Source of the DNA: Methanobacteriota archaeon
Lineage (GTDB): Archaea > Halobacteriota > Bog-38 > Methanoflorentales > Methanoflorentaceae
Length of the DNA: 64,000 nt
NCBI GenBank assembly: GCA_963720465.1
Contig: OY970393.1
Span: 128,001 to 192,000 of the forward strand
Direction: 5' to 3'
Shown piece after piece: positions 1 to 64,000 of the stretch (position 1 is its first letter; every line of letters begins with the position of its first letter). Under the pieces are notes generated by a model that did not search any database, was not told the DNA's origin, and worked only from the letters and a program-made list of their open reading frames with translations. A program made the translations under genes and the position numbers.

Positions 1-1
1 G

Positions 2-349
2 GGATGCACGGTCAAGCTCGAAAATCTCACGCAAAATACAACTTCGCAGACTGGCACTGCGTCACTTAACGTGCCGGTATATCCTAATGCGAACAGAACG
101 TCGTATTCAAATATCCGATTTGTCGGGCAAGTGATAAGCTACCAGACGAATGACACCCCCAAACAGGTTTTAGAGTTCTATAAGTCTCAAATGGAAGAAC
201 GAGGTTACAACATCAGCAGAAACTTCACAAGCGCCAACGAAACTGCAGGTTTGATCATATTCGCTAAGGGACAAGACACTGTGTGGGTGACAGTCGGGGA
301 GAATAACGGCAAAACGATTATCGCTCTGCGGACTTCATTTCAGGCTTAG
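2..349 (+). CDS. Hypothetical secreted or lipoprotein, 5'-truncated by the window edge
   Basis: The frame of the 71..349 ORF is open back to base 2 (GCTVKLENLTQNTTSQT...). It has a GC lipobox-like end, a Thr-rich linker and a VLEFYKSQMEERGY motif. Confidence 0.6.
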   Translation, partial: GCTVKLENLTQNTTSQTGTASLNVPVYPNANRTSYSNIRFVGQVISYQTNDTPKQVLEFYKSQMEERGYNISRNFTSANETAGLIIFAKGQDTVWVTVGENNGKTIIALRTSFQA

Positions 350-489
350 GATCCAAAATAATCTGCGCAGGCATTAGCCTATCCGGCTTGATTTTGTCTT
401 GGGTTCCTTTGGTTTTTCTCTCACAGCAGCGAAACAAGGAGCGACGTTGACGTTGTGGAGCGGAGCGCTATTGAAAAGCCCGGAATCGC

Positions 490-1362
490 ATGAGTCCTAC
501 AGATAAAAACCGTACCAGATTGAACGAACCACAGCCCCTAGTCAATGAACCAGCGCTGACCGTCGGTAACACGCTCGTGTTGGCTGATCTGCATATCGGA
601 ATTGAACACGAACTTGCGTTAAGCGGCATAAATATTCCGTCGCAGATAGACCGACGAATTGACCGAGCCCTCCGATATTTGGCTACCGCCAAATCTCAAC
701 GCGTCGTACTCTTGGGAGACGTAAAGCATACAATCTCTAAAACCTCAGCACTTGAACGTCACGATATCCCCCGTTTTTTACGATCGTTAGCCGAATGCGT
801 GCCGGTCGACATTCTTCCGGGAAATCACGACGCTGGCATCGAATATTGGCTCCCCCGCGACTCCCTCTTCCGAATTAAAATCCATCCATCAAAGGGCTGT
901 AGTATCGACGGCGCGGGGCTCGTGCACGGGCACACGTGGCCTTCGACCGACCTGCTGCATTGCGACTACGTGATCATGGGGCATAACCATCCGATCGTGC
1001 GCATGGCTGATCCGCTCGGCCATATTAGTTCGAAGCCAGTTTGGATCCGGACCCGCTTTGTTGAGAGCGTATTTCGAGAACGGTATCCACAAATCGACGG
1101 CTATGCTAATCCACGCGTCATAATTATGCCGGCCTTTAACGAGTTGGTTGGCGGAATCGCATTCAACGAAGCCTCTTACGAAACGCTGCTAGGGCCGCTT
1201 TTCTCAAATCGAGCTATCGCGCTTGAAAAAGCACAGGCGTACCTCTTGGATGGCACATACCTGGGAACCGTTGAGCAACTGAGGCGCATTGCGCCAAGCC
1301 ACAGAAAGTTACGAAAGACCACGTCATCCCGAAAGAAGAACGAACACCGAGCTCGTGACTAA
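490..1362 (+). CDS. Calcineurin-like metallophosphoesterase (COG1407/ICC-like)
   Basis: Motifs ADLHIG, LLGDVKH, PGNHD, HGH, MGHNHP and IIMPAFN. Confidence 0.9.
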   Translation: MSPTDKNRTRLNEPQPLVNEPALTVGNTLVLADLHIGIEHELALSGINIPSQIDRRIDRALRYLATAKSQRVVLLGDVKHTISKTSALERHDIPRFLRSLAECVPVDILPGNHDAGIEYWLPRDSLFRIKIHPSKGCSIDGAGLVHGHTWPSTDLLHCDYVIMGHNHPIVRMADPLGHISSKPVWIRTRFVESVFRERYPQIDGYANPRVIIMPAFNELVGGIAFNEASYETLLGPLFSNRAIALEKAQAYLLDGTYLGTVEQLRRIAPSHRKLRKTTSSRKKNEHRARD

Positions 1363-1540
1363 CTAAAGCAAGCAACTTGGCGCTGCCCTTCTGGATCGCC
1401 CGACCTGTTATTCAGGATTCCGGCTACAGCTCTTTGCGCGCAGTGTGAGCCCATTCTATCATTTTTTTGCAATAGCTGCTGCTCTACAACTCGCAAACTG
1501 TAAGTAGCTTAACGTCAACTACGACGCTACAGGCAGCGCA

Positions 1541-2455
1541 ATGGCAGTGGAATGGTTCTATTTTGCATTGTTGTCGTCATTATTGATTTCTGGCGTAAAC
1601 ATCACTGATAAGATCCTAATTTCAGACTACCGAATCCCGCCGCTCGTGTATGTATTAGTAATTAGCGCCACCAGCCTTATGCCGCTGGTCATTCTTCCCT
1701 TCGTCACACTCACTGCGCTGCCGCTCGGTGTACTCATATTCACTATTGTCGTCGGTTTCATTCGCATCTACTACACGTTGCCTTATTTCAAAGCACTCTC
1801 AGTGGAAGAGGTGTCGAGGGTCATACCTCTTCTTCAGCTCACGCCTGTATTTGTGTTGGTCCTCTCCAGCCTCTTGCTTCGCGAAACGCTCAAACCGGAA
1901 GAGTACGTTGCCTTCGGGCTCTTGGTTCTTGGAGGCACACTTTTCGCCATTCGACTTGGCAAAGGAATTCGTATCTCCCTTGCTTTTTATCTTATGCTCC
2001 TCTCGTCCTTCTTATTGGCCGTCTACAGCGTCGCTTTAAAGTATTTGTTCTCGACCCAGGACTTTTACACTATATTCATCTGGGTGCAAATCGCCGGGTT
2101 CATAGCTTTTTTTCAGTTGCTTTCATTCAGGCCTTTGCGGGGATCTCTTGTCACGACTTACAAAGCTACGAGCAAGAAAATTGGAGTTATTCTCGTTGTC
2201 GAGCAGGCAGTGGCATACATTTCGGTTTTTGCGTACAGCTACGCGATAGCGCACGGGCCAATAACGCTCGTAAGCTCTGTTGGTGCGACACAGCCTCTCT
2301 TCGTGTTAGTTTTCGCGACATTATTGTCCTATCGCTTTCCGAGCGTACTGAGAGAAGAGCTCACGAGGATGGATCTCGCTCTCAAGGGGCTCGGACTTGT
2401 TGCTATCCTTTCAGGAACCTATTTGATCCAGGTCTTGGGGGCATCTGTGATCTAG
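1541..2455 (+). CDS. EamA/DMT family transporter
   Basis: About 10 hydrophobic helices and two EamA-like repeats (ALSVEEVSRVIPL...LLLRE). Confidence 0.9.
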   Translation: MAVEWFYFALLSSLLISGVNITDKILISDYRIPPLVYVLVISATSLMPLVILPFVTLTALPLGVLIFTIVVGFIRIYYTLPYFKALSVEEVSRVIPLLQLTPVFVLVLSSLLLRETLKPEEYVAFGLLVLGGTLFAIRLGKGIRISLAFYLMLLSSFLLAVYSVALKYLFSTQDFYTIFIWVQIAGFIAFFQLLSFRPLRGSLVTTYKATSKKIGVILVVEQAVAYISVFAYSYAIAHGPITLVSSVGATQPLFVLVFATLLSYRFPSVLREELTRMDLALKGLGLVAILSGTYLIQVLGASVI

Positions 2456-2909
2456 TGACTCTAGGTTTAGCAGAACGCGGCTTCAGTTTGCGCAGGCTCT
2501 CTGCGGCATCTTTAAAGTTAACGTAATTCTAAAAAGTTATCAGGTGTGTTCTGAGATCTTTCGCCCAGCGTACTCGGCCATCTTTCCGGAGGCAAGCAAA
2601 ATCACGTTGTAGCCCGGCGCCGCGTATTATGTGGACTTGCTCTACCATTGCCTCCGAAATCAAACTTAATGGACTAAGTCGTGTGCGGCGCACGTCGTCA
2701 CTGAATTCGCGATCCCCCTCAAAAAAACGCGTTGGCTCTTAGTCGTGCGAACGTAGCACACAAGTTTTTTTTGCAAAAAAAGCTGTTTTTTGAACACCGA
2801 TACATTAATATTCAGGAAAAAAGAATTATTCGCCGATAACTCCTCATAGGTTTTTCATTGTGTCTGAGGGGTTATACATAAACCTACTGAGTTTATGGTT
2901 GGTGAAAAA

Positions 2910-3962
2910 ATGGCTAGGGAAATAAATTTTGGTATAGAGTTTGTGCCGAATATGCCGCCGAATCAGTGCGCAGACAGGGTGAAGTTGGCAGAAGACAACG
3001 GCTTTAAGTACGCTTGGATTACTGACCACTTTAACAACAGGAACGTCTATCCGATGCTGACGCTCATATCACTGAAGACGTCGACTATACGGCCCGGCAC
3101 CGGTATCACAAATCCCTTCACGAGAAACCCATTGTTAACGGCTAATGCGATAGCGACGATTGACGAAGTATCAGGCGGGCGCGTTAACTTGGGCATGGGT
3201 CCCGGTGACAAAGCGACATTTGACAAAATGGGATTCGGGTTCCCAGCGCCCGCAATCTGGAGTGGCAACTGGGATATCAAGAAGCCCCTGAGTGCAATTA
3301 AGGAGGCCAAAGAAGTCGTCTACAAGCTGTTGGCCGGTAATAGCGTTGATATTGCTGGTGAGACGATAAAAGTGACCGGCGCAAAGCTTGACTTTACCGG
3401 ACCGCAGAAGGACAAGGTGCCTTTTTACATGGGCGCGCAAGGTCCTGGCATGCTTAAAACTGCTGGCGAAATTGCTGACGGAGTGCTTATCAACGCTTCC
3501 AACGAGAAAGACTACGTCGCGGCGATGCCAAACATCGAAGAGGGAGTTGGAAAGGGTGGAAAGTCGATGAGCGACTTCGACGTGGGCGCATACACGGCGT
3601 TTTCTGTCGGGCCTGATTTGGCGAAGGCACGCAAATCAGCCAAGATGGTTGCTGCGTTTATTACGATGGGCTCTCCGCCGCCTGTGCTTGAGCGACACGG
3701 TATTCCACTCGGTACGGCTAAAGCCATCGGTGCAGCTATCGGAGCAGGTAAATGGGGTGAAGTCGGGCCGTTAGTAGACGATAACATGATCGACGCCTTC
3801 GTCATAGCGGGCGACGCAGATTCCTGCAACAAGAAGATCGACGGGTTGCTCGACACCGGAGTGACGCAGGTTATAATTGGCAGCCCAACAGGTCCGGACG
3901 TTGAAGAAGCCATAAAGATTTGCGGAACGGACATTATCCCGTCGTTCGCGGGACGCTGCTAA
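2910..3962 (+). CDS. mer: F420-dependent methylene-H4MPT reductase
   Basis: Motifs FGIEFVP, WITDHFNNRNVY, GMGPGDKATF, YMGAQGP, ADGVLINAS and GVTQVIIGSP. ATG 2910 follows a GGTGA ribosome-binding site. Confidence 0.95.
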   Translation: MAREINFGIEFVPNMPPNQCADRVKLAEDNGFKYAWITDHFNNRNVYPMLTLISLKTSTIRPGTGITNPFTRNPLLTANAIATIDEVSGGRVNLGMGPGDKATFDKMGFGFPAPAIWSGNWDIKKPLSAIKEAKEVVYKLLAGNSVDIAGETIKVTGAKLDFTGPQKDKVPFYMGAQGPGMLKTAGEIADGVLINASNEKDYVAAMPNIEEGVGKGGKSMSDFDVGAYTAFSVGPDLAKARKSAKMVAAFITMGSPPPVLERHGIPLGTAKAIGAAIGAGKWGEVGPLVDDNMIDAFVIAGDADSCNKKIDGLLDTGVTQVIIGSPTGPDVEEAIKICGTDIIPSFAGRC

Positions 3963-3990
3963 CGACTGGAAAGGTTTATCCGCCGGCCAA

Positions 3991-4028
3991 CCCCAACGGC
4001 TACCCGGCAGTTGGGGCGTTCCTTTTTT
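3991..4028 (+). terminator. Hairpin plus T-tract after mer, at the convergent junction with cbiE
   Basis: CCCCAAC (3991-3997) pairs with GTTGGGG (4010-4016) and is followed by TTTTTT. Confidence 0.55.
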
Positions 4029-4665
4029 ACTTCTTTTGCGCGAGATTCCGAACGACGGCACAAGAAAGCGACGATCCCGACTTTGGCGGGCTTGTGATTC
4101 GTCCGTGAGACACTTTTTCAGTTTCGTACCCCAGATCTTCGAGCACAACGACCTCGCCGTCATATCCAAGGCTGCTCCAATATGCGCAAATATCGACCAA
4201 GTCGAAATTCGGGTCGGCAAGCACGAAGAGATCTCTATTAAGAAGTGCAGCTTCTTGAAGCATTTTCTTCGCTTTGGTCGATTCTTTCCCGTGAGTTGTG
4301 ATGGCAACAATGTCTGTTGCATCGACTTTTAGCCGTGCACAGGCCAACTGCGACGACGATATTCCTGGGATAATCTCGGCATCTTGCGGAGCTTTCCTGC
4401 CCAGCCCGGAAAGCATAGGATCTCCGGTAGAAAGAATACAAGCATCGTCTTCTACTCGCAAGTCGTAGCTTTCTAAGACGATCGAGTCTCCCCGAATGTG
4501 CTCTTTTGCCAATGCCAGTGCTCTAGTTGAACCGTAAACGTGCTTTGCGTTTTTGATAGCATCAATCGCCTTCTGGGTCAGCATCCCGGGTCCTGCACCA
4601 ACGCCTACAATTTTCACGCTCGCCTTCTTGCCGGTTGTTGCGCAGCAGCGTTTCTTCTCATTCAA
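4027..4665 (-). CDS. cbiE: Cobalt-precorrin-7 C5-methyltransferase
   Basis: Motifs IVGVGAGPGMLT, LSTGDPMLSGLG, IPGISSSQLACARL and EDLGYETE; last gene of the cbi operon. Confidence 0.9.
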   Translation of the reverse strand: MNEKKRCCATTGKKASVKIVGVGAGPGMLTQKAIDAIKNAKHVYGSTRALALAKEHIRGDSIVLESYDLRVEDDACILSTGDPMLSGLGRKAPQDAEIIPGISSSQLACARLKVDATDIVAITTHGKESTKAKKMLQEAALLNRDLFVLADPNFDLVDICAYWSSLGYDGEVVVLEDLGYETEKVSHGRITSPPKSGSSLSCAVVRNLAQKK

Positions 4666-5674
4666 CGTCTCTGATTATCTTTCCAGCCCTATTTATGATC
4701 ACGATTCGTGCTTGTGTACGCGTCTTCAGAGCCGTCAATGCGGCTGTGATCTCTTCCGCGTAGGGGTCCCTATCAAACAGTTCTTGAACGGTGTCGGCCT
4801 TCATTTCGCTCAATATGTCGGGCTTAGCCCATTTGAGAATCAGCGCCGGCAGGCCTATTATGATCATTTCTTTGCCTTCAGCTTTTTGAAAAACTCTTTC
4901 GAGATTGCTTCCCGCAACGATCGTGCTGTGATCTGGAAAGTACATTTTTGCGTATTTGAATCCCGTTCGGCCCGTTGTCAAAGCGACTCTAGTGGCAGTT
5001 TCTGCGAGGTTCTCAGCTGAGCCGATTAGGCATTCGTTCCAAGGTTCGACGAATCCGGTTGTACCAAGGACTGATACTCCGCCGAAAACGCCCACTTTTT
5101 GGTTAAGCGTCTTTTTGCTTATCGCAACTCCGTTGATAGCCGATAGCTTTACGAGCGCTCCCTCGAGTCCTATCCTGTGCGTGGCCTCGCCGATCGCGTG
5201 TTCGATCGACCACCGCGCCTCTGGGCTTATGGCTGGAGTGCCGTAGGGCGCTCGCAATCCATGTTTTTTGACGATTCCGATTCCCTCTCCAGCAGATAGT
5301 TGGATTTCGTCTGCCTTGGAAGCTTCAGCTTCAAAAATGAGCCCCTCAGTTACGTCTTTCGAATGATCGCTCGTCGGTTTTTGTGCCCTCGCCCAGCCAT
5401 CGGCAGACGTGGTGTGAACTTTTACTCGAATTCCAATCGGCGTTAAGATGTTGACTTGGGTCGCTGGCTCTGCGATTGACAGCACCGCGGCCTTTGCTGC
5501 GGCTGCAGAAATCGTCCCGGTAGAAAGCCCGCGTTTCAGCAACGTCCCGGAAGCAGTCAGCGTGTATAGTCCACTGTCAATTCGCCGCTTAAGCTCAGGC
5601 AGGGAAAGCCCAGATCGGGCTAGCCATTCTTGCGGAATCGCAAAGCCTGAGACAGGGTCGACCAATCTGCACAT
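4658..5674 (-). CDS. cbiD: Cobalt-precorrin-5B C1-methyltransferase
   Basis: Motifs LKRGLSTGT..AAAAKAA, DHSKDVTEG, AGEGIG and GGVSVLGTTGFVEPW. Confidence 0.95.
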   Translation of the reverse strand: MCRLVDPVSGFAIPQEWLARSGLSLPELKRRIDSGLYTLTASGTLLKRGLSTGTISAAAAKAAVLSIAEPATQVNILTPIGIRVKVHTTSADGWARAQKPTSDHSKDVTEGLIFEAEASKADEIQLSAGEGIGIVKKHGLRAPYGTPAISPEARWSIEHAIGEATHRIGLEGALVKLSAINGVAISKKTLNQKVGVFGGVSVLGTTGFVEPWNECLIGSAENLAETATRVALTTGRTGFKYAKMYFPDHSTIVAGSNLERVFQKAEGKEMIIIGLPALILKWAKPDILSEMKADTVQELFDRDPYAEEITAALTALKTRTQARIVIINRAGKIIRDVE

Positions 5675-5687
5675 TTTTTCAGCCGAT

Positions 5688-6329
5688 TTATCGGAATGAC
5701 ATCGATATCAGCTCATTCACGACCGCCACTGCTACAGGCGTCCCTCCTTGGGTGCCGACGCTCGTTATTGACGGGATTTTGAGTTGCCTGATCTGCTCTT
5801 TTGACTCAGCAGCGTTAACAAAGCCTACGGGCGTCGCAACGAGTAGCGCGGGTTTTACACCCTCGTGCACCATTTTTGCCACTGTAAGTGCTGCTGAAGG
5901 AGCGTTGCCGATCACGACGATCGAGTCTGTTAAGTGTTTTCCGATCTGCGATAGGCCCGCGGAAGCTCGTGTGAGCTCTTCATCTGAAACCTCTTCACTT
6001 TCTGGAAGCGCGCAGATGGCTTTCCCACCAAAACGGGTTATGTCCTTTGTAATGCCAACGCGAACCATGTTGATGTCAGTGTAAAGGTTCGTACCTGCCC
6101 TTATTGCGGCAATCCCTGCTTTGATCGGATTGTGTCGGAACCGAAGTAGTTCAGCGAATTGGGGATTTCCTGTCGCCATTACCACGCGTTGCTTTATCTT
6201 GCCTTCAGGGCTCTCATCCGCAATGATGTCGCTCACTATTTGCTGCGATCGATGCGCTATGCGCAGCGCTTCTGCGGTGGCTGCGCCCATCAGGCTACCG
6301 GTTGAACTTGGATCGTGTTTAGTATTCAT
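5688..6329 (-). CDS. cbiC: Cobalt-precorrin-8 methylmutase
   Basis: Motifs TDINMVRVGI, VIGNAPSAAL, PVGFVNAAESKE and GGTPVAVA. Confidence 0.95.
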   Translation of the reverse strand: MNTKHDPSSTGSLMGAATAEALRIAHRSQQIVSDIIADESPEGKIKQRVVMATGNPQFAELLRFRHNPIKAGIAAIRAGTNLYTDINMVRVGITKDITRFGGKAICALPESEEVSDEELTRASAGLSQIGKHLTDSIVVIGNAPSAALTVAKMVHEGVKPALLVATPVGFVNAAESKEQIRQLKIPSITSVGTQGGTPVAVAVVNELISMSFR

Positions 6330-7074
6330 ACTTTCTTTGGTACCCCCTTGGTGTTATGATCTTGTCCTTCCAGATGAATGATTCACGATTTCCCACTATG
6401 ATAGTTGTGTGCATGTCGATTATCTCTTCGTGTTCCATAAGCGTCTCCAACGTCGCCACGGCTGTCATTTCTCCAGGCCTCGTACCGTTTTGGACGATGC
6501 CTACGGGAACGTGAGGTCGGTGCTTTTTAAGCAGTTCTATGGACCTCGCAAGATTGATCTTGCGTTTTCTGCTCTGCGGGTTGTACAACGCGATGACGAA
6601 CCCGGATTCGGCTGCTGATGTGAGTCGCTTCTCGATGTCTGCCCAGGGTATCAGCAAATCGCTTAGGCTGATGATCGCGTAGTCACTGGAAAGCGGCGCC
6701 CCAAGTATGGCAGCTACGGCATTTACCGCAGTGACGCCTGGCACGATTTCAACATCAATCGTGCTGTCTTGTGCTGCCAGCAGTTCTAAGACGAGACTCC
6801 CCATGCCAAACACGTTGGGATCCCCGCCGCTGACAATCGAGACGCTGTGTCCTGCTGAGGCTAGCTCTATCGCCTTTTTTGCCCGCTGCACTTCTTCTCC
6901 CATAACGCCTTTGATGACCTTCTGATTGTGAAGCAGAGAAGAGATCTGGTCGATGTACGTTGCGACCCCGATAACGTAGTCGGACTGGGCAATCGCGCTA
7001 GTCGCTCGCAAAGTAATGTCTTCAAGTGAGCCAGGGCCGATTCCGACGACCTGAATTCTACCTTGCGATCGCAA
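6319..7074 (-). CDS. cbiH: Cobalt-precorrin-3B C17-methyltransferase
   Basis: Motifs VVGIGPG, SGGDPNVFGM, ISLSDLLIPW, LYNPQS and TPRGY. TTG start at 7074 lies 7 nt after GGAGGT. Confidence 0.93.
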   Translation of the reverse strand: MRSQGRIQVVGIGPGSLEDITLRATSAIAQSDYVIGVATYIDQISSLLHNQKVIKGVMGEEVQRAKKAIELASAGHSVSIVSGGDPNVFGMGSLVLELLAAQDSTIDVEIVPGVTAVNAVAAILGAPLSSDYAIISLSDLLIPWADIEKRLTSAAESGFVIALYNPQSRKRKINLARSIELLKKHRPHVPVGIVQNGTRPGEMTAVATLETLMEHEEIIDMHTTIIVGNRESFIWKDKIITPRGYQRKYEY

Positions 7075-7954
7075 CGGTGACACCTCCATACGCTCGCTTC
7101 GTGACGAGCAGCTCACAAAGGTTTGAAAGCGCGAGCGCGCACGGTTCCGCGACGCCAGAAAGACCAAGCATTTCCGCTCTTGAGCTAGTTTGACCCCTCG
7201 TAGCGTCGATGATCTGTTTTGGCACGAAGGCGATCGGTTTTCCTAACTCGAACGCAGCGTCGCTTATGCCCTGCTCACTCAATTTCAGATATGCGGTCGC
7301 AATAGTGTTTACATCCTCTATCGACGCATTGAGTTCGATAAGACTCGAATGGATTGCTTCGAGCACCATAGATTTGTCAATGCCCTTGCGAGCTCCGACG
7401 CCGACTGTGAGGGCACTAGCATTTTTTCTCGAGAGCACGGCCACGTCGTCATCGACGATCACGATCTGCGGCCCGGTCAAGTGCGCAATTTTGACCGGTT
7501 TCATAAGGAACGTCGTGTTGATTGCTTTTGTGCTGGCGCGATTAACGATTGTGCGATTCAAGTGAGCTGCGATAGCTTCTACGCTTGGAACGTCATTTGC
7601 TTCCGTCGCGGTAGAAATGACAGCGAGTCTTACGACGTCTTTTTTGTGGAGCTCGCGCGCGATTTGGTTGGCCCCTCGATGACCGCCAACTATAGGAATA
7701 GCGTAGTTTAATCGATCATCCACGGCTATTACGGCCGGATCAGCCCATTTTCCTTTCAAAAGTGGAGCAATTTCTCTAACGACAATGCCGGTCGCCATTA
7801 TAGCGATCACCGCTGTGTGGGAGGAGAAAGCTTCTTTGAACGCATTTTTTTGATAGGTGACAATCTGTCCTCCAATTGCCGATTGAATGCGCTGCGCGCT
7901 TGCTAAGTTTCGTTGAAAACAGATGATAGTGATACTTAGGTCTTCGGCGAGTAT
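7058..7954 (-). CDS. cbiG: Cobalt-precorrin-5A hydrolase; start uncertain (proposed ATA at 7954, ORF-track GTG at 7810)
   Basis: Motifs MATGIVVR, DPAVIAVD, GGHRGAN, GVGARKG and GVAEPCAL. The frame is open upstream with CbiG-like N-terminal sequence. Confidence 0.88.
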   Translation of the reverse strand: MLAEDLSITIICFQRNLASAQRIQSAIGGQIVTYQKNAFKEAFSSHTAVIAIMATGIVVREIAPLLKGKWADPAVIAVDDRLNYAIPIVGGHRGANQIARELHKKDVVRLAVISTATEANDVPSVEAIAAHLNRTIVNRASTKAINTTFLMKPVKIAHLTGPQIVIVDDDVAVLSRKNASALTVGVGARKGIDKSMVLEAIHSSLIELNASIEDVNTIATAYLKLSEQGISDAAFELGKPIAFVPKQIIDATRGQTSSRAEMLGLSGVAEPCALALSNLCELLVTKRAYGGVTVAIAR

Positions 7955-8637
7955 AGGTACGACCTCCTTTCGCCCTCGAGGCTGAGCTCATCGCCAATCA
8001 AGATGATGGCCGACTTCGTAATTCCGGCTTCGCGTGTCTTCGTGGCAATGTCTGAAACTGTACCGGTAATTATGACCTGATCGTCCCACGACGCGTGATA
8101 CACCACGCTCGTTGGAGTCTCTGGCGCGTATCGCACGCGCTGCATAATCGTATCAATCTTGTCGACGCCCAGAAGGATTGCCATTGTTGGCTTCAGATTC
8201 GACAGCTCGACCAGTTGATCCTCTTCGAGGGTCTTGCCGGATGGCCGGGTGATAACGAGAGTCTCACTTGTAAGCTGCTGGCCCAATGCAGCTGCGGAGG
8301 CAAATACCGATGAAACCCCAGGAACTATCTCATAGTCAATATCATACGGCCGCAGCGCCAGAATCTGTTCTCGCACCGCACTATAAATCGTAGGGTCCCC
8401 GCTGTGGAGTCTCACAACGCGAAGGCCTTGTTTCGACGCGTCAACGATCAAGCGCGTCGTTTGCTCGAGCGTCATTCCAAAACTGTCGACTTTTTTTCCT
8501 TTGGCGTTCGATAGAACTTTAGGATTTACCAAAGACCCAGCATAAACAATCAAATCCGCGTCTTCGATCAGCTCCTTGCCCCTCAACGTTATCAGTTTTG
8601 GATCTCCCGGCCCTGCTCCAACGAAATAGACTTTCAT
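7936..8637 (-). CDS. cbiF: Cobalt-precorrin-4 C11-methyltransferase
   Basis: Motifs VYFVGAGPGDPKLIT, YAGSLVN, RLHSGDPTIYSA, VVYHASW and SYLY. Confidence 0.95.
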   Translation of the reverse strand: MKVYFVGAGPGDPKLITLRGKELIEDADLIVYAGSLVNPKVLSNAKGKKVDSFGMTLEQTTRLIVDASKQGLRVVRLHSGDPTIYSAVREQILALRPYDIDYEIVPGVSSVFASAAALGQQLTSETLVITRPSGKTLEEDQLVELSNLKPTMAILLGVDKIDTIMQRVRYAPETPTSVVYHASWDDQVIITGTVSDIATKTREAGITKSAIILIGDELSLEGERRSYLYSPKT

Positions 8638-9239
8638 GGTCGTTTGCCGTACATTATGCTAAAATATTCGCCCTTTAAAGGAAAGTCCTTTTTGTAGACC
8701 CGTTCGCGTTCGGTAAATCCGTTCTCAAGCAAAGTGAGATCAAAAAAGCCCCTCTTTTGCAGCGACGCGGCTATCTCATGAGGTTTCGTCGCTTTTAGAA
8801 CAAGAGTCGATTGCACGGCTGATCCATCCGACACGACAAAAGATCCCTCTATCGACTCGTCAAACCGAGAGAACGAAGCGGTAATTGAACTGACGCCAGG
8901 CACGGTTTCGACGTCGATGTGCGGCATGCGCCTTCTTAGCATTTTAGATACGTGCGAAAACGTGCTGAAAACGTTTGGGTCTCCTACCACTCCAAAAGCG
9001 GTCAGTCCCGTAACTGCATAGGCGGCGATTGCCTCTACGTTGTCATGCCACGCAGCTTCAAGTTCAGCTTCATCATAGGTCATCGGAAAATGAAGGATTT
9101 CCGGATCGGCGTACGGTTTGGCGAGTTTATAAGAGATACGCCCCGGAACAAACACTTTGATCGCTGAAGTTAGCACGTTCACTGCCTTTAGAGTCAGCAA
9201 TTGTGGATCTCCAGGTCCAAGCCCTACCCCAATTAGCAC
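8634..9239 (-). CDS. cbiL: Cobalt-factor II C20-methyltransferase
   Basis: Motifs GVGLGPGDPQLLTLKA, FPMT, GDPNVFSTF and YFSIM. Confidence 0.92.
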   Translation of the reverse strand: MLIGVGLGPGDPQLLTLKAVNVLTSAIKVFVPGRISYKLAKPYADPEILHFPMTYDEAELEAAWHDNVEAIAAYAVTGLTAFGVVGDPNVFSTFSHVSKMLRRRMPHIDVETVPGVSSITASFSRFDESIEGSFVVSDGSAVQSTLVLKATKPHEIAASLQKRGFFDLTLLENGFTERERVYKKDFPLKGEYFSIMYGKRP

Positions 9240-9754
9240 GAGCCCACCACCATAAAGACTGGATTATAGGGGGTGAATGCGGTAAGGTTTTCAAGTTCGT
9301 GGCCCTTAGCGATGTTGACGAGCAGCGCTTCCTTGAATACCCCGATCTCTTTCATGTACCCAATTGCGTTGGCAGTGACTTCAAGTCTCGCAGCATTGAG
9401 AACAAAGCGCCTACAGTGTGGCACGAGGAAGTCGATTGTCCGTCTAAAGTTCTTAGTTCCGCCAATGAATGCTTTGTCAATCGCATTTTCGTAGGCTTCC
9501 AGGACGTCAGGAGCCTCGCCCTGGAGGAGGGTAACGAGCGCCGAGACCCCTGCTTCGCTGAAGTTTTGTTTAGCCGTTTCAATAGACTTAAGTCTCTGAT
9601 CCACGGCGATGATCTTGTTAGTGTTTTTCGAGGCTGCGATCGACACACTGCCCGTTCCGCAGCCAATATCGGCAAATGTTTCGCCACAGCTTATCTGAAG
9701 CTTCTCTAATGCTATCGCGATGATCTCTGCTTTAGTCGGGCCGCCGCTCACCAT
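9233..9754 (-). CDS. cbiT: Cobalt-precorrin-6B C15-methyltransferase (decarboxylating)
   Basis: Motifs GGPTKAEI, DIGCGTGSVS, AFIGG and NPVF; first gene of the cbiTLFGHCDE operon. Confidence 0.92.
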   Translation of the reverse strand: MVSGGPTKAEIIAIALEKLQISCGETFADIGCGTGSVSIAASKNTNKIIAVDQRLKSIETAKQNFSEAGVSALVTLLQGEAPDVLEAYENAIDKAFIGGTKNFRRTIDFLVPHCRRFVLNAARLEVTANAIGYMKEIGVFKEALLVNIAKGHELENLTAFTPYNPVFMVVGSC

Positions 9755-9974
9755 TTTTCAGGGCTCCTTTCGCCGCCATTGTCTATCTCCCTACACTCGC
9801 ATAAATACGTTGAGGACGCTGCTAACGCGTAGCCACCTCCTAATCGGAATTGCTTGCGCAAATATCTTTAAGTCCGTTCAAGACAATTATTAAACAAGGA
9901 AGAAGCGATTTTTTCATCGTCTGTTTTTGTGACGGGTTATTTTAAGCCGGATCCGCATCATTAACCTTGTCCTT

Positions 9975-12785
9975 ATGTTGGCCAGTAGCACTCCCGAAGA
10001 ACCTCTGGAAAGTTCGTTGCATCCCCGCGTGAAAGATGCATTCACAAGTCGATTTGGCCCCTTCACGGAAGCGCAACAGTTGGCAATTCCGGGCGTGCTG
10101 GAGGGCAAAAACCTACTTCTCGTCGCTCCCACAGGGACTGGGAAGACGGAAGCAGCGATGCTGCCGGTATTTAGCAAGCTGCTAGACTTTGAGGACCGCC
10201 ACGGAACAAGTGTCCTCTACATCACGCCTCTTCGAGCGTTAAACAGGGACATGCTGGCGAGGCTAAACTGGTGGGGCAGTCAGCTGCAAGTCTCGATCGG
10301 CGTCCGGCACGGCGACACGACGAAATCAGAAAGGCGGCGACAGGCACTCGAACCGCCTGATGTGTTGATCACGACGCCTGAGAGTCTTCAAGCCATCCTC
10401 ATGGGACGGCGACTGCGGGAAAACTTGCGCTCCGTCAGGTTTGTCATTATCGATGAAATCCACGACCTTGCGAGCTCAAAGCGAGGGGCCCAACTGGCAA
10501 TCGGTCTTGAGCGTTTGACGGACTTAGTCGGCGAGTTCCAAAGGATCGGGCTTTCTGCGACCGTTGGCAGCCCGCAGGAGATCGGCCACTTCCTCGCGGG
10601 GACCGGAAGGGCGTTCTCAGTCCTCGAGGTCTCGCGGGCGAAAATGTTAGATTTTGCGGTCACCGAGCCGCAGGTAACCGATGCGGATAACACGGTCGCG
10701 AAAACAAGAATGATTGCGCCAGAACTCGCGAGTCATGCCCGCATTGTGCGCGATATAGTCGAAAGGCATAAGTCCACACTGATTTTCGTGAATACGCGAC
10801 AAGCGGCTGAGGTGCTTGGATCCCTTTTTCGCGGCAGTGACGTTGGCGTGCATCACGGGTCACTATCGAGAGAGGCACGCATCGAGGCAGAAAACGAATT
10901 CAAAGCCGGCACGAAAAGAGGTTTGATCTGTACCTCTTCGATGGAACTGGGGATCGACATAGGGGACGTCGAGCACGTCATACAATATAATTCTCCCCGC
11001 GAAGTGACGCGATTGCTTCAACGCGTGGGACGGGCGGGACACAGAGTCGGCGAGAGATCTGAGGGTACCATCATCGCCACACACCCAGACGACATCATGG
11101 AGTCTTGGGTGATAACGCGTCGAGCGAAAAACAACGCGATCGAAGATGTGAACGCTGATTACCAAGCTTTGGACGTTCTTGCAAACCAGCTCTGTTTCAT
11201 GACCTTGAACGGGGCTAAGCCCGCTAAACTCGCGCTGCGCATCATCAAAAAGGCATTTCCATATCGAGACCTAACGCTCGAAAAGTTCGTCGAGGTGGTT
11301 AAGCTGCTGCAACAGCAGCGGCTATTGAAGGTTGAACGTGAAGACACAGAGCCGCTCATCAAGATGATGGGAAAAACGCGCCGGTACTGCTATGAAAATC
11401 TTTCTATGATTCCCGATGAAAAAACCTACAGTATCTATGACACGATAAACGGGAAGTGGATAGGAACTCTTGACGAAACATTCGTGATTGCTTTTGCTGA
11501 GCCTGGTGCCGTGTTTGTTACAAGGGGAGAGATGTGGCGGATTCTGGAGATTGACGAGCAGCGCGTGAAGGTTGAGCCCATGGACAGCTCGACCGGCGAG
11601 ATCCCTAGCTGGGCGGGCGAGCAAATACCAGTGCCTTACGAAGTTGCTTCCGACGTTGGGAAACTACGCGGGCAGATAGCGAATTCAAGTGAGGATGTGA
11701 GTCATAGCCTTCTAAATGATTACTGCACGGATCCGCACACGGTACAGCGCGTTGTCAACCTGATGCGGCGACAAGAGAAGTTCGTCGTTCCCACGCATAA
11801 CGTGCTGGTGGTGGAAGTCGACGGTAAGACTGCACTTATACACGCGTGCTTTGGCCATAGGATTAACGAGACATTAGGTCGGGTCATCAGTTCGCTGCTC
11901 GCGGCCCGCTTGGGCAGCAGCGTTGCTTTGGAGGTTAATCCATATTGGATACAGCTTCAACTCCCGAACGCGCTGAGCGCGGAACTCGTCGCTGAACTAG
12001 TCCGGCAGCTAAAGCCGGAGTTTCTTACGCCGTTGATTGACATGACTCTCAAAAATAGCATGCTGCTTAGGTGGAAGCTAGCGCACGTGGCACGCAAGTT
12101 CGGCGTCATCGAGAGGGACGCGGAATCTAAGTATTTCAATATCAACAAGCTGATGGATCTTCTGAAAGATACCCCCGTTTATGAGGAGGCGATACGCGAT
12201 ATCGTGCACGACAAGCTCGATCTGGAGCGCACTCGCCATCTTCTCAGGGAAATTCAAGACGGCGACATACGAGTAGTCACGTCGAAACTGAGCCCTCTCA
12301 GCAGGGAAAGGCATTATGGCGCACGAGATCTGCTTGTAACCGACAACGCAGACAGGTCAATTCTCATGGCGCTCAAAAACAGAATCATGAATGATCGTGT
12401 AATACTTTTTTGTCTCACGTGTAAGAAATGGCGATCGAAACGAAACGTGGCAAGCGTGCCTGAGCAGCCACAATGTCCACTATGCAGCTCTAAGTTGATT
12501 GCAGCACTGAAGCCGTGGGAAGATGAGGACGTCGTCATTGCCACCAAGTCCGAAAGAGCGAAAACTGCTGAGGAGAAGGCGCGGACAAGGCGCGTCTATA
12601 GAAATGCTAACTTGGTTCTTTCTCACGGGAAGAAAGGAGTTATCGCTTTAGCATCGCGCGGCTTGGGCCCTGAAGCCGCATCAAGAGTCATCCGAAAAGC
12701 GCGCCGAGATGAAGAAGGCTTTTACCGCGATATCTTGAGGCACGAGCGGCAGTACACACTCACGCGCAGGTTCTGGCACAACTGA
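9975..12785 (+). CDS. lhr: Lhr-like SF2 helicase with a C-terminal Cys-rich (Zn) motif
   Basis: Motifs APTGTGKT, DEIH, GLSAT, HHGSLS, ELGIDIG and QRVGRAGH; C-terminal CLTC...CPLC. Confidence 0.92.
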   Translation: MLASSTPEEPLESSLHPRVKDAFTSRFGPFTEAQQLAIPGVLEGKNLLLVAPTGTGKTEAAMLPVFSKLLDFEDRHGTSVLYITPLRALNRDMLARLNWWGSQLQVSIGVRHGDTTKSERRRQALEPPDVLITTPESLQAILMGRRLRENLRSVRFVIIDEIHDLASSKRGAQLAIGLERLTDLVGEFQRIGLSATVGSPQEIGHFLAGTGRAFSVLEVSRAKMLDFAVTEPQVTDADNTVAKTRMIAPELASHARIVRDIVERHKSTLIFVNTRQAAEVLGSLFRGSDVGVHHGSLSREARIEAENEFKAGTKRGLICTSSMELGIDIGDVEHVIQYNSPREVTRLLQRVGRAGHRVGERSEGTIIATHPDDIMESWVITRRAKNNAIEDVNADYQALDVLANQLCFMTLNGAKPAKLALRIIKKAFPYRDLTLEKFVEVVKLLQQQRLLKVEREDTEPLIKMMGKTRRYCYENLSMIPDEKTYSIYDTINGKWIGTLDETFVIAFAEPGAVFVTRGEMWRILEIDEQRVKVEPMDSSTGEIPSWAGEQIPVPYEVASDVGKLRGQIANSSEDVSHSLLNDYCTDPHTVQRVVNLMRRQEKFVVPTHNVLVVEVDGKTALIHACFGHRINETLGRVISSLLAARLGSSVALEVNPYWIQLQLPNALSAELVAELVRQLKPEFLTPLIDMTLKNSMLLRWKLAHVARKFGVIERDAESKYFNINKLMDLLKDTPVYEEAIRDIVHDKLDLERTRHLLREIQDGDIRVVTSKLSPLSRERHYGARDLLVTDNADRSILMALKNRIMNDRVILFCLTCKKWRSKRNVASVPEQPQCPLCSSKLIAALKPWEDEDVVIATKSERAKTAEEKARTRRVYRNANLVLSHGKKGVIALASRGLGPEAASRVIRKARRDEEGFYRDILRHERQYTLTRRFWHN

Positions 12786-12903
12786 CGCGAGCACTTTAGT
12801 TCTCGTCGCGTCGCTTCTGCAAGAGGCTAGGGCGCGACAGTCGTTTTGTCACGCTCGAAATACGATGGCATGTATATATACGAAAGTCCCGATAGAGTGA
12901 AAT

Positions 12904-14007
12904 ATGAGCTATCTCACGGAGGCTTCGGAGCTAACCAAGCAACGACTCGACATCATTCAGGAACTGCAAGACTTGCGGGGCAGCGAGATGATCTGCTATG
13001 TTACAGGCGACCGCCCAACGAATGCTAATATCCCCGGGATGAGTAGCCAAGTGTCGCAAGATCACTTGCGTTTCGTTTATGACCATCTCGATCGCTTAGG
13101 CGAGGTCGATCATTTGGACTTGTTCATCTATACTCGCGGAGGAGACGCTGACGTCCCGTGGCCAATGGTGAACTTCATTCGAGAGTTCGCGACAAAGTTC
13201 TCGGCACTCGTGCCTTATCACTGTCATAGCGCGGGAACACTAATTTGTCTTGGTGCCGATGAAATATTGATGGGGACAGGTGGAACGCTTAGTTCGGTCG
13301 ATCCGACCACCGCAAACCAATTCAATCCTCGCGATCCGCTAAATCCCGCCATCCCCCTCGGGATTAGTGTCGAGGACGTCACCGCATACCTCACTCTTGC
13401 TCGCGAGGCTGCTAAGATCAGCGAGCAGGACCACATAATTGAGGTCTTCAATGAACTTTCAAAGCAAGTCCATCCGCTTGCGCTAGGAAATGTTTACCGG
13501 CAACACACGCGTATCCGAATGTTGGCCACGAATTTGCTCAAGATTCATATGCGCGGTGAAAAAAACGAGGCTAAGGTCACTCAGATAGTGGAAATAATGA
13601 CCGAGAAACTGTACACACACACACACTTTATCAACAGACGTGAGGCGAGGAAGGTTATTGGTTTGAACGTACGCGACCCGGAACGACAGGTTGAGAAACT
13701 CATGTGGGACTTATTCCAAAACTACGCCGCTGATATGCAACTTTACGAACCGTTTGATTTGAACATGTTCGTTGGGGATGAGACGTACAAAGAGGGAGTT
13801 GCTAAAGGCGCATTTATCGAAAGCTTAGACATGATGGACGTATGGGGGTCTGTGTTTGCTGTGTCCAAGAATAAAGCGGTCCCACCTAATCTGCCTGTAC
13901 CGATCTCACCGGAACGAATTCAAGCGTTGCAAGGTCTGCCGTTCAAGATTGACGTCAACATACTGAAAATGGGCTGGGAGCGGGCGCTACGTGAGAAGCA
14001 GGTTTAA
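12904..14007 (+). CDS. SDH-family (ClpP/crotonase fold) serine peptidase
   Basis: Motifs DLFIYTRGG, CHSAGTLICLGADEILM, LSSVDP and H..INRREA. A TATATA box lies about 25 nt upstream. Confidence 0.8.
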   Translation: MSYLTEASELTKQRLDIIQELQDLRGSEMICYVTGDRPTNANIPGMSSQVSQDHLRFVYDHLDRLGEVDHLDLFIYTRGGDADVPWPMVNFIREFATKFSALVPYHCHSAGTLICLGADEILMGTGGTLSSVDPTTANQFNPRDPLNPAIPLGISVEDVTAYLTLAREAAKISEQDHIIEVFNELSKQVHPLALGNVYRQHTRIRMLATNLLKIHMRGEKNEAKVTQIVEIMTEKLYTHTHFINRREARKVIGLNVRDPERQVEKLMWDLFQNYAADMQLYEPFDLNMFVGDETYKEGVAKGAFIESLDMMDVWGSVFAVSKNKAVPPNLPVPISPERIQALQGLPFKIDVNILKMGWERALREKQV

Positions 14008-14079
14008 TTGCGCTAGCTATATTTAAAGTTGAACACTCGCGCCCCCGCTGCTAGAATTTCGTTTAGGGCTTGAAACCCC

Positions 14080-14310
14080 CTATATGAGTTTTAAAGCTAT
14101 GTAGCCGATGACTACAACTACAACCCCGATTATTATCAAGCCTACGATCGTCTTAATGATGATATCAACGATGTGCAGCCAGCCGCCAAACACAAGCATG
14201 GGCAGCAATAAACTTCCAATCCACCACCCGAGGAGCAAAAAGAGGATCAGTATGATGATAACTGCGACTACCAGCAACGCTGATATAAGCGAATCCTTAA
14301 ACGCCATCAT
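14080..14310 (-). CDS. Small membrane protein (2-3 TM)
   Basis: Very hydrophobic 76-aa ORF with GGAGGTG ribosome-binding site just upstream. Confidence 0.7.
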   Translation of the reverse strand: MMAFKDSLISALLVVAVIIILILFLLLGWWIGSLLLPMLVFGGWLHIVDIIIKTIVGLIIIGVVVVVIGYIALKLI

Positions 14311-14360
14311 GCACCTCCCAATTTAGAAGAAACGCCACCCCTCCGATTGGCTCTTCTAGT

Positions 14361-14755
14361 CTAAAAACGTTTCCATCTCGCATCAGTGGTTCCTCGATTG
14401 CCTTTCTCGACAAATCGATGCACGTACCATGGGCTTTCACTGAGCGCGGAGTAGAACGCATTTAGGTCAGTCCAGCGCTCGTGCGCATCCACCGCAGCGC
14501 CGTGCGGGCACGCCGAAAACAGGGAAACTGAGTTGTTGAACCCTGCCCGCCAGAATGCGAGGCGGAAATGTGCGCGATCAGCGTAGCGTGAGCTTTGTTG
14601 ACAATCAACCGCTGCATTTTCGTCCACTCGTCGTCCACTCTCAGCGCCCACCCATTTCTTTGAAGCGCTAAATAGGTTGGACTGAGCGCTGCTGAAACGA
14701 TCACGCATGTTAGATTACCTGAGTAAGTCTGACCTCTAAGCTTCGATAACCACAA
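14361..14755 (-). pseudogene. Possible decayed gene fragment, weak resemblance to NADH:flavin oxidoreductase (OYE)
   Basis: Two overlapping frames; ALRVDDEWTKMQRLIVNKAHA..IAHISASHSGGQ loosely recalls the OYE 'GIYDD..RL...VH..I..Q..HGGRQ' segment. Confidence 0.2.
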
Positions 14756-14847
14756 GGGTTAATGCATTGCAGCCGCGTCGCGCAATCACCAGAGCATTTA
14801 TCTATGAGCATCCATCTATACTCATAAGTAGTTTTTGAGGTGATACA

Positions 14848-15837
14848 ATGCCAATCTTACAAATCTCTGTGCCCACAATCTCTCAAAGTACTGGGATCAT
14901 AATTGCAATTGGATTGGCTATTTTGATCATCATTGTTGCCGTAGCCCTAGTGCTGAGAGCCCGTCGGCGGAGCTCACCGGCACAAGAAACTGGAAGCTCT
15001 ATCAACCAAGCCGCGAGCGAGGAGGAAACATTTCAAGAAGTAGCTGTACCAGAGGCGTACCCAGAAACGACGACCACGATACCTCTTTCTGATGAATCTT
15101 ACCAAGATCTCGCCTATACGCCGCCGATGGAAGTGCAACCTGGACCGGAACAACCGCCGGACTCTGCGGTTCCAAAACTGCCTCCGAAAACCACCACTAT
15201 AGTCAAAGGCAACGTCAACATAGCAGCAGTCTCGGCTAGTGCCAGTCAGGCGGCCGAGATTCGCAATGAACTTACCGCCCTAAGTTATAATGACGCAATT
15301 ACGCCAATCGAGGCCGTCATTGACGAATCGAGTTTGGCAACGAAGATCAATGAAGTGAAAGATGATCTCGATTCTAACGAAACGCTGAGCGTCATACTGT
15401 TGAAATGCGTCGATATCGCAAAGTCATTGAATCGAAGAGCTGATCTCACGTGGATAGACCGTGAGCTTTTCGGCTCACCTGAATGGGACGATGCCGTTTA
15501 TCTTGACGTAAGCAACGAGGGCGCGTTTCCTGCGTATCGGCTCATCGATGCAACGATGTACTTGAACTACACGCGCGAAGGTGAAGCGTTCCCGACGATT
15601 GAAGAATACGCGATCCCCGTGTTTGAGAACCGCTCACTTTACGCGCTCGAGAAGATATTGGAATCTGCTAACATTCAAAACCAGGACTACCTTGTGCTAA
15701 ACACACCTGCCCCCACCCAATGGCCTAGCACGGCAGCTCTGGGAGAACTCATACCACTCACCGTTTCGGTGAAAGACTACTTGGATATCTTAACTGAAGT
15801 GAAAAAGCAAGTTCAGGAATTCGTGCATTCGCTTTAG
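14848..15837 (+). CDS. Membrane-anchored protein with Pro/Glu-rich linker and C-terminal AbiTii-like domain
   Basis: N-terminal TM helix followed by RARRR. C-terminal LSVILLKCVDIAKSL...LTWIDRELFG...PAYR matches the AbiTii pattern. GAGGTGA ribosome-binding site. Confidence 0.6.
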   Translation: MPILQISVPTISQSTGIIIAIGLAILIIIVAVALVLRARRRSSPAQETGSSINQAASEEETFQEVAVPEAYPETTTTIPLSDESYQDLAYTPPMEVQPGPEQPPDSAVPKLPPKTTTIVKGNVNIAAVSASASQAAEIRNELTALSYNDAITPIEAVIDESSLATKINEVKDDLDSNETLSVILLKCVDIAKSLNRRADLTWIDRELFGSPEWDDAVYLDVSNEGAFPAYRLIDATMYLNYTREGEAFPTIEEYAIPVFENRSLYALEKILESANIQNQDYLVLNTPAPTQWPSTAALGELIPLTVSVKDYLDILTEVKKQVQEFVHSL

Positions 15838-16340
15838 CGAATGTTCTTGCTGTCCGAAAAGCTCTTTGCTGCTTGCAGCGGAGTTTTCCTTGTGGTTGCG
15901 ATTTCCAACATTTTCATAAGCTATTTATAAAGGCGCCAGATCACAGGAGCGCATACAAGCCGCCGGATATTCCCACGAGTGGACTATGCGTTTGACGAGA
16001 TATGTCCACTGGCGCACGATAGCCATCGATAGCGTTCGTCTCAATATTCTTAGCTTTCTTCTCTCCGATATGCATTGCTTCGGAGCCCTTGCTTCGGAAC
16101 CCGGTTACACGACATAACGCCGTCGGTCGAACCGGATGCGGATGCCGAGCTTGTTCGCAGCAGTGGCTCCTCGTTCGAAGCTCATTTATGCTCGACTAGC
16201 GAGGAACATTTTCATTGGCAGGCGAATCTGACACCCGTTGCATTACGCAGTGGGCACACACGCATATCCTCGTCAGAAAAAAAGTGCTTGATTCCGACGG
16301 CAATCAGCGGATCTCTCTAGGCTATGTCTCCGCGATTCTT

Positions 16341-17237
16341 CTACCATCCGCGCGTTTGCAGGATTTCTTCCTTAGGTATCTGGCCTACAGACAATCCTTT
16401 CATTGGTAGTCCGAGACCTTTGGAGATCTCTGCCAATGCTTTTGGGTCGTCAAAGTTGTTGACTGCTTCAACAATAGCCTTTGCCATCACTTCAGGTTGT
16501 TCTGACTTAAAGATTCCTGAGCCAACGAAAACGCCATCTGCGCCCATACGCATCATAAGGGCTGCGTCAGCTGGCGTAGCGATTCCGCCGGCTGCGAAGT
16601 TGACGACGGGCAGCCTCTGCATTTCGGCTGTTTCGGCTGTCAGATCAGCGGGCGCCTCGATCTCTCGTGCAACGCGAGTGATTTCTTGTTCAGATTTGCC
16701 TTTTAGTTCCCTGATCTTGCTCATGATGGCGTGCATGTGTCGGACTGCCTCTGACACGTCGCCAGTCCCCGCTTCGCCTTTGGTGCGAATCATCGCTGCG
16801 CCTTCGTTGATCCGTCTTAGGGCCTCTCCAAGGTCCCGCGCTCCGCATACAAACGGCGTCGTAAATCGTAGCTTATCAATGTGAAATTGCTCGTCTGCAG
16901 GAGTCAAGACTTCAGACTCATCGATCATGTCAACGCCCAGCGCTTCCAAGATTTCAGCTTCGACGAAGTGTCCAATCCGCGTCTTGGCCATTACCGGTAT
17001 AGAAACTGAGTCGATGATTTGTGAGACAATAAGAGGGTCTGCCATGCGCGCTACTCCCCCAGCCTTGCGAATATCTGCCGGAACGGCGTGGAGCGCCATT
17101 ACCGCAACCGCTCCTGCCTTCTCAGCGATGATTGCTTGGTCTGCCGTGGTCACATCCATTATGACCCCGCCTTTCTGCATTTTGGCGAAGCCCCTTTTCA
17201 GCAGTTCGGTTCCGCGATGCAGCTTTTCAATATCCAC
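16341..17237 (-). CDS. pdxS: Pyridoxal 5'-phosphate synthase lyase subunit
   Basis: Motifs [38 protein letters not shown] and [11 protein letters not shown]. Confidence 0.97.
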
Positions 17238-17302
17238 TCAAATCAACTCTCTTGCTTCAGACTATACGCACCCGAAGAGATAAAGCTTATGTGGCTCCGT
17301 TA

Positions 17303-17509
17303 CTACAACTCCGACTTAATTCTGTTTTGGATCTCTTCAGCAGCAAACCCTTGGCCGTATTCCCGTTTGTAAGCGCTGTACAAGTCTACAAGCTCCCTGA
17401 GCTTCATCTTGGAAATAAAAATGGGGCCGCATTGTGCTTCGACTTTCTTCTTAAGTTTCTTGACGACGTCTGCGGCGCTTTCAGTGCCTCGCTCTTCATT
17501 CATACGCAT
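17303..17509 (-). CDS. Small hypothetical protein
   Basis: 68-aa charged helical ORF co-oriented upstream of pdxS. Confidence 0.55.
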   Translation of the reverse strand: MRMNEERGTESAADVVKKLKKKVEAQCGPIFISKMKLRELVDLYSAYKREYGQGFAAEEIQNRIKSEL

Positions 17510-17608
17510 TTACTACGCTACGCAACTTTTTAATACTTTCCAGCCCAGTTATTTAAAAAAGGTCTACCTGGTCTTTTTATACTGAGATTATCGCGTGACG
17601 TGTGTTAA

Positions 17609-20557
17609 ATGTCGAACGAACAGTTAAGCCTTGGTGTTCTCGAATATCTGAGAGACGACTTTGCACAAAGGCGCTGCGCCAGCTGCGGCAGTCAATTTTG
17701 GACACGAGAGGAGCAAAGTACCTGCGGCGATGCCCCGTGCGCGCCGTATACGTTTATCGGCGCTCCGGTTTTGAAAAAGCGCCAGCTCAATGAAATGCGG
17801 GAATTCTATCTGTCTTTCTTCGAGCGTCGCGGACACACTCGCGTTCAGCCATATCCAATCATTGCACGGTGGAGGGAAGACGTGTTGCTAGTCAACGCTT
17901 CAATATATGATTTTCAGCCACTTGTTACGTCTGGCAAGGTGCCCCCACCGGCGAATCCACTCACGATGTCACAGCCATGCGTTCGACTGAAAGATATCGA
18001 TATGGTCGGCAAAAGCGGCAGACATCTAACGAACTTTGAAATGATGGCGCATCACGCATTCAATTATCCGGGATGCCACATCTACTGGAACAATGAAACA
18101 GTCGCATATTGCGACACCCTCCTTCAAAAGTTGGGAGCCGACCCGTCGGCTATTACGTATAAGGAGAGTCCCTGGGCAGGAGGCGGTAATGCGGGGCTGT
18201 CGCTGGAAGTGCTTGTCGGGGGCTTGGAGCTCGCAACACTTGTTTTCATGGATATGCAGCGGTCAAAAACGGGGATGATGATCAAAGGTGAGCGCTATGA
18301 GCACATGGAGACCTCAATCGTCGATACGGGTTATGGTTTGGAGCGCATGGTTTGGGCGGCAAACGGCAAACCGACCATATATGACGCTGTGATGCCTGAT
18401 ATCGTCAATTACCTGGTAGAAGGCACCGGACTAGAGCACTCGCTTGAAGATCCGCATTATTCGCTTATCTTAGCCCAAAATGCTCGATTAGCCGGCCTGA
18501 TTGACTTGAACGCTTCTAATCTTCTGGTCCTACGGAAACGTGTTGCAAGTAGTATTGGCATTGCCGTTGAAGAGTTAATAAGGATCGTGGAGCCCATCGA
18601 GGCTTTGTACACCATTGCGGATCATTCTAGATGTCTTGTGTTTATGTTAGGAGACGGAATAGTTCCTTCAAATGTCAAAGCCGGATATCTCGCGCGACTT
18701 GTGATTCGAAAGGTGCTCCGCTTATTGCAAAGTTTGAATTGTCCTATCGCGTTGGAAGAGATAGTCACAAAACAGATAGAGAGTCTGAGCGCTTTCCCTA
18801 CATATGCAGCGCGCGCGGACACCGTCATTGACATGATACGATGTGAAACTGAGAAATATGGGAGCACTATTGACAAAGGTAAAAAACGTGTAGTAACTCT
18901 CGCCCAGCGCTACCGTGGACAGCGCATTCCCACAGACGAGCTCGTAAAAATGTATGACTCTAACGGAATACCCCCAGAGATCGTCGAAGCGGTGGCTGCG
19001 GAAAGCGGAGCGCGCGTTGAACTGCCGGATGATTTTTACTCGCTGGTTGCTGCTTCGCACGAGCGTTTAGAAGTCGGCGAAGAGCCCGCCTCCGAAGCTG
19101 GCCGAGGCTTGCCTAGTACCTACCGATTATTCTACGATGAACCTGAAGAGGTGATCTTCGAAGCTCAAGTGGTTGGACTGTTGAAACAAGGGCTAATTCT
19201 GGATAGGACGTTGTTCTATCCAGGCGGGGGTGGACAGCCAGAAGATACAGGCTATATCACGTCGCATTCGGGAACGAAAGTCCGAGTGCGTCTCGCGCGG
19301 CTTCTGGGGGACGCTGTAATCCATGAAGTCGAGGACGCTGCGCCTTTTGCGGTTGGAGAAAACGTAATAGGTGAGATCGATATTGACAGAAGACAATCGC
19401 TTGCACGGCATCATACTGCGACTCATATTCTGCTCGCGTCTATAAGGGCGGAGCTCGGAGATCATATCTGGCAGGAAGGGGCACAGAAGGGGGTACTCAG
19501 CTCACGTCTTGACGTCTCCCATTACAAGAAAGTGGCTGACCACGAACGGAAAAAAATCGAGCTCAGGGCAAACGCTGCAATTATGGCTGACACCGAGGTC
19601 GAACAGAGATGGATGGACCGAAACGAAGCAGAACAGACTTATGGATTTGCCCTCTACCAGGGCGGAGTTCCACCAGGGGCCATTATTCGAATAGTGAAAG
19701 TCCGCACCGATGATCCTGATGTCACCGATATCCAAGCGTGCGCAGGAACCCACATGACGAGAACCGGCAAAGTCGGACCTTTGAGAATCGTGAAGACAGA
19801 AGGGATACAAGATGGAGTCGAACGCTTCGAATTTGTTGCCGGCGTAGCTGCCGTAAAGTACGATCAGCTACGTGATACAATCATTAGCAAATCCTGTCAA
19901 AAGCTGCGAGTCCCTCCCGAACAACTAGCGGCTGAAGTGGGTCGCTATTATGAGGAATGGAAGCAGAGAGGCAAGGATTATGAAAAGCTTAGGCCGAAGT
20001 TCTTTTCTTTGGCGGGGCAGCGTGCATCGATCAACGCAGCGCAGCAAGCACTCCGTGAAGGGGATCTTGAAAAGGTGAAGAATGAGCTCATGTCAGTGGA
20101 CGCTGCATTCGAGAGGCTGACCAGTGTTACAGTTGAACCGTCCACGGTTAAGGCGTTAGCGAAAGCCTACCCTCCCATGGTGTGGATTGAAGAAACAATG
20201 AAGCGCGGCAATGAGCCGCGCCTTAAGATCTTAAGCTCCACAATTGACGCAGACATGAAAGAGCTTCTGCACACCTCACAGGAGCTGCTAAACGACAAGG
20301 CTGTGGTCATCCTCGGAGGCGTGCGCGCAGGCCAAGCACATGTCGTTATTACCGTGCGCGCTAATGTAGCGAAAGAGGGCTTGGACGCAGCTACGATAGT
20401 AAAAGAGGCGTGCAGCATACTTGGTGGTAGTGGAGGCGGGCGGCCTGAGCGGGCGCAAGGAGGCGGCCCTTATGCAGACAAGATCCACAAAGCTGTCAGC
20501 GAGGCTAGGAAACTCGTACGCGAGCAACTCGAATCGCTCGGGTACCGAGTAGGTTGA
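17609..20557 (+). CDS. alaS: Alanine--tRNA ligase (archaeal type)
   Basis: Motifs CGDAPC, ASIYDFQP, FEMMAHHAFN, DTGYGLER, editing HHTATH...QACAGTH and C-Ala GGSGGGRPERAQGGG. Confidence 0.97.
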   Translation: MSNEQLSLGVLEYLRDDFAQRRCASCGSQFWTREEQSTCGDAPCAPYTFIGAPVLKKRQLNEMREFYLSFFERRGHTRVQPYPIIARWREDVLLVNASIYDFQPLVTSGKVPPPANPLTMSQPCVRLKDIDMVGKSGRHLTNFEMMAHHAFNYPGCHIYWNNETVAYCDTLLQKLGADPSAITYKESPWAGGGNAGLSLEVLVGGLELATLVFMDMQRSKTGMMIKGERYEHMETSIVDTGYGLERMVWAANGKPTIYDAVMPDIVNYLVEGTGLEHSLEDPHYSLILAQNARLAGLIDLNASNLLVLRKRVASSIGIAVEELIRIVEPIEALYTIADHSRCLVFMLGDGIVPSNVKAGYLARLVIRKVLRLLQSLNCPIALEEIVTKQIESLSAFPTYAARADTVIDMIRCETEKYGSTIDKGKKRVVTLAQRYRGQRIPTDELVKMYDSNGIPPEIVEAVAAESGARVELPDDFYSLVAASHERLEVGEEPASEAGRGLPSTYRLFYDEPEEVIFEAQVVGLLKQGLILDRTLFYPGGGGQPEDTGYITSHSGTKVRVRLARLLGDAVIHEVEDAAPFAVGENVIGEIDIDRRQSLARHHTATHILLASIRAELGDHIWQEGAQKGVLSSRLDVSHYKKVADHERKKIELRANAAIMADTEVEQRWMDRNEAEQTYGFALYQGGVPPGAIIRIVKVRTDDPDVTDIQACAGTHMTRTGKVGPLRIVKTEGIQDGVERFEFVAGVAAVKYDQLRDTIISKSCQKLRVPPEQLAAEVGRYYEEWKQRGKDYEKLRPKFFSLAGQRASINAAQQALREGDLEKVKNELMSVDAAFERLTSVTVEPSTVKALAKAYPPMVWIEETMKRGNEPRLKILSSTIDADMKELLHTSQELLNDKAVVILGGVRAGQAHVVITVRANVAKEGLDAATIVKEACSILGGSGGGRPERAQGGGPYADKIHKAVSEARKLVREQLESLGYRVG

Positions 20558-20561
20558 TTAA

Positions 20562-21788
20562 ATGCATTTGGAATGTATTGACTGCGGCAAGAGGCACGAC
20601 CTCTCAACCGTCGCGAACACGTGCAGTTGCGACGGTCTTCTTGAAATCAGGTACGACTTCTCGAAAGTACAATTCAGTTTAGAAGATCTTTCGGCTATTC
20701 CGCCGCATGTGTGGAAATATCGCGAACTCCTTCCGATCTCAGGGGCGCCCATCTCGCTAATGGAAGGAGGGACGCCTCTTTACCGATGCAAAAGGCTTGA
20801 AGAGGAGTGTGGTGTCAAAGAGTTGTACGTCAAACACGAGGGGATGAACCCTACAGGCTCGTTCAAGGACAGGGGCATGACCGTAGGTGTTTCACGAGCA
20901 GCGGAACTTGGGACCAAGACCGTAGCGTGCGCCTCGACAGGGAATACCTCTGCATCTATGGCGATTTACGCTGCAAAAGCGGGCATGGAAGCAGTCGTTC
21001 TTTTGCCTCAAGGTCACGTAGCGTTGGGAAAGGTTGCCCAGGCACTCATGCACGGTGCAAAAGTACTATCTGTCAGGGGCAACTTCGATGATGCTCTGCT
21101 GCTTGTTCAACGACTCTGTTCGGAAAAAGGATTCTACCTTCTAAATTCAGTGAACCCATACAGGCTAGAAGGGCAAAAAACGATCGCATTTGAAACGGTT
21201 GATCAGCTTGTCGCGTACGGCAGCGAGAAATCGCCTGACCGCGTAATCGTTCCCGTGGGCAACGCAGGCAATATCAGCGCAATTTATAAAGGATACAAGG
21301 AATTCCGAGAACTTGACATCATTCGGGACGTGCCGATGATGACAGGGATACAAGCAAGTCGGTCTGCTCCGATCGTGGATGCTTTTCGACGCGGCTTGGC
21401 TGAGATAGAGCCGGTGATCGAACCCGAAACTGTCGCGACCGCAATCAGAATTGGCAACCCGATAAATGCCCCCAAAGCCCTGCAAGCGATAAGACAATCT
21501 AACGGCGTCGCAGAATCAGTAACCGATCAAGAGATACTCAAAGCTCAAAAAGATTTAGCACGGTTGGAAGGCATCGGAGTCGAGCCGGCAAGTGCAGCTT
21601 CAATCGCAGGACTAAGAAAGTTGGCTAGGCAAGGCACAATCGAGCGGGACGAGATTGTGGTTTGCATTGCAACTGGTCATCTCTTAAAGGATCCTGAAAC
21701 TGTTATAAGATCATCAAGCCCACTTACTGAAGTAGAAGCGGATTTTGACGTGCTTTATGAGGCGCTCTCTAACCTTGAGCGGCTCTAA
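20562..21788 (+). CDS. thrC: Threonine synthase
   Basis: Motifs NPTGSFKDRG, ASTGNTSAS, NSVNPYRLEGQKT, PVGNAGN and TGHLLKD. Confidence 0.95.
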   Translation: MHLECIDCGKRHDLSTVANTCSCDGLLEIRYDFSKVQFSLEDLSAIPPHVWKYRELLPISGAPISLMEGGTPLYRCKRLEEECGVKELYVKHEGMNPTGSFKDRGMTVGVSRAAELGTKTVACASTGNTSASMAIYAAKAGMEAVVLLPQGHVALGKVAQALMHGAKVLSVRGNFDDALLLVQRLCSEKGFYLLNSVNPYRLEGQKTIAFETVDQLVAYGSEKSPDRVIVPVGNAGNISAIYKGYKEFRELDIIRDVPMMTGIQASRSAPIVDAFRRGLAEIEPVIEPETVATAIRIGNPINAPKALQAIRQSNGVAESVTDQEILKAQKDLARLEGIGVEPASAASIAGLRKLARQGTIERDEIVVCIATGHLLKDPETVIRSSSPLTEVEADFDVLYEALSNLERL

Positions 21789-21897
21789 CGACTACACGCG
21801 CAAAGGTCCTTCTTCGATGGGATAGATAGTTCTTAGAGTGACACAATAGCGCAACAACGCGTGTCGTGTCGTGCGCGCTATCGTGATGGCGTCACAA

Positions 21898-22824
21898 TTA
21901 CGTCTGAATTTCGCGAGTTCCAATGGGAGAAGCTGCTTTATAGCGCTCTAAGTTAAAGTTCGCGTAGTCTTGAATTAGTTTAATTTGGGCTTCGCCCCCG
22001 GGCATCTTGAAAAGGTGAGCAAATCGTCTCTGTTGCTTGAGATACTCTTCAACGGGCTGTTGGCGAGGTACCTTCATCACGTTGACGAGTTCACCATCCA
22101 CTATTTCGTACATCATCCAAAGTCCGGTTTCCACTGCGAGTCGTGCGATCTCTATTGTTTTTGCGCTGTCGAAACCCCATCCAACGTTGCAAGGAGCATG
22201 AATCTGCAAATACGCCGGGCCGCGGACAGCAATACCTTTTTGCACTTTCTTTGCCAAGTCTCTCGGATAACCGACAGAGGTTGTTGCGACATAGGCTATG
22301 TCGTGGGCTGCCACTATGGCCGGCATGTTCTTTTTTGGCCGATCATTTCCGAACGATTTTTTGCCGAATGGACTCGTCGTGGTGGACGCATCGAACGGCG
22401 TGGAGCCACTGCGCTGGTTTCCCGTGTTCATGTACGCTTCGTTGTCGTAGCAAATGTAGCAGACGTCGTGACCCCGTTCGATCATTCCAGAAATAGCCTG
22501 CATGCCTATATCGACGGTTCCTCCATCGCCTGCAATCACCACGACTTTGCCCTCTTCGTCTCTGCCGAGTGCCTTAAGCGCAACTTCAATCCCCGAGGCG
22601 ACCGCTGCTGCGTTTTCAAAAAGCGAGTGGATCCACGGAACTTTCCAAGCGGATTGCGGATATTGCGAGGAAATGATTTCCATGCAGCCGGTTGAGTTTG
22701 CAATGAACACGTTTGCTCCTGTTGCTCTCAGAACTGCTTGTATTGTGAGTGCCGCGCCACATCCTGCGCATGCCCTGTGGCCCGACGCTAACAAGTCTAT
22801 TGGTCGCTCTTCTTCTGCTCGCAT
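21898..22824 (-). CDS. porB: Pyruvate:ferredoxin oxidoreductase beta subunit
   Basis: Motifs GHRACAGCG, STGCME, FENAAA, GDGGT.DIG and DNEAYMNTG.Q.S. Confidence 0.95.
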   Translation of the reverse strand: MRAEEERPIDLLASGHRACAGCGAALTIQAVLRATGANVFIANSTGCMEIISSQYPQSAWKVPWIHSLFENAAAVASGIEVALKALGRDEEGKVVVIAGDGGTVDIGMQAISGMIERGHDVCYICYDNEAYMNTGNQRSGSTPFDASTTTSPFGKKSFGNDRPKKNMPAIVAAHDIAYVATTSVGYPRDLAKKVQKGIAVRGPAYLQIHAPCNVGWGFDSAKTIEIARLAVETGLWMMYEIVDGELVNVMKVPRQQPVEEYLKQQRRFAHLFKMPGGEAQIKLIQDYANFNLERYKAASPIGTREIQT

Positions 22825-22826
22825 GT

Positions 22827-24011
22827 TTAAACCTCTTGGAAATCCAAAATCTTTGTGTTCAGGTCGAAAAATTTGCTGTTCAAAATTTTCTTGTCCTCGC
22901 GAATGCAGTCAAACATCTTTACAAACATTCGTTTTGGGATGTCTCTGCCTCCAAGGCCAGCGATGAAGCCGAAGGCCTTAGGGGCGTTATCATCGTGATA
23001 AAGGCTCGCTTTGACATCGGTGAAAAGTGCCCCTTCGAAACCAAGTGAGATGTTCTTATCTAAAATGCCAACGGCTTCCAATCCAGCCAAAGCGCTTCGT
23101 ATCTCATCGACCGGAAATGGGCGATACGAACGCAGTTTAATAGCGCCGGCCCGAACGCCGTCGTCGCGCAGATCGTCAACCGTATCTTTCAAAGTGCCGA
23201 CCACAGATCCCATTGCCATCAGCACATACTCGGCATCATCACACCTGTACTCCTCTATAAGGCCGCCGTAATCCCGGTCAAACACTTCACCGAATTCGCT
23301 CGATATTTCCGGTATTACAGCCTTAGCCGCTTCCAGCGCTCTGTGATTCTGATACCGGAACTCGGTATAGTAATTAGGATCGGCAAACATGCCGAAAGAC
23401 TTTGGATCGTAAACGTTTAGGAAGTCCGCAGGCTGGTAAGGCGGCAAAAAGTCATCGACAAGGTCCTGTTCGAGAAGTTCGACAGGTTCATAGGTGTGAG
23501 TCAGCGTGTAGCCGTCCATACAGATCATCACCGGAACTTGAATTCGGCTATCTTCCGCAATTCTATACGCTTGAATTGTCAGGTCGCTCGCTTCGGTGTT
23601 ATCTTCTGCATAGATTTGAATCCAGCCCGAATCGCGCTCTGAAATGGAATCTTGATGGTCATTCCAAATGCTGAGGGGTGCTGAGAGTGCTCTGTTTGCT
23701 ACCGTCATAACAATCGGCAATCGCATGCCTGCCGCGTTAAAAAGCACTTCGTGCATCAGAGCTAGGCCTTGCGAGGTTGTCGCAGTATACGTCCGCGCGC
23801 CAGTAGCGCTCGCGCCGAGGCATACTGACATTGCGGAATGTTCAGACTCCACTTTCACATATTGCGCATCGAGGTCCCCGTCCGCTATTAATTGAGAGAT
23901 ATCTTCCACGATGTGCGTCTGCGGGGTTATTGGATAAGCTGCTACTACGTTTGGCCGTGCCGCCTTTACTGCAAGTGCAATCGCGTGAGATCCTTCCATT
24001 ATCTCTCTCAT
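22827..24011 (-). CDS. porA: Pyruvate:ferredoxin oxidoreductase alpha subunit
   Basis: Motifs AAYPITPQT, ESEHSAMS, NRALSAP and GLGGRD. Confidence 0.95.
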   Translation of the reverse strand: MREIMEGSHAIALAVKAARPNVVAAYPITPQTHIVEDISQLIADGDLDAQYVKVESEHSAMSVCLGASATGARTYTATTSQGLALMHEVLFNAAGMRLPIVMTVANRALSAPLSIWNDHQDSISERDSGWIQIYAEDNTEASDLTIQAYRIAEDSRIQVPVMICMDGYTLTHTYEPVELLEQDLVDDFLPPYQPADFLNVYDPKSFGMFADPNYYTEFRYQNHRALEAAKAVIPEISSEFGEVFDRDYGGLIEEYRCDDAEYVLMAMGSVVGTLKDTVDDLRDDGVRAGAIKLRSYRPFPVDEIRSALAGLEAVGILDKNISLGFEGALFTDVKASLYHDDNAPKAFGFIAGLGGRDIPKRMFVKMFDCIREDKKILNSKFFDLNTKILDFQEV

Positions 24012-24012
24012 G

Positions 24013-24963
24013 CTACTTCTCCTCCAGTTTCATTTTGATACCCTTGATCGGGCACTCATTAGCACATATTCCGCACCCTTTACAATACGTCGGATCCAGT
24101 TCATATCGGATGTGGGCCTTCTTGACAGCGGCCTTCTTAATCTTGCCCGCCTTTTCGAGCTCTTCTGCCTTCTTTCGCGCCTCATCGGCTTCTCGTCCGC
24201 TTAACGTTCGCTCGATGATGGCAGCGTCAGGACAGTTCTCGAGGCATTTGCCGCAGCGGGTACATTGCTCCATGTCGAACTCGGGATAAAATACTCTCCA
24301 GTCGCCAGTTTTTGTGATTTCTGAGGTCCCAGGCTTTCCAATTGCGGCCGTTGGGATCTTTTCGTATCCTTCACGTGTTTCCTTCTTCTTTCGAGCTCGT
24401 GTCTTTTTGTGGGGCTTTCTCTCGGTTGCGGCCATAAGCTGGTAGGCCTGTTCTGCTGCCCGGACGTTCAGCTCTCCGACTTTCCCAGGGAATCGGGCCA
24501 GCACCGATCGCTTGATCGACTCGATACTGATCTCGCCCGTAGCACCTGCAAACGCCCCTAGCAGGGTTGTATTAACGATTGGTCGGCCTATAACCTCAAG
24601 GGCTATTGCCGTGGCGTCTATCATCCTTACATCAATCTCGGCGTCGAGTCCTATCTCTTCAGTTGATTTTTCCGAGTTCACAATCACCATGCCTTCAGGC
24701 TTCAGCCCAGCAGCAACATCAACCGCCGAGATTAGCGTTGCGTCTTGAACGATAACGTAATCAGGTTCGTAGATTTGACTTCTCAGACGAATTTTCTTAT
24801 CACTCAGGCGCGTAAATGCAGTTACTGGTGCGCCGCGCCTCTCAACGCCAAAAAAGGGGAATGCTTGGCTGTATTTTCCGTCTTCGAACGCTGCGACAGC
24901 GAGTAGTTCGGCAGCGGTAACAGAGCCCTGCCCGCCCCTGCCGTGTATGCGTACCTCTTTCAC
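24013..24963 (-). CDS. porG: Fused pyruvate:ferredoxin oxidoreductase gamma-delta subunit
   Basis: N-terminal RIHGRGGQG and [10 protein letters not shown] (gamma). C-terminal TGDWR..P, CxxCxxCxxxCP and [13 protein letters not shown] (delta). Confidence 0.9.
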
Positions 24964-25153
24964 TTAGTGGCCTCCGTTGTTCATCATTAATCGTTCAATC
25001 TGATTTAATCCTTTCGAACGCATTATTTGATCCTAAACGCTCGTTTTGCAGATTCTGTGCTCAAGATGGTTATTTACTCAGTCGAAGTCGGGCAGGGTCA
25101 AAGGTCGTTGGCAGTGCTGCAGCTCCATTGAGGCGTGTGCAACCCCCGCGCTG

Positions 25154-26056
25154 TTAGAAATCGACCTGGATGCCCACAATATCGAGAGCGCCTTCCCACA
25201 CATCTTTAGCGATAGCCGCGCATCCCGTTGCTGCACTCCACGCGTCAAGAACGGTAGAAGAGGTGCCCAAGTGCTCGTCTAATAACACTTTCACTTTAGC
25301 GGCTGCAGACCCTGCCAAAAATATCGATCCCTGTGCTGAATAGTCTCGCAATAGGACTTGTAGTGCGTTGATCTCCATCGCCGCATACAGTGCCAGCGTT
25401 GCGACCATATCATGCTCGCTAAGGCCGCGTTTCAAAAGGCCGCCGCGAGAAAAAGCCTCGTTGGCAGTCATGAGGCCACTATCTACGTCCCGTATTGCTT
25501 GAAGATCCAAGGGTCCTTGTGTCACTCCTGGTGCAAATATTGCGGCATCAATTGCTCCTAAGATACGCGATTCCGCGACCGCGAGAGACACGGTATTGGA
25601 GCTTACGTCGCATAATATGAAGTCTCGGTCTTTGTGATACTTAGAGACATAGTAGGCTAGTCCGACCTTTTCTGGTGAGGCTCCGTGGGAAAAGAACTTC
25701 ATTCGAAAGTCGACGTTTGATTCGTCGTGGATTCCTGGTAATACGATCGCAGGCGTATCTGACTTATGAATTGCATCATAGACGGCGGTGCCTCCTCCGA
25801 TGTAACGTCCAGCTCCGCCAACAGCCTTGATGCCTCTGTTATGCACTTTTTTGGCGTTCGTGATCTTCGTGATACCATCGCCCATGGAGTATGTGAGCCC
25901 GATGAGCTTGACAAACTCAAGTTTGAGGTTTAGCCCCTCCTCCATATCGTGCACGACAGAAGACTCAACAATGTTTTGTCGCGGAAGCTCAAGCTTTCGT
26001 TTATCCAGAGTAGCAAAGCGAACAGCTTGGGTTCCGTGGTCAATGCCTATGAACAT
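25154..26056 (-). CDS. Methanogenesis marker protein 12 (UPF0285, ASKHA fold)
   Basis: Motifs MFIGIDHGT, TYSMGDGI, SHGASPEK, DVSSNTV and GPLDLQAIR. Confidence 0.88.
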   Translation of the reverse strand: MFIGIDHGTQAVRFATLDKRKLELPRQNIVESSVVHDMEEGLNLKLEFVKLIGLTYSMGDGITKITNAKKVHNRGIKAVGGAGRYIGGGTAVYDAIHKSDTPAIVLPGIHDESNVDFRMKFFSHGASPEKVGLAYYVSKYHKDRDFILCDVSSNTVSLAVAESRILGAIDAAIFAPGVTQGPLDLQAIRDVDSGLMTANEAFSRGGLLKRGLSEHDMVATLALYAAMEINALQVLLRDYSAQGSIFLAGSAAAKVKVLLDEHLGTSSTVLDAWSAATGCAAIAKDVWEGALDIVGIQVDF

Positions 26057-26082
26057 GTTCTTTGCAGAGTCAGATAAGAAAA

Positions 26083-26179
26083 AGCCTCAGGCGGAATTTG
26101 AATCCGCGACCTCGTCCTCTCTGTGTTCGATTCGAGAAACGTACCAAGGACGCGCTATACCAGGCTTAGCCACTGAGGC
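26083..26179 (-). tRNA. trnT: tRNA-Thr(GGU) with a 23-nt intron at position 37/38 (intron 26119-26141)
   Basis: Reverse complement GCCTCAGTGGCTAAGCCTGGTATAGCGCGTCCTTGGTA[intron]AGGACGAGGTCGCGGATTCAAATTCCGCCTGAGGCT folds to a cloverleaf of 74 nt after intron removal. Confidence 0.93.
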
Positions 26180-26343
26180 ATCACAATTCATCTTTTATAC
26201 CAGGTTACTCTATAAATAATTTAAGTCGTGGTATATCGTCGCTGAGCTGAGCTACAGGCGAAAAAACAAGCTTTTGGGCTCGGTCGCCGGCGACTAGGAA
26301 ATGGCGCGAGTCAATACACGCACGAAACTGTTGGGGGATTTGC

Positions 26344-27561
26344 GTGAGGGACGATAATAATATGCTCATCGATAAGGTCGCAACGAAAAAGTTGGGGCTC
26401 CATCAAATCGATCTTCCTGCGTCAGAGGCAATTGAAATCAGGCGCAAAGCGGTCGAAAAATTGACAGGAACGGCATTGGATGCGCTCGGCGCGTATGCTC
26501 TTGACGCCGAGTCCTCCTCGCAACGGAATATCGAAAACATGATCGGAGCCGTGCAAATACCAGTCGGTATTGCTGGCCCTCTGGCAGTTGAGGGGGAATA
26601 TGCGAATGGAGAGTTCTACATACCTCTGGCTACGACGGAAGGGGCTTTGGTCGCCTCCGTGAACCGAGGTTGCAAGGCAATTACCTCTGCGGGAGGTGCC
26701 CTTGTTAGGATTTTCAACGACGAAATGACCCGTGCTCCAGTTTTTGAGGTGGCCGATGTGGTCGAAGCGCGGCGCGTTGTTGAATGGGTCAAGAAGCCAG
26801 AAAACTTTACTAAGCTTAAGAAAGCAACTAGGGAGACTACAAAACACGGGGAACTCGTTCGGGTAGACCCTTACGTTGTTGCGGACAACGTTTTCCTGCG
26901 GTGTGCGTTTGACACTAAAGACGCCCTTGGCATGAACATGGTCACCATTGCTACTGACAGACTTGCCGACATCATTGTTGAGGAGCTCGACATTCGGCTG
27001 GTAGCCCTTTCAGGCAATATGTGCGTAGATAAGAAACCAGCTGCGATCAACTTAATTGAAGGCAGAGGCAAAAACGTAGTTGCCGAAACCTCTATCCCTC
27101 GACGCATTATTCACGACGAGCTGAAGACGACGCCTGACAGCATGGCAGATGTTCATTATCGGAAAAATATGCTTGGATCTGCCAAAGCGGGATCGCTGGG
27201 CTTCAACGCACACGCAGCAAACGTCATAGCGGCTATTTTTATAGCAACTGGTCAGGACCCGGCTCATGTTGTCGATGCATCGACGGCGATTACTAGCCTT
27301 TCTGCTCGAGGAGACGAATTGTACGCATCCGTAAGCATGCCCTCTCTGCCAGTTGGCACGGTAGGCGGGGGAACCTCGATCAAAACGCAGCACGAGTGTT
27401 TGTCGATAATGGACGTGGCGGGCGGAGGGAAGCCCCCAGGAGCACACGCTAAGAAATTTGCTGAAATCATCTGCTGTGCCGTGCTTGCGGGCGAGCTCTC
27501 TCTCATAGCAGCCCTCGCTGCAAGACATCTTGCGAGAGCACACGCGACGCTTGGGCGGTGA
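26344..27561 (+). CDS. hmgA: HMG-CoA reductase (class I, NADPH)
   Basis: Motifs ENMIG, PLATTEGALVAS, DALGMNM, SGNMCVDKK and GTVGGGT. Confidence 0.96.
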   Translation: MRDDNNMLIDKVATKKLGLHQIDLPASEAIEIRRKAVEKLTGTALDALGAYALDAESSSQRNIENMIGAVQIPVGIAGPLAVEGEYANGEFYIPLATTEGALVASVNRGCKAITSAGGALVRIFNDEMTRAPVFEVADVVEARRVVEWVKKPENFTKLKKATRETTKHGELVRVDPYVVADNVFLRCAFDTKDALGMNMVTIATDRLADIIVEELDIRLVALSGNMCVDKKPAAINLIEGRGKNVVAETSIPRRIIHDELKTTPDSMADVHYRKNMLGSAKAGSLGFNAHAANVIAAIFIATGQDPAHVVDASTAITSLSARGDELYASVSMPSLPVGTVGGGTSIKTQHECLSIMDVAGGGKPPGAHAKKFAEIICCAVLAGELSLIAALAARHLARAHATLGR

Positions 27562-27727
27562 CAGCACAGCAGCGTGCGCGATAACGTGAGATTACGACGT
27601 AAAGGTATCTTCGTTGCGCAGACCACTCGCGAATCACGGAACGTTTGTTTAAGAGGCTATCGTCTGCGCATCTAAGCTCATTCTCAAAAAAGAGTGAAAA
27701 GCAAGCGACCTGGGATGGTTGAACAGT

Positions 27728-28117
27728 TCATACTGGAACAAATTTCGTCCCGTAGTAGATCACGCCGTCTGGTCCTTCCTCTCCAAGCTTTCTAAAAACC
27801 GACTTAACGCGCATTCCGATCTTGATCTCAGACGGATCGCAAACGATCTGCGCCGTAAACTTTGGCCCCTCGTCGAGTTCCACAATTGCCAGAACGTATG
27901 GCGTCATTTTGCTGAAAGCTTCAGGAGCCGAATATATCGTAGTGTGAGTTACAACTTTTCCGGTGCCTTCAAACTGATATTCGCGAATCACGCCCTTACG
28001 TCTGCAAGAGATGCACACGCGCCGCGGGGGGAAGTAATAGGTATTACAGTTCTCACATTTTGTGCCGATGAGGTTATACCTGTTGGGTATCTCTCTACAA
28101 AAACGCGCAACGGTCAT
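27728..28117 (-). CDS. DUF35 Zn-ribbon/OB-fold scaffold of the thiolase/HMG-CoA synthase complex
   Basis: CENC...PPR..C..C and YGTKF motifs; lies downstream of the thiolase. Confidence 0.92.
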   Translation of the reverse strand: MTVARFCREIPNRYNLIGTKCENCNTYYFPPRRVCISCRRKGVIREYQFEGTGKVVTHTTIYSAPEAFSKMTPYVLAIVELDEGPKFTAQIVCDPSEIKIGMRVKSVFRKLGEEGPDGVIYYGTKFVPV

Positions 28118-28121
28118 CGAT

Positions 28122-29285
28122 TCACCTCGCTAGGATATGCACAACGACGGTGCCACCCGTTCCGCCGACGTTGTGGGTCAAGCCGACTTCAGCCCCCTCA
28201 ACCTGCCTCTTTCCTGCATCGCCTCTCAACTGCTCGGCAATCTCCACTGCTTGCTTTATTCCCGTTGCCCCTACCGGATGCCCGCAAGCCTTCAGCCCTC
28301 CGCTTGTGTTTATCGGTATTTTGCCACCGATTGCGGTATCGCCGGCAAGCGTTGCGGGACCTCCTCGGCCTTTTTCAAAAAACCGGAGATCTTCAATCGC
28401 CATTATCTCAGCGATTGTAAAGCAGTCATGCACCTCAGCCACATCGATGTTTGACCGTTCTAGCCTCGCGGTCTTGAAGGCCCGATCTGCGGCAACTGTG
28501 GTCGCGTCGATGCTCGTTAGGCTCCGACGATCGTGCAAAGAGATCGTATCGCTGGCTTGGCTAGCGGCTTTGACGTAGATCGGAGTATCTGTGAATTCTC
28601 GCGCTCTTTCGGCAGGAACCAAAACAACTGCAGCCGCTCCGTCTGTAATTGGACTGCAGTCAAAAAGTCGAAGAGGATCTGCGACGAGGGGTGAGCTGAT
28701 AACCGATTCAATTGTGATTTTATTCCGGAACTGTGCCCTGGGATTCATTGAACCGTGGTAATGATTCTTAACGGCTACCTGGGCGAGCTGCTCTCGCGTG
28801 GTACCAAATTCGTGCATATGTGCCCGCGCCATCATGGCGTAGAGTCCCGGAAACGTGGCGCCAACTGCAGCCTCCCATTCCCGGTCAGCAGCAGCAGCGA
28901 GCGCGTCCATCGCCTTCTCTGCGCCAATGTCCGTCATCTTTTCTATGCCTGCAGAGATAACAATGTCATGGTACTCAGAAGCTACTGCAATGATGCCACT
29001 TCGCAGCGCGAGACCACCTGAGGCGCACGCGGCTTCCACTCGGGTGCTTGGCACGTTGTTGGAAATGAGGCCGGAGTAATCGGCGATAAGCGCGCCGACG
29101 TGCTCTTGCTGGATGAATATTCCTGAGCTCATGTTGCCTCCGTAAAGCGCCTCTACCTGTGCACCGCTCATGCCGGCATCCTCAAGAGCCATCAAGCCCG
29201 CTTCGATGAAAAGGTCGCGGAAACTTTTGTCCCACATCTCGCCGAATTTTGTGCATCCTATGCCAACGATAGCTACTTCTCTCAT
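28122..29285 (-). CDS. Acetoacetyl-CoA thiolase (archaeal type)
   Basis: Motifs [32 protein letters not shown] and HNVGGTG. Confidence 0.95.
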
Positions 29286-29318
29286 TGTGAATCGCCGTAT
29301 TGCGGTGTTGGATCCTCG

Positions 29319-30359
29319 TTAGAGTACGATCTTGTTTTTATGCTTAGCGTAAATTGCATAATCTAGATAAATCGGTGCAGCAAGCAGTTCTGCAACGCTT
29401 GGGGCATGATCTTGTATCTTGCAGATCTCTTCTGTCACGCGAAACGTGAACGAATCGCTACCTGCCCCTGACCCAAAGGAGGTCATGAAGATGCGACTGC
29501 CAGGCTCCGCAACATCCAGCACAGATGCCAGTCCTATAAGCGATGACCCGGAGTAGGCATTCCCCAGTTTTTCGACCACAAGGCCTTGTTTTACTTGTTG
29601 CTGTGAAAAACCAAGTGTGGAAGCAACTTTGCGAGGAAATTTGCCATTTGGTTGATGAAAGACAGCGAAGTCGAAGTCCTCAGGCCTGCTGTGCGTCTTA
29701 TGAAGCAATCCTCGCGCCCCTGCCAAAACGTGTTTGAAATAGCCTGGCTCTCCTGTGAACCTTCCGCCGTGTTTCGGGTATTGCTGGCCTTCCCGCCTCC
29801 AAAAGTCGAAGGTATCAGTGGTGAACGAATATGTGTCTTCAATTTCAGCAATCACACGGCTTTTTCCAACGACGTAAGCCGCGCCGCCTGCTGCCGCTGT
29901 ATATTCTAAAGCATCTGCGGGAGCTCCCTGTGCTGTATCGGCGCCTATCGCCATGCCATACTTGATATAGTCAGCAGCGACCAATCCTAGGCACGTCTGC
30001 AAAGCAGCGGTCCCCGCTTTGCACGCAAACTCATAGTCAGCAGCCATTAGCTCCGGCGTTGCCCTGACCGCTTCAGCAACGATCGTCGCCGTCGGCTTGA
30101 CCGTATAAGGATGAGATTCACTGCCGACGTATATAGCTCCAATTTCGGCTCCCGCTAAGCCAGATCGCTGAAGCGCGGAGCGAGCAGCTTCGACTGCGAT
30201 GGTAGCCGTGTCTTCATCTCGGTCTGGGACTGATTTTTCAAAAACGCGCAGGCCTTTTTTAATGTCGTTGGGGTCATCTCCCCACACTCGCGCAATCTCT
30301 TCGACTCTGATCCGGTATCGGGGTATGTACACGCCGTACGTTGTAATCCCAATAGACAC
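29319..30359 (-). CDS. hmgB: HMG-CoA synthase (archaeal type)
   Basis: Motifs [35 protein letters not shown] and SFGSGAGSD. Confidence 0.95.
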
Positions 30360-30564
30360 GTTACTTGCTCCTAAACAGATGGTCCTTAATCCAGTGAATT
30401 AGCAAAATATGCTGCGCACGGAATGCTTAATCTAAATCGCAAGCACCTTCTAACAGACATAAAAAGTCGTCAGCATTCTCTAAACTCATGTTACACTGTT
30501 ATGTATTGCGCGCGCTATTTATTAGCTTTTGTAAAGGTTACTAAGTTGCGCAGGGTTTAACTAG

Positions 30565-30638
30565 TGGGGCCACCGAGATTTGAACTCGGGTCTGAGGACC
30601 CCCAGTCCCCAAGGATATCCAGGCTACCCTATGGCCCC
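30565..30638 (-). tRNA. trnP: tRNA-Pro(GGG)
   Basis: Reverse complement GGGGCCATAGGGTAGCCTGGATATCCTTGGGGACTGGGGGTCCTCAGACCCGAGTTCAAATCTCGGTGGCCCCA folds to a cloverleaf. Confidence 0.95.
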
Positions 30639-30824
30639 TTCATATTGAACATGCTCTAACCCTATATTACTTCTATTCAATGCGACTTGTTATTGCTTAG
30701 CTTTCTGTAACTGCAACGGCTCTGCTTTTCACAAAGATCTCTGATTTGTCAAGCTCTGTCAATCTTGGGCTCGGTGTCAATAGACATTCGAGGCGCAAAA
30801 AAGCAAACTCGCAGAATCCATATG

Positions 30825-32102
30825 CTACTGTAGCTTGATACTTTGCACTGGCGTGCTGAGCAAAAATTCACCTTGCTCGATCTTCTTTTTGAGCTCGCGC
30901 GTCAGTTTGTCTGCATTTGATCGATCTGATTGCCTTAGCGTGACTGGAATTTGTAGCCCATTTAGATCAATAGCACCCAGATCACCTTTTAGAGCGCCAT
31001 ACGGGCAAGATGATAAGCAAGCGCCGCACTGTATGCATTCTTTGCGATCAATTCCTTTGTTCGGTGTGAATGCCGCGGTTGGACAATTCTCAGCGACTTG
31101 ACATTCTTTGCAACTCACGCACTCGTTTTTTGAGAACCTTATCCGGCCATATTCGCGCTGCCAGACGTCACTGTATCGTGCATAACCAAGTGAAGTGCGC
31201 CCATTCACATCAACAATTGGCAGGGGGATCTGATCATCTGTCCGGCTTACGTTCTCAAGTATAAACGTATTAAGAATCGGAATTGGGATCGCCCACGAAC
31301 AGAACACGTCAGGCCCTACGGACGTGTTAAAGCCACCCACATATCTTGGGTTCATGCCCTCCAGAGGTGCATATCCTGAAAGGTTCGGTTTCTGGGGGGT
31401 GCTTCGGGTTCCCGTCCCTGTTACGAACCCAACGGCACCGTTAAACAGGGCTTTTGTGCCAACTCCGATAGTTTCGAGCTGAGGGTCTTTCTCCAAAGGA
31501 TTCAGCTCTCCACATCCAGAGAAGCTAGCTTCCTTATACGGTCCTTCGAGACACGTAACAGAAAAAATGGACTTGACGCAAGTGTCGTTAGGGTTAACAA
31601 ACGCATTGTAGTTCTTAAATACGTTGCGAGTAGCTGAGAGCCTCGCAAATTGCATGTCTTCAAGGCTAGTCTGCCCTTGTATATGGAGCCCCGTACTTGT
31701 TAATACGTCAAAGTCGATATCGTTCCCGCTTACAATATCGCGAAAAAGATGGCCGCCGCCATATTTGGTGTCGCTCCGGCTAACCGCCGTACCATAAACC
31801 ATCAAATCAAGCAATCCAAGCCTTTCGTTAGGACACGGTCCAACGAAAGCGGGGACATCATTGAGCCACGCCATTTGGGCCGTCTCAAAAACATTTGGAG
31901 CCGTGGCGCGAAAGGATAGAGTGGCGTATGTTCCGCTCATGATGCCCTTTGTGCCGCAGGTAACAACGTCTACTTCACTGACGTCTTCGTGAGCCCGTAC
32001 CATATTGCAAAACTCGGAAGCAGTACAAACGGTGATCTCTCCGGCTGTTATCTTGGCGTTTATCCCTTCTATGCTTCTTATGCGCACGTTTGATTGTGGC
32101 AC
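30825..32102 (-). CDS. Methanogenesis marker 16 metalloprotein (COG1900 family with 2[4Fe-4S] ferredoxin; candidate ComF-type sulfurtransferase)
   Basis: Motifs VDVVTCGTKGIMSGT, GPCPNERLG, YGGGHLF, SGCGELNP and GTRS, plus two C-terminal CxxCxxCxxxCP motifs. Confidence 0.85.
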   Translation of the reverse strand: MPQSNVRIRSIEGINAKITAGEITVCTASEFCNMVRAHEDVSEVDVVTCGTKGIMSGTYATLSFRATAPNVFETAQMAWLNDVPAFVGPCPNERLGLLDLMVYGTAVSRSDTKYGGGHLFRDIVSGNDIDFDVLTSTGLHIQGQTSLEDMQFARLSATRNVFKNYNAFVNPNDTCVKSIFSVTCLEGPYKEASFSGCGELNPLEKDPQLETIGVGTKALFNGAVGFVTGTGTRSTPQKPNLSGYAPLEGMNPRYVGGFNTSVGPDVFCSWAIPIPILNTFILENVSRTDDQIPLPIVDVNGRTSLGYARYSDVWQREYGRIRFSKNECVSCKECQVAENCPTAAFTPNKGIDRKECIQCGACLSSCPYGALKGDLGAIDLNGLQIPVTLRQSDRSNADKLTRELKKKIEQGEFLLSTPVQSIKLQ

Positions 32103-32121
32103 TAAATTTTATGGCTTCGGC

Positions 32122-34461
32122 TTAAGGCGCTGCGAGCTCTTCTTTCATCTCTCCAGTTTCTTTGATCTTGCCATCAAACTGCATGAGACGCTTGTGCAAG
32201 CCCACAAAGTGCGGGATGTAAACGCGGTAAATCTTTAGTCGCGCGGGATCAATCCCACGCTGTACTACTTTCTTGCTCAAATCGTTGAGCCGCGTTTCGA
32301 CACTTTCGAAGTTTTCACCGCAACTCTCGGCTTCGAACCCTTGTCCGATAAAAACGCCATCAGCGCCCAATTGGAACGCCAGGTCTATGTGTTGAGGCGC
32401 GAGTCTCAACACTGATGGCACACTTATGATCCGAATAGAAGGGGGGTAGCGGAGCCGTGCTGCGCCAATATTGTCAGCTGCTGCGTACCCAATTCTTGTG
32501 TCTAGGAACGCTATGTTCCTTATCTCTTTTTCGCGCTTACCTGCAAGGACCCCGCGTATGGAAGCTTCAAGTTGGGCTTCTGTACACCCGTGCAAATCAA
32601 GGGCTGCAGTAGGGCAAACGTGTACACACGCGCCGCCACCGGTGCAGAGCATCGGATCGACCGTCGCTCTGCGATCAACCATCTTTATGGCATTGTTCTT
32701 GCACTGCCGTACACACATACCGCAGCCATTGCAGCTATCCTTAACGAAGGCTGAAAGCGGTTCTATTGATACGTAGTCCTGACCAACAAGCGATAGCGCT
32801 TCGAGAGCGGCTGCATCGGCTTGTAAAACGCTATAGGTGATATCTTTGGGACCTTGGGCGGTGCCGCATACATAGATCCCTTTAATGTTTGTACTAGCGC
32901 CTTCAAGTTTTGGGTGTTTTTCCCTCACGAAAAAGTCATCACCTAGTTCGATACCGAGTGTCTCTCCAACTTGAACCGTCCCCTGAGAGGGCTTAATACC
33001 CGTCGAAAGGACCACCAAGTCCGCATCGAGTTCGAGGCACTGTCCACGCAACGTATCTTCAGCGCTTACGTACAATTTGCCCCCTTTACGCTTCACGTCA
33101 CTCGCACGTCCGCGGATAAATTTTACACCTTTCTCTTGCACGTGCCTATAGTAGTTTTCATAGATTCCCGGGGCTCGAATGTCTGTATAAAGCACTGTTA
33201 TGTCAGTTCCCGGAAAATAGTCAGTGATGTAGTTAGCGTGTTTAAGGGCGACCATACAACAAACGGAAGAGCAATACGGCAATCCGTGCGGCTTTTCGTC
33301 CCTCGACCCGACGCATTGTATCATCACTATTCGCTTTGGCGTTTTGCCGTCTGAAGGTCTTAAGAGTTCACCGTTTGTGGGCCCATTTACGCCAATTATC
33401 CGAGCGAGCTCTAACTGGGTAACAACGTCTTTAAAACGACCATAGCCATATTCAGGCCGCAAACTTGGATCGAACTCATCATGGCCCGTTGCTACGACGA
33501 TCGCGCCGACTTCTATTTTCCTAAGAGAAGGCTTGGCTTCGAGCTCAATTGCGTCGGACTTGCAGGCCTTGATGCATTTACCACATTTGACGCAGTGCTC
33601 TGCATCTATCGTATACCTATCAGGTACGGCCTGTGGAAAAGGTTTATAGATGGCTTTTCTTTTTCGTGTGTTGGCGTTCCACCAATCTGGCACTTCGATT
33701 GGACAAACAGTCGCACACTCCCCGCAGCTTGTACATCGTTCACTAACGCTTTGTGGTTTGATTTTGACGTCGACGTTGAAGTGACCAGCAGTTCCGTTTA
33801 TGTTGGCAATTTCAGCGTCAGTTAGGAGCTCGATTTCGTGGTTCTCGTAAACATCGTTCATTAACGGGCTGAGTGAGCACATCGCACACTCTTCCACCAT
33901 CTTGTGTGGTGAAAATACTTTTCCGATTCTTACCGTGTTGCCTCCAATAGAGGGCTCCTTTTCAACCAGATACGTTTTTACGCCATTTTGTGCCAAGGCG
34001 AGCGCTGCGGTGATTCCTGCGATGCCACCGCCTACAACGAGAGTGGCGTTGGTAACGTCAACACGAAACTCAGAAAGGGATTCCGCGTGCTCGAGCCGTT
34101 GTAGAGAAGCATTGATAAGGTCGCGCGCTTTCTTGGTAGCGCTCTTTCTGTCATCGGTGACCCACGAACATTGTTCCCTAATATTTGTGATCTCAAGAAG
34201 ATACGGATTAAGGCCTGCATCGCGCATACAGCCCCTGAAGGTCTGACCGTGATTGTTAGGCGAACAAGAAGCGATCACAACGCCATCGAGGTTGTGTTTG
34301 CGAATGGATTTCTTGATCTTCTGCTGGCCTTGTAGCGAACAGAGGTGTTGATCAGAGTCTACAACGTTGGTGCGTTTGAAATCCTTGTCTAACCTATCAA
34401 TATCGATTGAGTTTGAGATGTTTCCATCGCATCGACATAAGAAGACTCCGAATTTCGACAC
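32122..34461 (-). CDS. hdrA: HdrA-like flavoprotein with a fused, Cys-less MvhD-like C-terminal domain
   Basis: Motifs GVFLCRC, CSP, NIREQCSW, GGGIAG, IQCVGSRD, YCSSVCC, QGPKDI and ferredoxin motifs; C-terminal YAAAD.IG..RLRYP..IRII...GADGV. GTG 34461 follows GGAGG. Confidence 0.92.
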   Translation of the reverse strand: MSKFGVFLCRCDGNISNSIDIDRLDKDFKRTNVVDSDQHLCSLQGQQKIKKSIRKHNLDGVVIASCSPNNHGQTFRGCMRDAGLNPYLLEITNIREQCSWVTDDRKSATKKARDLINASLQRLEHAESLSEFRVDVTNATLVVGGGIAGITAALALAQNGVKTYLVEKEPSIGGNTVRIGKVFSPHKMVEECAMCSLSPLMNDVYENHEIELLTDAEIANINGTAGHFNVDVKIKPQSVSERCTSCGECATVCPIEVPDWWNANTRKRKAIYKPFPQAVPDRYTIDAEHCVKCGKCIKACKSDAIELEAKPSLRKIEVGAIVVATGHDEFDPSLRPEYGYGRFKDVVTQLELARIIGVNGPTNGELLRPSDGKTPKRIVMIQCVGSRDEKPHGLPYCSSVCCMVALKHANYITDYFPGTDITVLYTDIRAPGIYENYYRHVQEKGVKFIRGRASDVKRKGGKLYVSAEDTLRGQCLELDADLVVLSTGIKPSQGTVQVGETLGIELGDDFFVREKHPKLEGASTNIKGIYVCGTAQGPKDITYSVLQADAAALEALSLVGQDYVSIEPLSAFVKDSCNGCGMCVRQCKNNAIKMVDRRATVDPMLCTGGGACVHVCPTAALDLHGCTEAQLEASIRGVLAGKREKEIRNIAFLDTRIGYAAADNIGAARLRYPPSIRIISVPSVLRLAPQHIDLAFQLGADGVFIGQGFEAESCGENFESVETRLNDLSKKVVQRGIDPARLKIYRVYIPHFVGLHKRLMQFDGKIKETGEMKEELAAP

Positions 34462-34462
34462 T

Positions 34463-35392
34463 TCAAACGGCCTCCATCTTTTCAATAAGTGGAGCTACAT
34501 CGATCGTCGAAAATTGAAGGCATGCGTCTCTTGATTTATCGGCTCCGAGTAACAATGCTACGAGTTGTGATACGTTTAACACAGGTACAAGGCGATTGAA
34601 TCGTTCTTCGAACTGGCGCTGAAATCTATCGAGAATTAATTGGCAGCCAGCACACATCGTCACGATAAGGTCGGGCTCTTCAGCAAGTACGCTCTCGAGC
34701 TTTCTAAAGCTTGTTGATTCTGTGTACTCGTCTACGTCGATAAGGTGCGAAAAACCGAGACCACAGCACGAAGATCGTTCAGAATAATCAACGAGTGTCG
34801 CTGAGAAAGCCGCACATATTTCATCCAGCAAGGTAGGATACTCCCACAACCCGCCAGTCACCTCGTCGTAAAATACTTTTGTATAATGGCACCCGTGATG
34901 CGTTGCTATGTTAACCTTAGAGAGAGAGAATTTCGCGCGCTCCGCGAGGATTTCTTTCAGACTATAAAGCACCTCAGCAGCGTGATAGACCGTTACGCCT
35001 CCTTTGTACTCGTAGTTCACTGCTTTCAAAACGTCGTTTATCGCTGCCCGCGTCTTGTTGTCGTTAAGTTCACCAATACACTCCTTTAGATTCGCGTATG
35101 ACGTGGGGCACGTGCAGACGACATTGGTGTACCCGGAATTGTATGCAAGCGCAAGATTTCTGGCATTAAGACTGAGATTGGCCTCAGGAGGAACCGCACC
35201 GCAGTGCCCCGCAAATCCGGTGCACGACGATTGGTTCGGATCATCGAAGTAGTCAACGTTCAAAGAATTCAGTATGAATCTGAACGATCGTTCTATGCCT
35301 GGGTAGAAAGTCCCTGCGACACAACTCTTGAAGAGGTACAAGCGTTGAGGCAGCTTGGTGGAAGACGTTAAGACTAGCGGATTAGTGGTCGT
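34463..35392 (-). CDS. hdrB: HdrB-like CCG-domain protein; start uncertain (ACG at 35392 or TTG at 35341)
   Basis: Motifs FKSC, QSSCTG, CTCPTS, HHGCH, CCGLG, MCAGC..LD and SQLVAL. Confidence 0.85.
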   Translation of the reverse strand, partial: TTTNPLVLTSSTKLPQRLYLFKSCVAGTFYPGIERSFRFILNSLNVDYFDDPNQSSCTGFAGHCGAVPPEANLSLNARNLALAYNSGYTNVVCTCPTSYANLKECIGELNDNKTRAAINDVLKAVNYEYKGGVTVYHAAEVLYSLKEILAERAKFSLSKVNIATHHGCHYTKVFYDEVTGGLWEYPTLLDEICAAFSATLVDYSERSSCCGLGFSHLIDVDEYTESTSFRKLESVLAEEPDLIVTMCAGCQLILDRFQRQFEERFNRLVPVLNVSQLVALLLGADKSRDACLQFSTIDVAPLIEKMEAV

Positions 35393-35973
35393 TTAAAAGC
35401 CCCCCTTTGTTGCAGGTTAATTTCAAAATGGTCCTAATCTCTTTGAGAGCTTTAGCTGGGACAGGTACGTCTCGAGAGTTTCGGGGAGGCAGTCCCAGCT
35501 CAACTCTCAGCGTTGTGATCTTATTATGGTCGACAAGTTTGCTCAACAAGCCAAGGTCGTGGTCGAACAATTCAGGTGAAACGGTCACGCCATTACTTTC
35601 TAAAGATTGAAACAGCAAAGAAGCTTTTTTGTAGATCTCATCCGGTGCGTATCCCTCTTTGAACGCTTTGTTTCTCGCGTTGAGTATTATGGACGCCGGA
35701 GTGTTATTTCGAGGACACCGAGAATTGCAGGTGTAACACTGACCGCAAAGCCAGATAAGCGGGTCTTTCGCAAGCTCCTCTGCTGAGCACTCTTGCGCAC
35801 GCCTAACGATCTCACGAGGGCTGTAGTCCTCGAATACTTTTGCAGCTGGGCATCCTGCTGTACATCGCCCACATTGTAGGCACTTAATCAGATTTTCCTT
35901 TTTTGTACAAAAACTCAAAAGTGGGTGATTCAGGACTGAAAACTTCTTTTTCTGATTCTTTTTCTCGATTCAC
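35382..35973 (-). CDS. hdrC: HdrC-like 2[4Fe-4S] protein; probable +1 frameshift in an A6 run near 35900 (alternative start TTG 35918)
   Basis: CLQCGRCTAGCP and WLCGQCYTCNSRCPR motifs. An upstream GTG frame (MNREKESEKEVFSPESPTFEFLYKK) joins if one A is removed. Confidence 0.85.
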
Positions 35974-36124
35974 GACAATCAAACTATTTTTTATGAATAA
36001 TTCTATATATAATTATGCAAAAATAGAAAAAGATTGCCTATATGTATCAAATGACAGCCATTTTTTTGTACAATGCTACAACAACGAGGTAAACTTAAAT
36101 AAAAACAGAAGCTAAAATGTATTT

Positions 36125-37417
36125 GTGGACATAAATAGCTCGGCGCCGAAACATTATAAAATTATCTGCTTGGGCTGTCACGCTGACATTTCTGGCGCGG
36201 GTTACGCCTTGCGTTGCGATTGCGATCACGCGCTTTTGCGCACGGTTTACCAGGACCATCGATTGGCAGTTACTGCGGAAGAAAGTATGTGGCGGTTTTC
36301 TGCGTGGCTGCCAACCGTAGGCAAATTGCCAACTTGCGGCCGGTCCGTTACGTACAAGAGCGAGGCGTTTGCGCGAGAGCTTGGACTGAGCGACCTATTC
36401 ATCAGTTTCAACGGATACTGGCCTGAAAACAACGCGTTCTTGGAGACGTGCAGCTTTAAAGAGCTTGAGTCGCCACCGACCGTGCAACGGGCTGTCGAGA
36501 ACAGGGTAAAAACACTGGTCGTCTCTTCGGTCGGCAACACAGCACGCGCTTTCGCGCACACAGTGTCCACGACTACTACCGATCTTAAGCTGGTTCTCGT
36601 CGGGTTGGAAAGCGCCATAGGAAAGTTGTGGCTCCCTGAGCCGCCTTCTGAGAGTATTACCCTAGTCGTGCTTCAGCGGGGAAATGATTATTCAGACGCT
36701 ATTGCGCTGGGTGACAGGCTCGCAGCATTACCGGGACTGACACAAGAAGGGGGAGCTATGAACGTCGCACGGCGTGACGGTATGGGCACGGTAATGCTTG
36801 AAGCTGCCGTTACCATCGGAAGAGCACCAGATCATTATTTTCAAGCAGTTGGCAGTGGAACGGGTGGAATTGCCGCCTGGGAGGCCTCGTTGCGTCTTAA
36901 ACAGGACGGCAGGTTTTTGAACGGCCCGCTTCCGAAATTGCATTTGTCCCAGAACTTGCCGTTTGCACCGATGGTCAATGCCTGGAACGCGAATAGAAGG
37001 ACTATCGAACCATCGATCGACATGCCCGACGCCAAGAAATCTATCGAAAAAATTCACGCGGATGTCTTATCGAACAGAAATCCCGCATATTCGGTCAAAG
37101 GCGGGGTGTTTGACGCTCTGAAGAGCACGAAAGGCCAGATGTATGCCGTGTCAAACGTTGAGGCGCGCCGCGCCGCACGTCTCTTTGAAGAGCTTGAAGG
37201 CGTAGACATTGTACCAGCAGCAGCAGTTGCTGCAGCGTCGCTGATGCAAGCGGTTGCACGCGGAGGCATGAATGATTCTGATGTGGTGCTTCTTAACGTG
37301 ACTGGGGGCGGCGTGCAAAATCTAGAAGAGGATAGAGACTGCTACCAGATTAAGTCCGACATTCGCTTGGCAACCCCAGAGGCGGACCTTGGCGAATTGC
37401 AAGAAGCGCTGATGTAG
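36125..37417 (+). CDS. Cysteate synthase
   Basis: ThrC-fold with family motifs FNGYWPE, TCSFKELE, NVARRDGMGT, YFQAVGSGTG, SQNLPF.P, LSNRNP.Y and LNVTGGG; adjacent to comDE. Confidence 0.92.
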   Translation: MDINSSAPKHYKIICLGCHADISGAGYALRCDCDHALLRTVYQDHRLAVTAEESMWRFSAWLPTVGKLPTCGRSVTYKSEAFARELGLSDLFISFNGYWPENNAFLETCSFKELESPPTVQRAVENRVKTLVVSSVGNTARAFAHTVSTTTTDLKLVLVGLESAIGKLWLPEPPSESITLVVLQRGNDYSDAIALGDRLAALPGLTQEGGAMNVARRDGMGTVMLEAAVTIGRAPDHYFQAVGSGTGGIAAWEASLRLKQDGRFLNGPLPKLHLSQNLPFAPMVNAWNANRRTIEPSIDMPDAKKSIEKIHADVLSNRNPAYSVKGGVFDALKSTKGQMYAVSNVEARRAARLFEELEGVDIVPAAAVAAASLMQAVARGGMNDSDVVLLNVTGGGVQNLEEDRDCYQIKSDIRLATPEADLGELQEALM

Positions 37418-37427
37418 AGGGACGACG

Positions 37428-38579
37428 ATGACTCCGGAAGAAGAAACCGTCAAGCTCTTCGAGCAAAACGACATTGACCTTGTAGCCACGCTGCCGTGCG
37501 ACAGGTTGAAGAACTTACTGCCTCTCGTAAGCAAGCGCTTTTTTGAGGTTCCGCTTACGAGGGAGGAAGATGGCATCGGAATCTGTGCCGGCGCGTTTCT
37601 CGCAGGAGCCAAACCGCTGATGCTGATTCAAAGCACCGGCATCGGCAACTTGCTGAACGCCTTATCGTCGCTCAATTTTACGTATGAACTTCCATTGCCG
37701 ATTGTAGCTAGCTGGCGCGGAGTCTATCAGGAAGGTATTCCCGCCCAGGTGTATTGGGGGACTCACATTGAGGCAGTGTTACACGCATTAGACGTCGCAA
37801 CTTATGAGGTTCACACTAGTGACGACCTGCCGGTTGTGGGTCAGGCTATACAGCAGTCGTTTCGCACAAACTTGCCGGTGGTCGTGCTCATCTCTCCCGA
37901 GTTGTGGCAGTGCACGCTCCCAGACGCATTTTTGCAACTGGGAGATGACAAACAAGACTTCTTGGAAAAGCAGAGGGATAAAAGATCAACAGCGGCTTTG
38001 TCGTTGGCAGCTCGGGCTGAGTGTCCTGCAATGACCCGCTATCAAGCGATCGAAGCGGCCGTTCCTTACCTCCGAGGGCGGACAGTGGTCTGCAATTTAG
38101 GTGTGCCGTGCAAGGAGCTGTATGCTCTGTGCGATCAACCGAGCAACTTTTATATGCTCGGAAGTATGGGTTTAGCTTCTTCGATCGGACTTGGCATTTC
38201 TCTTTATAGCAAAGGCGAAGTTGTTGTGCTCGACGGAGATGGAAGCCTCTTGATGAATCCGAATGCTATGTGCAGTATCGCTCAAGAGGCACGAGACAAT
38301 TTAACTGTTGTGGCTCTTGACAACGGCACGTATGGCTCTACCGGAGATCAGTGTACTGCAAGTCAAAAGCTTGACTTGGAGTTTCTGGCGCGAGGTTTTG
38401 GGATCGAACACACAACTAAAGTATACACTGCAGAGGATGTGCTCACAGCATTGCAGCTCCAGACAGGTCCTAAGCTAATTCACGTCGTAATAAAGCCAGG
38501 GAATGCCAACGTTCCGGATTTACCCTGTTCGGCGGCTGAGATCAAAGGGCGTTTTATGGCACATTTGCGCGGTGGGTAG
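37428..38579 (+). CDS. comDE: Sulfopyruvate decarboxylase, fused alpha/beta subunits
   Basis: ComD motifs TLPCD, REEDGIG and QSTGIGN; ComE motifs NLGVPCKEL, FYMLGSMG, DGDGSLLM and DNGTYGSTGDQ. Confidence 0.93.
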   Translation: MTPEEETVKLFEQNDIDLVATLPCDRLKNLLPLVSKRFFEVPLTREEDGIGICAGAFLAGAKPLMLIQSTGIGNLLNALSSLNFTYELPLPIVASWRGVYQEGIPAQVYWGTHIEAVLHALDVATYEVHTSDDLPVVGQAIQQSFRTNLPVVVLISPELWQCTLPDAFLQLGDDKQDFLEKQRDKRSTAALSLAARAECPAMTRYQAIEAAVPYLRGRTVVCNLGVPCKELYALCDQPSNFYMLGSMGLASSIGLGISLYSKGEVVVLDGDGSLLMNPNAMCSIAQEARDNLTVVALDNGTYGSTGDQCTASQKLDLEFLARGFGIEHTTKVYTAEDVLTALQLQTGPKLIHVVIKPGNANVPDLPCSAAEIKGRFMAHLRGG

Positions 38580-39044
38580 TCGAAAAGGCTCCTGTCTCGG
38601 AGCGCTCATCTATTCTTTGATGGCTGTTCGGCGCCGTTCGGCAGTCGGTGCCTGCTGAGAGGCTAAAAAATCCCTATTAGCTGCGATACTAAGAATATGG
38701 AGACAGTTTTTCGCAAACACTGTTGCCATGAAATCTAGCATCTTATGCTGCCACTCCACTATATCAGTACGGGACCATAAATCACAAAAGCGATAAAAGC
38801 ATCTCGAACGCGGTTCCCGGCCAAGGTGTGCACCGCTGGTTTCCTTTTTTTGTTCCGTAACCCCTTGAACTTATTATCTTTTTCGATTTAGAGTGCTTAG
38901 TGGACTTGAATCTCTAAACGACGCAAACCACGATGGACTGACGGCCGCAAAACACCTCTCACGCGGCCGATACGTTTAAGCTGCATTGAAACTGTCTTAC
39001 GTATTTGTTTTAGTTGTCGGGAAGATGAGAAAACGGGTATAGGG

Positions 39045-39281
39045 TTGACCGTAGCAGGTTTGGCACTAACGTTGGTATATTTCGTAGTCGTCGGTTTTAT
39101 CGCCCTGATCTGCCTGATTATTTTTTGGCCGTTAGGGATAATTGTAGGTGTATGCTGGCTAGCGGCGAATTTCGTCAGTCTGATGGTCGCCTTCACCTAC
39201 TGTCTGTGTAGATTTCGAGCACAGAAATCGCAAGTTTCTCTGCATCGTGTGCGCACATCACTTGCTGCAACACTTCAATAA
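39045..39281 (+). CDS. Small hydrophobic protein
   Basis: Two TM-like segments (GFIALICLIIFWPLGIIVGVCW). Confidence 0.35.
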   Translation: MTVAGLALTLVYFVVVGFIALICLIIFWPLGIIVGVCWLAANFVSLMVAFTYCLCRFRAQKSQVSLHRVRTSLAATLQ

Positions 39282-39349
39282 TCTGGCGCAGGGTTGGCTC
39301 TCCATCACTTTGCGCGTCTGGGCGCCTACGCGGCTGAGTTAGAACGACA

Positions 39350-39715
39350 TCATAAATGTGCGAGGGTCTGGGCAAGCTGTTCTTTTAGCTCGAGCGCAAA
39401 CGTTCGTAAATACGACCCTTCAAGCCGTTCGGCTCTGCCTAGACAGTAGCTGCATGCTGCGCCGTGAATGACCACGTACCGTAGTTTAGCGTCTAGCCTA
39501 GCCCGTTCAACGCTTTCTAGTAGTTCTTCCAGCGGTATTGTGTGAATGTAGGCAGCAAAGAGATTGTAGATAGCCTGTTTCTTGTCGGCTGTATAGGTCG
39601 GGGGATGGATTGCTTGCACACAGATGAATTTGCTCGATCCGTTATAATGCAGCTGCAAGAACGTGCCGAAAGTGAAAGGAAAAAAGAGGCGCTTCTCTGC
39701 GCGGCAGCAGCTCAA
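39350..39715 (-). CDS. Hypothetical protein, start uncertain
   Basis: Protein-like C-terminal half (IPLEELLESVERARLD...ACSYC...ELKEQLAQ). Confidence 0.4.
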   Translation of the reverse strand: MSCCRAEKRLFFPFTFGTFLQLHYNGSSKFICVQAIHPPTYTADKKQAIYNLFAAYIHTIPLEELLESVERARLDAKLRYVVIHGAACSYCLGRAERLEGSYLRTFALELKEQLAQTLAHL

Positions 39716-39892
39716 AACTCTACTTGAACTGCTAATTTAGAAACCGGCAAATCCCATCGAAACATAAAATATGACCAAGACGGGGGCTTCTGCAACTTGT
39801 GCCGCATGTCTTTCTTGTTTTGCTGAAAGTCGTAGAGTTTGTTGTGGTGCACGATCAAAATGAACATTTATCTCGTGACGTAATGCGAGACT

Positions 39893-41332
39893 TTAGAGTC
39901 TTGAAAAAGGTGTTTCTGGAGAAGGAAACACACCCGATGCCAGGGCGTAAAGCAAGAGTTTATTCTTTTCCCTGAAACGCTTTGTTATCTCGTCTCGACC
40001 AAAACCAAGTTCCGACAACAAGCATACCTCCAAAATCAAATCGAGGCGCCTCACAACAATTGAGAGTTCGAGGCCGCGTGTGACTTTGTGTTTTGGTCTT
40101 TTGGGATCATAGTGCGTGTAATAGTTCCGACCATCCACCACTTTCTTGCTAAACGAAACGGGAGGCTCAAAGCATATAGCCCAAGCAATGTCATCGAAGT
40201 AGTTCATAATTTCCAAAATTCTTCGTAAGAGTGTCATATCTCTTCGCCTCTTATTCCATTGCTTATCATATGGCTGGGCGGAGATTTTGTTAACGACGCT
40301 CAGCAGCTGAGTACTTGCCGCACCGCTGAGCTTATATTTGTTAGCAAAGCGCATGTGGTAAGTTTCTAAGCCTTGAACTAGGCTCAAAAATGAGTGAATG
40401 TTATAGACGCACGGGTTGTGTCTGATGCCGAAATACAAATCAAGAACTGGCTCTAGTAGATCAGCTTTCTCAAACCAATTGCTAAGGGTTTCCTCAAAGT
40501 GGTCACTAATGTCGGGCAGAGTGAAAAGCATCGTGTGGGGCCAAATGTCAGGGACATTACTGGCGAAATGGGGAAGCTGATAGAAAATCTCAATCTTGTT
40601 GAAGGGATCTGTTGCTGACTGCGCTTCAATCGTTATCGGAAAAACCTGTTCGCGAACGGCGAGACTCAGAAAATTGCGTAAGCTGTACAAGACCTCTTCG
40701 TGTGTCGTTAAAAGCACAGGGTCAGGCGTCTCGATGATAACCCGATAAAATTGGGTGATACAGGCTTTTTTGTTTGCCTCGCGATTATTTGGGCGTAGCA
40801 GGAAGGGCCTGATGGACATTTGAAAGCTTTTCGCTGCTTTGAACTGGCGAATTTTAGCATCGAATGTTTTCGGAGATTTGAATCTCACAACACAGTCGTA
40901 ACCATCATCACCACCATACGCGTCAGAAAGATCAATACCGGAGATCGACGCCCATTCATCAAGATGTGTGTAGCTAATCTCTAGCCTGCTGAACTTGATG
41001 TCAGCTTTTGGATAAATGTGGTCGCCGTAGAGTATTGTCTTAGTATGGAAAACAAGTTCTACCGTCATTTCATCGCTTGTAATCTCTTGTGGCCACCCAT
41101 GGCAAAAGCTATCAACCAAGGTTATATACCCGTAGGGAGACTTTCCCAAAATAATCTCTTGTTGGCGTTTGTTCGAGATAACGTGGTTAAATAGCTTTTT
41201 GATATGCTTCTTAAGGCCCGTTACTTGTAAGAAACCGCCGCTTGACGGGGCATATTTTAGCGTACCGCAAAAATCGTCATCCGAGCATCCCGGAAAAGAC
41301 CATGTGCCTTGTACAGCGAATTCCTTAATCAT
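39893..41332 (-). CDS. ApeA-like protein (ApeA N-terminal domain plus HEPN RNase)
   Basis: N-terminal GTW..P......GTL.Y and HLDEW motifs, FLSLVQGLETYH, and the HEPN RxxxxH motif RNYYTH. Confidence 0.8.
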   Translation of the reverse strand: MIKEFAVQGTWSFPGCSDDDFCGTLKYAPSSGGFLQVTGLKKHIKKLFNHVISNKRQQEIILGKSPYGYITLVDSFCHGWPQEITSDEMTVELVFHTKTILYGDHIYPKADIKFSRLEISYTHLDEWASISGIDLSDAYGGDDGYDCVVRFKSPKTFDAKIRQFKAAKSFQMSIRPFLLRPNNREANKKACITQFYRVIIETPDPVLLTTHEEVLYSLRNFLSLAVREQVFPITIEAQSATDPFNKIEIFYQLPHFASNVPDIWPHTMLFTLPDISDHFEETLSNWFEKADLLEPVLDLYFGIRHNPCVYNIHSFLSLVQGLETYHMRFANKYKLSGAASTQLLSVVNKISAQPYDKQWNKRRRDMTLLRRILEIMNYFDDIAWAICFEPPVSFSKKVVDGRNYYTHYDPKRPKHKVTRGLELSIVVRRLDLILEVCLLSELGFGRDEITKRFREKNKLLLYALASGVFPSPETPFSRL

Positions 41333-41778
41333 GGTGATGTTGTCACTGCATTTGCGCTTTGTCAATGGTGCTGTTAACCAACTCTATCAACTTTTCGAAA
41401 TGATCATACTTGTTAGGGCAGGCAGAGCGCGAAAAAGTAGTGATGTGGCCTAAAAAATGACTAGTTATCGAAGAGTGCATTACCACAATATCATATCAGA
41501 CATCCGTTCGTGCTTTTTCTAACGCAATCTAACTACTCTTTTGTGAAAACTAGCAGGGTCAGTATTGTAACGGAACTCAGGCCTCGTCAGTCTTTCTGCC
41601 GCTAACTTAACAGCTTCGCAAGATTTGTCTAATGATAAGCGTGCATTACGATCTCTGCATCCACCCAAATAGAAAAACGCTTTATCTCCCTCGACCATTA
41701 ATACCAGACAATGCCATATCGAGACCTCGCCTCGTACAAGCGCTTTGAAACGCACCTTACCACAAAATGGCCTGAGTT

Positions 41779-42261
41779 TCAGGGAAAAATCACATTGTCG
41801 TGCAGGGTTTGAAACACTTCGAGCGCGACTGGGACTACGACATCTGCGCGACGCGTTGGCCGTTGGATGACCTGCATATCTACTAGAAGAATCGGGTTTG
41901 TCAGCGCTTCGACTTCATAGTTTATTGCTTGTGCTTGGTCCTCTTCCGCCGAAACTAGTTTGTTCGTCGCATTGAGCTGATTGTCCTGTGCCGACAGCAT
42001 TTTCTTTTGTTCGACGACTAGTTCGTTTGTTGCCGTAACGTAATTGTTAGTAACGAGAACCAAAACGGCAGTTGCGAACACTAATGCAAAAGCGGGAATT
42101 ACGGAAACAAAGGCAGGTAGAACAAAACCCACAATTACAGTTACGATACCAACAATCACAATTACGACAGCGACATACGCTATCGTAGTGGCCAGCGACC
42201 TAGAACTTATATGGCCATTGTTAGAATCTGGTTTCTCGCTTCGAAACGTGTTTTTCTCCAT
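41779..42261 (-). CDS. Two-TM membrane protein with a coiled-coil tail, possibly truncated
   Basis: Two long hydrophobic helices followed by ATNELVVEQKK and ATNKLVSAEE repeats. Confidence 0.55.
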   Translation of the reverse strand: MEKNTFRSEKPDSNNGHISSRSLATTIAYVAVVIVIVGIVTVIVGFVLPAFVSVIPAFALVFATAVLVLVTNNYVTATNELVVEQKKMLSAQDNQLNATNKLVSAEEDQAQAINYEVEALTNPILLVDMQVIQRPTRRADVVVPVALEVFQTLHDNVIFP

Positions 42262-42760
42262 TGTCTTTACCTAGTAGCTGGGAGTCGGTGCGAACGGCCC
42301 CCGCTTTAATCTTATTTTGTTGACCATTCTTCTACTAATTCAATGGCCTCTTTTGCCAATATCAAGCACACCGTCGTCGTGAAATTTTGGCATCTATTTA
42401 TTCTCCAATTTATTTGTCGAACCGCTGTCCTCGGCGATCCGTGAGCGTGATAAATCCGGCAGCACAGCAGCTGAGTTTGTAGCTGCTATTCTTACTATCG
42501 TAAACTTCTTTTTGTGGGGAGGCATTTATGGCAGTATTCTCACGAAGATTATAGATTGAAATATGATTAGCCGCGCCTTCCCTCGGCCGAGACGTTCGTG
42601 CTGTAATTTCTAATATCGCACAATTTAGCGCGTGAACAACAAATCAAAACCGCCAGCTTTATAATTGGGACAGTATCTTTATACGGCGAAGCTTAAACGC
42701 GCGATTTTTTTTAAGAAAATGCGAACTAGGCTTATTCATCTTACTAAAAAAGGCGATGAC

Positions 42761-43939
42761 ATGGCAAATGCTCCACTTCAAAATAAGTTGATTGCGACGG
42801 CAAAATTAGTGAGCGAAGCTCCGCCAACCGTGAAGCCCAACACAGATTTTGAAATTTCTGGCAAGTTGTACGACGAAGACGTGAATAATAAGGAGGTCTC
42901 TCTCAAACGCTCGTGTGATGGCGTCTTGTTTAAACGTATTAAGGGCGTTCAAAATGCGCGCACCAACGCTAAGGGCGAATACGCTTTTAGCGTACGCCAA
43001 AATGAAGCAGGGACGCATCTTTACAAAGCGACAATCGACGACGTTGACTCTGCATCCTATACGACCAACACCGTCGGCGTGACGACACTCGTGAGTTGGC
43101 CGCGACGGGACATAGGAGCCATAATTTGTTGTTTAGCCGTCCTCGGAGGCCTTCCAATACTATTGGCACTATTAGGCGTTGCAGGCATACACGTCACAAG
43201 TCTTTTAGAGATGTACATTATTTGGCTCATCGTCTTTGCAGCCACAACGACCCTCCTCATCGCAGCGGGACACGGCACTAAGGGTCGACTGTCTGGACTA
43301 CTCATTGACGAGCGTAACCGCATGAGCGCCTCCCGCCTACAGATCATCATGTGGACGCTCGTGATTTTGCCTGCGATTTTGGCGTTAATCTGCATCAACG
43401 TCGGATACGGCTCACCATCTGGTTCTGCATTAAGTATTGCGGTACCTGTTGAGCTTTGGGCATTGCTCGGAATTAGTGGTGGCGCAGCAGTAGCTGCTCC
43501 TGTCGCAAACGATGCGACAAATCGAAGCAAAGATTTAGCAGAGGGAGCGGCTGCTCGAGCGGGTACCTCTGTTGATGCACTAGATCACGAGGGTGTGCTT
43601 GACGTGAACCTACTCGTTAAGGATGCCAAATTTGCCGACATGTTCAAAGGTGATGAAGTTGGCAATCGAGATAACATCGACATATCAAAAGTGCAAATGC
43701 TCATACTTTCGTTCGGTCTCGCCGCCGGTTACGGATCTGCTATCGTACTTTTTATACTGCAGGCGATGCAAGCAAACCCTGTACACATACCGCTGCTAAA
43801 CGGCTTGCCTGCTGTCGATTCAAGCCTTGCGTCCCTCCTATTAATTAGCCAAGGAACGTACGTCGGATACAAAGCTGCGGCCCACACACAAGGCGCTGAT
43901 GAAACCGCAAAAAATAGTGATGGAAAGTCAAAGAGCTAG
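42761..43939 (+). CDS. Ig-like beta domain fused to a multi-pass membrane domain of unknown function
   Basis: N-terminal beta-rich domain (TNAKGEYAFS...YKA). Membrane part SASRLQ..MWT, LWALLGIS, DISKVQM and LLLISQGTYVGYK. Confidence 0.7.
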   Translation: MANAPLQNKLIATAKLVSEAPPTVKPNTDFEISGKLYDEDVNNKEVSLKRSCDGVLFKRIKGVQNARTNAKGEYAFSVRQNEAGTHLYKATIDDVDSASYTTNTVGVTTLVSWPRRDIGAIICCLAVLGGLPILLALLGVAGIHVTSLLEMYIIWLIVFAATTTLLIAAGHGTKGRLSGLLIDERNRMSASRLQIIMWTLVILPAILALICINVGYGSPSGSALSIAVPVELWALLGISGGAAVAAPVANDATNRSKDLAEGAAARAGTSVDALDHEGVLDVNLLVKDAKFADMFKGDEVGNRDNIDISKVQMLILSFGLAAGYGSAIVLFILQAMQANPVHIPLLNGLPAVDSSLASLLLISQGTYVGYKAAAHTQGADETAKNSDGKSKS

Positions 43940-44532
43940 CAGCGCCTGACCTACATGGCACTTCGTTCCATAAGCAGAATTAATCAACCTGTGACGCCTG
44001 TAAAGCATTATGAGAAACGATAAAGACAGCCATAGCTCTTCGAATCGACTTCATTCCATAACAAGTTTGTTCTAATTTTTTTAAACAACACTAGATCCCA
44101 AATGATAGGTGCCGACGACTGAATACGCACTCGCAGCCGCGCATGATCCCACAATAATTCGGGGGCTTGAGACTAACTCGAATCAAAGATCTATCAAACC
44201 GACGATGTAGGGGGTTCAGATCTCATGAGACTACGATCGTCAATCAAGCGTAAACAAAAAGGCAAGGGTTGAAACAATCGACACGGTAGCGCCTTATTCC
44301 CGGCGAATAGCCCGTCTCGTAGCTTTTCGCTGGTCCAGCAGTTCACGCCCGAGGGCCGTTATTATGTTCGGATAGGCATAAAACCCTTTATCCGCTGCAG
44401 CGATGTTTAGATGCTATGATCAGCTAAGCGCTGAAGAAAAGTGATTGCTGTGCTTATCAGCTCGATTTGTGGCCGCGAACCTTCAAGGCTCGGCGAAAGT
44501 TGAGCTTGTTTAAGCTCTCAATTGAGAAGTTT

Positions 44533-45412
44533 ATGTGGGTGACAGCCGCAAATCGGAACGGTTGCAGCAGGGGTCGTCAACTTCACGTATGTCCAACCGC
44601 AAAAAGACAGACAAGATCGTAACGCGCGGATAGAAGAAGAGCGGCAGCGTATTGAAGAAAGTAAGCGCGAGCTGCACAGGGCGCTTTACAGCGAAATCAT
44701 ATCTCTGTACTGCCTTCTTAACCAGTATCTATTTGTCCTTAAAAAAATGAAGAATGATGAGGAGCTGCCTGCCAGCTTTTTTAGGCAGCTTACGTTTGAT
44801 TTGTACAATACAGTGCGACTAGGCAATCCTATGTTGTATTATCAATTAGATGATGCCCATCCTATTGATTCGTTCTATACAGCGATGAAAGGGGTTAAGA
44901 TCGAGCCAGGCGATCCTTCGATAACCGTGGGCGAACTGGTCGGCGCTTTCCAATCAACGTTGACTAGTCTTCACTCAGGTATGTGGAGTGGAGCGATTAA
45001 AATTAACAAAGATCTGTTGCTAGATTTATCACGAGACTCTCTGCATTGATCGTGCATTGATGAGTTGCTGAAGTTGTTGTGTAACCCGGAAGCAGTTTCG
45101 AAGGAGCTTCTAGAGCTGCCTGCGTTGCAACCCGTAATGGCTGACTATCAACTTCAATGGACAAAATGGGTAGAGAGCGGGTCGCTCAACATTGAGCTAA
45201 TAAAAAAATGGTTCGAAGAGCGTGGCTACCCATATGACAGAAGTGCTGGCATAAAATCGCTCGTCGCCGGGACAATCGAGATCGCAAAAAGGCAAGGCCG
45301 TAGCTTCAACGAGGATGCAGTTGCAAAAGAATTAGAGGAATATGTAGATGCACAAGGAGGTGTCATTAGTTTCGACGACGCTGACAAGATTATTGAAAAG
45401 GCGTGCGAGTAG
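44533..45412 (+). pseudogene. Disrupted paralog of the 52385..53029 membrane-anchored protein
   Basis: One extra base near 44551 and an in-frame TGA at 45047. ORFs 44747 and 45065 share a frame. ALYSE and AHPIDSFY match ALYNE and AHELDSFY in the paralog. Confidence 0.7.
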
Positions 45413-45610
45413 TCGAAATCGCTTGGCACATTTGAAGTTATACGAATCGAAATCGTTGCGGCTACCTTATTTTCGGGCTACTCAAATTATGTGGTTGTGC
45501 ACTGAAGATGACTTTCTTTATTCGAGATTTTGAGCGCTCCGAAACTGTCACAATATGGAAAGGCGTTGCAGCAACTAAACATCTGTGAGTAACCAGCGCG
45601 TTTTTAGTAT

Positions 45611-46042
45611 ATACAACCAATCTGCACGCACACAATAAGCGTTCAGAGTTCAAAGCCCTCTCACGCGTATCCGATTATTCGACTGCCACGTGAGTACCGA
45701 GAATTGGCAGGATCACAAGCAGAAGTTTATAGAACTACACATCAAGGGAAGCTTGCGTTTCTCGTGACGGTAGACAAAAAAGTAGACAACAGTTGTCGTC
45801 TACTTGGCCCAGAGATTGACATTGAATCTCGCATCTATGCCTTGGAATCAGAGATCAGCTCGCTCAAATTACTCCTTCTTTCAAAGGAAGGCGGCAGCCT
45901 TCACAAAAGAAAAAGTCAAGTCACAACGAAGAATGGCCAATCGCACAGTTTTTGGATTGAAGATGACAATGGGAATTGGGTGCTCTTAAACGCACATAAG
46001 ATAGTTTTCAAGCTCAGAAGTTATCACACAAAAACAAGATGA
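45611..46042 (+). CDS. IRLP-motif small protein, copy A (start codon ATA or lost)
   Basis: Frame open from ATA 45611: IQPICTHTISVQSSKPSHAYPIIRLPREYRELAGSQAEVYRTTHQGKLAFLVTV, homologous to the 49769 and 54707 ORFs. Confidence 0.65.
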   Translation: MQPICTHTISVQSSKPSHAYPIIRLPREYRELAGSQAEVYRTTHQGKLAFLVTVDKKVDNSCRLLGPEIDIESRIYALESEISSLKLLLLSKEGGSLHKRKSQVTTKNGQSHSFWIEDDNGNWVLLNAHKIVFKLRSYHTKTR

Positions 46043-46259
46043 TATTCTGGCTAAGAATACTCTCTTGCGAGGCTTGAAGGGAACATCGCTGCAGTGATTG
46101 TTAACAAAAGTTAAAATAATTGACTTTGTGGAAGTTTCTTCCGGACGAAGGCGAAAGTTCTGACCTTGCGGCCCCACGATGCAGCAAAGTCGGCTTCCAA
46201 CCACTCATTTAAAAGTGGCACCATTTCGATTCTGCTATAGTAAAGAGACTTAAATTAAG

Positions 46260-46673
46260 TTAAGCGAGGCGTGTGCCGCTCATCCAGTCATATACCTCAG
46301 GGTCTAACTTAGGCGGCTCTGGATCTCTGCGACGGTAAGTCCACGGGTCCTCTGGTTTGTGATAAGGGACTATCCTGGTTACATATCGCGCCACGACTTC
46401 GACTTCGTGATCTTTGTTGTTGCTATCTCGAAATTTGAACCAACATATGGATCGGTAATACTTACTTATACCGTTCTTATCTGTCTCGATTTTGTTTCTC
46501 TCGCGAGTTTCGATTTCTTTAAGGTCTCGACCCTCTTCCTTTAATCTTTCCGACTCTTTCTTAGCATCGATTAGTTTCCACGTGGAATATTCTTGTGATC
46601 TACGCGTTGCTATGAGCTTTTCAAGCACGATCTTGCTGAGTTCGTTTATGTCGAGAGGTGGCACCTCTTGCAT
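46260..46673 (-). CDS. Hypothetical protein
   Basis: 137-aa ORF with GGGGTGA ribosome-binding site, a coiled segment and a beta-hairpin-like part. Confidence 0.55.
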   Translation of the reverse strand: MQEVPPLDINELSKIVLEKLIATRRSQEYSTWKLIDAKKESERLKEEGRDLKEIETRERNKIETDKNGISKYYRSICWFKFRDSNNKDHEVEVVARYVTRIVPYHKPEDPWTYRRRDPEPPKLDPEVYDWMSGTRLA

Positions 46674-46782
46674 TCCATCACCCCATTGAGTTTATTTCTT
46701 GATTTTGCATACTTGCTAGAATCTGCAGTTATGTAGTTATCTCCCAGAATGTAGCGCACTTATAAATAAAAACACCAGGCTC

Positions 46783-47195
46783 CTAATCACGCGCCGCATC
46801 GATTGCAAAAGCCTTCAATAAAGGTCCTGTGCGTGTTACTGCGGTGGGTTGACCATCGAGTTCGGTCTGAAATTCTTGCTTGTTAATTCTCTTCGGGCAA
46901 TGTTTAAACTTGCTGTCGCTTTTATCCCATTCGTTACTTTTGAACCAACCCACAACATAAATGCCGCCATCATACTTGTTATTCTTAAAATATCGATCAA
47001 ACAGCTTGTCAAAGCTTGCTGGATTGCCCACGAGAATTTACCAGATACTTCACGACGGAGCGCTTGCTTTCCTAGTGATCCTCGCACCTGCATATGGAGC
47101 GTCAAAAAACAACGCAGAGCGCTCCAAGTTGCCTGCCATGACATAGCGACGAATTTGAGAAGTAACAACGACTTGTGATCGCCTACATCAGGCAA
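46783..47195 (-). pseudogene. Remnant C-terminal (restriction-endonuclease-like) domain of a large NACHT/HEAT-type defence protein
   Basis: LFDRYFKNN...GGIYVVGWF....WD..D...LKAFAID resembles the conserved tail of such proteins; the upstream frames are broken. Confidence 0.45.
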
Positions 47196-47426
47196 AGGCT
47201 AAGTTAGGTTTCTAGATTGCCTCCTTCGCTTCAAACATCTGTACAGGCCGTCGTTGCAAAATCCGAATTTTAGCCGATGAAGGAAAAATCGGCATTAACC
47301 GTTGATACCACCAAAAATAGTGGTCGTAATAGAGAGTGAGTCAGCTCAAGATTGGAGTTGACGCAGAACACGACAGTTGGGATAAATGTTTATTTAAGCA
47401 GACCGTGCTAAAAAAGAGGGATCGGT

Positions 47427-49523
47427 ATGATATCTCAAGAAGCTCAAGCTAGCGTTGGGAACTGGCAGGAAGAAGTAAAAAAGCGTAGATTTGAATTGGG
47501 TTTAGAAGAACAAGATACAATAAAAATTAACCGTATTTGCGAAGAAGTGACGAAGATATGGAAAAAAACCCCCCCTCCTTACCCCTACACGCCTCACGAT
47601 CATACGCATTGTGAACGAGTTGAAGAGAAGATCTACCAACTTCTAACGACTTCAGAACTACAGAAATTCAGCAAGATAGAGCGGTTTTTACTCATTGCTA
47701 GTGCTTGGCTTCACGATATTGGAATGAATCCTTACGCGTTGCGTAAAGACCCCCCTTGGCGTCGAGGAATGGCACGCACAAAGAGTTGGAATGAAGAAAC
47801 TCGAAAGAAGCACAATGAAAGATCCTCAACATTCGTTGAAGAAAAGGCTAAAACGCTTGGTTTGACTGACAAAGATATTAAATATTTAAAAAAGCTTTGC
47901 TATTTCCATCGACATAGAACATATTCAGAACTACAGAAGTTAGATTGGGAAACTGAAGACGATAAAATCCACATCAAACTTCTAGCTGCTTTTTTGAGGT
48001 TAGCAGACGCGCTTCACATACGAGACAGATTCCTTGTTGAACAATTCCAGATTTATGACGCTCTCGGCTTAGATCCCGAAGCAAGGTTTCATTGGTTAAA
48101 AAGCAAATTCGTCCATAGCATTTTAATTGATTCTAAAACGCACAAAATAACAGTTCTTCTAAGAGTACGAAATACAAGTAAAAAATGTGAGAAGTGGATA
48201 AAACCACTAAGAGATCTTTTAGAATTAGAAGCTCAAGATGAATTGGACTCTCTTAAGGACATATTTGCCGAAGGAGCGGAGCTTGGGTTACCAGTCTATC
48301 TGTCTGTTAAGAGTGGCATTCAAAAAAGCAAAATGGAAGAAGAAGAATGGTCAACACTCGACGAGACGTTAAATTACCTTGAATTATTTGAGAGTGTTCT
48401 GAGTCCCAATGCAAGCGCAGTTATTACGAACATATTCAAACAAATTGACCTCTACCTGAATTTGAATGATCCGACTACTGTTGTAGATTATTTAACAGAT
48501 TATGAAAAAGACGTTTTACGCCCCATCTTAGACAAACGTCCTTGTCACGTTTATTTAGCGAAGATAGATCGTTTGTTAATCGATGTTCTTAAAGATGAGG
48601 CTGATGCTACCGAGAAAGTAGAGAGAATCAAAAGTACGGTCCAGAAATGGGAAAATGACAGAGAGAGTGCTTTGGAAACAATCCCAAAAATAGCGTATGG
48701 GACTCTTGCACAGGGCTTTCCAGCACTCCTCTACGGATATAGCGATACAATAGTTAGGTGTTTAGCATATATCCTAAAAGAGCAAAAACAGAGTTTTAAA
48801 GTGTATGTTTGTGAAGGAAGGACGAACACAGAGTACCGCTATAACAATAGGATCGTGTTTTGCGACGGGATCATGTATGCAGAAAAGCTTAAGGAAGCTG
48901 AAAAGACGGTAAACAAAGCTCTTAAACGCAAAAAGGACAACACGCTCAAAATCAATATTCAGTTCGTACCTGATTCCGCTGTTTCAAACCTATTGACGAA
49001 TAAAAAGATATCAATGATACTTTTTGGAGCGAATGGGATTAGTCCAAAGGGCAAAGTTTCGCATAAGCTTGGTCACTTAGCCATCGCAGATATGGCTGCA
49101 GGCGGAAAATACGCTACGCCCATATACGTAATTGCTGAATCAATGAAAATCGGCCTGTTTGAAGAAAAGCCAGATAATCAAAGAGAGAACAATTGGCTTA
49201 CGACTGATGTGCACCAAGAAGACAAATTTGAAAAAATTTTTAACTTATCCGAAGGGCAAGGAATAAAGAACTTACTTTATAATCCACGTGAAGACGTCGT
49301 TCCGCCTGATAGAATCTTGAAAATCATCACAGAAAAAGGCCCTGAAACTCCTCAAGAGATTTGGCGACATTCAGAGGAGGAACTCGAGATGTATAAGACA
49401 TTATCGTATGATGGTGTTGTCGGGATGCTTGACGGCATTGTCGAAATGCTTAAGCAAAACGCTAACTTGTTGACAGGCGGCCAAAGGATTAAGCTACTAA
49501 CTTTTCTAAGTCATCAAATCTAA
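47427..49523 (+). CDS. HD-domain phosphohydrolase fused to an eIF2B/IF-2B-like domain
   Basis: HD part YTPHDHTHCERV, WLHDIGM, RKKHNERS, LRLADAL and HWLK. IF-2B part VYVCEGR, PDSAV, LFGANGI...SHKLGH, PIYVIAESMK and NPREDVVP..I..IITEKG. AT-rich. Confidence 0.8.
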   Translation: MISQEAQASVGNWQEEVKKRRFELGLEEQDTIKINRICEEVTKIWKKTPPPYPYTPHDHTHCERVEEKIYQLLTTSELQKFSKIERFLLIASAWLHDIGMNPYALRKDPPWRRGMARTKSWNEETRKKHNERSSTFVEEKAKTLGLTDKDIKYLKKLCYFHRHRTYSELQKLDWETEDDKIHIKLLAAFLRLADALHIRDRFLVEQFQIYDALGLDPEARFHWLKSKFVHSILIDSKTHKITVLLRVRNTSKKCEKWIKPLRDLLELEAQDELDSLKDIFAEGAELGLPVYLSVKSGIQKSKMEEEEWSTLDETLNYLELFESVLSPNASAVITNIFKQIDLYLNLNDPTTVVDYLTDYEKDVLRPILDKRPCHVYLAKIDRLLIDVLKDEADATEKVERIKSTVQKWENDRESALETIPKIAYGTLAQGFPALLYGYSDTIVRCLAYILKEQKQSFKVYVCEGRTNTEYRYNNRIVFCDGIMYAEKLKEAEKTVNKALKRKKDNTLKINIQFVPDSAVSNLLTNKKISMILFGANGISPKGKVSHKLGHLAIADMAAGGKYATPIYVIAESMKIGLFEEKPDNQRENNWLTTDVHQEDKFEKIFNLSEGQGIKNLLYNPREDVVPPDRILKIITEKGPETPQEIWRHSEEELEMYKTLSYDGVVGMLDGIVEMLKQNANLLTGGQRIKLLTFLSHQI

Positions 49524-49768
49524 GCGCAAGTCGTTGCAAATTCTTCAAAGTCACAGCGGCCTTGTAGATTGGGGTACGCTTTGTTAAGAAAGCGGAGGCC
49601 TAATTAACCCTGGTTTTTATAAGCCGCGAGTCTCGAACAGATCATCGACTTCCAGAACGACGTATAACGGAAAAAATGGGTTCAACATAACTCTTTTTTT
49701 GGCATTTGCCTTATCTCACGCGACTAATAACAACGATTAAGTATGCAGAATAGTCCTTATTCAGCACT

Positions 49769-50107
49769 ATGCTAGCCGCTGAACAATATCCAGGTCTCTT
49801 TTTAGACGGAATGCTGCCCAAGCGTGAGTTGTTACAGATTCACCACAGCAAAATCTCTCTGCACTACGCAAAAGAAGGCTATAGCTATCCTACGATACGG
49901 CTGCCGCATACGTTCTCAATGCTTGCTTGGCTTCCAATAAAGATCTATCAGACCATTCATGAAGGGTCTCTTGCTTTTCTCGTAGTCGTTTCGTCCAAAG
50001 AAAAAGCCGCAAGCAGTCTGAAATCCTCCGTCTTCACACGTCGACAATTATTTGTTATTAAGCTACCGAGGGCTACTAACGAGCATATCAGGAAAGAGTC
50101 TAAGTAA
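49769..50107 (+). CDS. IRLP-motif small protein, copy B, reading through an att-like site
   Basis: ELLQIHHSKISLH.AK.GY.YPTIRLPHTFS is near-identical to the 54707 copy; similarity stops after 50040. Confidence 0.65.
   Translation: MLAAEQYPGLFLDGMLPKRELLQIHHSKISLHYAKEGYSYPTIRLPHTFSMLAWLPIKIYQTIHEGSLAFLVVVSSKEKAASSLKSSVFTRRQLFVIKLPRATNEHIRKESK
50028..50040 (+). repeat. Truncated att-like site containing the tRNA-Val(CAC) anticodon loop (CCGTC-TTCACAC-G)
   Basis: TTCACACG is identical to the anticodon loop plus 1 nt of the tRNA-Val at 63891-63964, and it sits in the same context (AATCCTCCGTCTTCA) as the site at 54966. Confidence 0.55.
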
Positions 50108-50215
50108 CCACAATTGAGGGTGATCGTCGCCTATGTCAGGCAACCACCTTTTGACGTCTATTTGTATCACAAACAAGCGGAAGTTCTAAGTGTCACGATC
50201 CTACTTCATAGATGC

Positions 50216-52090
50216 ATGAGCGGAGATATTCAAGCTAACCCTTTCACACATTTCATTGTAGGGATAAACTACATGCCACGCAGGAGCGCATGTGAAATGT
50301 GGACGGATTGGTCGGAGAGCTCTATCGAGAAAGACTTTGAACAAATGAAGGAGCTCGGCCTCAACACCGTGAGAACGTTTATTTTTTGGAATGATTTCCA
50401 GCCGCAGCCAGATTCGATCTCTCTTCCTGCCATCAAAAAGTTCGATAAAATGCTGCAAATTGCGGAGAAGCATAACCTCAAACTGATGCCGACGTTCTTC
50501 ACTGGCCACATGAGCGGCGAGCATTATGATGTTCCGTGGCGCGGCAGCAGAGACATATGGGAGGATCCGTTTATGTTGAGCGCGCAGGTGGCACTGGTGC
50601 GATATTTTGCCGAGCGATATGCGGATAATGACGCGATACTGTGTTGGGACCTAGCCAATGAACACGACACATTCGCCCAGCCGCGAAGTGCCTATTCGGG
50701 ATGGCTTTGGACACACCTTCTCTACAGAGAGATGAAGACCTTTGATTGTTCACATCCAATAACCGTAGGGACGCATATTTCGTCACTCTTAAATGATAAG
50801 CTTCGGTTCGACATGATCGCGGCTGATTTTTTGTGTACGCATCCCTACCCAATCTATACGCCCTTTATCATAGATCCATCAGATACGATACGAAGCACAC
50901 TTTTTCCTGCATTTTCCTCCAAGCTCGCACAATGCCTCGGCAAGAGGAGGGTAATGCTACAGGAGTTTGGTACAAGCACCGAAATGACCTCTGATGATAT
51001 GAGCGCCAGGTTTTATCAATCAGTACTTTACAGTAGCCTCATAAACGAGTCAATTGGCGCGCTCGCATGGTGTTGGGCTGACTACACTGTACCTCCGGAG
51101 CGAAAGCCCTATAATACGACTCCTCACGAGTTTGAGTTTGGGATTACGGATTATGACGGCGTGCCTAAGAAACACGCCTGGGTTCTTAAGGAGTTTGCCG
51201 AAAATGCTAACTCGATCGACTACGCGGCATTAGCTCCTGAAAAACCAAAAGCAGCCATTGTGATCCCCCAATTTTACTATGAAGAGCACAGCGTCTTTTT
51301 GCCTGCATATTCTGCTGAAGCACAACTACGTTCACTATTTAGTGCTTTTGTTCTCGCCAAGCAAGCAAATATCGACGTTGACTTCATTAAGCCCGATGAC
51401 CCATTCACTTACGACCTGCTCATTATTCCGTCAGTTCCCAGTAAGGGGCATCTCACCGCTCTGCAGTGGAAAAAAGTTGAGCAGTATGTCTTAGATGGAG
51501 GTAACGTGTACTGCTCCTACAATGGCGTTGCGTTCCCAGGACTTAGTGATCTATTCGGCATCAAGGTGATTTCTCAGCTCTCTGCACCAGACACTCAGAC
51601 GTTTCATCTGCATCAACCCACTGTTACGCTGAATTATCGTACCGTGCCGAGCAAGGTAATGCTTGCCGATGAACACGAAGGAGAGGTGATCGCTCGAGAT
51701 CAGGACAACAATCCCGCAATCGTGCGAAATATGCATGGAAAAGGAACGACTTTATTTGTCACATCTCCTATTGAATACTATCTCTCGTTTATGTTGAATG
51801 CGGCTGAAATAAATGACTCATATCAACTGTACAAAATCGCCGGCCAAAACATTCAACGTTCCATTGACTACGACAATCCGTTCGTCGAGTCCAAGCTGTT
51901 TTGTGGAAAGCGGGAGAAATACATTCTCTTTGTTAGCCACCGGAATACGCCTACGACATGTAGCTTCAACATTAACGTTACGCACGGCCGTTCCGAGCAA
52001 GTTAGCCCGCGCTCAGATGAGATCGGATCAGAAAAGCCGAATGTGGTGACTATTGAGCCAAACGGTTACGCAATATTGCGTATTGAATGA
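50216..52090 (+). CDS. Clan GH-A glycoside hydrolase (GH5/GH2-like TIM barrel) with a beta-galactosidase trimerisation-like domain
   Basis: Motifs GINY.PR, LGLNTVR, acid/base WDLANE, nucleophile LQEFG and GALAWCW.D; C-terminal YDLLIIP...YVLDGGNV. No signal peptide. Confidence 0.85.
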   Translation: MSGDIQANPFTHFIVGINYMPRRSACEMWTDWSESSIEKDFEQMKELGLNTVRTFIFWNDFQPQPDSISLPAIKKFDKMLQIAEKHNLKLMPTFFTGHMSGEHYDVPWRGSRDIWEDPFMLSAQVALVRYFAERYADNDAILCWDLANEHDTFAQPRSAYSGWLWTHLLYREMKTFDCSHPITVGTHISSLLNDKLRFDMIAADFLCTHPYPIYTPFIIDPSDTIRSTLFPAFSSKLAQCLGKRRVMLQEFGTSTEMTSDDMSARFYQSVLYSSLINESIGALAWCWADYTVPPERKPYNTTPHEFEFGITDYDGVPKKHAWVLKEFAENANSIDYAALAPEKPKAAIVIPQFYYEEHSVFLPAYSAEAQLRSLFSAFVLAKQANIDVDFIKPDDPFTYDLLIIPSVPSKGHLTALQWKKVEQYVLDGGNVYCSYNGVAFPGLSDLFGIKVISQLSAPDTQTFHLHQPTVTLNYRTVPSKVMLADEHEGEVIARDQDNNPAIVRNMHGKGTTLFVTSPIEYYLSFMLNAAEINDSYQLYKIAGQNIQRSIDYDNPFVESKLFCGKREKYILFVSHRNTPTTCSFNINVTHGRSEQVSPRSDEIGSEKPNVVTIEPNGYAILRIE

Positions 52091-52384
52091 GGTCGATGGC
52101 TTTACGAATCTCACAAGAAGATTTTTTGCAGATTTTAGTAAGCATTGACTCACGGGGTTTAAAAAAGATAAAACAACTAATAGCTGAGCTTTGATGATTT
52201 AACCTAAGCGGTTATTTGTGCAACGCGAGTTATCATTCTGAATTGTGCTGATCGGCGCGGAGCCTACAGTACGTTTGCAGCTTGCCAATCGATTTTCTTG
52301 ATAACCAGAGATTCACGAAAACGTTTATAACCTCGGCGAACGTTTGGGTATGCACTTTCATTCTAACGCTATGCTGGTTCAACT

Positions 52385-53029
52385 ATGGTTGAACTCGGAA
52401 TTGATACTACAGTGCTCCTCGCGCTCTTTGCGCTTATCGGAACGGTTGTAGTAGCATTTATCAATGGTATGTTCACCATCGTACGCGTGTGGTTGGACCC
52501 GCGCCGGCAAAGGCAGGAAGAGCTTAGACAACAGCAAGGGCTGGTTAAAGCGCTCTATAATGAAGTCATACATATGTGCAAGTTTTTGCTCGATAAGCCG
52601 GAGACGATCGCCGCGGCTCCTAATAGCTATTTTAATCTCGATGTTTATTATGCGACACGCAAGGACCCTATTAAGTTTTTCATGCTACCTACAGCGCACG
52701 AGCTTGACAGCTTCTACATGGAATTCCTTGACCTGAAAAATGAGTTAAAGACGATACTGAAAAAAAAAGGCACAGGCAGCCCCAAAGAGGCAATAACCAA
52801 AGCACTCGAGCGCATTGCAACTGATATTGTATGCAGTACAGCGTGTTTAAACCAGGTAGCGACAACGATCACGGGTGTTCCCAGTGCACGAGAGCAGTTG
52901 CTGGACCTCCTTAACAACGCACAAGATGAAGCGTGCCACAAACACCTGATTCCCGAGAAACAGAACCTCCGCCAACTATTTGGACTCGAACCCCCCACTG
53001 CAGGCCTAGAGAGGTACACTCCGTGCTAG
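52385..53029 (+). CDS. Single-TM membrane-anchored hypothetical protein
   Basis: N-terminal TM helix, then RRQRQEE and ALYNE; paralog of the 44533 pseudogene. Confidence 0.7.
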   Translation: MVELGIDTTVLLALFALIGTVVVAFINGMFTIVRVWLDPRRQRQEELRQQQGLVKALYNEVIHMCKFLLDKPETIAAAPNSYFNLDVYYATRKDPIKFFMLPTAHELDSFYMEFLDLKNELKTILKKKGTGSPKEAITKALERIATDIVCSTACLNQVATTITGVPSAREQLLDLLNNAQDEACHKHLIPEKQNLRQLFGLEPPTAGLERYTPC

Positions 53030-53958
53030 CTGCAGTCATCACTTTTTTTGCAAAAAAGATTCGTTATGTTACGCTTTTCAGCCGTATAGGTGGTGAGCAA
53101 CTCATCTTTTGACATCGGCGTCACCGTGTTAGTTTCTTCATTGATTTCCAAGAAGGTTGTAAAGCCATAAGATGTGAGCAGCTCTAAGAACGTCTCGGCG
53201 CTGGTGCCAAACTCTTTTAAGCCAAGGGGCCAGAACTCTGTAATAAGTCTGATCTCTCTATTAACCTTCAATAAATTCTCCATTCCTCTTATCGCCCCAT
53301 ATTCTGCTCCCTCAATATCGATCTTGATCAGATGTACCGGCGGAAACGTTGGATTGAAATACTGGTCTAAGGTGGTTACGTCGACAAAGATGCACTCTCT
53401 GTGTTCTTCGGTGCGATAAATTCGATGCGTCGATGTTTCGTTTGGGGCTAGGTAGAGCTGGGTACTACCGTTCGCATTCGAGACCGCTTTATTAGCGAGA
53501 ACGACGTTGGTGAGATTGTTGTGTTCGACGTTTTTCTTAAGCAACGTTAAGTTCTTTGGCTCAGGCTCAAAGGCGTATACCTTTCCGGTCTCGCCGACAA
53601 TCTGCGCAGCAAGTATCGTATAATAACCGATATTCGCTCCAATGTCTATGACTGTGTTCCCTGGTTGTATGTGTTCGGTAAACATGTGTGTCGCGAGCGG
53701 TTCCACCACTCCGAATAACGACATTTCAAGGTGATAAGACTCGTTCGATGCGAGAAACAAGGTATTGCCCGCCACCTTAGCCACTGTCGGTTTGAGATTC
53801 GAACGCAGCAGTTTGTGGGTAATTATGATTAGGTGGGTCTTGTTTATTCCGATCCTCGACAAAAGCTCTATGGTAAGCCTCAAGAACTTATGGAATATGG
53901 TCAACGCATTTAGGCCCTGCACCTTGGGCCGGTGGCGTAGAATATCAGAGTTCCACAT
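53026..53958 (-). CDS. FkbM family SAM-dependent methyltransferase
   Basis: Motifs IDIGANIGYYT, AFEPEP.N, TTLD and IKIDIEGAE. Confidence 0.92.
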   Translation of the reverse strand: MWNSDILRHRPKVQGLNALTIFHKFLRLTIELLSRIGINKTHLIIITHKLLRSNLKPTVAKVAGNTLFLASNESYHLEMSLFGVVEPLATHMFTEHIQPGNTVIDIGANIGYYTILAAQIVGETGKVYAFEPEPKNLTLLKKNVEHNNLTNVVLANKAVSNANGSTQLYLAPNETSTHRIYRTEEHRECIFVDVTTLDQYFNPTFPPVHLIKIDIEGAEYGAIRGMENLLKVNREIRLITEFWPLGLKEFGTSAETFLELLTSYGFTTFLEINEETNTVTPMSKDELLTTYTAEKRNITNLFCKKSDDCS

Positions 53959-54706
53959 CTCTCATCTGCAACAGGTAACTTGAAACGCGTCTTAGTGCAT
54001 TTCGTCATTTCTGCAGTCGAACTGCCTGCAGACTCGTCGCAATACAGCATTTACCCACAATATTCTGATACTCACTAACATATAGAAACTAGATACATGA
54101 CTCAAATAAAATCCAAATCTGCCTGTAGCAAATCATTCTTTTACTACTAGCGTCACAATTAAACATCGAAATGTATGTCGCCGTATGTTAAAGTTTTCGG
54201 CAAATAGTCTGCACTAGTTCGCGTATCCTTTCCGCTGCGCTGCAGATCACTTTCACGCGAGCCCAGAATTTAGAACGGCTTACGGGATGTCACGAGCTTT
54301 AATAATCTCGCTGCCGGAGTGCCATCATTGTAAAGGCCTAGGGTGGTTGGTCCAAAGCTGCATAATTCAAAATCTATACTACGTGAAGTGAATAACGCCA
54401 GTATATCGCTCCTACAAGGGCGATAGTGGCTTAAAATTCCTGTTCAGAGAGGTTAAAAGGAACCTCTCGCGGCGCTACTTTGTTGGCCTCTACGAAATTA
54501 TGCGGGGGGCAGCTACTACTTCTGTCTAAAATCGCAGAAGAATAACCCAGCGTCCTATGATCTTCTTTTTAACGACAACAGCCAGTTTAGAGCATTACGG
54601 AACAAAGCACGTTTAAGGGCCTTTCTTAGCTTATCTGCTGATCTGCAGTTAGCCGCGTGCGGCCAATCACAATGACTAAGTGTCTTCCGCTGACCCATCT
54701 ACCATT

Positions 54707-55012
54707 ATGCTAGCCCCCGAACATTGGTCAGAGCTTTTTTCAAACGGTGCGTATCCAAAAAATGAGCTGCTACAGATCCATCATAGCAAAATCTCGCTTC
54801 ACCGCGCAAAAACTGGTTACGACTACCCAACAATTCGGCTCCCACACACATTCTCGCGACTCACAGGTTTGTCCACCTGAATCTATCAGACCGCTCACGA
54901 GGGAGCGTTGGCTTTTCGCGTGGTCATTTCACGAACAGAAAAAGCCTCAGAAAGTCGCGAATCCTCCGTCTTCATACGGCGAAGGTCGGGCGTTCGAATC
55001 GCCATCCCCTGA
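54707..55012 (+). pseudogene. IRLP-motif small protein, copy C, with a premature TGA (54878), reading into a tRNA-like 3' half
   Basis: After the stop the frame continues IYQTAHEGALAFRVVIS...SSVFIRRRSGVRIAIP, collinear with copy B. Confidence 0.7.
54966..55003 (+). repeat. tRNA-Val-like 3'-half fragment (att-like)
   Basis: CGTCTTCATACGGCGAAGGTCGGGCGTTCGAATCGCC versus tRNA-Val CGCCTTCACACGGCGGAGGTCGCCGGTTCGAATCCGG: 28/37 identical by manual alignment, and the T-arm still pairs. Confidence 0.7.
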
Positions 55013-55040
55013 AGCGTCTTTGATGGCTCGGTTCGGTTTC

Positions 55041-57064
55041 TTACGCTTCCGCTATAGTCGAAATCCCGCGCTCTTTTGAGACCCGAAATATCTGATCTGC
55101 GAAGCTCTCGAGCTCTCGTTCGTGCGAGACGATAATCACCTGTGGACACTCGAGCTCGGTGAGGATATCCTGCACTTTGAGCAGCTGTTCTTTACTGAAG
55201 CCGTCCGTGGGCTCATCAAGGATAAGCAGATTCGACTCCATCGACGTTGCGACCTTGCGCACGATCATATTAAGCGCGAGCCGGTACGCGAGTGCCACGC
55301 TCGTTTTCTCACCGCCACTCAGATAATTCACATTTTGCTCGTAGCCGTCCTGCTCGACAATAATGGAGAAGTCCTCGTCGATGCGCGCGCTCTTTGTTGG
55401 ATCTTTCACCAGCAGCTCAAACCACTGTTGGAAGAACTGATTGAACTCCTGTTGGAACGCGATCATGACGTGCCGTTCAATCGCTTCCAAGGCCTTTATG
55501 AAGTAATCTGCAAGCCAAATCCTATTTTCAGTCAAAAAACGCGCTTTTTTGACGTCGCGCTCCTTTGCTTCAACTTCGCGTTCCAGGGAGGCTACGAGCT
55601 TTTTTTGCTGCTCGACGGTAGCTTCTAGTGACGACACTTTCTTACCGATCCTCGACATGGCGTCGGCCGTTTCGCGTCTTTTGCCCTCTAAGTTTGCCAG
55701 ATCCACGGCGATCTGCTTCATTCGTTCTACTTCATCGCGCGCCTTTCCTAACGACGATCCGAGCGTTGCAACCTCCTGCTCGGCGGTGCGTATTTTTTCC
55801 TCGTTGCGCGCGATTTTCTGTCGTACCATCTCCGCTGGCGCTTGCAGCAGCGCAAGTTTGTCTTGCGACCGGCTGTACGCGTCAAGAGCATTGAGCAGCG
55901 CTTTCGCCTCAGTGAGACCTTTTTCTATGCGTCGATTTGCTGCTGCAGCGTATCCTTTCTGGCCTTTTCAGCTGCGATCTTTTTCGTAAACTGCGCAGCG
56001 TCGGCCTCTCGTCCACACGTTGGGCAGACCCCTTCTGCGCGAATACGCTCGTAATTTCTGAGGGCAGAATCAACAAAAGCAGCTTCCTTCGCACATTTAG
56101 TATGCGATTGATCGAGCGCGTCAATCGATGCTTTGAGCTCGCTCTCTTCTTGCTCAGTCGGCCTTTTGAGCGCTCGCAATCCTTCGATCTCCCCCTCCCG
56201 CGTCGTGAGCTCTCTAGTGGCGTCAGCGAGTTCACGCTGTGCGACCCGGATGTCGTCTTGTGCTCTTTCTATCTGTCGTTCGAGCTGCGGAATTCCTCCC
56301 TCGGCTTGAGCAAGTGCCTCTTTCTGGCCGCGCAAATTTTTAAGTTGCTCATCAAGGGCGTCAAGCTCGCGTTGCAGCGCATCCTCTTCGATCCGTTTGT
56401 GTGCGATCGTCTGTTCGGCGTGGCGGATATCACCACTCAGGGAGAGCACCTCGGCGCGCTTGGTTTCCACGTCTAACGCGGAAGCCTCGAGAATCGCGGC
56501 TCGAGTGTTGCACGCAGTTGAGACGAGCTGAGCGTTATCTCGCGCGATCTTGTAGTCCTCGATTCGGAGCACCTTGTAGAGCGTTTTTAGTCGCTCCTGT
56601 GGATTGAGCGCTAAAATTGCCTTCATCTCCTCTTGAGGGGTGAAGATCGCATAGCGATAGATCAGACTCTGTGCTCGTGGGTCTCGAGGCTCGTTGAACC
56701 TCAGTATCTCCAGGATGCATTCCTTTAGCTCTGCCGGACTGAAACCCGTCACGCCGTTAGGCCCTTCAAGGTGCCCCTCCGCCTGCTGGACGTTGCCGCC
56801 TTTCCGTACGAGCGTCCGGCGCACGATATATTCGTCACCATCGACGGCAAATGCGAGACTAACGGAGCCTTTGGACTCGTTTGTCTTGAGCAGGGAGCCG
56901 CCCTTTTGCGATCCAAGGCCGAAGAGCGCGAATTCGATGGCCATCAGAATGGTAGACTTCCCTGAACCGATGTCGCCTTCAAAGAGCGATATGCCTTGGG
57001 GGAACGCTATCGTCGCCGTCTTATAACTCCTGACGTTTTCAAGTTTAAGCGAGCGTAGTATCAC
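55041..57064 (-). pseudogene. rad50: Rad50/SbcC ATPase split by a 1-nt deletion near 55929 (real or sequencing error)
   Basis: Walker A GDIGSGKS, Q-loop PQEEM and Zn-hook CPTC lie in ORF 55925..57064. Signature LSGGE, LDEPT and VSH lie in ORF 55041..55829, whose frame is open up to 55928. Confidence 0.88.
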
Positions 57065-58323
57065 TTCTCAAAGGCTCCTTTCAGTTGAAGGACTCCGAGC
57101 GCGTCTTCGATCATGCGCGCCTCGTACTCCTTCTTGTTCTCAGTAGCGCTTTTGTCCTCTTTCAGAACCCGTAGTAGTTCAAGGGAGAGATTGACGCCTA
57201 AATCACCCTGGAGCTCAGGAATGTTGGCTTGTACAGTCCCAACGTTCTCCTTGAAGAGCCGTTCTTCGATGACTGTTACATCCTCTCCAGCGACCTTTAT
57301 CGCGGCGTAGTCAGCTGAAGTGAGGCCGCGGCGACCGAGGTGCACGTCGACAGCGCCGCGTTCGTAAAGCAGGTTCTGCAAGTGTACAAAGTCTATATCA
57401 GACGTCTTTCCACCGGATAATTCGCCCCGTATCTTCAATACGACGATCTTACCGTCCACGTCAAGGCCGCCAAATGATTCGGCGAGTGTGTCTTGGGCGC
57501 GCGACGAATTGAGCCCTGTTAGATTATACTCTTTGTACGTGCTCTCGACCAAACCCGTTTCAACGAACTCCACGTCCGTGACCGTTTGATCGAAGCTTAT
57601 GATGTAAAATCCCCGGCGCTCGCCCCTGGCCGTGAACTCAAAATCGCGCCCATAACCAGCGAAAAGCGGTCCGGGGAACACGATCCTGTCGTATCCTGGG
57701 AGGCGGTGCTCTGAGTGCTGATGAACGTGTCCACCGGCGTAGTAGTCAAAACCCTTTGGGAAGAGCGAGATAGGGATTGAGTCCATCCTAGTGAGGTACT
57801 CGGGCTTGAGCTCGTCAATGCCGGAGTGAAAGGCAAAGATCTTGAACCCGTCGAGACATTCGAGATCGTCTCGATCGAGCATGTCGTAGTACTCGCGCTC
57901 TAATCCTATCCGTCGCGCTGAGATACCAACGAGCTTCGCGCCCGTACGCGCGTCTACGACGCACTCGAGTTTGAGCGTGCCGTCGATGACTTGTGGCTTG
58001 ACAATCTTCGTTAGGAGGCCAGCGCTTTCGATCACGTCTATAATGGACGTGCTCGTCGGCGTATAATCATGGCTTCCGTAAATAGCGTAAATCGGTATGC
58101 CGTGTTCGGTAACGTCTCGCATCTTTGCAACGGCTTGCCTTACTGTGTTGAGATCCGAGGGCACCCCGACGTGGAACAGGTCCCCTGAGATGACAATGAA
58201 ATCGACCTTGCGCGTAATGCAAATGTCCATGGCTCGCACAAAGGCGCCGATCTCCAACTCCGCCATCTTCCCGTGTCGGTTTGCACCGAGATGGACGTCT
58301 GCCATATGGGCAAATTGATGCAT
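57061..58323 (-). CDS. mre11: Mre11/SbcD nuclease
   Basis: Motifs ADVHLG, SGDLF, GSHD, FH, GGHVH and FPG. Confidence 0.92.
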   Translation of the reverse strand: MHQFAHMADVHLGANRHGKMAELEIGAFVRAMDICITRKVDFIVISGDLFHVGVPSDLNTVRQAVAKMRDVTEHGIPIYAIYGSHDYTPTSTSIIDVIESAGLLTKIVKPQVIDGTLKLECVVDARTGAKLVGISARRIGLEREYYDMLDRDDLECLDGFKIFAFHSGIDELKPEYLTRMDSIPISLFPKGFDYYAGGHVHQHSEHRLPGYDRIVFPGPLFAGYGRDFEFTARGERRGFYIISFDQTVTDVEFVETGLVESTYKEYNLTGLNSSRAQDTLAESFGGLDVDGKIVVLKIRGELSGGKTSDIDFVHLQNLLYERGAVDVHLGRRGLTSADYAAIKVAGEDVTVIEERLFKENVGTVQANIPELQGDLGVNLSLELLRVLKEDKSATENKKEYEARMIEDALGVLQLKGAFEK

Positions 58324-58334
58324 CGTTGAAAGCC

Positions 58335-59930
58335 TCAGACAACTCTTCGGTTGGGTTTTAGGTGAATGTCGTGCTTGTCTTCAGGGGTATCTCTAGTGGG
58401 GTATTCTGCCACGTAGTCGTCAAAGAGTGGTACCTGGATAGGAATTGCAAATTTGGTGAATATGCTGCTTACGATAGCCTCCCCTTTGTCCAAACTACCA
58501 ATCGTCGCGTAGTCCTCCTTGAGGTCTTGTGCGGCGCTACTGATGATCGCGTTTCGTTCGCTCGCCATCTCGTTTCCGAAGATGATCTTAGTATTCAGGT
58601 TTGCTAAGACCGTAGTGGGGATAACGCTCGTTAACTGGGTAATCGCCACGAGGCCGATCTTAAATTTCCTTCCTTCGCGCGCGACGGTGCTGTACGTGGT
58701 ATCGCCCCCTTGACTTAGCACATCGGCGCCGAGCACGCGCGGGGCCTCCTCAATCACGATGCTTACCACGGGCTTGTCCTCGAGTTTGGAAACGCCGCTG
58801 CTCCCGGTCTCTTGTTTGTACCTTTGATACTTCGTCAAAATCTCGTTTATGACCAGGCTTCCGATAAGGAGCTCAGCTTTGTCGCTAAGCCTCGACGTAT
58901 CCACGACAACGATCATCCCGCTTTCCAGAGCTGCGATCATTTCGCTGAGCGTCGACTCTCCTGAGGTGGCGCTGAAGGCTCGGTTGTAACAGATAAGGTC
59001 TCCTTGCTCGTTGACGTCTAAACCCAATGCCGTCTTAAACTTCCTTTGAAGGACAGCTGCGGTCATTGGGGCGACGTTTTCAGGTCGCTCGTCTTTAAAG
59101 ATGGCTGCGATCCACTGTTTATCCTTTTTATGGGCGAAGTAATAGCCGTACAGCGCTTCAGACTGCGCGTCAGTGAGGTTGACAAGCTCCTCAATATGCC
59201 ACGGCATTATCGATTTTAGGTTGATAACAAGCGTACTTGTTCCCGCGGGGGCCGCAAGCGAGTAGTACTTTATCTTATCTTTCGCGTCAGGGTGATTGCT
59301 GAGGCCGAGTTCTTTGCCCCTGCCGCCGTAATACTCGTCGTGCGCGTCGAGGACCAACACTCCGAGGTCGTCGTCGTTTACCACGCTCCACAGCAGAACC
59401 TTCACAAGGTTGCTTTTTCCTCTGCCCGTCGTCGCGGGGATGAGCACGTGGTGGGTGAACAAATCCTGTGCGTTGAGCCTCACGGGCACGTCGAGAACGT
59501 TCGATCCGCTCCGCACCTTGCCGAGGAACGCCGTGTTCTCAGGTACCTCCATGAACTGAAGGTCCTCGTTAATTACGTGCCGCACCGAGGAGAAAAAGTC
59601 AGGCAGCGCCTTTGGAATCGTGACCTGCGTTCCCGAAACCAAGGCGACCGCTCGAGCTTCGGCCAAAACATAGTTCCGCAGACTTGGATCGAAGAACTCC
59701 AGACTGCCTCCGCGACCTTCCAGTTCTAGTCCAGCAGTGAGTTCGAGCAGGTTCTGAGAAACCTGACTGCCATAGAACAGGTTGTGAACCTGAAGGATAA
59801 GCGAACCACCTTCGCCGCTTTCTGCAACCAAAAGATTTCCCAGCTCTATTTTCGCGTCAGTCTTCTCTCTGATAAGGATATGTGCCACCTTGCCGGCGAT
59901 GACTTGGCCGACGATCTCCAATTCTTCCAT
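58335..59930 (-). CDS. herA: HerA DNA translocase
   Basis: HAS-barrel N-terminus; motifs [26 protein letters not shown] and AREGRKF.IGL..ITQ. Confidence 0.92.
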
Positions 59931-59935
59931 GCGTG

Positions 59936-61047
59936 TTACCCCAATGTGTTTAAGAGGCTATGAGCATCAGTAGCCTTGACGTGCCGGTAAAACTTCTCCC
60001 ACTTCCCCATCGTGGCCATCTGCGAGCGCAGTATGGTGTAATAATGCTCGCGCTCGGAACTCGTTACTCGCGCAAAGCGGTCGGCGTCGATGAGCCCATA
60101 CGGGTATCCCGGGAACGTGTAATCCGTTGAATTTCGCACGAGCTGCGTGAGAATCTCGCTGAGCGCACGCTCATCAAGTGATTGAAATTGATCTCTTTGG
60201 ATCTCGAGTCGGAATATGCGCTCTGAAATCGCGTTGAGCTTTACGCCGAGTATGAACACATAGTGATCCTTGTTCGTCGCGTCCGCTATCGGGTAGTACC
60301 ATTCTGAGATAATGCCTTTTTCAGACGAGAGCTTGTCAAGCGCGCCGAGCAGCGAATAGCCCGTGTCAGTGAAAAGAGCGCTCGTCTTAGAAAGTCCTGC
60401 GAGAACGACCCCTTTCTTCTGTGCCGCCTGGCTGAGCTCGTTCAAATACTCGTACTCATTCGGAAACGCCGTCTGAAGGGTGCCATCGAGCACTATCACG
60501 TCGCCAGCAACGAGCTCGTTTTCAACAACGCTCTTTGCCAGCACGAGCTCTGAGAATCGTCGCGAGATAGAGCCGACTCGATAGATGTCCGCACGCTGAT
60601 TTCCGACGGTGATCGACCGATCCATCGAGCTAAACGAGAGATCACGTTCTCGCGGGAGAATGGTCTCTTCATCGGAGAGCGGGACAAGCGTGGTGTGTAC
60701 TGGATCTCTCCTCTGTCGAAGTCGGAGAACGTCGCTGCGAAGAACTCGACCCGCTTGGGGATGGACCTTTCGGGTATCCTTGTGTTTCCGTTCCAAACGC
60801 CAAAATAGACCCGGTTGAGTTGGACAGAAAAGTTGGGCGCTCCTAGTATCTCTTGATTGCCGCCATCAACGAACGCCGTTTTTTTGTCGGAATCGAGGCG
60901 TTGGATGATCTTGAATCCGCTAGGCGTGAGTGGGAAAGGCTGTACCCCTCGTTCAGGGAAAAAGGGGTTGCCTATCCTCTCGTCGTCTAAGTGGGAGTCT
61001 AGGCGTTCGATGAGCTCGCCAGCGACTTGTGAAGTTTCCTTCTTCAT
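59936..61047 (-). pseudogene. nurA: NurA nuclease split by a 1-nt deletion near 60696 (real or sequencing error)
   Basis: AFVDGG lies in the upstream frame. RRFSE, LDGTL, GLSKTS and PGYPYGLIDADRFARV lie in the downstream frame. Confidence 0.85.
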
Positions 61048-61417
61048 TTGAAGACCTGTAACGATCCAGTGCGCATTGTAAATTAGACAAATTGATAACA
61101 ATATGCAGTCTAGTTATTCCTTGCTATTTGTTTAATTTGAATTTCTTTCAAATTCTGCACAGAAGATGCTGTGCCAAGAATCGTGCTGCCATTTAGTATT
61201 GTTATCAACGACCGGCGACTAATGAATGTCTCCTGAGCGCGTGCCGAAAGTGTGCCGCTCGGCCGTTGGTTAAGATTGCCACATTTTTTTAAAAGGTGAA
61301 CAAGCCGCTCCCCGCAACGTCCTTTTGGCTGCGTGCATGAAACAGTTGACCCAGTGGTTAGCAGTTTTTTATAAAAAAAATGAACGGAGCCCAATATGGC
61401 GTTATCCCGTAGTCGGG

Positions 61418-61425
61418 TTTATATA
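61418..61425 (+). promoter_or_regulatory. Archaeal TATA box for the terminase operon
   Basis: TTTATATA about 33 nt upstream of ATG 61458, which has an AGGTGA ribosome-binding site. Confidence 0.6.
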
Positions 61426-61457
61426 CGCGTTTTTGTAGACGCATGTTAGGTGATAAC

Positions 61458-61604
61458 ATGGTACGATATCAGAACACGAAGTCGATTACGATCGACAAAC
61501 TTATCGCTCCCTCGCGTCGGCCCACGGAGATCCGAGGGGTCGGCTCTGAAGGAATGCGTGTTGAAAGAACAGGAGTGGACGAAATAAGGCGAGGCGATCG
61601 GTAA
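61458..61604 (+). CDS. 48-aa leader ORF of the terminase operon, not in the ORF track
   Basis: MVRYQNTKSITIDKLIAPSRRPTEIRGVGSEGMRVERTGVDEIRRGDR. It has an AGGTGA ribosome-binding site and its TAA abuts the next ATG (TAAATG). Confidence 0.55.
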   Translation: MVRYQNTKSITIDKLIAPSRRPTEIRGVGSEGMRVERTGVDEIRRGDR

Positions 61605-61931
61605 ATGCCCTATGCAGACCCCGACCGGCGTCGTGAATACGACAAGGAATACAAGCAGATGGTGCGGGTCCAGGGACGGACAAAAAAAGGCATGGAAACC
61701 CGTCTAACCGCCCTTGAAATTAAAGAGGCTGAAGACCTGCGCGGCCTCGTCAACGAAGTTGTCGATGAGGCACGAAACGCCGATAGCTCTTCTTTACCGC
61801 TTGAGGCCAAGTTGCGAATCAAGTTACGGGCCGTGGAGATCGGCCTTCGGGTCATTGAGATCACGAATCACGAGCGACGGATAGCTGCGCTCGAGGACAA
61901 ATCCCATGGAGAGACACGAACCTCGAATTAG
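61605..61931 (+). CDS. Putative terminase small subunit-like helical protein
   Basis: Overlaps the terL start; helical, with a C-terminal ERRIAALE coil. Assignment is mainly positional. Confidence 0.5.
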   Translation: MPYADPDRRREYDKEYKQMVRVQGRTKKGMETRLTALEIKEAEDLRGLVNEVVDEARNADSSSLPLEAKLRIKLRAVEIGLRVIEITNHERRIAALEDKSHGETRTSN

Positions 61932-63816
61932 CAAACTTGAAAAGTTCCATACGGCTCGAGCTGGGGCTGAGCACGAGATTCCGCGTGATCCCGTGGCGTT
62001 CGCGAGGTTGTTGGGCGTAGAGCCCGACCCTTGGCAATGCGATCTCCTTTACGCAACGGATCAGCACATCATCCTTAATTGCGCGCGACAGTCCGGTAAA
62101 TCGACGATTGTCGCTCTCCGTGCGCTTCATCACGCCCTGACAACCCCCGGCTCACTTGTGCTCATCCTTTCGCCATCACTGCGGCAGTCCGGGGAGCTCT
62201 TCAAGAAGATAACCGAGTTTTATCGTGACCTCGGCACACGCGAAGGCAGCGACGGCATCTCAGCTACCACGTTGCAACTCAAAAACCGGAGCCGCATAGT
62301 ATCGCTCCCTGGATCAGAATCGACGATCCGGGGCTATAGCGCGCCGTCCCTCGTGCTGATCGATGAAGCCGCACAGGTTTCCCACGAGTTGTACTACACT
62401 GTGAGGCCTATGCTCGCCACCTCGCAGGGGCAGCTGATCCTCCTCAGCACACCGCGCGGCAAACAGGGAATATTTTGGCATGCGTGGGACCGAGAACCGG
62501 ACTGGAAGAAGGTTAAGGTGACCGCCGACCAATGCCCACGCATCACAGAGGAGTACTTAGACCAGGAGCGGCGCGCATTGCCGGCCGCGTGGTTTGCCCA
62601 AGAATACTGTTGCGAATTCGTGCAGGACGACGCCAGCATCTTTAAAGAAGGATGGATTCAGTATTTCGATCCCGAGTATGTACCAAACATGGATATCATT
62701 ATCCAAGCGTGGGATACAGCGCAAACGAAAAGCAGCACGTCAGATTTCGTAGTAGGCCAGGTTTGGGGCAAAATTGGCGGTGATTTTTATTTGTTAGATC
62801 AAGTTCGTGATAGATGGGATTTTGACGAAACTGTCGCAGCGATCAAAGACTTATCAAAGCACTGGCCCCAATGCAGCTCAAAGATCGTAGAAGCGCAAAC
62901 ACTCGGTGCTGCATTGTCGTCACACTTAAAACACCAAATCCCCGGCATCATTCCCATTCACGTTAAAGGCTCTAAGGAACTGCGAGCCCTCAACTGCGTG
63001 CCGGTCTGGCAATCAAAGAACGTCTACATACCGAAACCGGACGACGGCGAATATGCGTGGGTTCACGAGTATGTAGTCGAACTCCTCAATTTTCCGAACG
63101 CCGGTAATGATGACCAGGTCGATGCGACTACTCTTGCTTTGAATCAGCTGCAAGGAAGGTTATTTCCGAAAGTTAAGGCCGCAGCATACGCTGCTACTGA
63201 TATACCCCCTGTACACGGCCATATCTACACAATAGGATGGGTTCCGGCGCGTTTTGACGACGAGTTTACCGTCGTGGTCTTTGATAGTGACGCGAATGAA
63301 GCCGTAAAGTTCGACAGGATGGCGGCGGAACCGATCGACGGGCAGATTTCACGGATATTTACCACGTCGCGGACATACAACGGCGCCATAGTCAGAGTGA
63401 TTGACGGCTCAGACGAAGCGCTGATCGGCGCAGTCGAGCTCAAAGGCACCTACGTCCAGCGAATTAAGTTTCATAAGCAGAAGTTTGATGCCGCATATGA
63501 AAACCTTAGCCAGCTCCTAAGTAAAAGACTCGTGGATTTGCCGGACAACCGAGAGCTTATGGCCGAGCTCGAGGTGTTCCACAGTGAGCCGACGTTCGAT
63601 GAGTCAGCAGACTACACGGCGCAAATCGCTCGGCAGTCAGGGGTTCACGCGCTCTGTCTTGTGACCCATGATCTCAGCCCTGCACGGTCGGAGTTTAGGC
63701 CAACCGTCTACTATAGCTTTGACAGGGACCAGATCGAGCCCTGGCGGGGGTCGTATTCTCCAGAAAACCCCCCACCACATTCGATTTTAAAGCGTTTTAG
63801 GCGGCCCTTAAGATAA
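61906..63816 (+). CDS. terL: Terminase large subunit with an extra degenerate RNase H-like domain
   Basis: PDPWQ, Walker A ARQSGKS, Walker B VLIDEAA and coupling motif LSTPRG; nuclease QAWDTA..SDF..IVEA..NDDQVDA; second domain YTIGWVPARFDDEFTVVVFD. Confidence 0.88.
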   Translation: MERHEPRISKLEKFHTARAGAEHEIPRDPVAFARLLGVEPDPWQCDLLYATDQHIILNCARQSGKSTIVALRALHHALTTPGSLVLILSPSLRQSGELFKKITEFYRDLGTREGSDGISATTLQLKNRSRIVSLPGSESTIRGYSAPSLVLIDEAAQVSHELYYTVRPMLATSQGQLILLSTPRGKQGIFWHAWDREPDWKKVKVTADQCPRITEEYLDQERRALPAAWFAQEYCCEFVQDDASIFKEGWIQYFDPEYVPNMDIIIQAWDTAQTKSSTSDFVVGQVWGKIGGDFYLLDQVRDRWDFDETVAAIKDLSKHWPQCSSKIVEAQTLGAALSSHLKHQIPGIIPIHVKGSKELRALNCVPVWQSKNVYIPKPDDGEYAWVHEYVVELLNFPNAGNDDQVDATTLALNQLQGRLFPKVKAAAYAATDIPPVHGHIYTIGWVPARFDDEFTVVVFDSDANEAVKFDRMAAEPIDGQISRIFTTSRTYNGAIVRVIDGSDEALIGAVELKGTYVQRIKFHKQKFDAAYENLSQLLSKRLVDLPDNRELMAELEVFHSEPTFDESADYTAQIARQSGVHALCLVTHDLSPARSEFRPTVYYSFDRDQIEPWRGSYSPENPPPHSILKRFRRPLR

Positions 63817-63890
63817 GAAAAGCGTTCGGCGGGCGGTCACGTAACGAAGGTAAAATGTAATAACATCAGCAAAGCGCGCGCCGAAAGCAA

Positions 63891-63964
63891 TGGGCTCGGC
63901 CGGATTCGAACCGGCGACCTCCGCCGTGTGAAGGCGACGTCATAACCACCTAGACCACGAGCCC
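63891..63964 (-). tRNA. trnV: tRNA-Val(CAC)
   Basis: Reverse complement GGGCTCGTGGTCTAGGTGGTTATGACGTCGCCTTCACACGGCGGAGGTCGCCGGTTCGAATCCGGCCGAGCCCA folds to a cloverleaf. Confidence 0.96.
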
Positions 63965-64000
63965 TGTTTTTCACGTCTTTTGCAAAACAGATAAGTTTAT

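Follow-up and report, generated by a model that had tools for sequence, protein, structure and literature searches.

The window analysed here, a stretch of 64,000 nucleotides from a methane-cycling archaeon, carries a gene whose product joins an HD-CE phosphohydrolase domain to an IF-2B-fold pseudo-isomerase domain. The features of the gene are given below with their positions in the window.

47389-47397, plus strand: TATA-like sequence TTTATTTAA, a putative promoter element read from the sequence
47416-47419, plus strand: GAGG, 8-11 nt upstream of the ATG of the fusion, a putative signal read from the sequence
47427-49523, plus strand: whole gene, a single open reading frame of 698 amino acids with an ATG start, encoding the HD-CE phosphohydrolase and the IF-2B-fold pseudo-isomerase (open reading frame list, Pfam, AF2)
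47586-48218, plus strand: HD-CE domain, residues 54-264 (Pfam PF24391, 102.6 bits against a cut-off of 27, E 3.9e-29)
48339-49391, plus strand: complete IF-2B fold, residues ~305-655, with a helical N-subdomain and a Rossmann-like C-subdomain (Foldseek, profile against PDB)
48726-48743, plus strand: LLYGYS, residues 434-439, aligned to IMTHCHS of 5yfj/5yft, with Gly437 at the place of the catalytic Cys
48834-48866, plus strand: family-specific insert YRYNNRIVFCD, residues 470-480, directly after the Gln166 place and opposite a gap in each of five isomerase alignments
49026-49076, plus strand: GANGISPKGKVSHKLGH, residues 534-550, in which Asn536 replaces the catalytic Asp and His546 the sugar-binding Asn214
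49146-49148, plus strand: Lys574, equivalent to the 5-phosphate-binding Lys240 of the isomerase and present in 45/45 sequences
49613-49701, plus strand: oligo-T tracts 3' of the stop codon (T5 near 49613, T7 near 49695), candidate archaeal terminators

The first-pass annotation had described a single, AT-rich gene with an HD plus IF-2B architecture, and had proposed that both domains and the oligomeric state be checked by structure prediction. These descriptions were borne out. The gene appears to have its own TATA-like element, GAGG and terminal T5 and T7 tracts, and the GC content is 0.39-0.42 over 47-50 kb versus ~0.49-0.56 across most of the window. The whole 698-residue protein was modelled by AF2 with a pLDDT of 87.8 and a pTM of 0.83, and the model, searched with Foldseek, gave a complete IF-2B domain, in agreement with Pfam. 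An assembly chimera as the source of the fusion was rejected because 71 full-length copies are found in independent loci and the AF2 model shows a single packed protein.

Residue conservation was counted in a 45-sequence family alignment. The HD-CE metal ligands H57, H61, H129, H161 and D194 are present in 45/45 sequences, and H96 and D97 in 44/45, the sole exception being a gap. Hence, the intact metal ligands first noticed in this one protein are kept across the family, and the HD-CE domain is a predicted metal-dependent phosphohydrolase. Modelled alone, it reached a pLDDT of 92.9. The structure search returned no close solved relative: the nearest folds were the C-terminal domains of PPX/GppA (E 2.6e-4), followed by class I cyclic-nucleotide phosphodiesterases (E about 1e-2), and the matches were weak overall (E 2.6e-4 to 3e-2, TM by query 0.33-0.47). 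The sequence-only comparison of the HD profile with the PDB also gave weak matches, to PPX, phosphodiesterases and YhaM, together with spurious designed repeat proteins. The same HD subfamily (PF24391) occurs elsewhere alone or fused to HATPase_c_3 (with iHD-CE, PF24401), to methyltransferase or to RelA/SpoT-type domains. Unlike the fusion in the window, these architectures have no IF-2B module, and no characterisation of them was found in the searchable literature.

Concerning the C-terminal half, the IF-2B family PF01008 was matched with 67.6 bits (cut-off 22.4, E 1.4e-18). In the PDB, Foldseek aligned ribose-1,5-bisphosphate isomerases and eIF2B alpha/delta with it over ~340-370 columns (E about 2e-12 to 5e-11, TM by target 0.56-0.75), so the domain is a whole IF-2B fold and not a fragment of it. 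The best match in both profile and fold was the ribose-1,5-bisphosphate isomerase (P. horikoshii PH0208 and Thermococcus kodakarensis; 5yfj, 5yft, 3a11). Positions 300-607 of the family profile match isomerase residues 14-309, with PDB matches starting from 4.8e-20, among which the P. horikoshii enzyme carrying D204N comes first (5yft, 74.8 bits; wild type 5yfj, 70.5). The natural sequence of the fusion resembles this engineered substrate-trapping mutant. In NCBIfam, the fusion lies below the cut-offs of both the ribose-1,5-bisphosphate isomerase equivalog TIGR00511 (41.3 bits against 314.1) and the methylthioribose-1-phosphate isomerase TIGR00512 (32 bits against 279), whose catalytic Cys and Asp are absent.

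According to the study of the P. horikoshii isomerase (PMC5789824), C135S and D204N each abolish isomerisation and the mutants still hold ribose-1,5-bisphosphate; Ser137 and Lys240 bind the 5-phosphate, Arg22, Arg65, Gln166 and Lys215 the 1-phosphate, and Asn214 the sugar. The same study states that eIF2B alpha carries Ala or Gly at the Cys position. In the fusion, the profile alignment puts LLYGYS on IMTHCHS, so that Gly437 takes the place of Cys135, and GAN falls on GAD, so that Asn536 takes the place of Asp204. This GAN also aligns to the GAD of B. subtilis MtnA, and stands where eIF2B alpha reads GAE. Both Gly437 and Asn536 are found in 45/45 sequences, which confirms the loss of the catalytic pair that had been proposed from LYGYS and GAN. 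On the 5-phosphate side, the equivalent of Ser137 is Ser439, kept in 45/45 like Lys574. The rest of the pocket has changed. Arg22 corresponds to Pro327 (Pro in 33/45), Asn214 to His546 (45/45) and the Lys215 place mostly to Thr or Ser in the family, with Lys547 in the window's protein, while the Gln166 place is variable and followed by the 11-residue insert, where N474 is kept in 43/45. Among the four 1-phosphate ligands, only Arg65 is retained family-wide, as Arg371 (Arg in 40/45). The pocket-region residues found in 45/45 sequences are G437, S439, D480, N536, H546, G549, K574, R586, W590 and N619; His550, Tyr436 and Tyr438 are invariant as well. Judging by the alignments, the half of the pocket on the 5-phosphate side is kept and the subsite for the 1-phosphate and the sugar is rebuilt.

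Residues 300-698 were also predicted as a homodimer, with an ipSAE of 0.78 (runs 0.76-0.80) versus 0.00 for the best control, a contact agreement between runs of at least 97% and a partner pLDDT of at least 81. The same ipSAE mark was reached by 20/30 proteins solved as one-chain pairs and by 1/23 solved as single chains. The protein probably dimerises through its IF-2B domain, like its relatives, and this result may reflect only likeness to them, because IF-2B dimers have already been solved. The insert residues 473-476 and 479 fall in the predicted interface too. The fusion thus has in common with the isomerase the two-subdomain fold, the 5-phosphate Ser/Lys pair, Arg65 and the predicted C-subdomain dimer, whereas it differs in the Gly/Asn pair, in the changes at Arg22, Asn214, Lys215 and Gln166, in the insert and in the added N-terminal HD domain.

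The HD-CE plus IF-2B fusion family comprises 514 representatives at E<=1e-30, with relatives in Methanothrix, Dehalococcoidia, Planctomycetota, Acidobacteriota, Desulfobacterales, Bacillota and others. Its distribution is patchy. The fusion was found in 0/23 genomes of the window's taxonomic family (0/17 of the same genus, 0/6 of the sister genus), and among 400 further genomes of the phylum only two have a match that reaches the IF-2B half, one of them with two in-frame stops. The gene is accessory and mobile, and was horizontally acquired. Three pattern matches were obtained in viral contigs, no relative being among them, which is uninformative on defence either way. The first-pass annotation knew of no described system with this architecture, and the searches agree: PADLOC-DB 2.0 has no model for the fusion, giving only a weak match of RT_UG24 over the HD region (E 1.1e-5), and the searchable literature, covering main texts, has no description of it. 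Moreover, eIF2B and IF-2B are absent from the main texts of two papers on protease-Pepco/Trypco modules of conflict systems, Kaur et al. 2020 (PMC7159879) and bioRxiv 10.1101/2025.11.14.688446. This is a large family that is unnamed in the searchable literature.

In the window, the fusion lies inside a 23-kb variable island where synteny is broken with respect to two genomes of the same genus. The gene had been placed among defence genes flanked by att scars, and this stands only in part. The island holds one clear defence-type gene, an ApeA-like gene 6 kb upstream of the fusion (PADLOC PDC-S58, 225 bits; Pfam ApeA_NTD1 and HEPN_Apea), and no TIR was found with Pfam among the window neighbours scanned. 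Att sites flanking the fusion were rejected because there is no tRNA inside the island, no integrase family among the 10 island open reading frames scanned with Pfam, and no clean flanking repeats. Instead of scars, there are diverged repeats of ~100 nt at 49943-50044 and 54881-54982, 75% identical, and a weaker copy at 44185.

All-against-all clustering of the neighbours in 130 loci revealed no universal neighbour. The Pfam families met most often in a set of 139 neighbours from 55 distinct loci were Radical_SAM (5), FBPase_3 (4), TIR_2 (4) and ABC_tran (3); defence-type matches are a minority beside mostly ordinary genes, in a count made without a background control. Several loci carry effector-type modules. 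An N-terminal Trypsin_2 is present on the fusion of locus L005, with a Trypco1 gene 1 bp upstream, and bioRxiv 10.1101/2025.11.14.688446 describes Trypco1/2 (Pepco) as latent death effectors freed by a linked protease. A caspase is N-terminal on the fusion in L129 and a separate upstream gene in L094, and an N-terminal Metallophos domain is found in L008 and in 3/9 long representatives scanned. Furthermore, in one monophyletic clade (L011, L016, L093), and only there, TIR_2 genes abut the fusion, and they match ThsB-type PADLOC models; WYL and Cas3 lie near it in L010 and L082. Most members of the family, including that of the window, are solitary and have neither a signal generator nor a further effector close by.

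The architecture of the domains and the pattern of residues are established, as are the size and patchiness of the family, the hypervariability of its alleles and its fusion or adjacency to effector modules. What we infer is that a ligand is bound and which one it is, what the HD domain hydrolyses, how the two domains are coupled, and that the protein serves in defence. Since the IF-2B pseudo-isomerase keeps the half of the pocket for ribose 5-phosphate, has lost both catalytic residues and has rebuilt the half for the 1-phosphate, it would most likely bind, without converting it, a 5-phosphoribosyl compound with a non-phosphate group at C1. Candidates are nucleotides, derivatives of ADP-ribose and related metabolites linked to infection. 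Closure of the pocket on the ligand would switch the N-terminal HD-CE domain, which could then hydrolyse a phosphoester substrate (nucleotides or nucleic acid) and halt the replication of the invader. The best reading of the gene is a ligand-switched phosphohydrolase from an accessory, conflict-related gene pool acting as a defence sensor-effector, a reading whose chances we consider evenly balanced; the comparative context makes the defence function plausible.

The alternative with the most to say for itself is metabolic. The protein could serve sugar-bisphosphate metabolism or nucleotide salvage as a metabolic or regulatory enzyme, in which the pseudo-isomerase would sense ribose-1,5-bisphosphate, ribulose-1,5-bisphosphate, fructose-1,6-bisphosphate or PRPP, and the HD domain would dephosphorylate a related metabolite or nucleotide, tuning the flux around RuBisCO and gluconeogenesis. 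Its IF-2B domain descends from an isomerase that feeds type III RuBisCO and has kept the 5-phosphate ligands, but the 1-phosphate ligands that a bisphosphate requires are mostly lost. The gene neighbourhoods speak on both sides, and it should be noted that the first-pass annotation had counted conserved metabolic operons around the homologs as evidence against its own reading. The fusion adjoins an FBP aldolase/phosphatase gene in 7 of ~54 distinct loci, with RuBisCO near in 3 of the 7, so that a link to sugar-bisphosphate metabolism could exist. FBPase_3 directly follows the fusion on the same strand, after 20-55 bp in L001, L052, L053, L081 and L018 and after 227 bp in L063; in L077 FBPase immediately precedes the fusion, in L005/L060 and L075 it lies close by, and RuBisCO is next to the fusion in L001/L052, L005/L060 and L081. 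The seven loci span three fusion clades, and one FBPase is only 43% identical to the others. In Methanothrix-like loci the fusion sits between RuBisCO and the FBP aldolase/phosphatase. However, the flanking RuBisCO and FBPase genes of this site are 86-100% identical between loci and the fusion alleles only 25-42%; the family tree shows the alleles to be polyphyletic and spread over separate clades that also contain bacterial sequences, and one of them is inverted, with trypsin and Trypco1. For these reasons we read the Methanothrix-type site as a variable slot and not as a metabolic operon. Against the metabolic explanation there are also the unrelated neighbours of ~47 of the 54 distinct loci, the absence of the fusion from the 23 genomes of the window's taxonomic family, and the genome of the window itself (91% complete), which has no RuBisCO match and has its FBPase ~495 kb away from the fusion. 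Altogether, we consider this explanation unlikely.

Two further explanations leave the protein without a killing role or give its C-terminal half a new chemistry. In one of them, which we hold to be distinctly unlikely, a second messenger derived from a nucleotide would be captured by the pocket and hydrolysed by the HD domain, much as a ring nuclease or a phosphodiesterase serves as an off-switch. In the multi-domain forms the real effector would then be the protease, TIR or metallophosphoesterase attached to this core. This would suit the trypsin, caspase and Metallophos domains placed N-terminal to an otherwise complete HD-IF-2B core, the clade abutted by TIR genes, and the position of cyclic-nucleotide phosphodiesterases right after PPX/GppA among the solved HD folds. 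Those structural matches are weak, however, and most members are alone, therefore an off-switch would have nothing to switch. In the other, the IF-2B-like domain would still be an enzyme, with His546, His550, Asp480 and the Tyr pair replacing Cys/Asp in a bifunctional protein. The unusual conservation of the pocket, with ten residues at 45/45, would be in line with it, and hydrolase-IF-2B enzyme fusions do exist, since a fungal cluster joining NUDIX to IF-2B was found as a structure match in the ESM Atlas. Nevertheless, either Pyrococcus substitution alone, C135S or D204N, abolishes isomerisation according to PMC5789824, and a pathway enzyme would not be expected to be so patchy, so hypervariable and so often fused to effectors, which makes this explanation very unlikely.

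Returning to the defence sensor-effector reading, a broader form of it would make the IF-2B fold an immune receptor, whose pseudo-isomerase pocket reads a 5-phosphoribosyl signal and switches on HD-CE or a fused protease or metallophosphoesterase. This is a tentative proposal, possible but on balance doubtful. The signal could be a TIR-made ADP-ribose derivative in the TIR-linked clade and an infection-born nucleotide metabolite in the stand-alone forms. If true, prokaryotes would have a counterpart to the way eIF2B senses sugar phosphates in the stress response of eukaryotes, and CARF, SAVED, SLOG and Macro would be joined by a new class of signal receptor. If the defence reading holds, IF-2B would be a new sensor fold and HD-CE a barely studied effector in prokaryotic immunity, and a testable function would be at hand for several hundred sequence clusters from archaea and bacteria. 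This family and eukaryotic eIF2B would then be parallel cases of a sugar-phosphate isomerase turned into a sensor that binds metabolites without catalysis. If the link to FBPase and RuBisCO is functional instead, it would point to a new regulator of archaeal sugar-bisphosphate metabolism. The Methanothrix locus, with its divergent alleles between near-identical flanks, offers a ready natural test case for diversifying selection in a methanogen.

The regulatory subunits of eIF2B (alpha, beta, delta) are likewise a non-catalytic IF-2B fold used for binding, and eIF2B alpha has been solved with bound ligand, one entry being titled 'Sugar phosphate activation of the stress sensor eIF2B' (PDB 7kma, 7kmf). 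In contrast, the fusion has an HD hydrolase and no link to translation factors, and its family is prokaryotic, patchy and mobile.

In Thoeris, ThsA is a sensor-effector that acts downstream of the TIR protein ThsB and reads a nucleotide signal. Sensor-effectors of this type combine a ligand-binding domain with a degradative effector, as proposed here, and one fusion clade adjoins TIR genes; on the other hand, an IF-2B sensor with an HD-CE effector is in no PADLOC model and the gene of the window has no TIR partner. Protease-Pepco/Trypco modules are also represented in the family, although not by the gene of the window: in L005/L060 a Trypco1 gene immediately precedes the gene for a Trypsin_2-HD-CE-IF-2B protein.

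The first-pass annotation had described an HD domain fused to a catalytically dead IF-2B domain, and this observation was confirmed. Pfam detected both domains (IF-2B, PF01008, at 67.6 bits; cut-off 22.4), and the AF2 model, built from a 45-sequence family alignment, reached a pLDDT of 87.8 and a pTM of 0.83. Its C-terminal half resembles eIF2B alpha/delta and ribose-1,5-bisphosphate isomerases in Foldseek (E ~2e-12) and, because the match spans ~350 columns, it is a complete IF-2B fold. The HD part, modelled separately (residues 20-302, pLDDT 92.9), has no close relative among solved structures; the top structural hits come from the C-terminal domains of PPX/GppA (E 2.6e-4), with class I cyclic-nucleotide phosphodiesterases ranking next (E ~1e-2).

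Features of the fusion gene.
47427-49523, + strand: fusion gene, one 698-aa ORF with ATG start (ORF list, translation)
Residues 54-264, + strand: HD-CE domain (PF24391), Pfam 102.6 bits (cut-off 27)
Ahead of the ATG, + strand: TATA-like TTTATTTAA and GAGG (sequence reading only)
3' of the stop codon, + strand: T-tracts (sequence reading only)

With its own TATA-like element, GAGG and T-tracts, the gene looks monocistronic, and its GC content (0.39-0.42 versus ~0.5 across the remaining window) agrees with the earlier description of an AT-rich, single gene.

The HD metal ligands H57, H61, H96-D97, H129, H161 and D194, previously read as intact, are indeed kept in 44-45 of the 45 family members. 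Concerning the IF-2B half, the top solved relative of the family profile is the P. horikoshii ribose-1,5-bisphosphate isomerase, whose engineered D204N mutant (5yft, 74.8 bits) scores higher than the wild type (5yfj, 70.5 bits). Residues were compared by combining the profile alignment to this isomerase, the ligand contacts in PMC5789824 and the family column counts.

Isomerase residues (P. horikoshii numbering; roles from PMC5789824), their counterparts in the window's protein and the family counts.
Cys135, catalytic: Gly437, 45/45
Asp204, catalytic: Asn536, 45/45
Ser137, 5-phosphate: Ser439, 45/45
Lys240, 5-phosphate: Lys574, 45/45
Arg65, 1-phosphate: Arg371, Arg 40 and Lys 5
Arg22, 1-phosphate: Pro327, Pro 33/45
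Asn214, sugar: His546, 45/45
Lys215, 1-phosphate and sugar: Lys547, family Thr 25, Ser 10, Gly 7
Gln166, 1-phosphate: Glu469, variable in the family

The proposed loss of catalysis thus holds family-wide. Since both Cys135 and Asp204 are replaced, the domain is almost certainly neither a ribose-1,5-bisphosphate nor a methylthioribose-1-phosphate isomerase, and the NCBIfam models agree (scores of 41 and 32 bits, with respective cut-offs of 314 and 279). According to PMC5789824, the isomerase mutants C135S and D204N retain the substrate with their activity gone, and eIF2B alpha carries Ala or Gly at the catalytic Cys position, a likeness to Gly437 of the fusion family. The column counts indicate a pocket under strong constraint which, judging from the aligned residues, is half retained and half remodelled, and the putative ligand looks like a ribose 5-phosphate with a different group at C1. 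An 11-residue insert (residues 470-480) directly follows Glu469 and is missing in 5/5 isomerase alignments among the matches listed. At two positions in the pocket region the window's protein differs from its family: it carries Asn467, versus Lys in 42/45 members, and Lys547, the ancestral isomerase residue, versus mostly Thr or Ser.

A symmetric dimer of residues 300-698 was predicted, with the Rossmann-like subdomain as its interface, at an ipSAE of 0.78 (runs 0.76-0.80) versus 0.00 for the best control, contacts agreeing at least 97% between runs and a partner pLDDT of at least 81. Among proteins of solved structure, 20 of 30 that are pairs of one chain attained the same ipSAE mark, as did 1 of 23 that are single chains; because solved IF-2B dimers exist, this pass may reflect only likeness to them.

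Regarding its distribution, the fusion gene is accessory, mobile and hypervariable. The window's genome (one contig, 2.31 Mb, 91% complete, McrA encoded) holds one copy and gave no match to RuBisCO; its one other IF-2B-family gene, a 354-aa ORF (G000:C1:244587-244970, - strand), is presumably an ordinary isomerase or aIF2B-type protein. Searches of same-genus (0/17) and sister-genus (0/6) genomes did not detect the fusion. Sixteen of 400 other sampled genomes of the phylum match at E<=1e-30, and only two of these matches (G038 and G311) extend into the IF-2B half, that of G038 having two in-frame stops.

A word-indexed search returned 78 matches, 56 annotated with both domains, and an exhaustive profile search 10309 with E<=1e-3, of which 3578 pass <=1e-10 and 514 pass <=1e-30; among the 150 matches listed all have E <=4.6e-101, most covering the whole profile. 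The 130 fetched loci and the window contain the full fusion in 71 ORFs (54-55 groups at 90% identity), and hosts named in genome records include Methanothrix, Zixibacteria, Dehalococcoidia, Gammaproteobacteria, Flavobacteriales, Planctomycetota, Syntrophaceae, Acidobacteriota, Desulfobacterales and Bacillota. The architecture was absent from the PADLOC models and the literature searched (main texts), in line with the initial statement that no such system was known to have been described; ESM Atlas holds one cluster with only an automatic name, 'HD-CE/Initiation factor 2 subunit family domain-containing protein'.

Architectural variants were also observed. In locus L105 the halves are adjacent ORFs (HD-CE 919-1893, IF-2B 1890-3422, 4-bp overlap), as they are in L071, L110, L113 and L019, which could point either to true split forms or to frameshifts. 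Bathyarchaeia-type HD-CE-only proteins of ~415 aa (L024, L025, L027, L028, L030, L112, L115, L117) each have a conserved downstream partner of ~210 aa. A fungal (Ascomycota) ESM Atlas cluster joins NUDIX to IF-2B, an independent hydrolase and IF-2B fusion.

In the window, the gene lies in a species-variable hotspot: synteny with two same-genus genomes is kept until 38579 and returns from 61605, and the 23 kb between have counterparts of other content in G011 (~14.9 kb) and G002 (~6.9 kb).

Other features of the hotspot.
39893-41365, - strand: ApeA-like gene, 490 aa (Pfam ApeA_NTD1 and HEPN_Apea), left edge
Within the 23 kb: glycoside-hydrolase-like gene
Within the 23 kb: FkbM methyltransferase gene
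55041-60796, - strand: NurA-HerA-Mre11-Rad50 cluster
49943-50044 and 54881-54982: diverged direct repeats of ~100 nt, 75% identical

The suggested setting among defence genes stands as far as the ApeA-like gene is concerned (PADLOC candidate system PDC-S58, 225 bits; Cas13-ApeA, 112 bits). The NurA-HerA-Mre11-Rad50 cluster appears accessory: of the five related genomes searched, only one contains a counterpart of its Mre11 at 93%, the other four giving 24-27% or a short 59% fragment. Its Rad50-like gene is divided over two ORFs (55925-57064 and 55041-55829), and the cluster matches the PADLOC mad3/LmuB and HerA/mad8 models. The reported att scars were not recovered, the diverged repeats not being clean att sites; a weaker copy lies at 44185-44212, and the repeats overlap a small ORF (49769-50107) that has a counterpart in the G011 hotspot (60% over 70 aa).

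The reading that we favour, at about even odds, is an HD effector that acts in biological conflict and is switched by a ligand. Links to protease, TIR and phosphoesterase modules are seen in some relatives. Trypsin_2 is fused at the N-terminus in L005/L060, with a Trypco1 gene 1 bp upstream, and occurs in 2 more of the 9 long representatives scanned; Metallophos is fused in L008 and 3/9 of these representatives, and a caspase is fused in L129 and encoded separately upstream in L094. TIR_2 genes abut the fusion in a monophyletic clade (L011, L016, L093), WYL and Cas3 are near it in L010 and L082, and SIR2- and ThsA-type matches occur among its neighbours. Such recurrent conflict-type links concern a minority of loci, and no neighbour is common to the whole family in the loci fetched.

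A sugar-bisphosphate metabolic regulator would instead be suggested by adjacency, which speaks most strongly for a tie to metabolism: an FBP aldolase/phosphatase adjoins the fusion in 7 groups, with RuBisCO also near in 3 of those 7. However, at the Methanothrix-type loci flanks 86-100% identical enclose fusion alleles only 25-42% identical, and we take this site to be a variable slot in which alleles are replaced; a regulator seems improbable. Allele replacement at a variable slot is typical of conflict genes. In a FastTree tree (54 representatives, L018 fragment left out, 600 columns, midpoint-rooted) the site alleles form separate clades interleaved with bacterial sequences; one is inverted, with trypsin and Trypco1, and in L018 the fusion is truncated and RuBisCO fragmented. 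The FBPase of the FBPase-adjacent L063 is only 43% identical. Less probable again than a regulator is a signal-degrading module, and a re-invented enzyme is the most doubtful reading.

A conserved small protein of ~122-140 aa without Pfam match (L116 3627-3995, L130 2626-3027, L129 8007-8429, L036, L126, L127) is encoded on the opposite strand, where its gene overlaps divergent members of the family at their 3' end.
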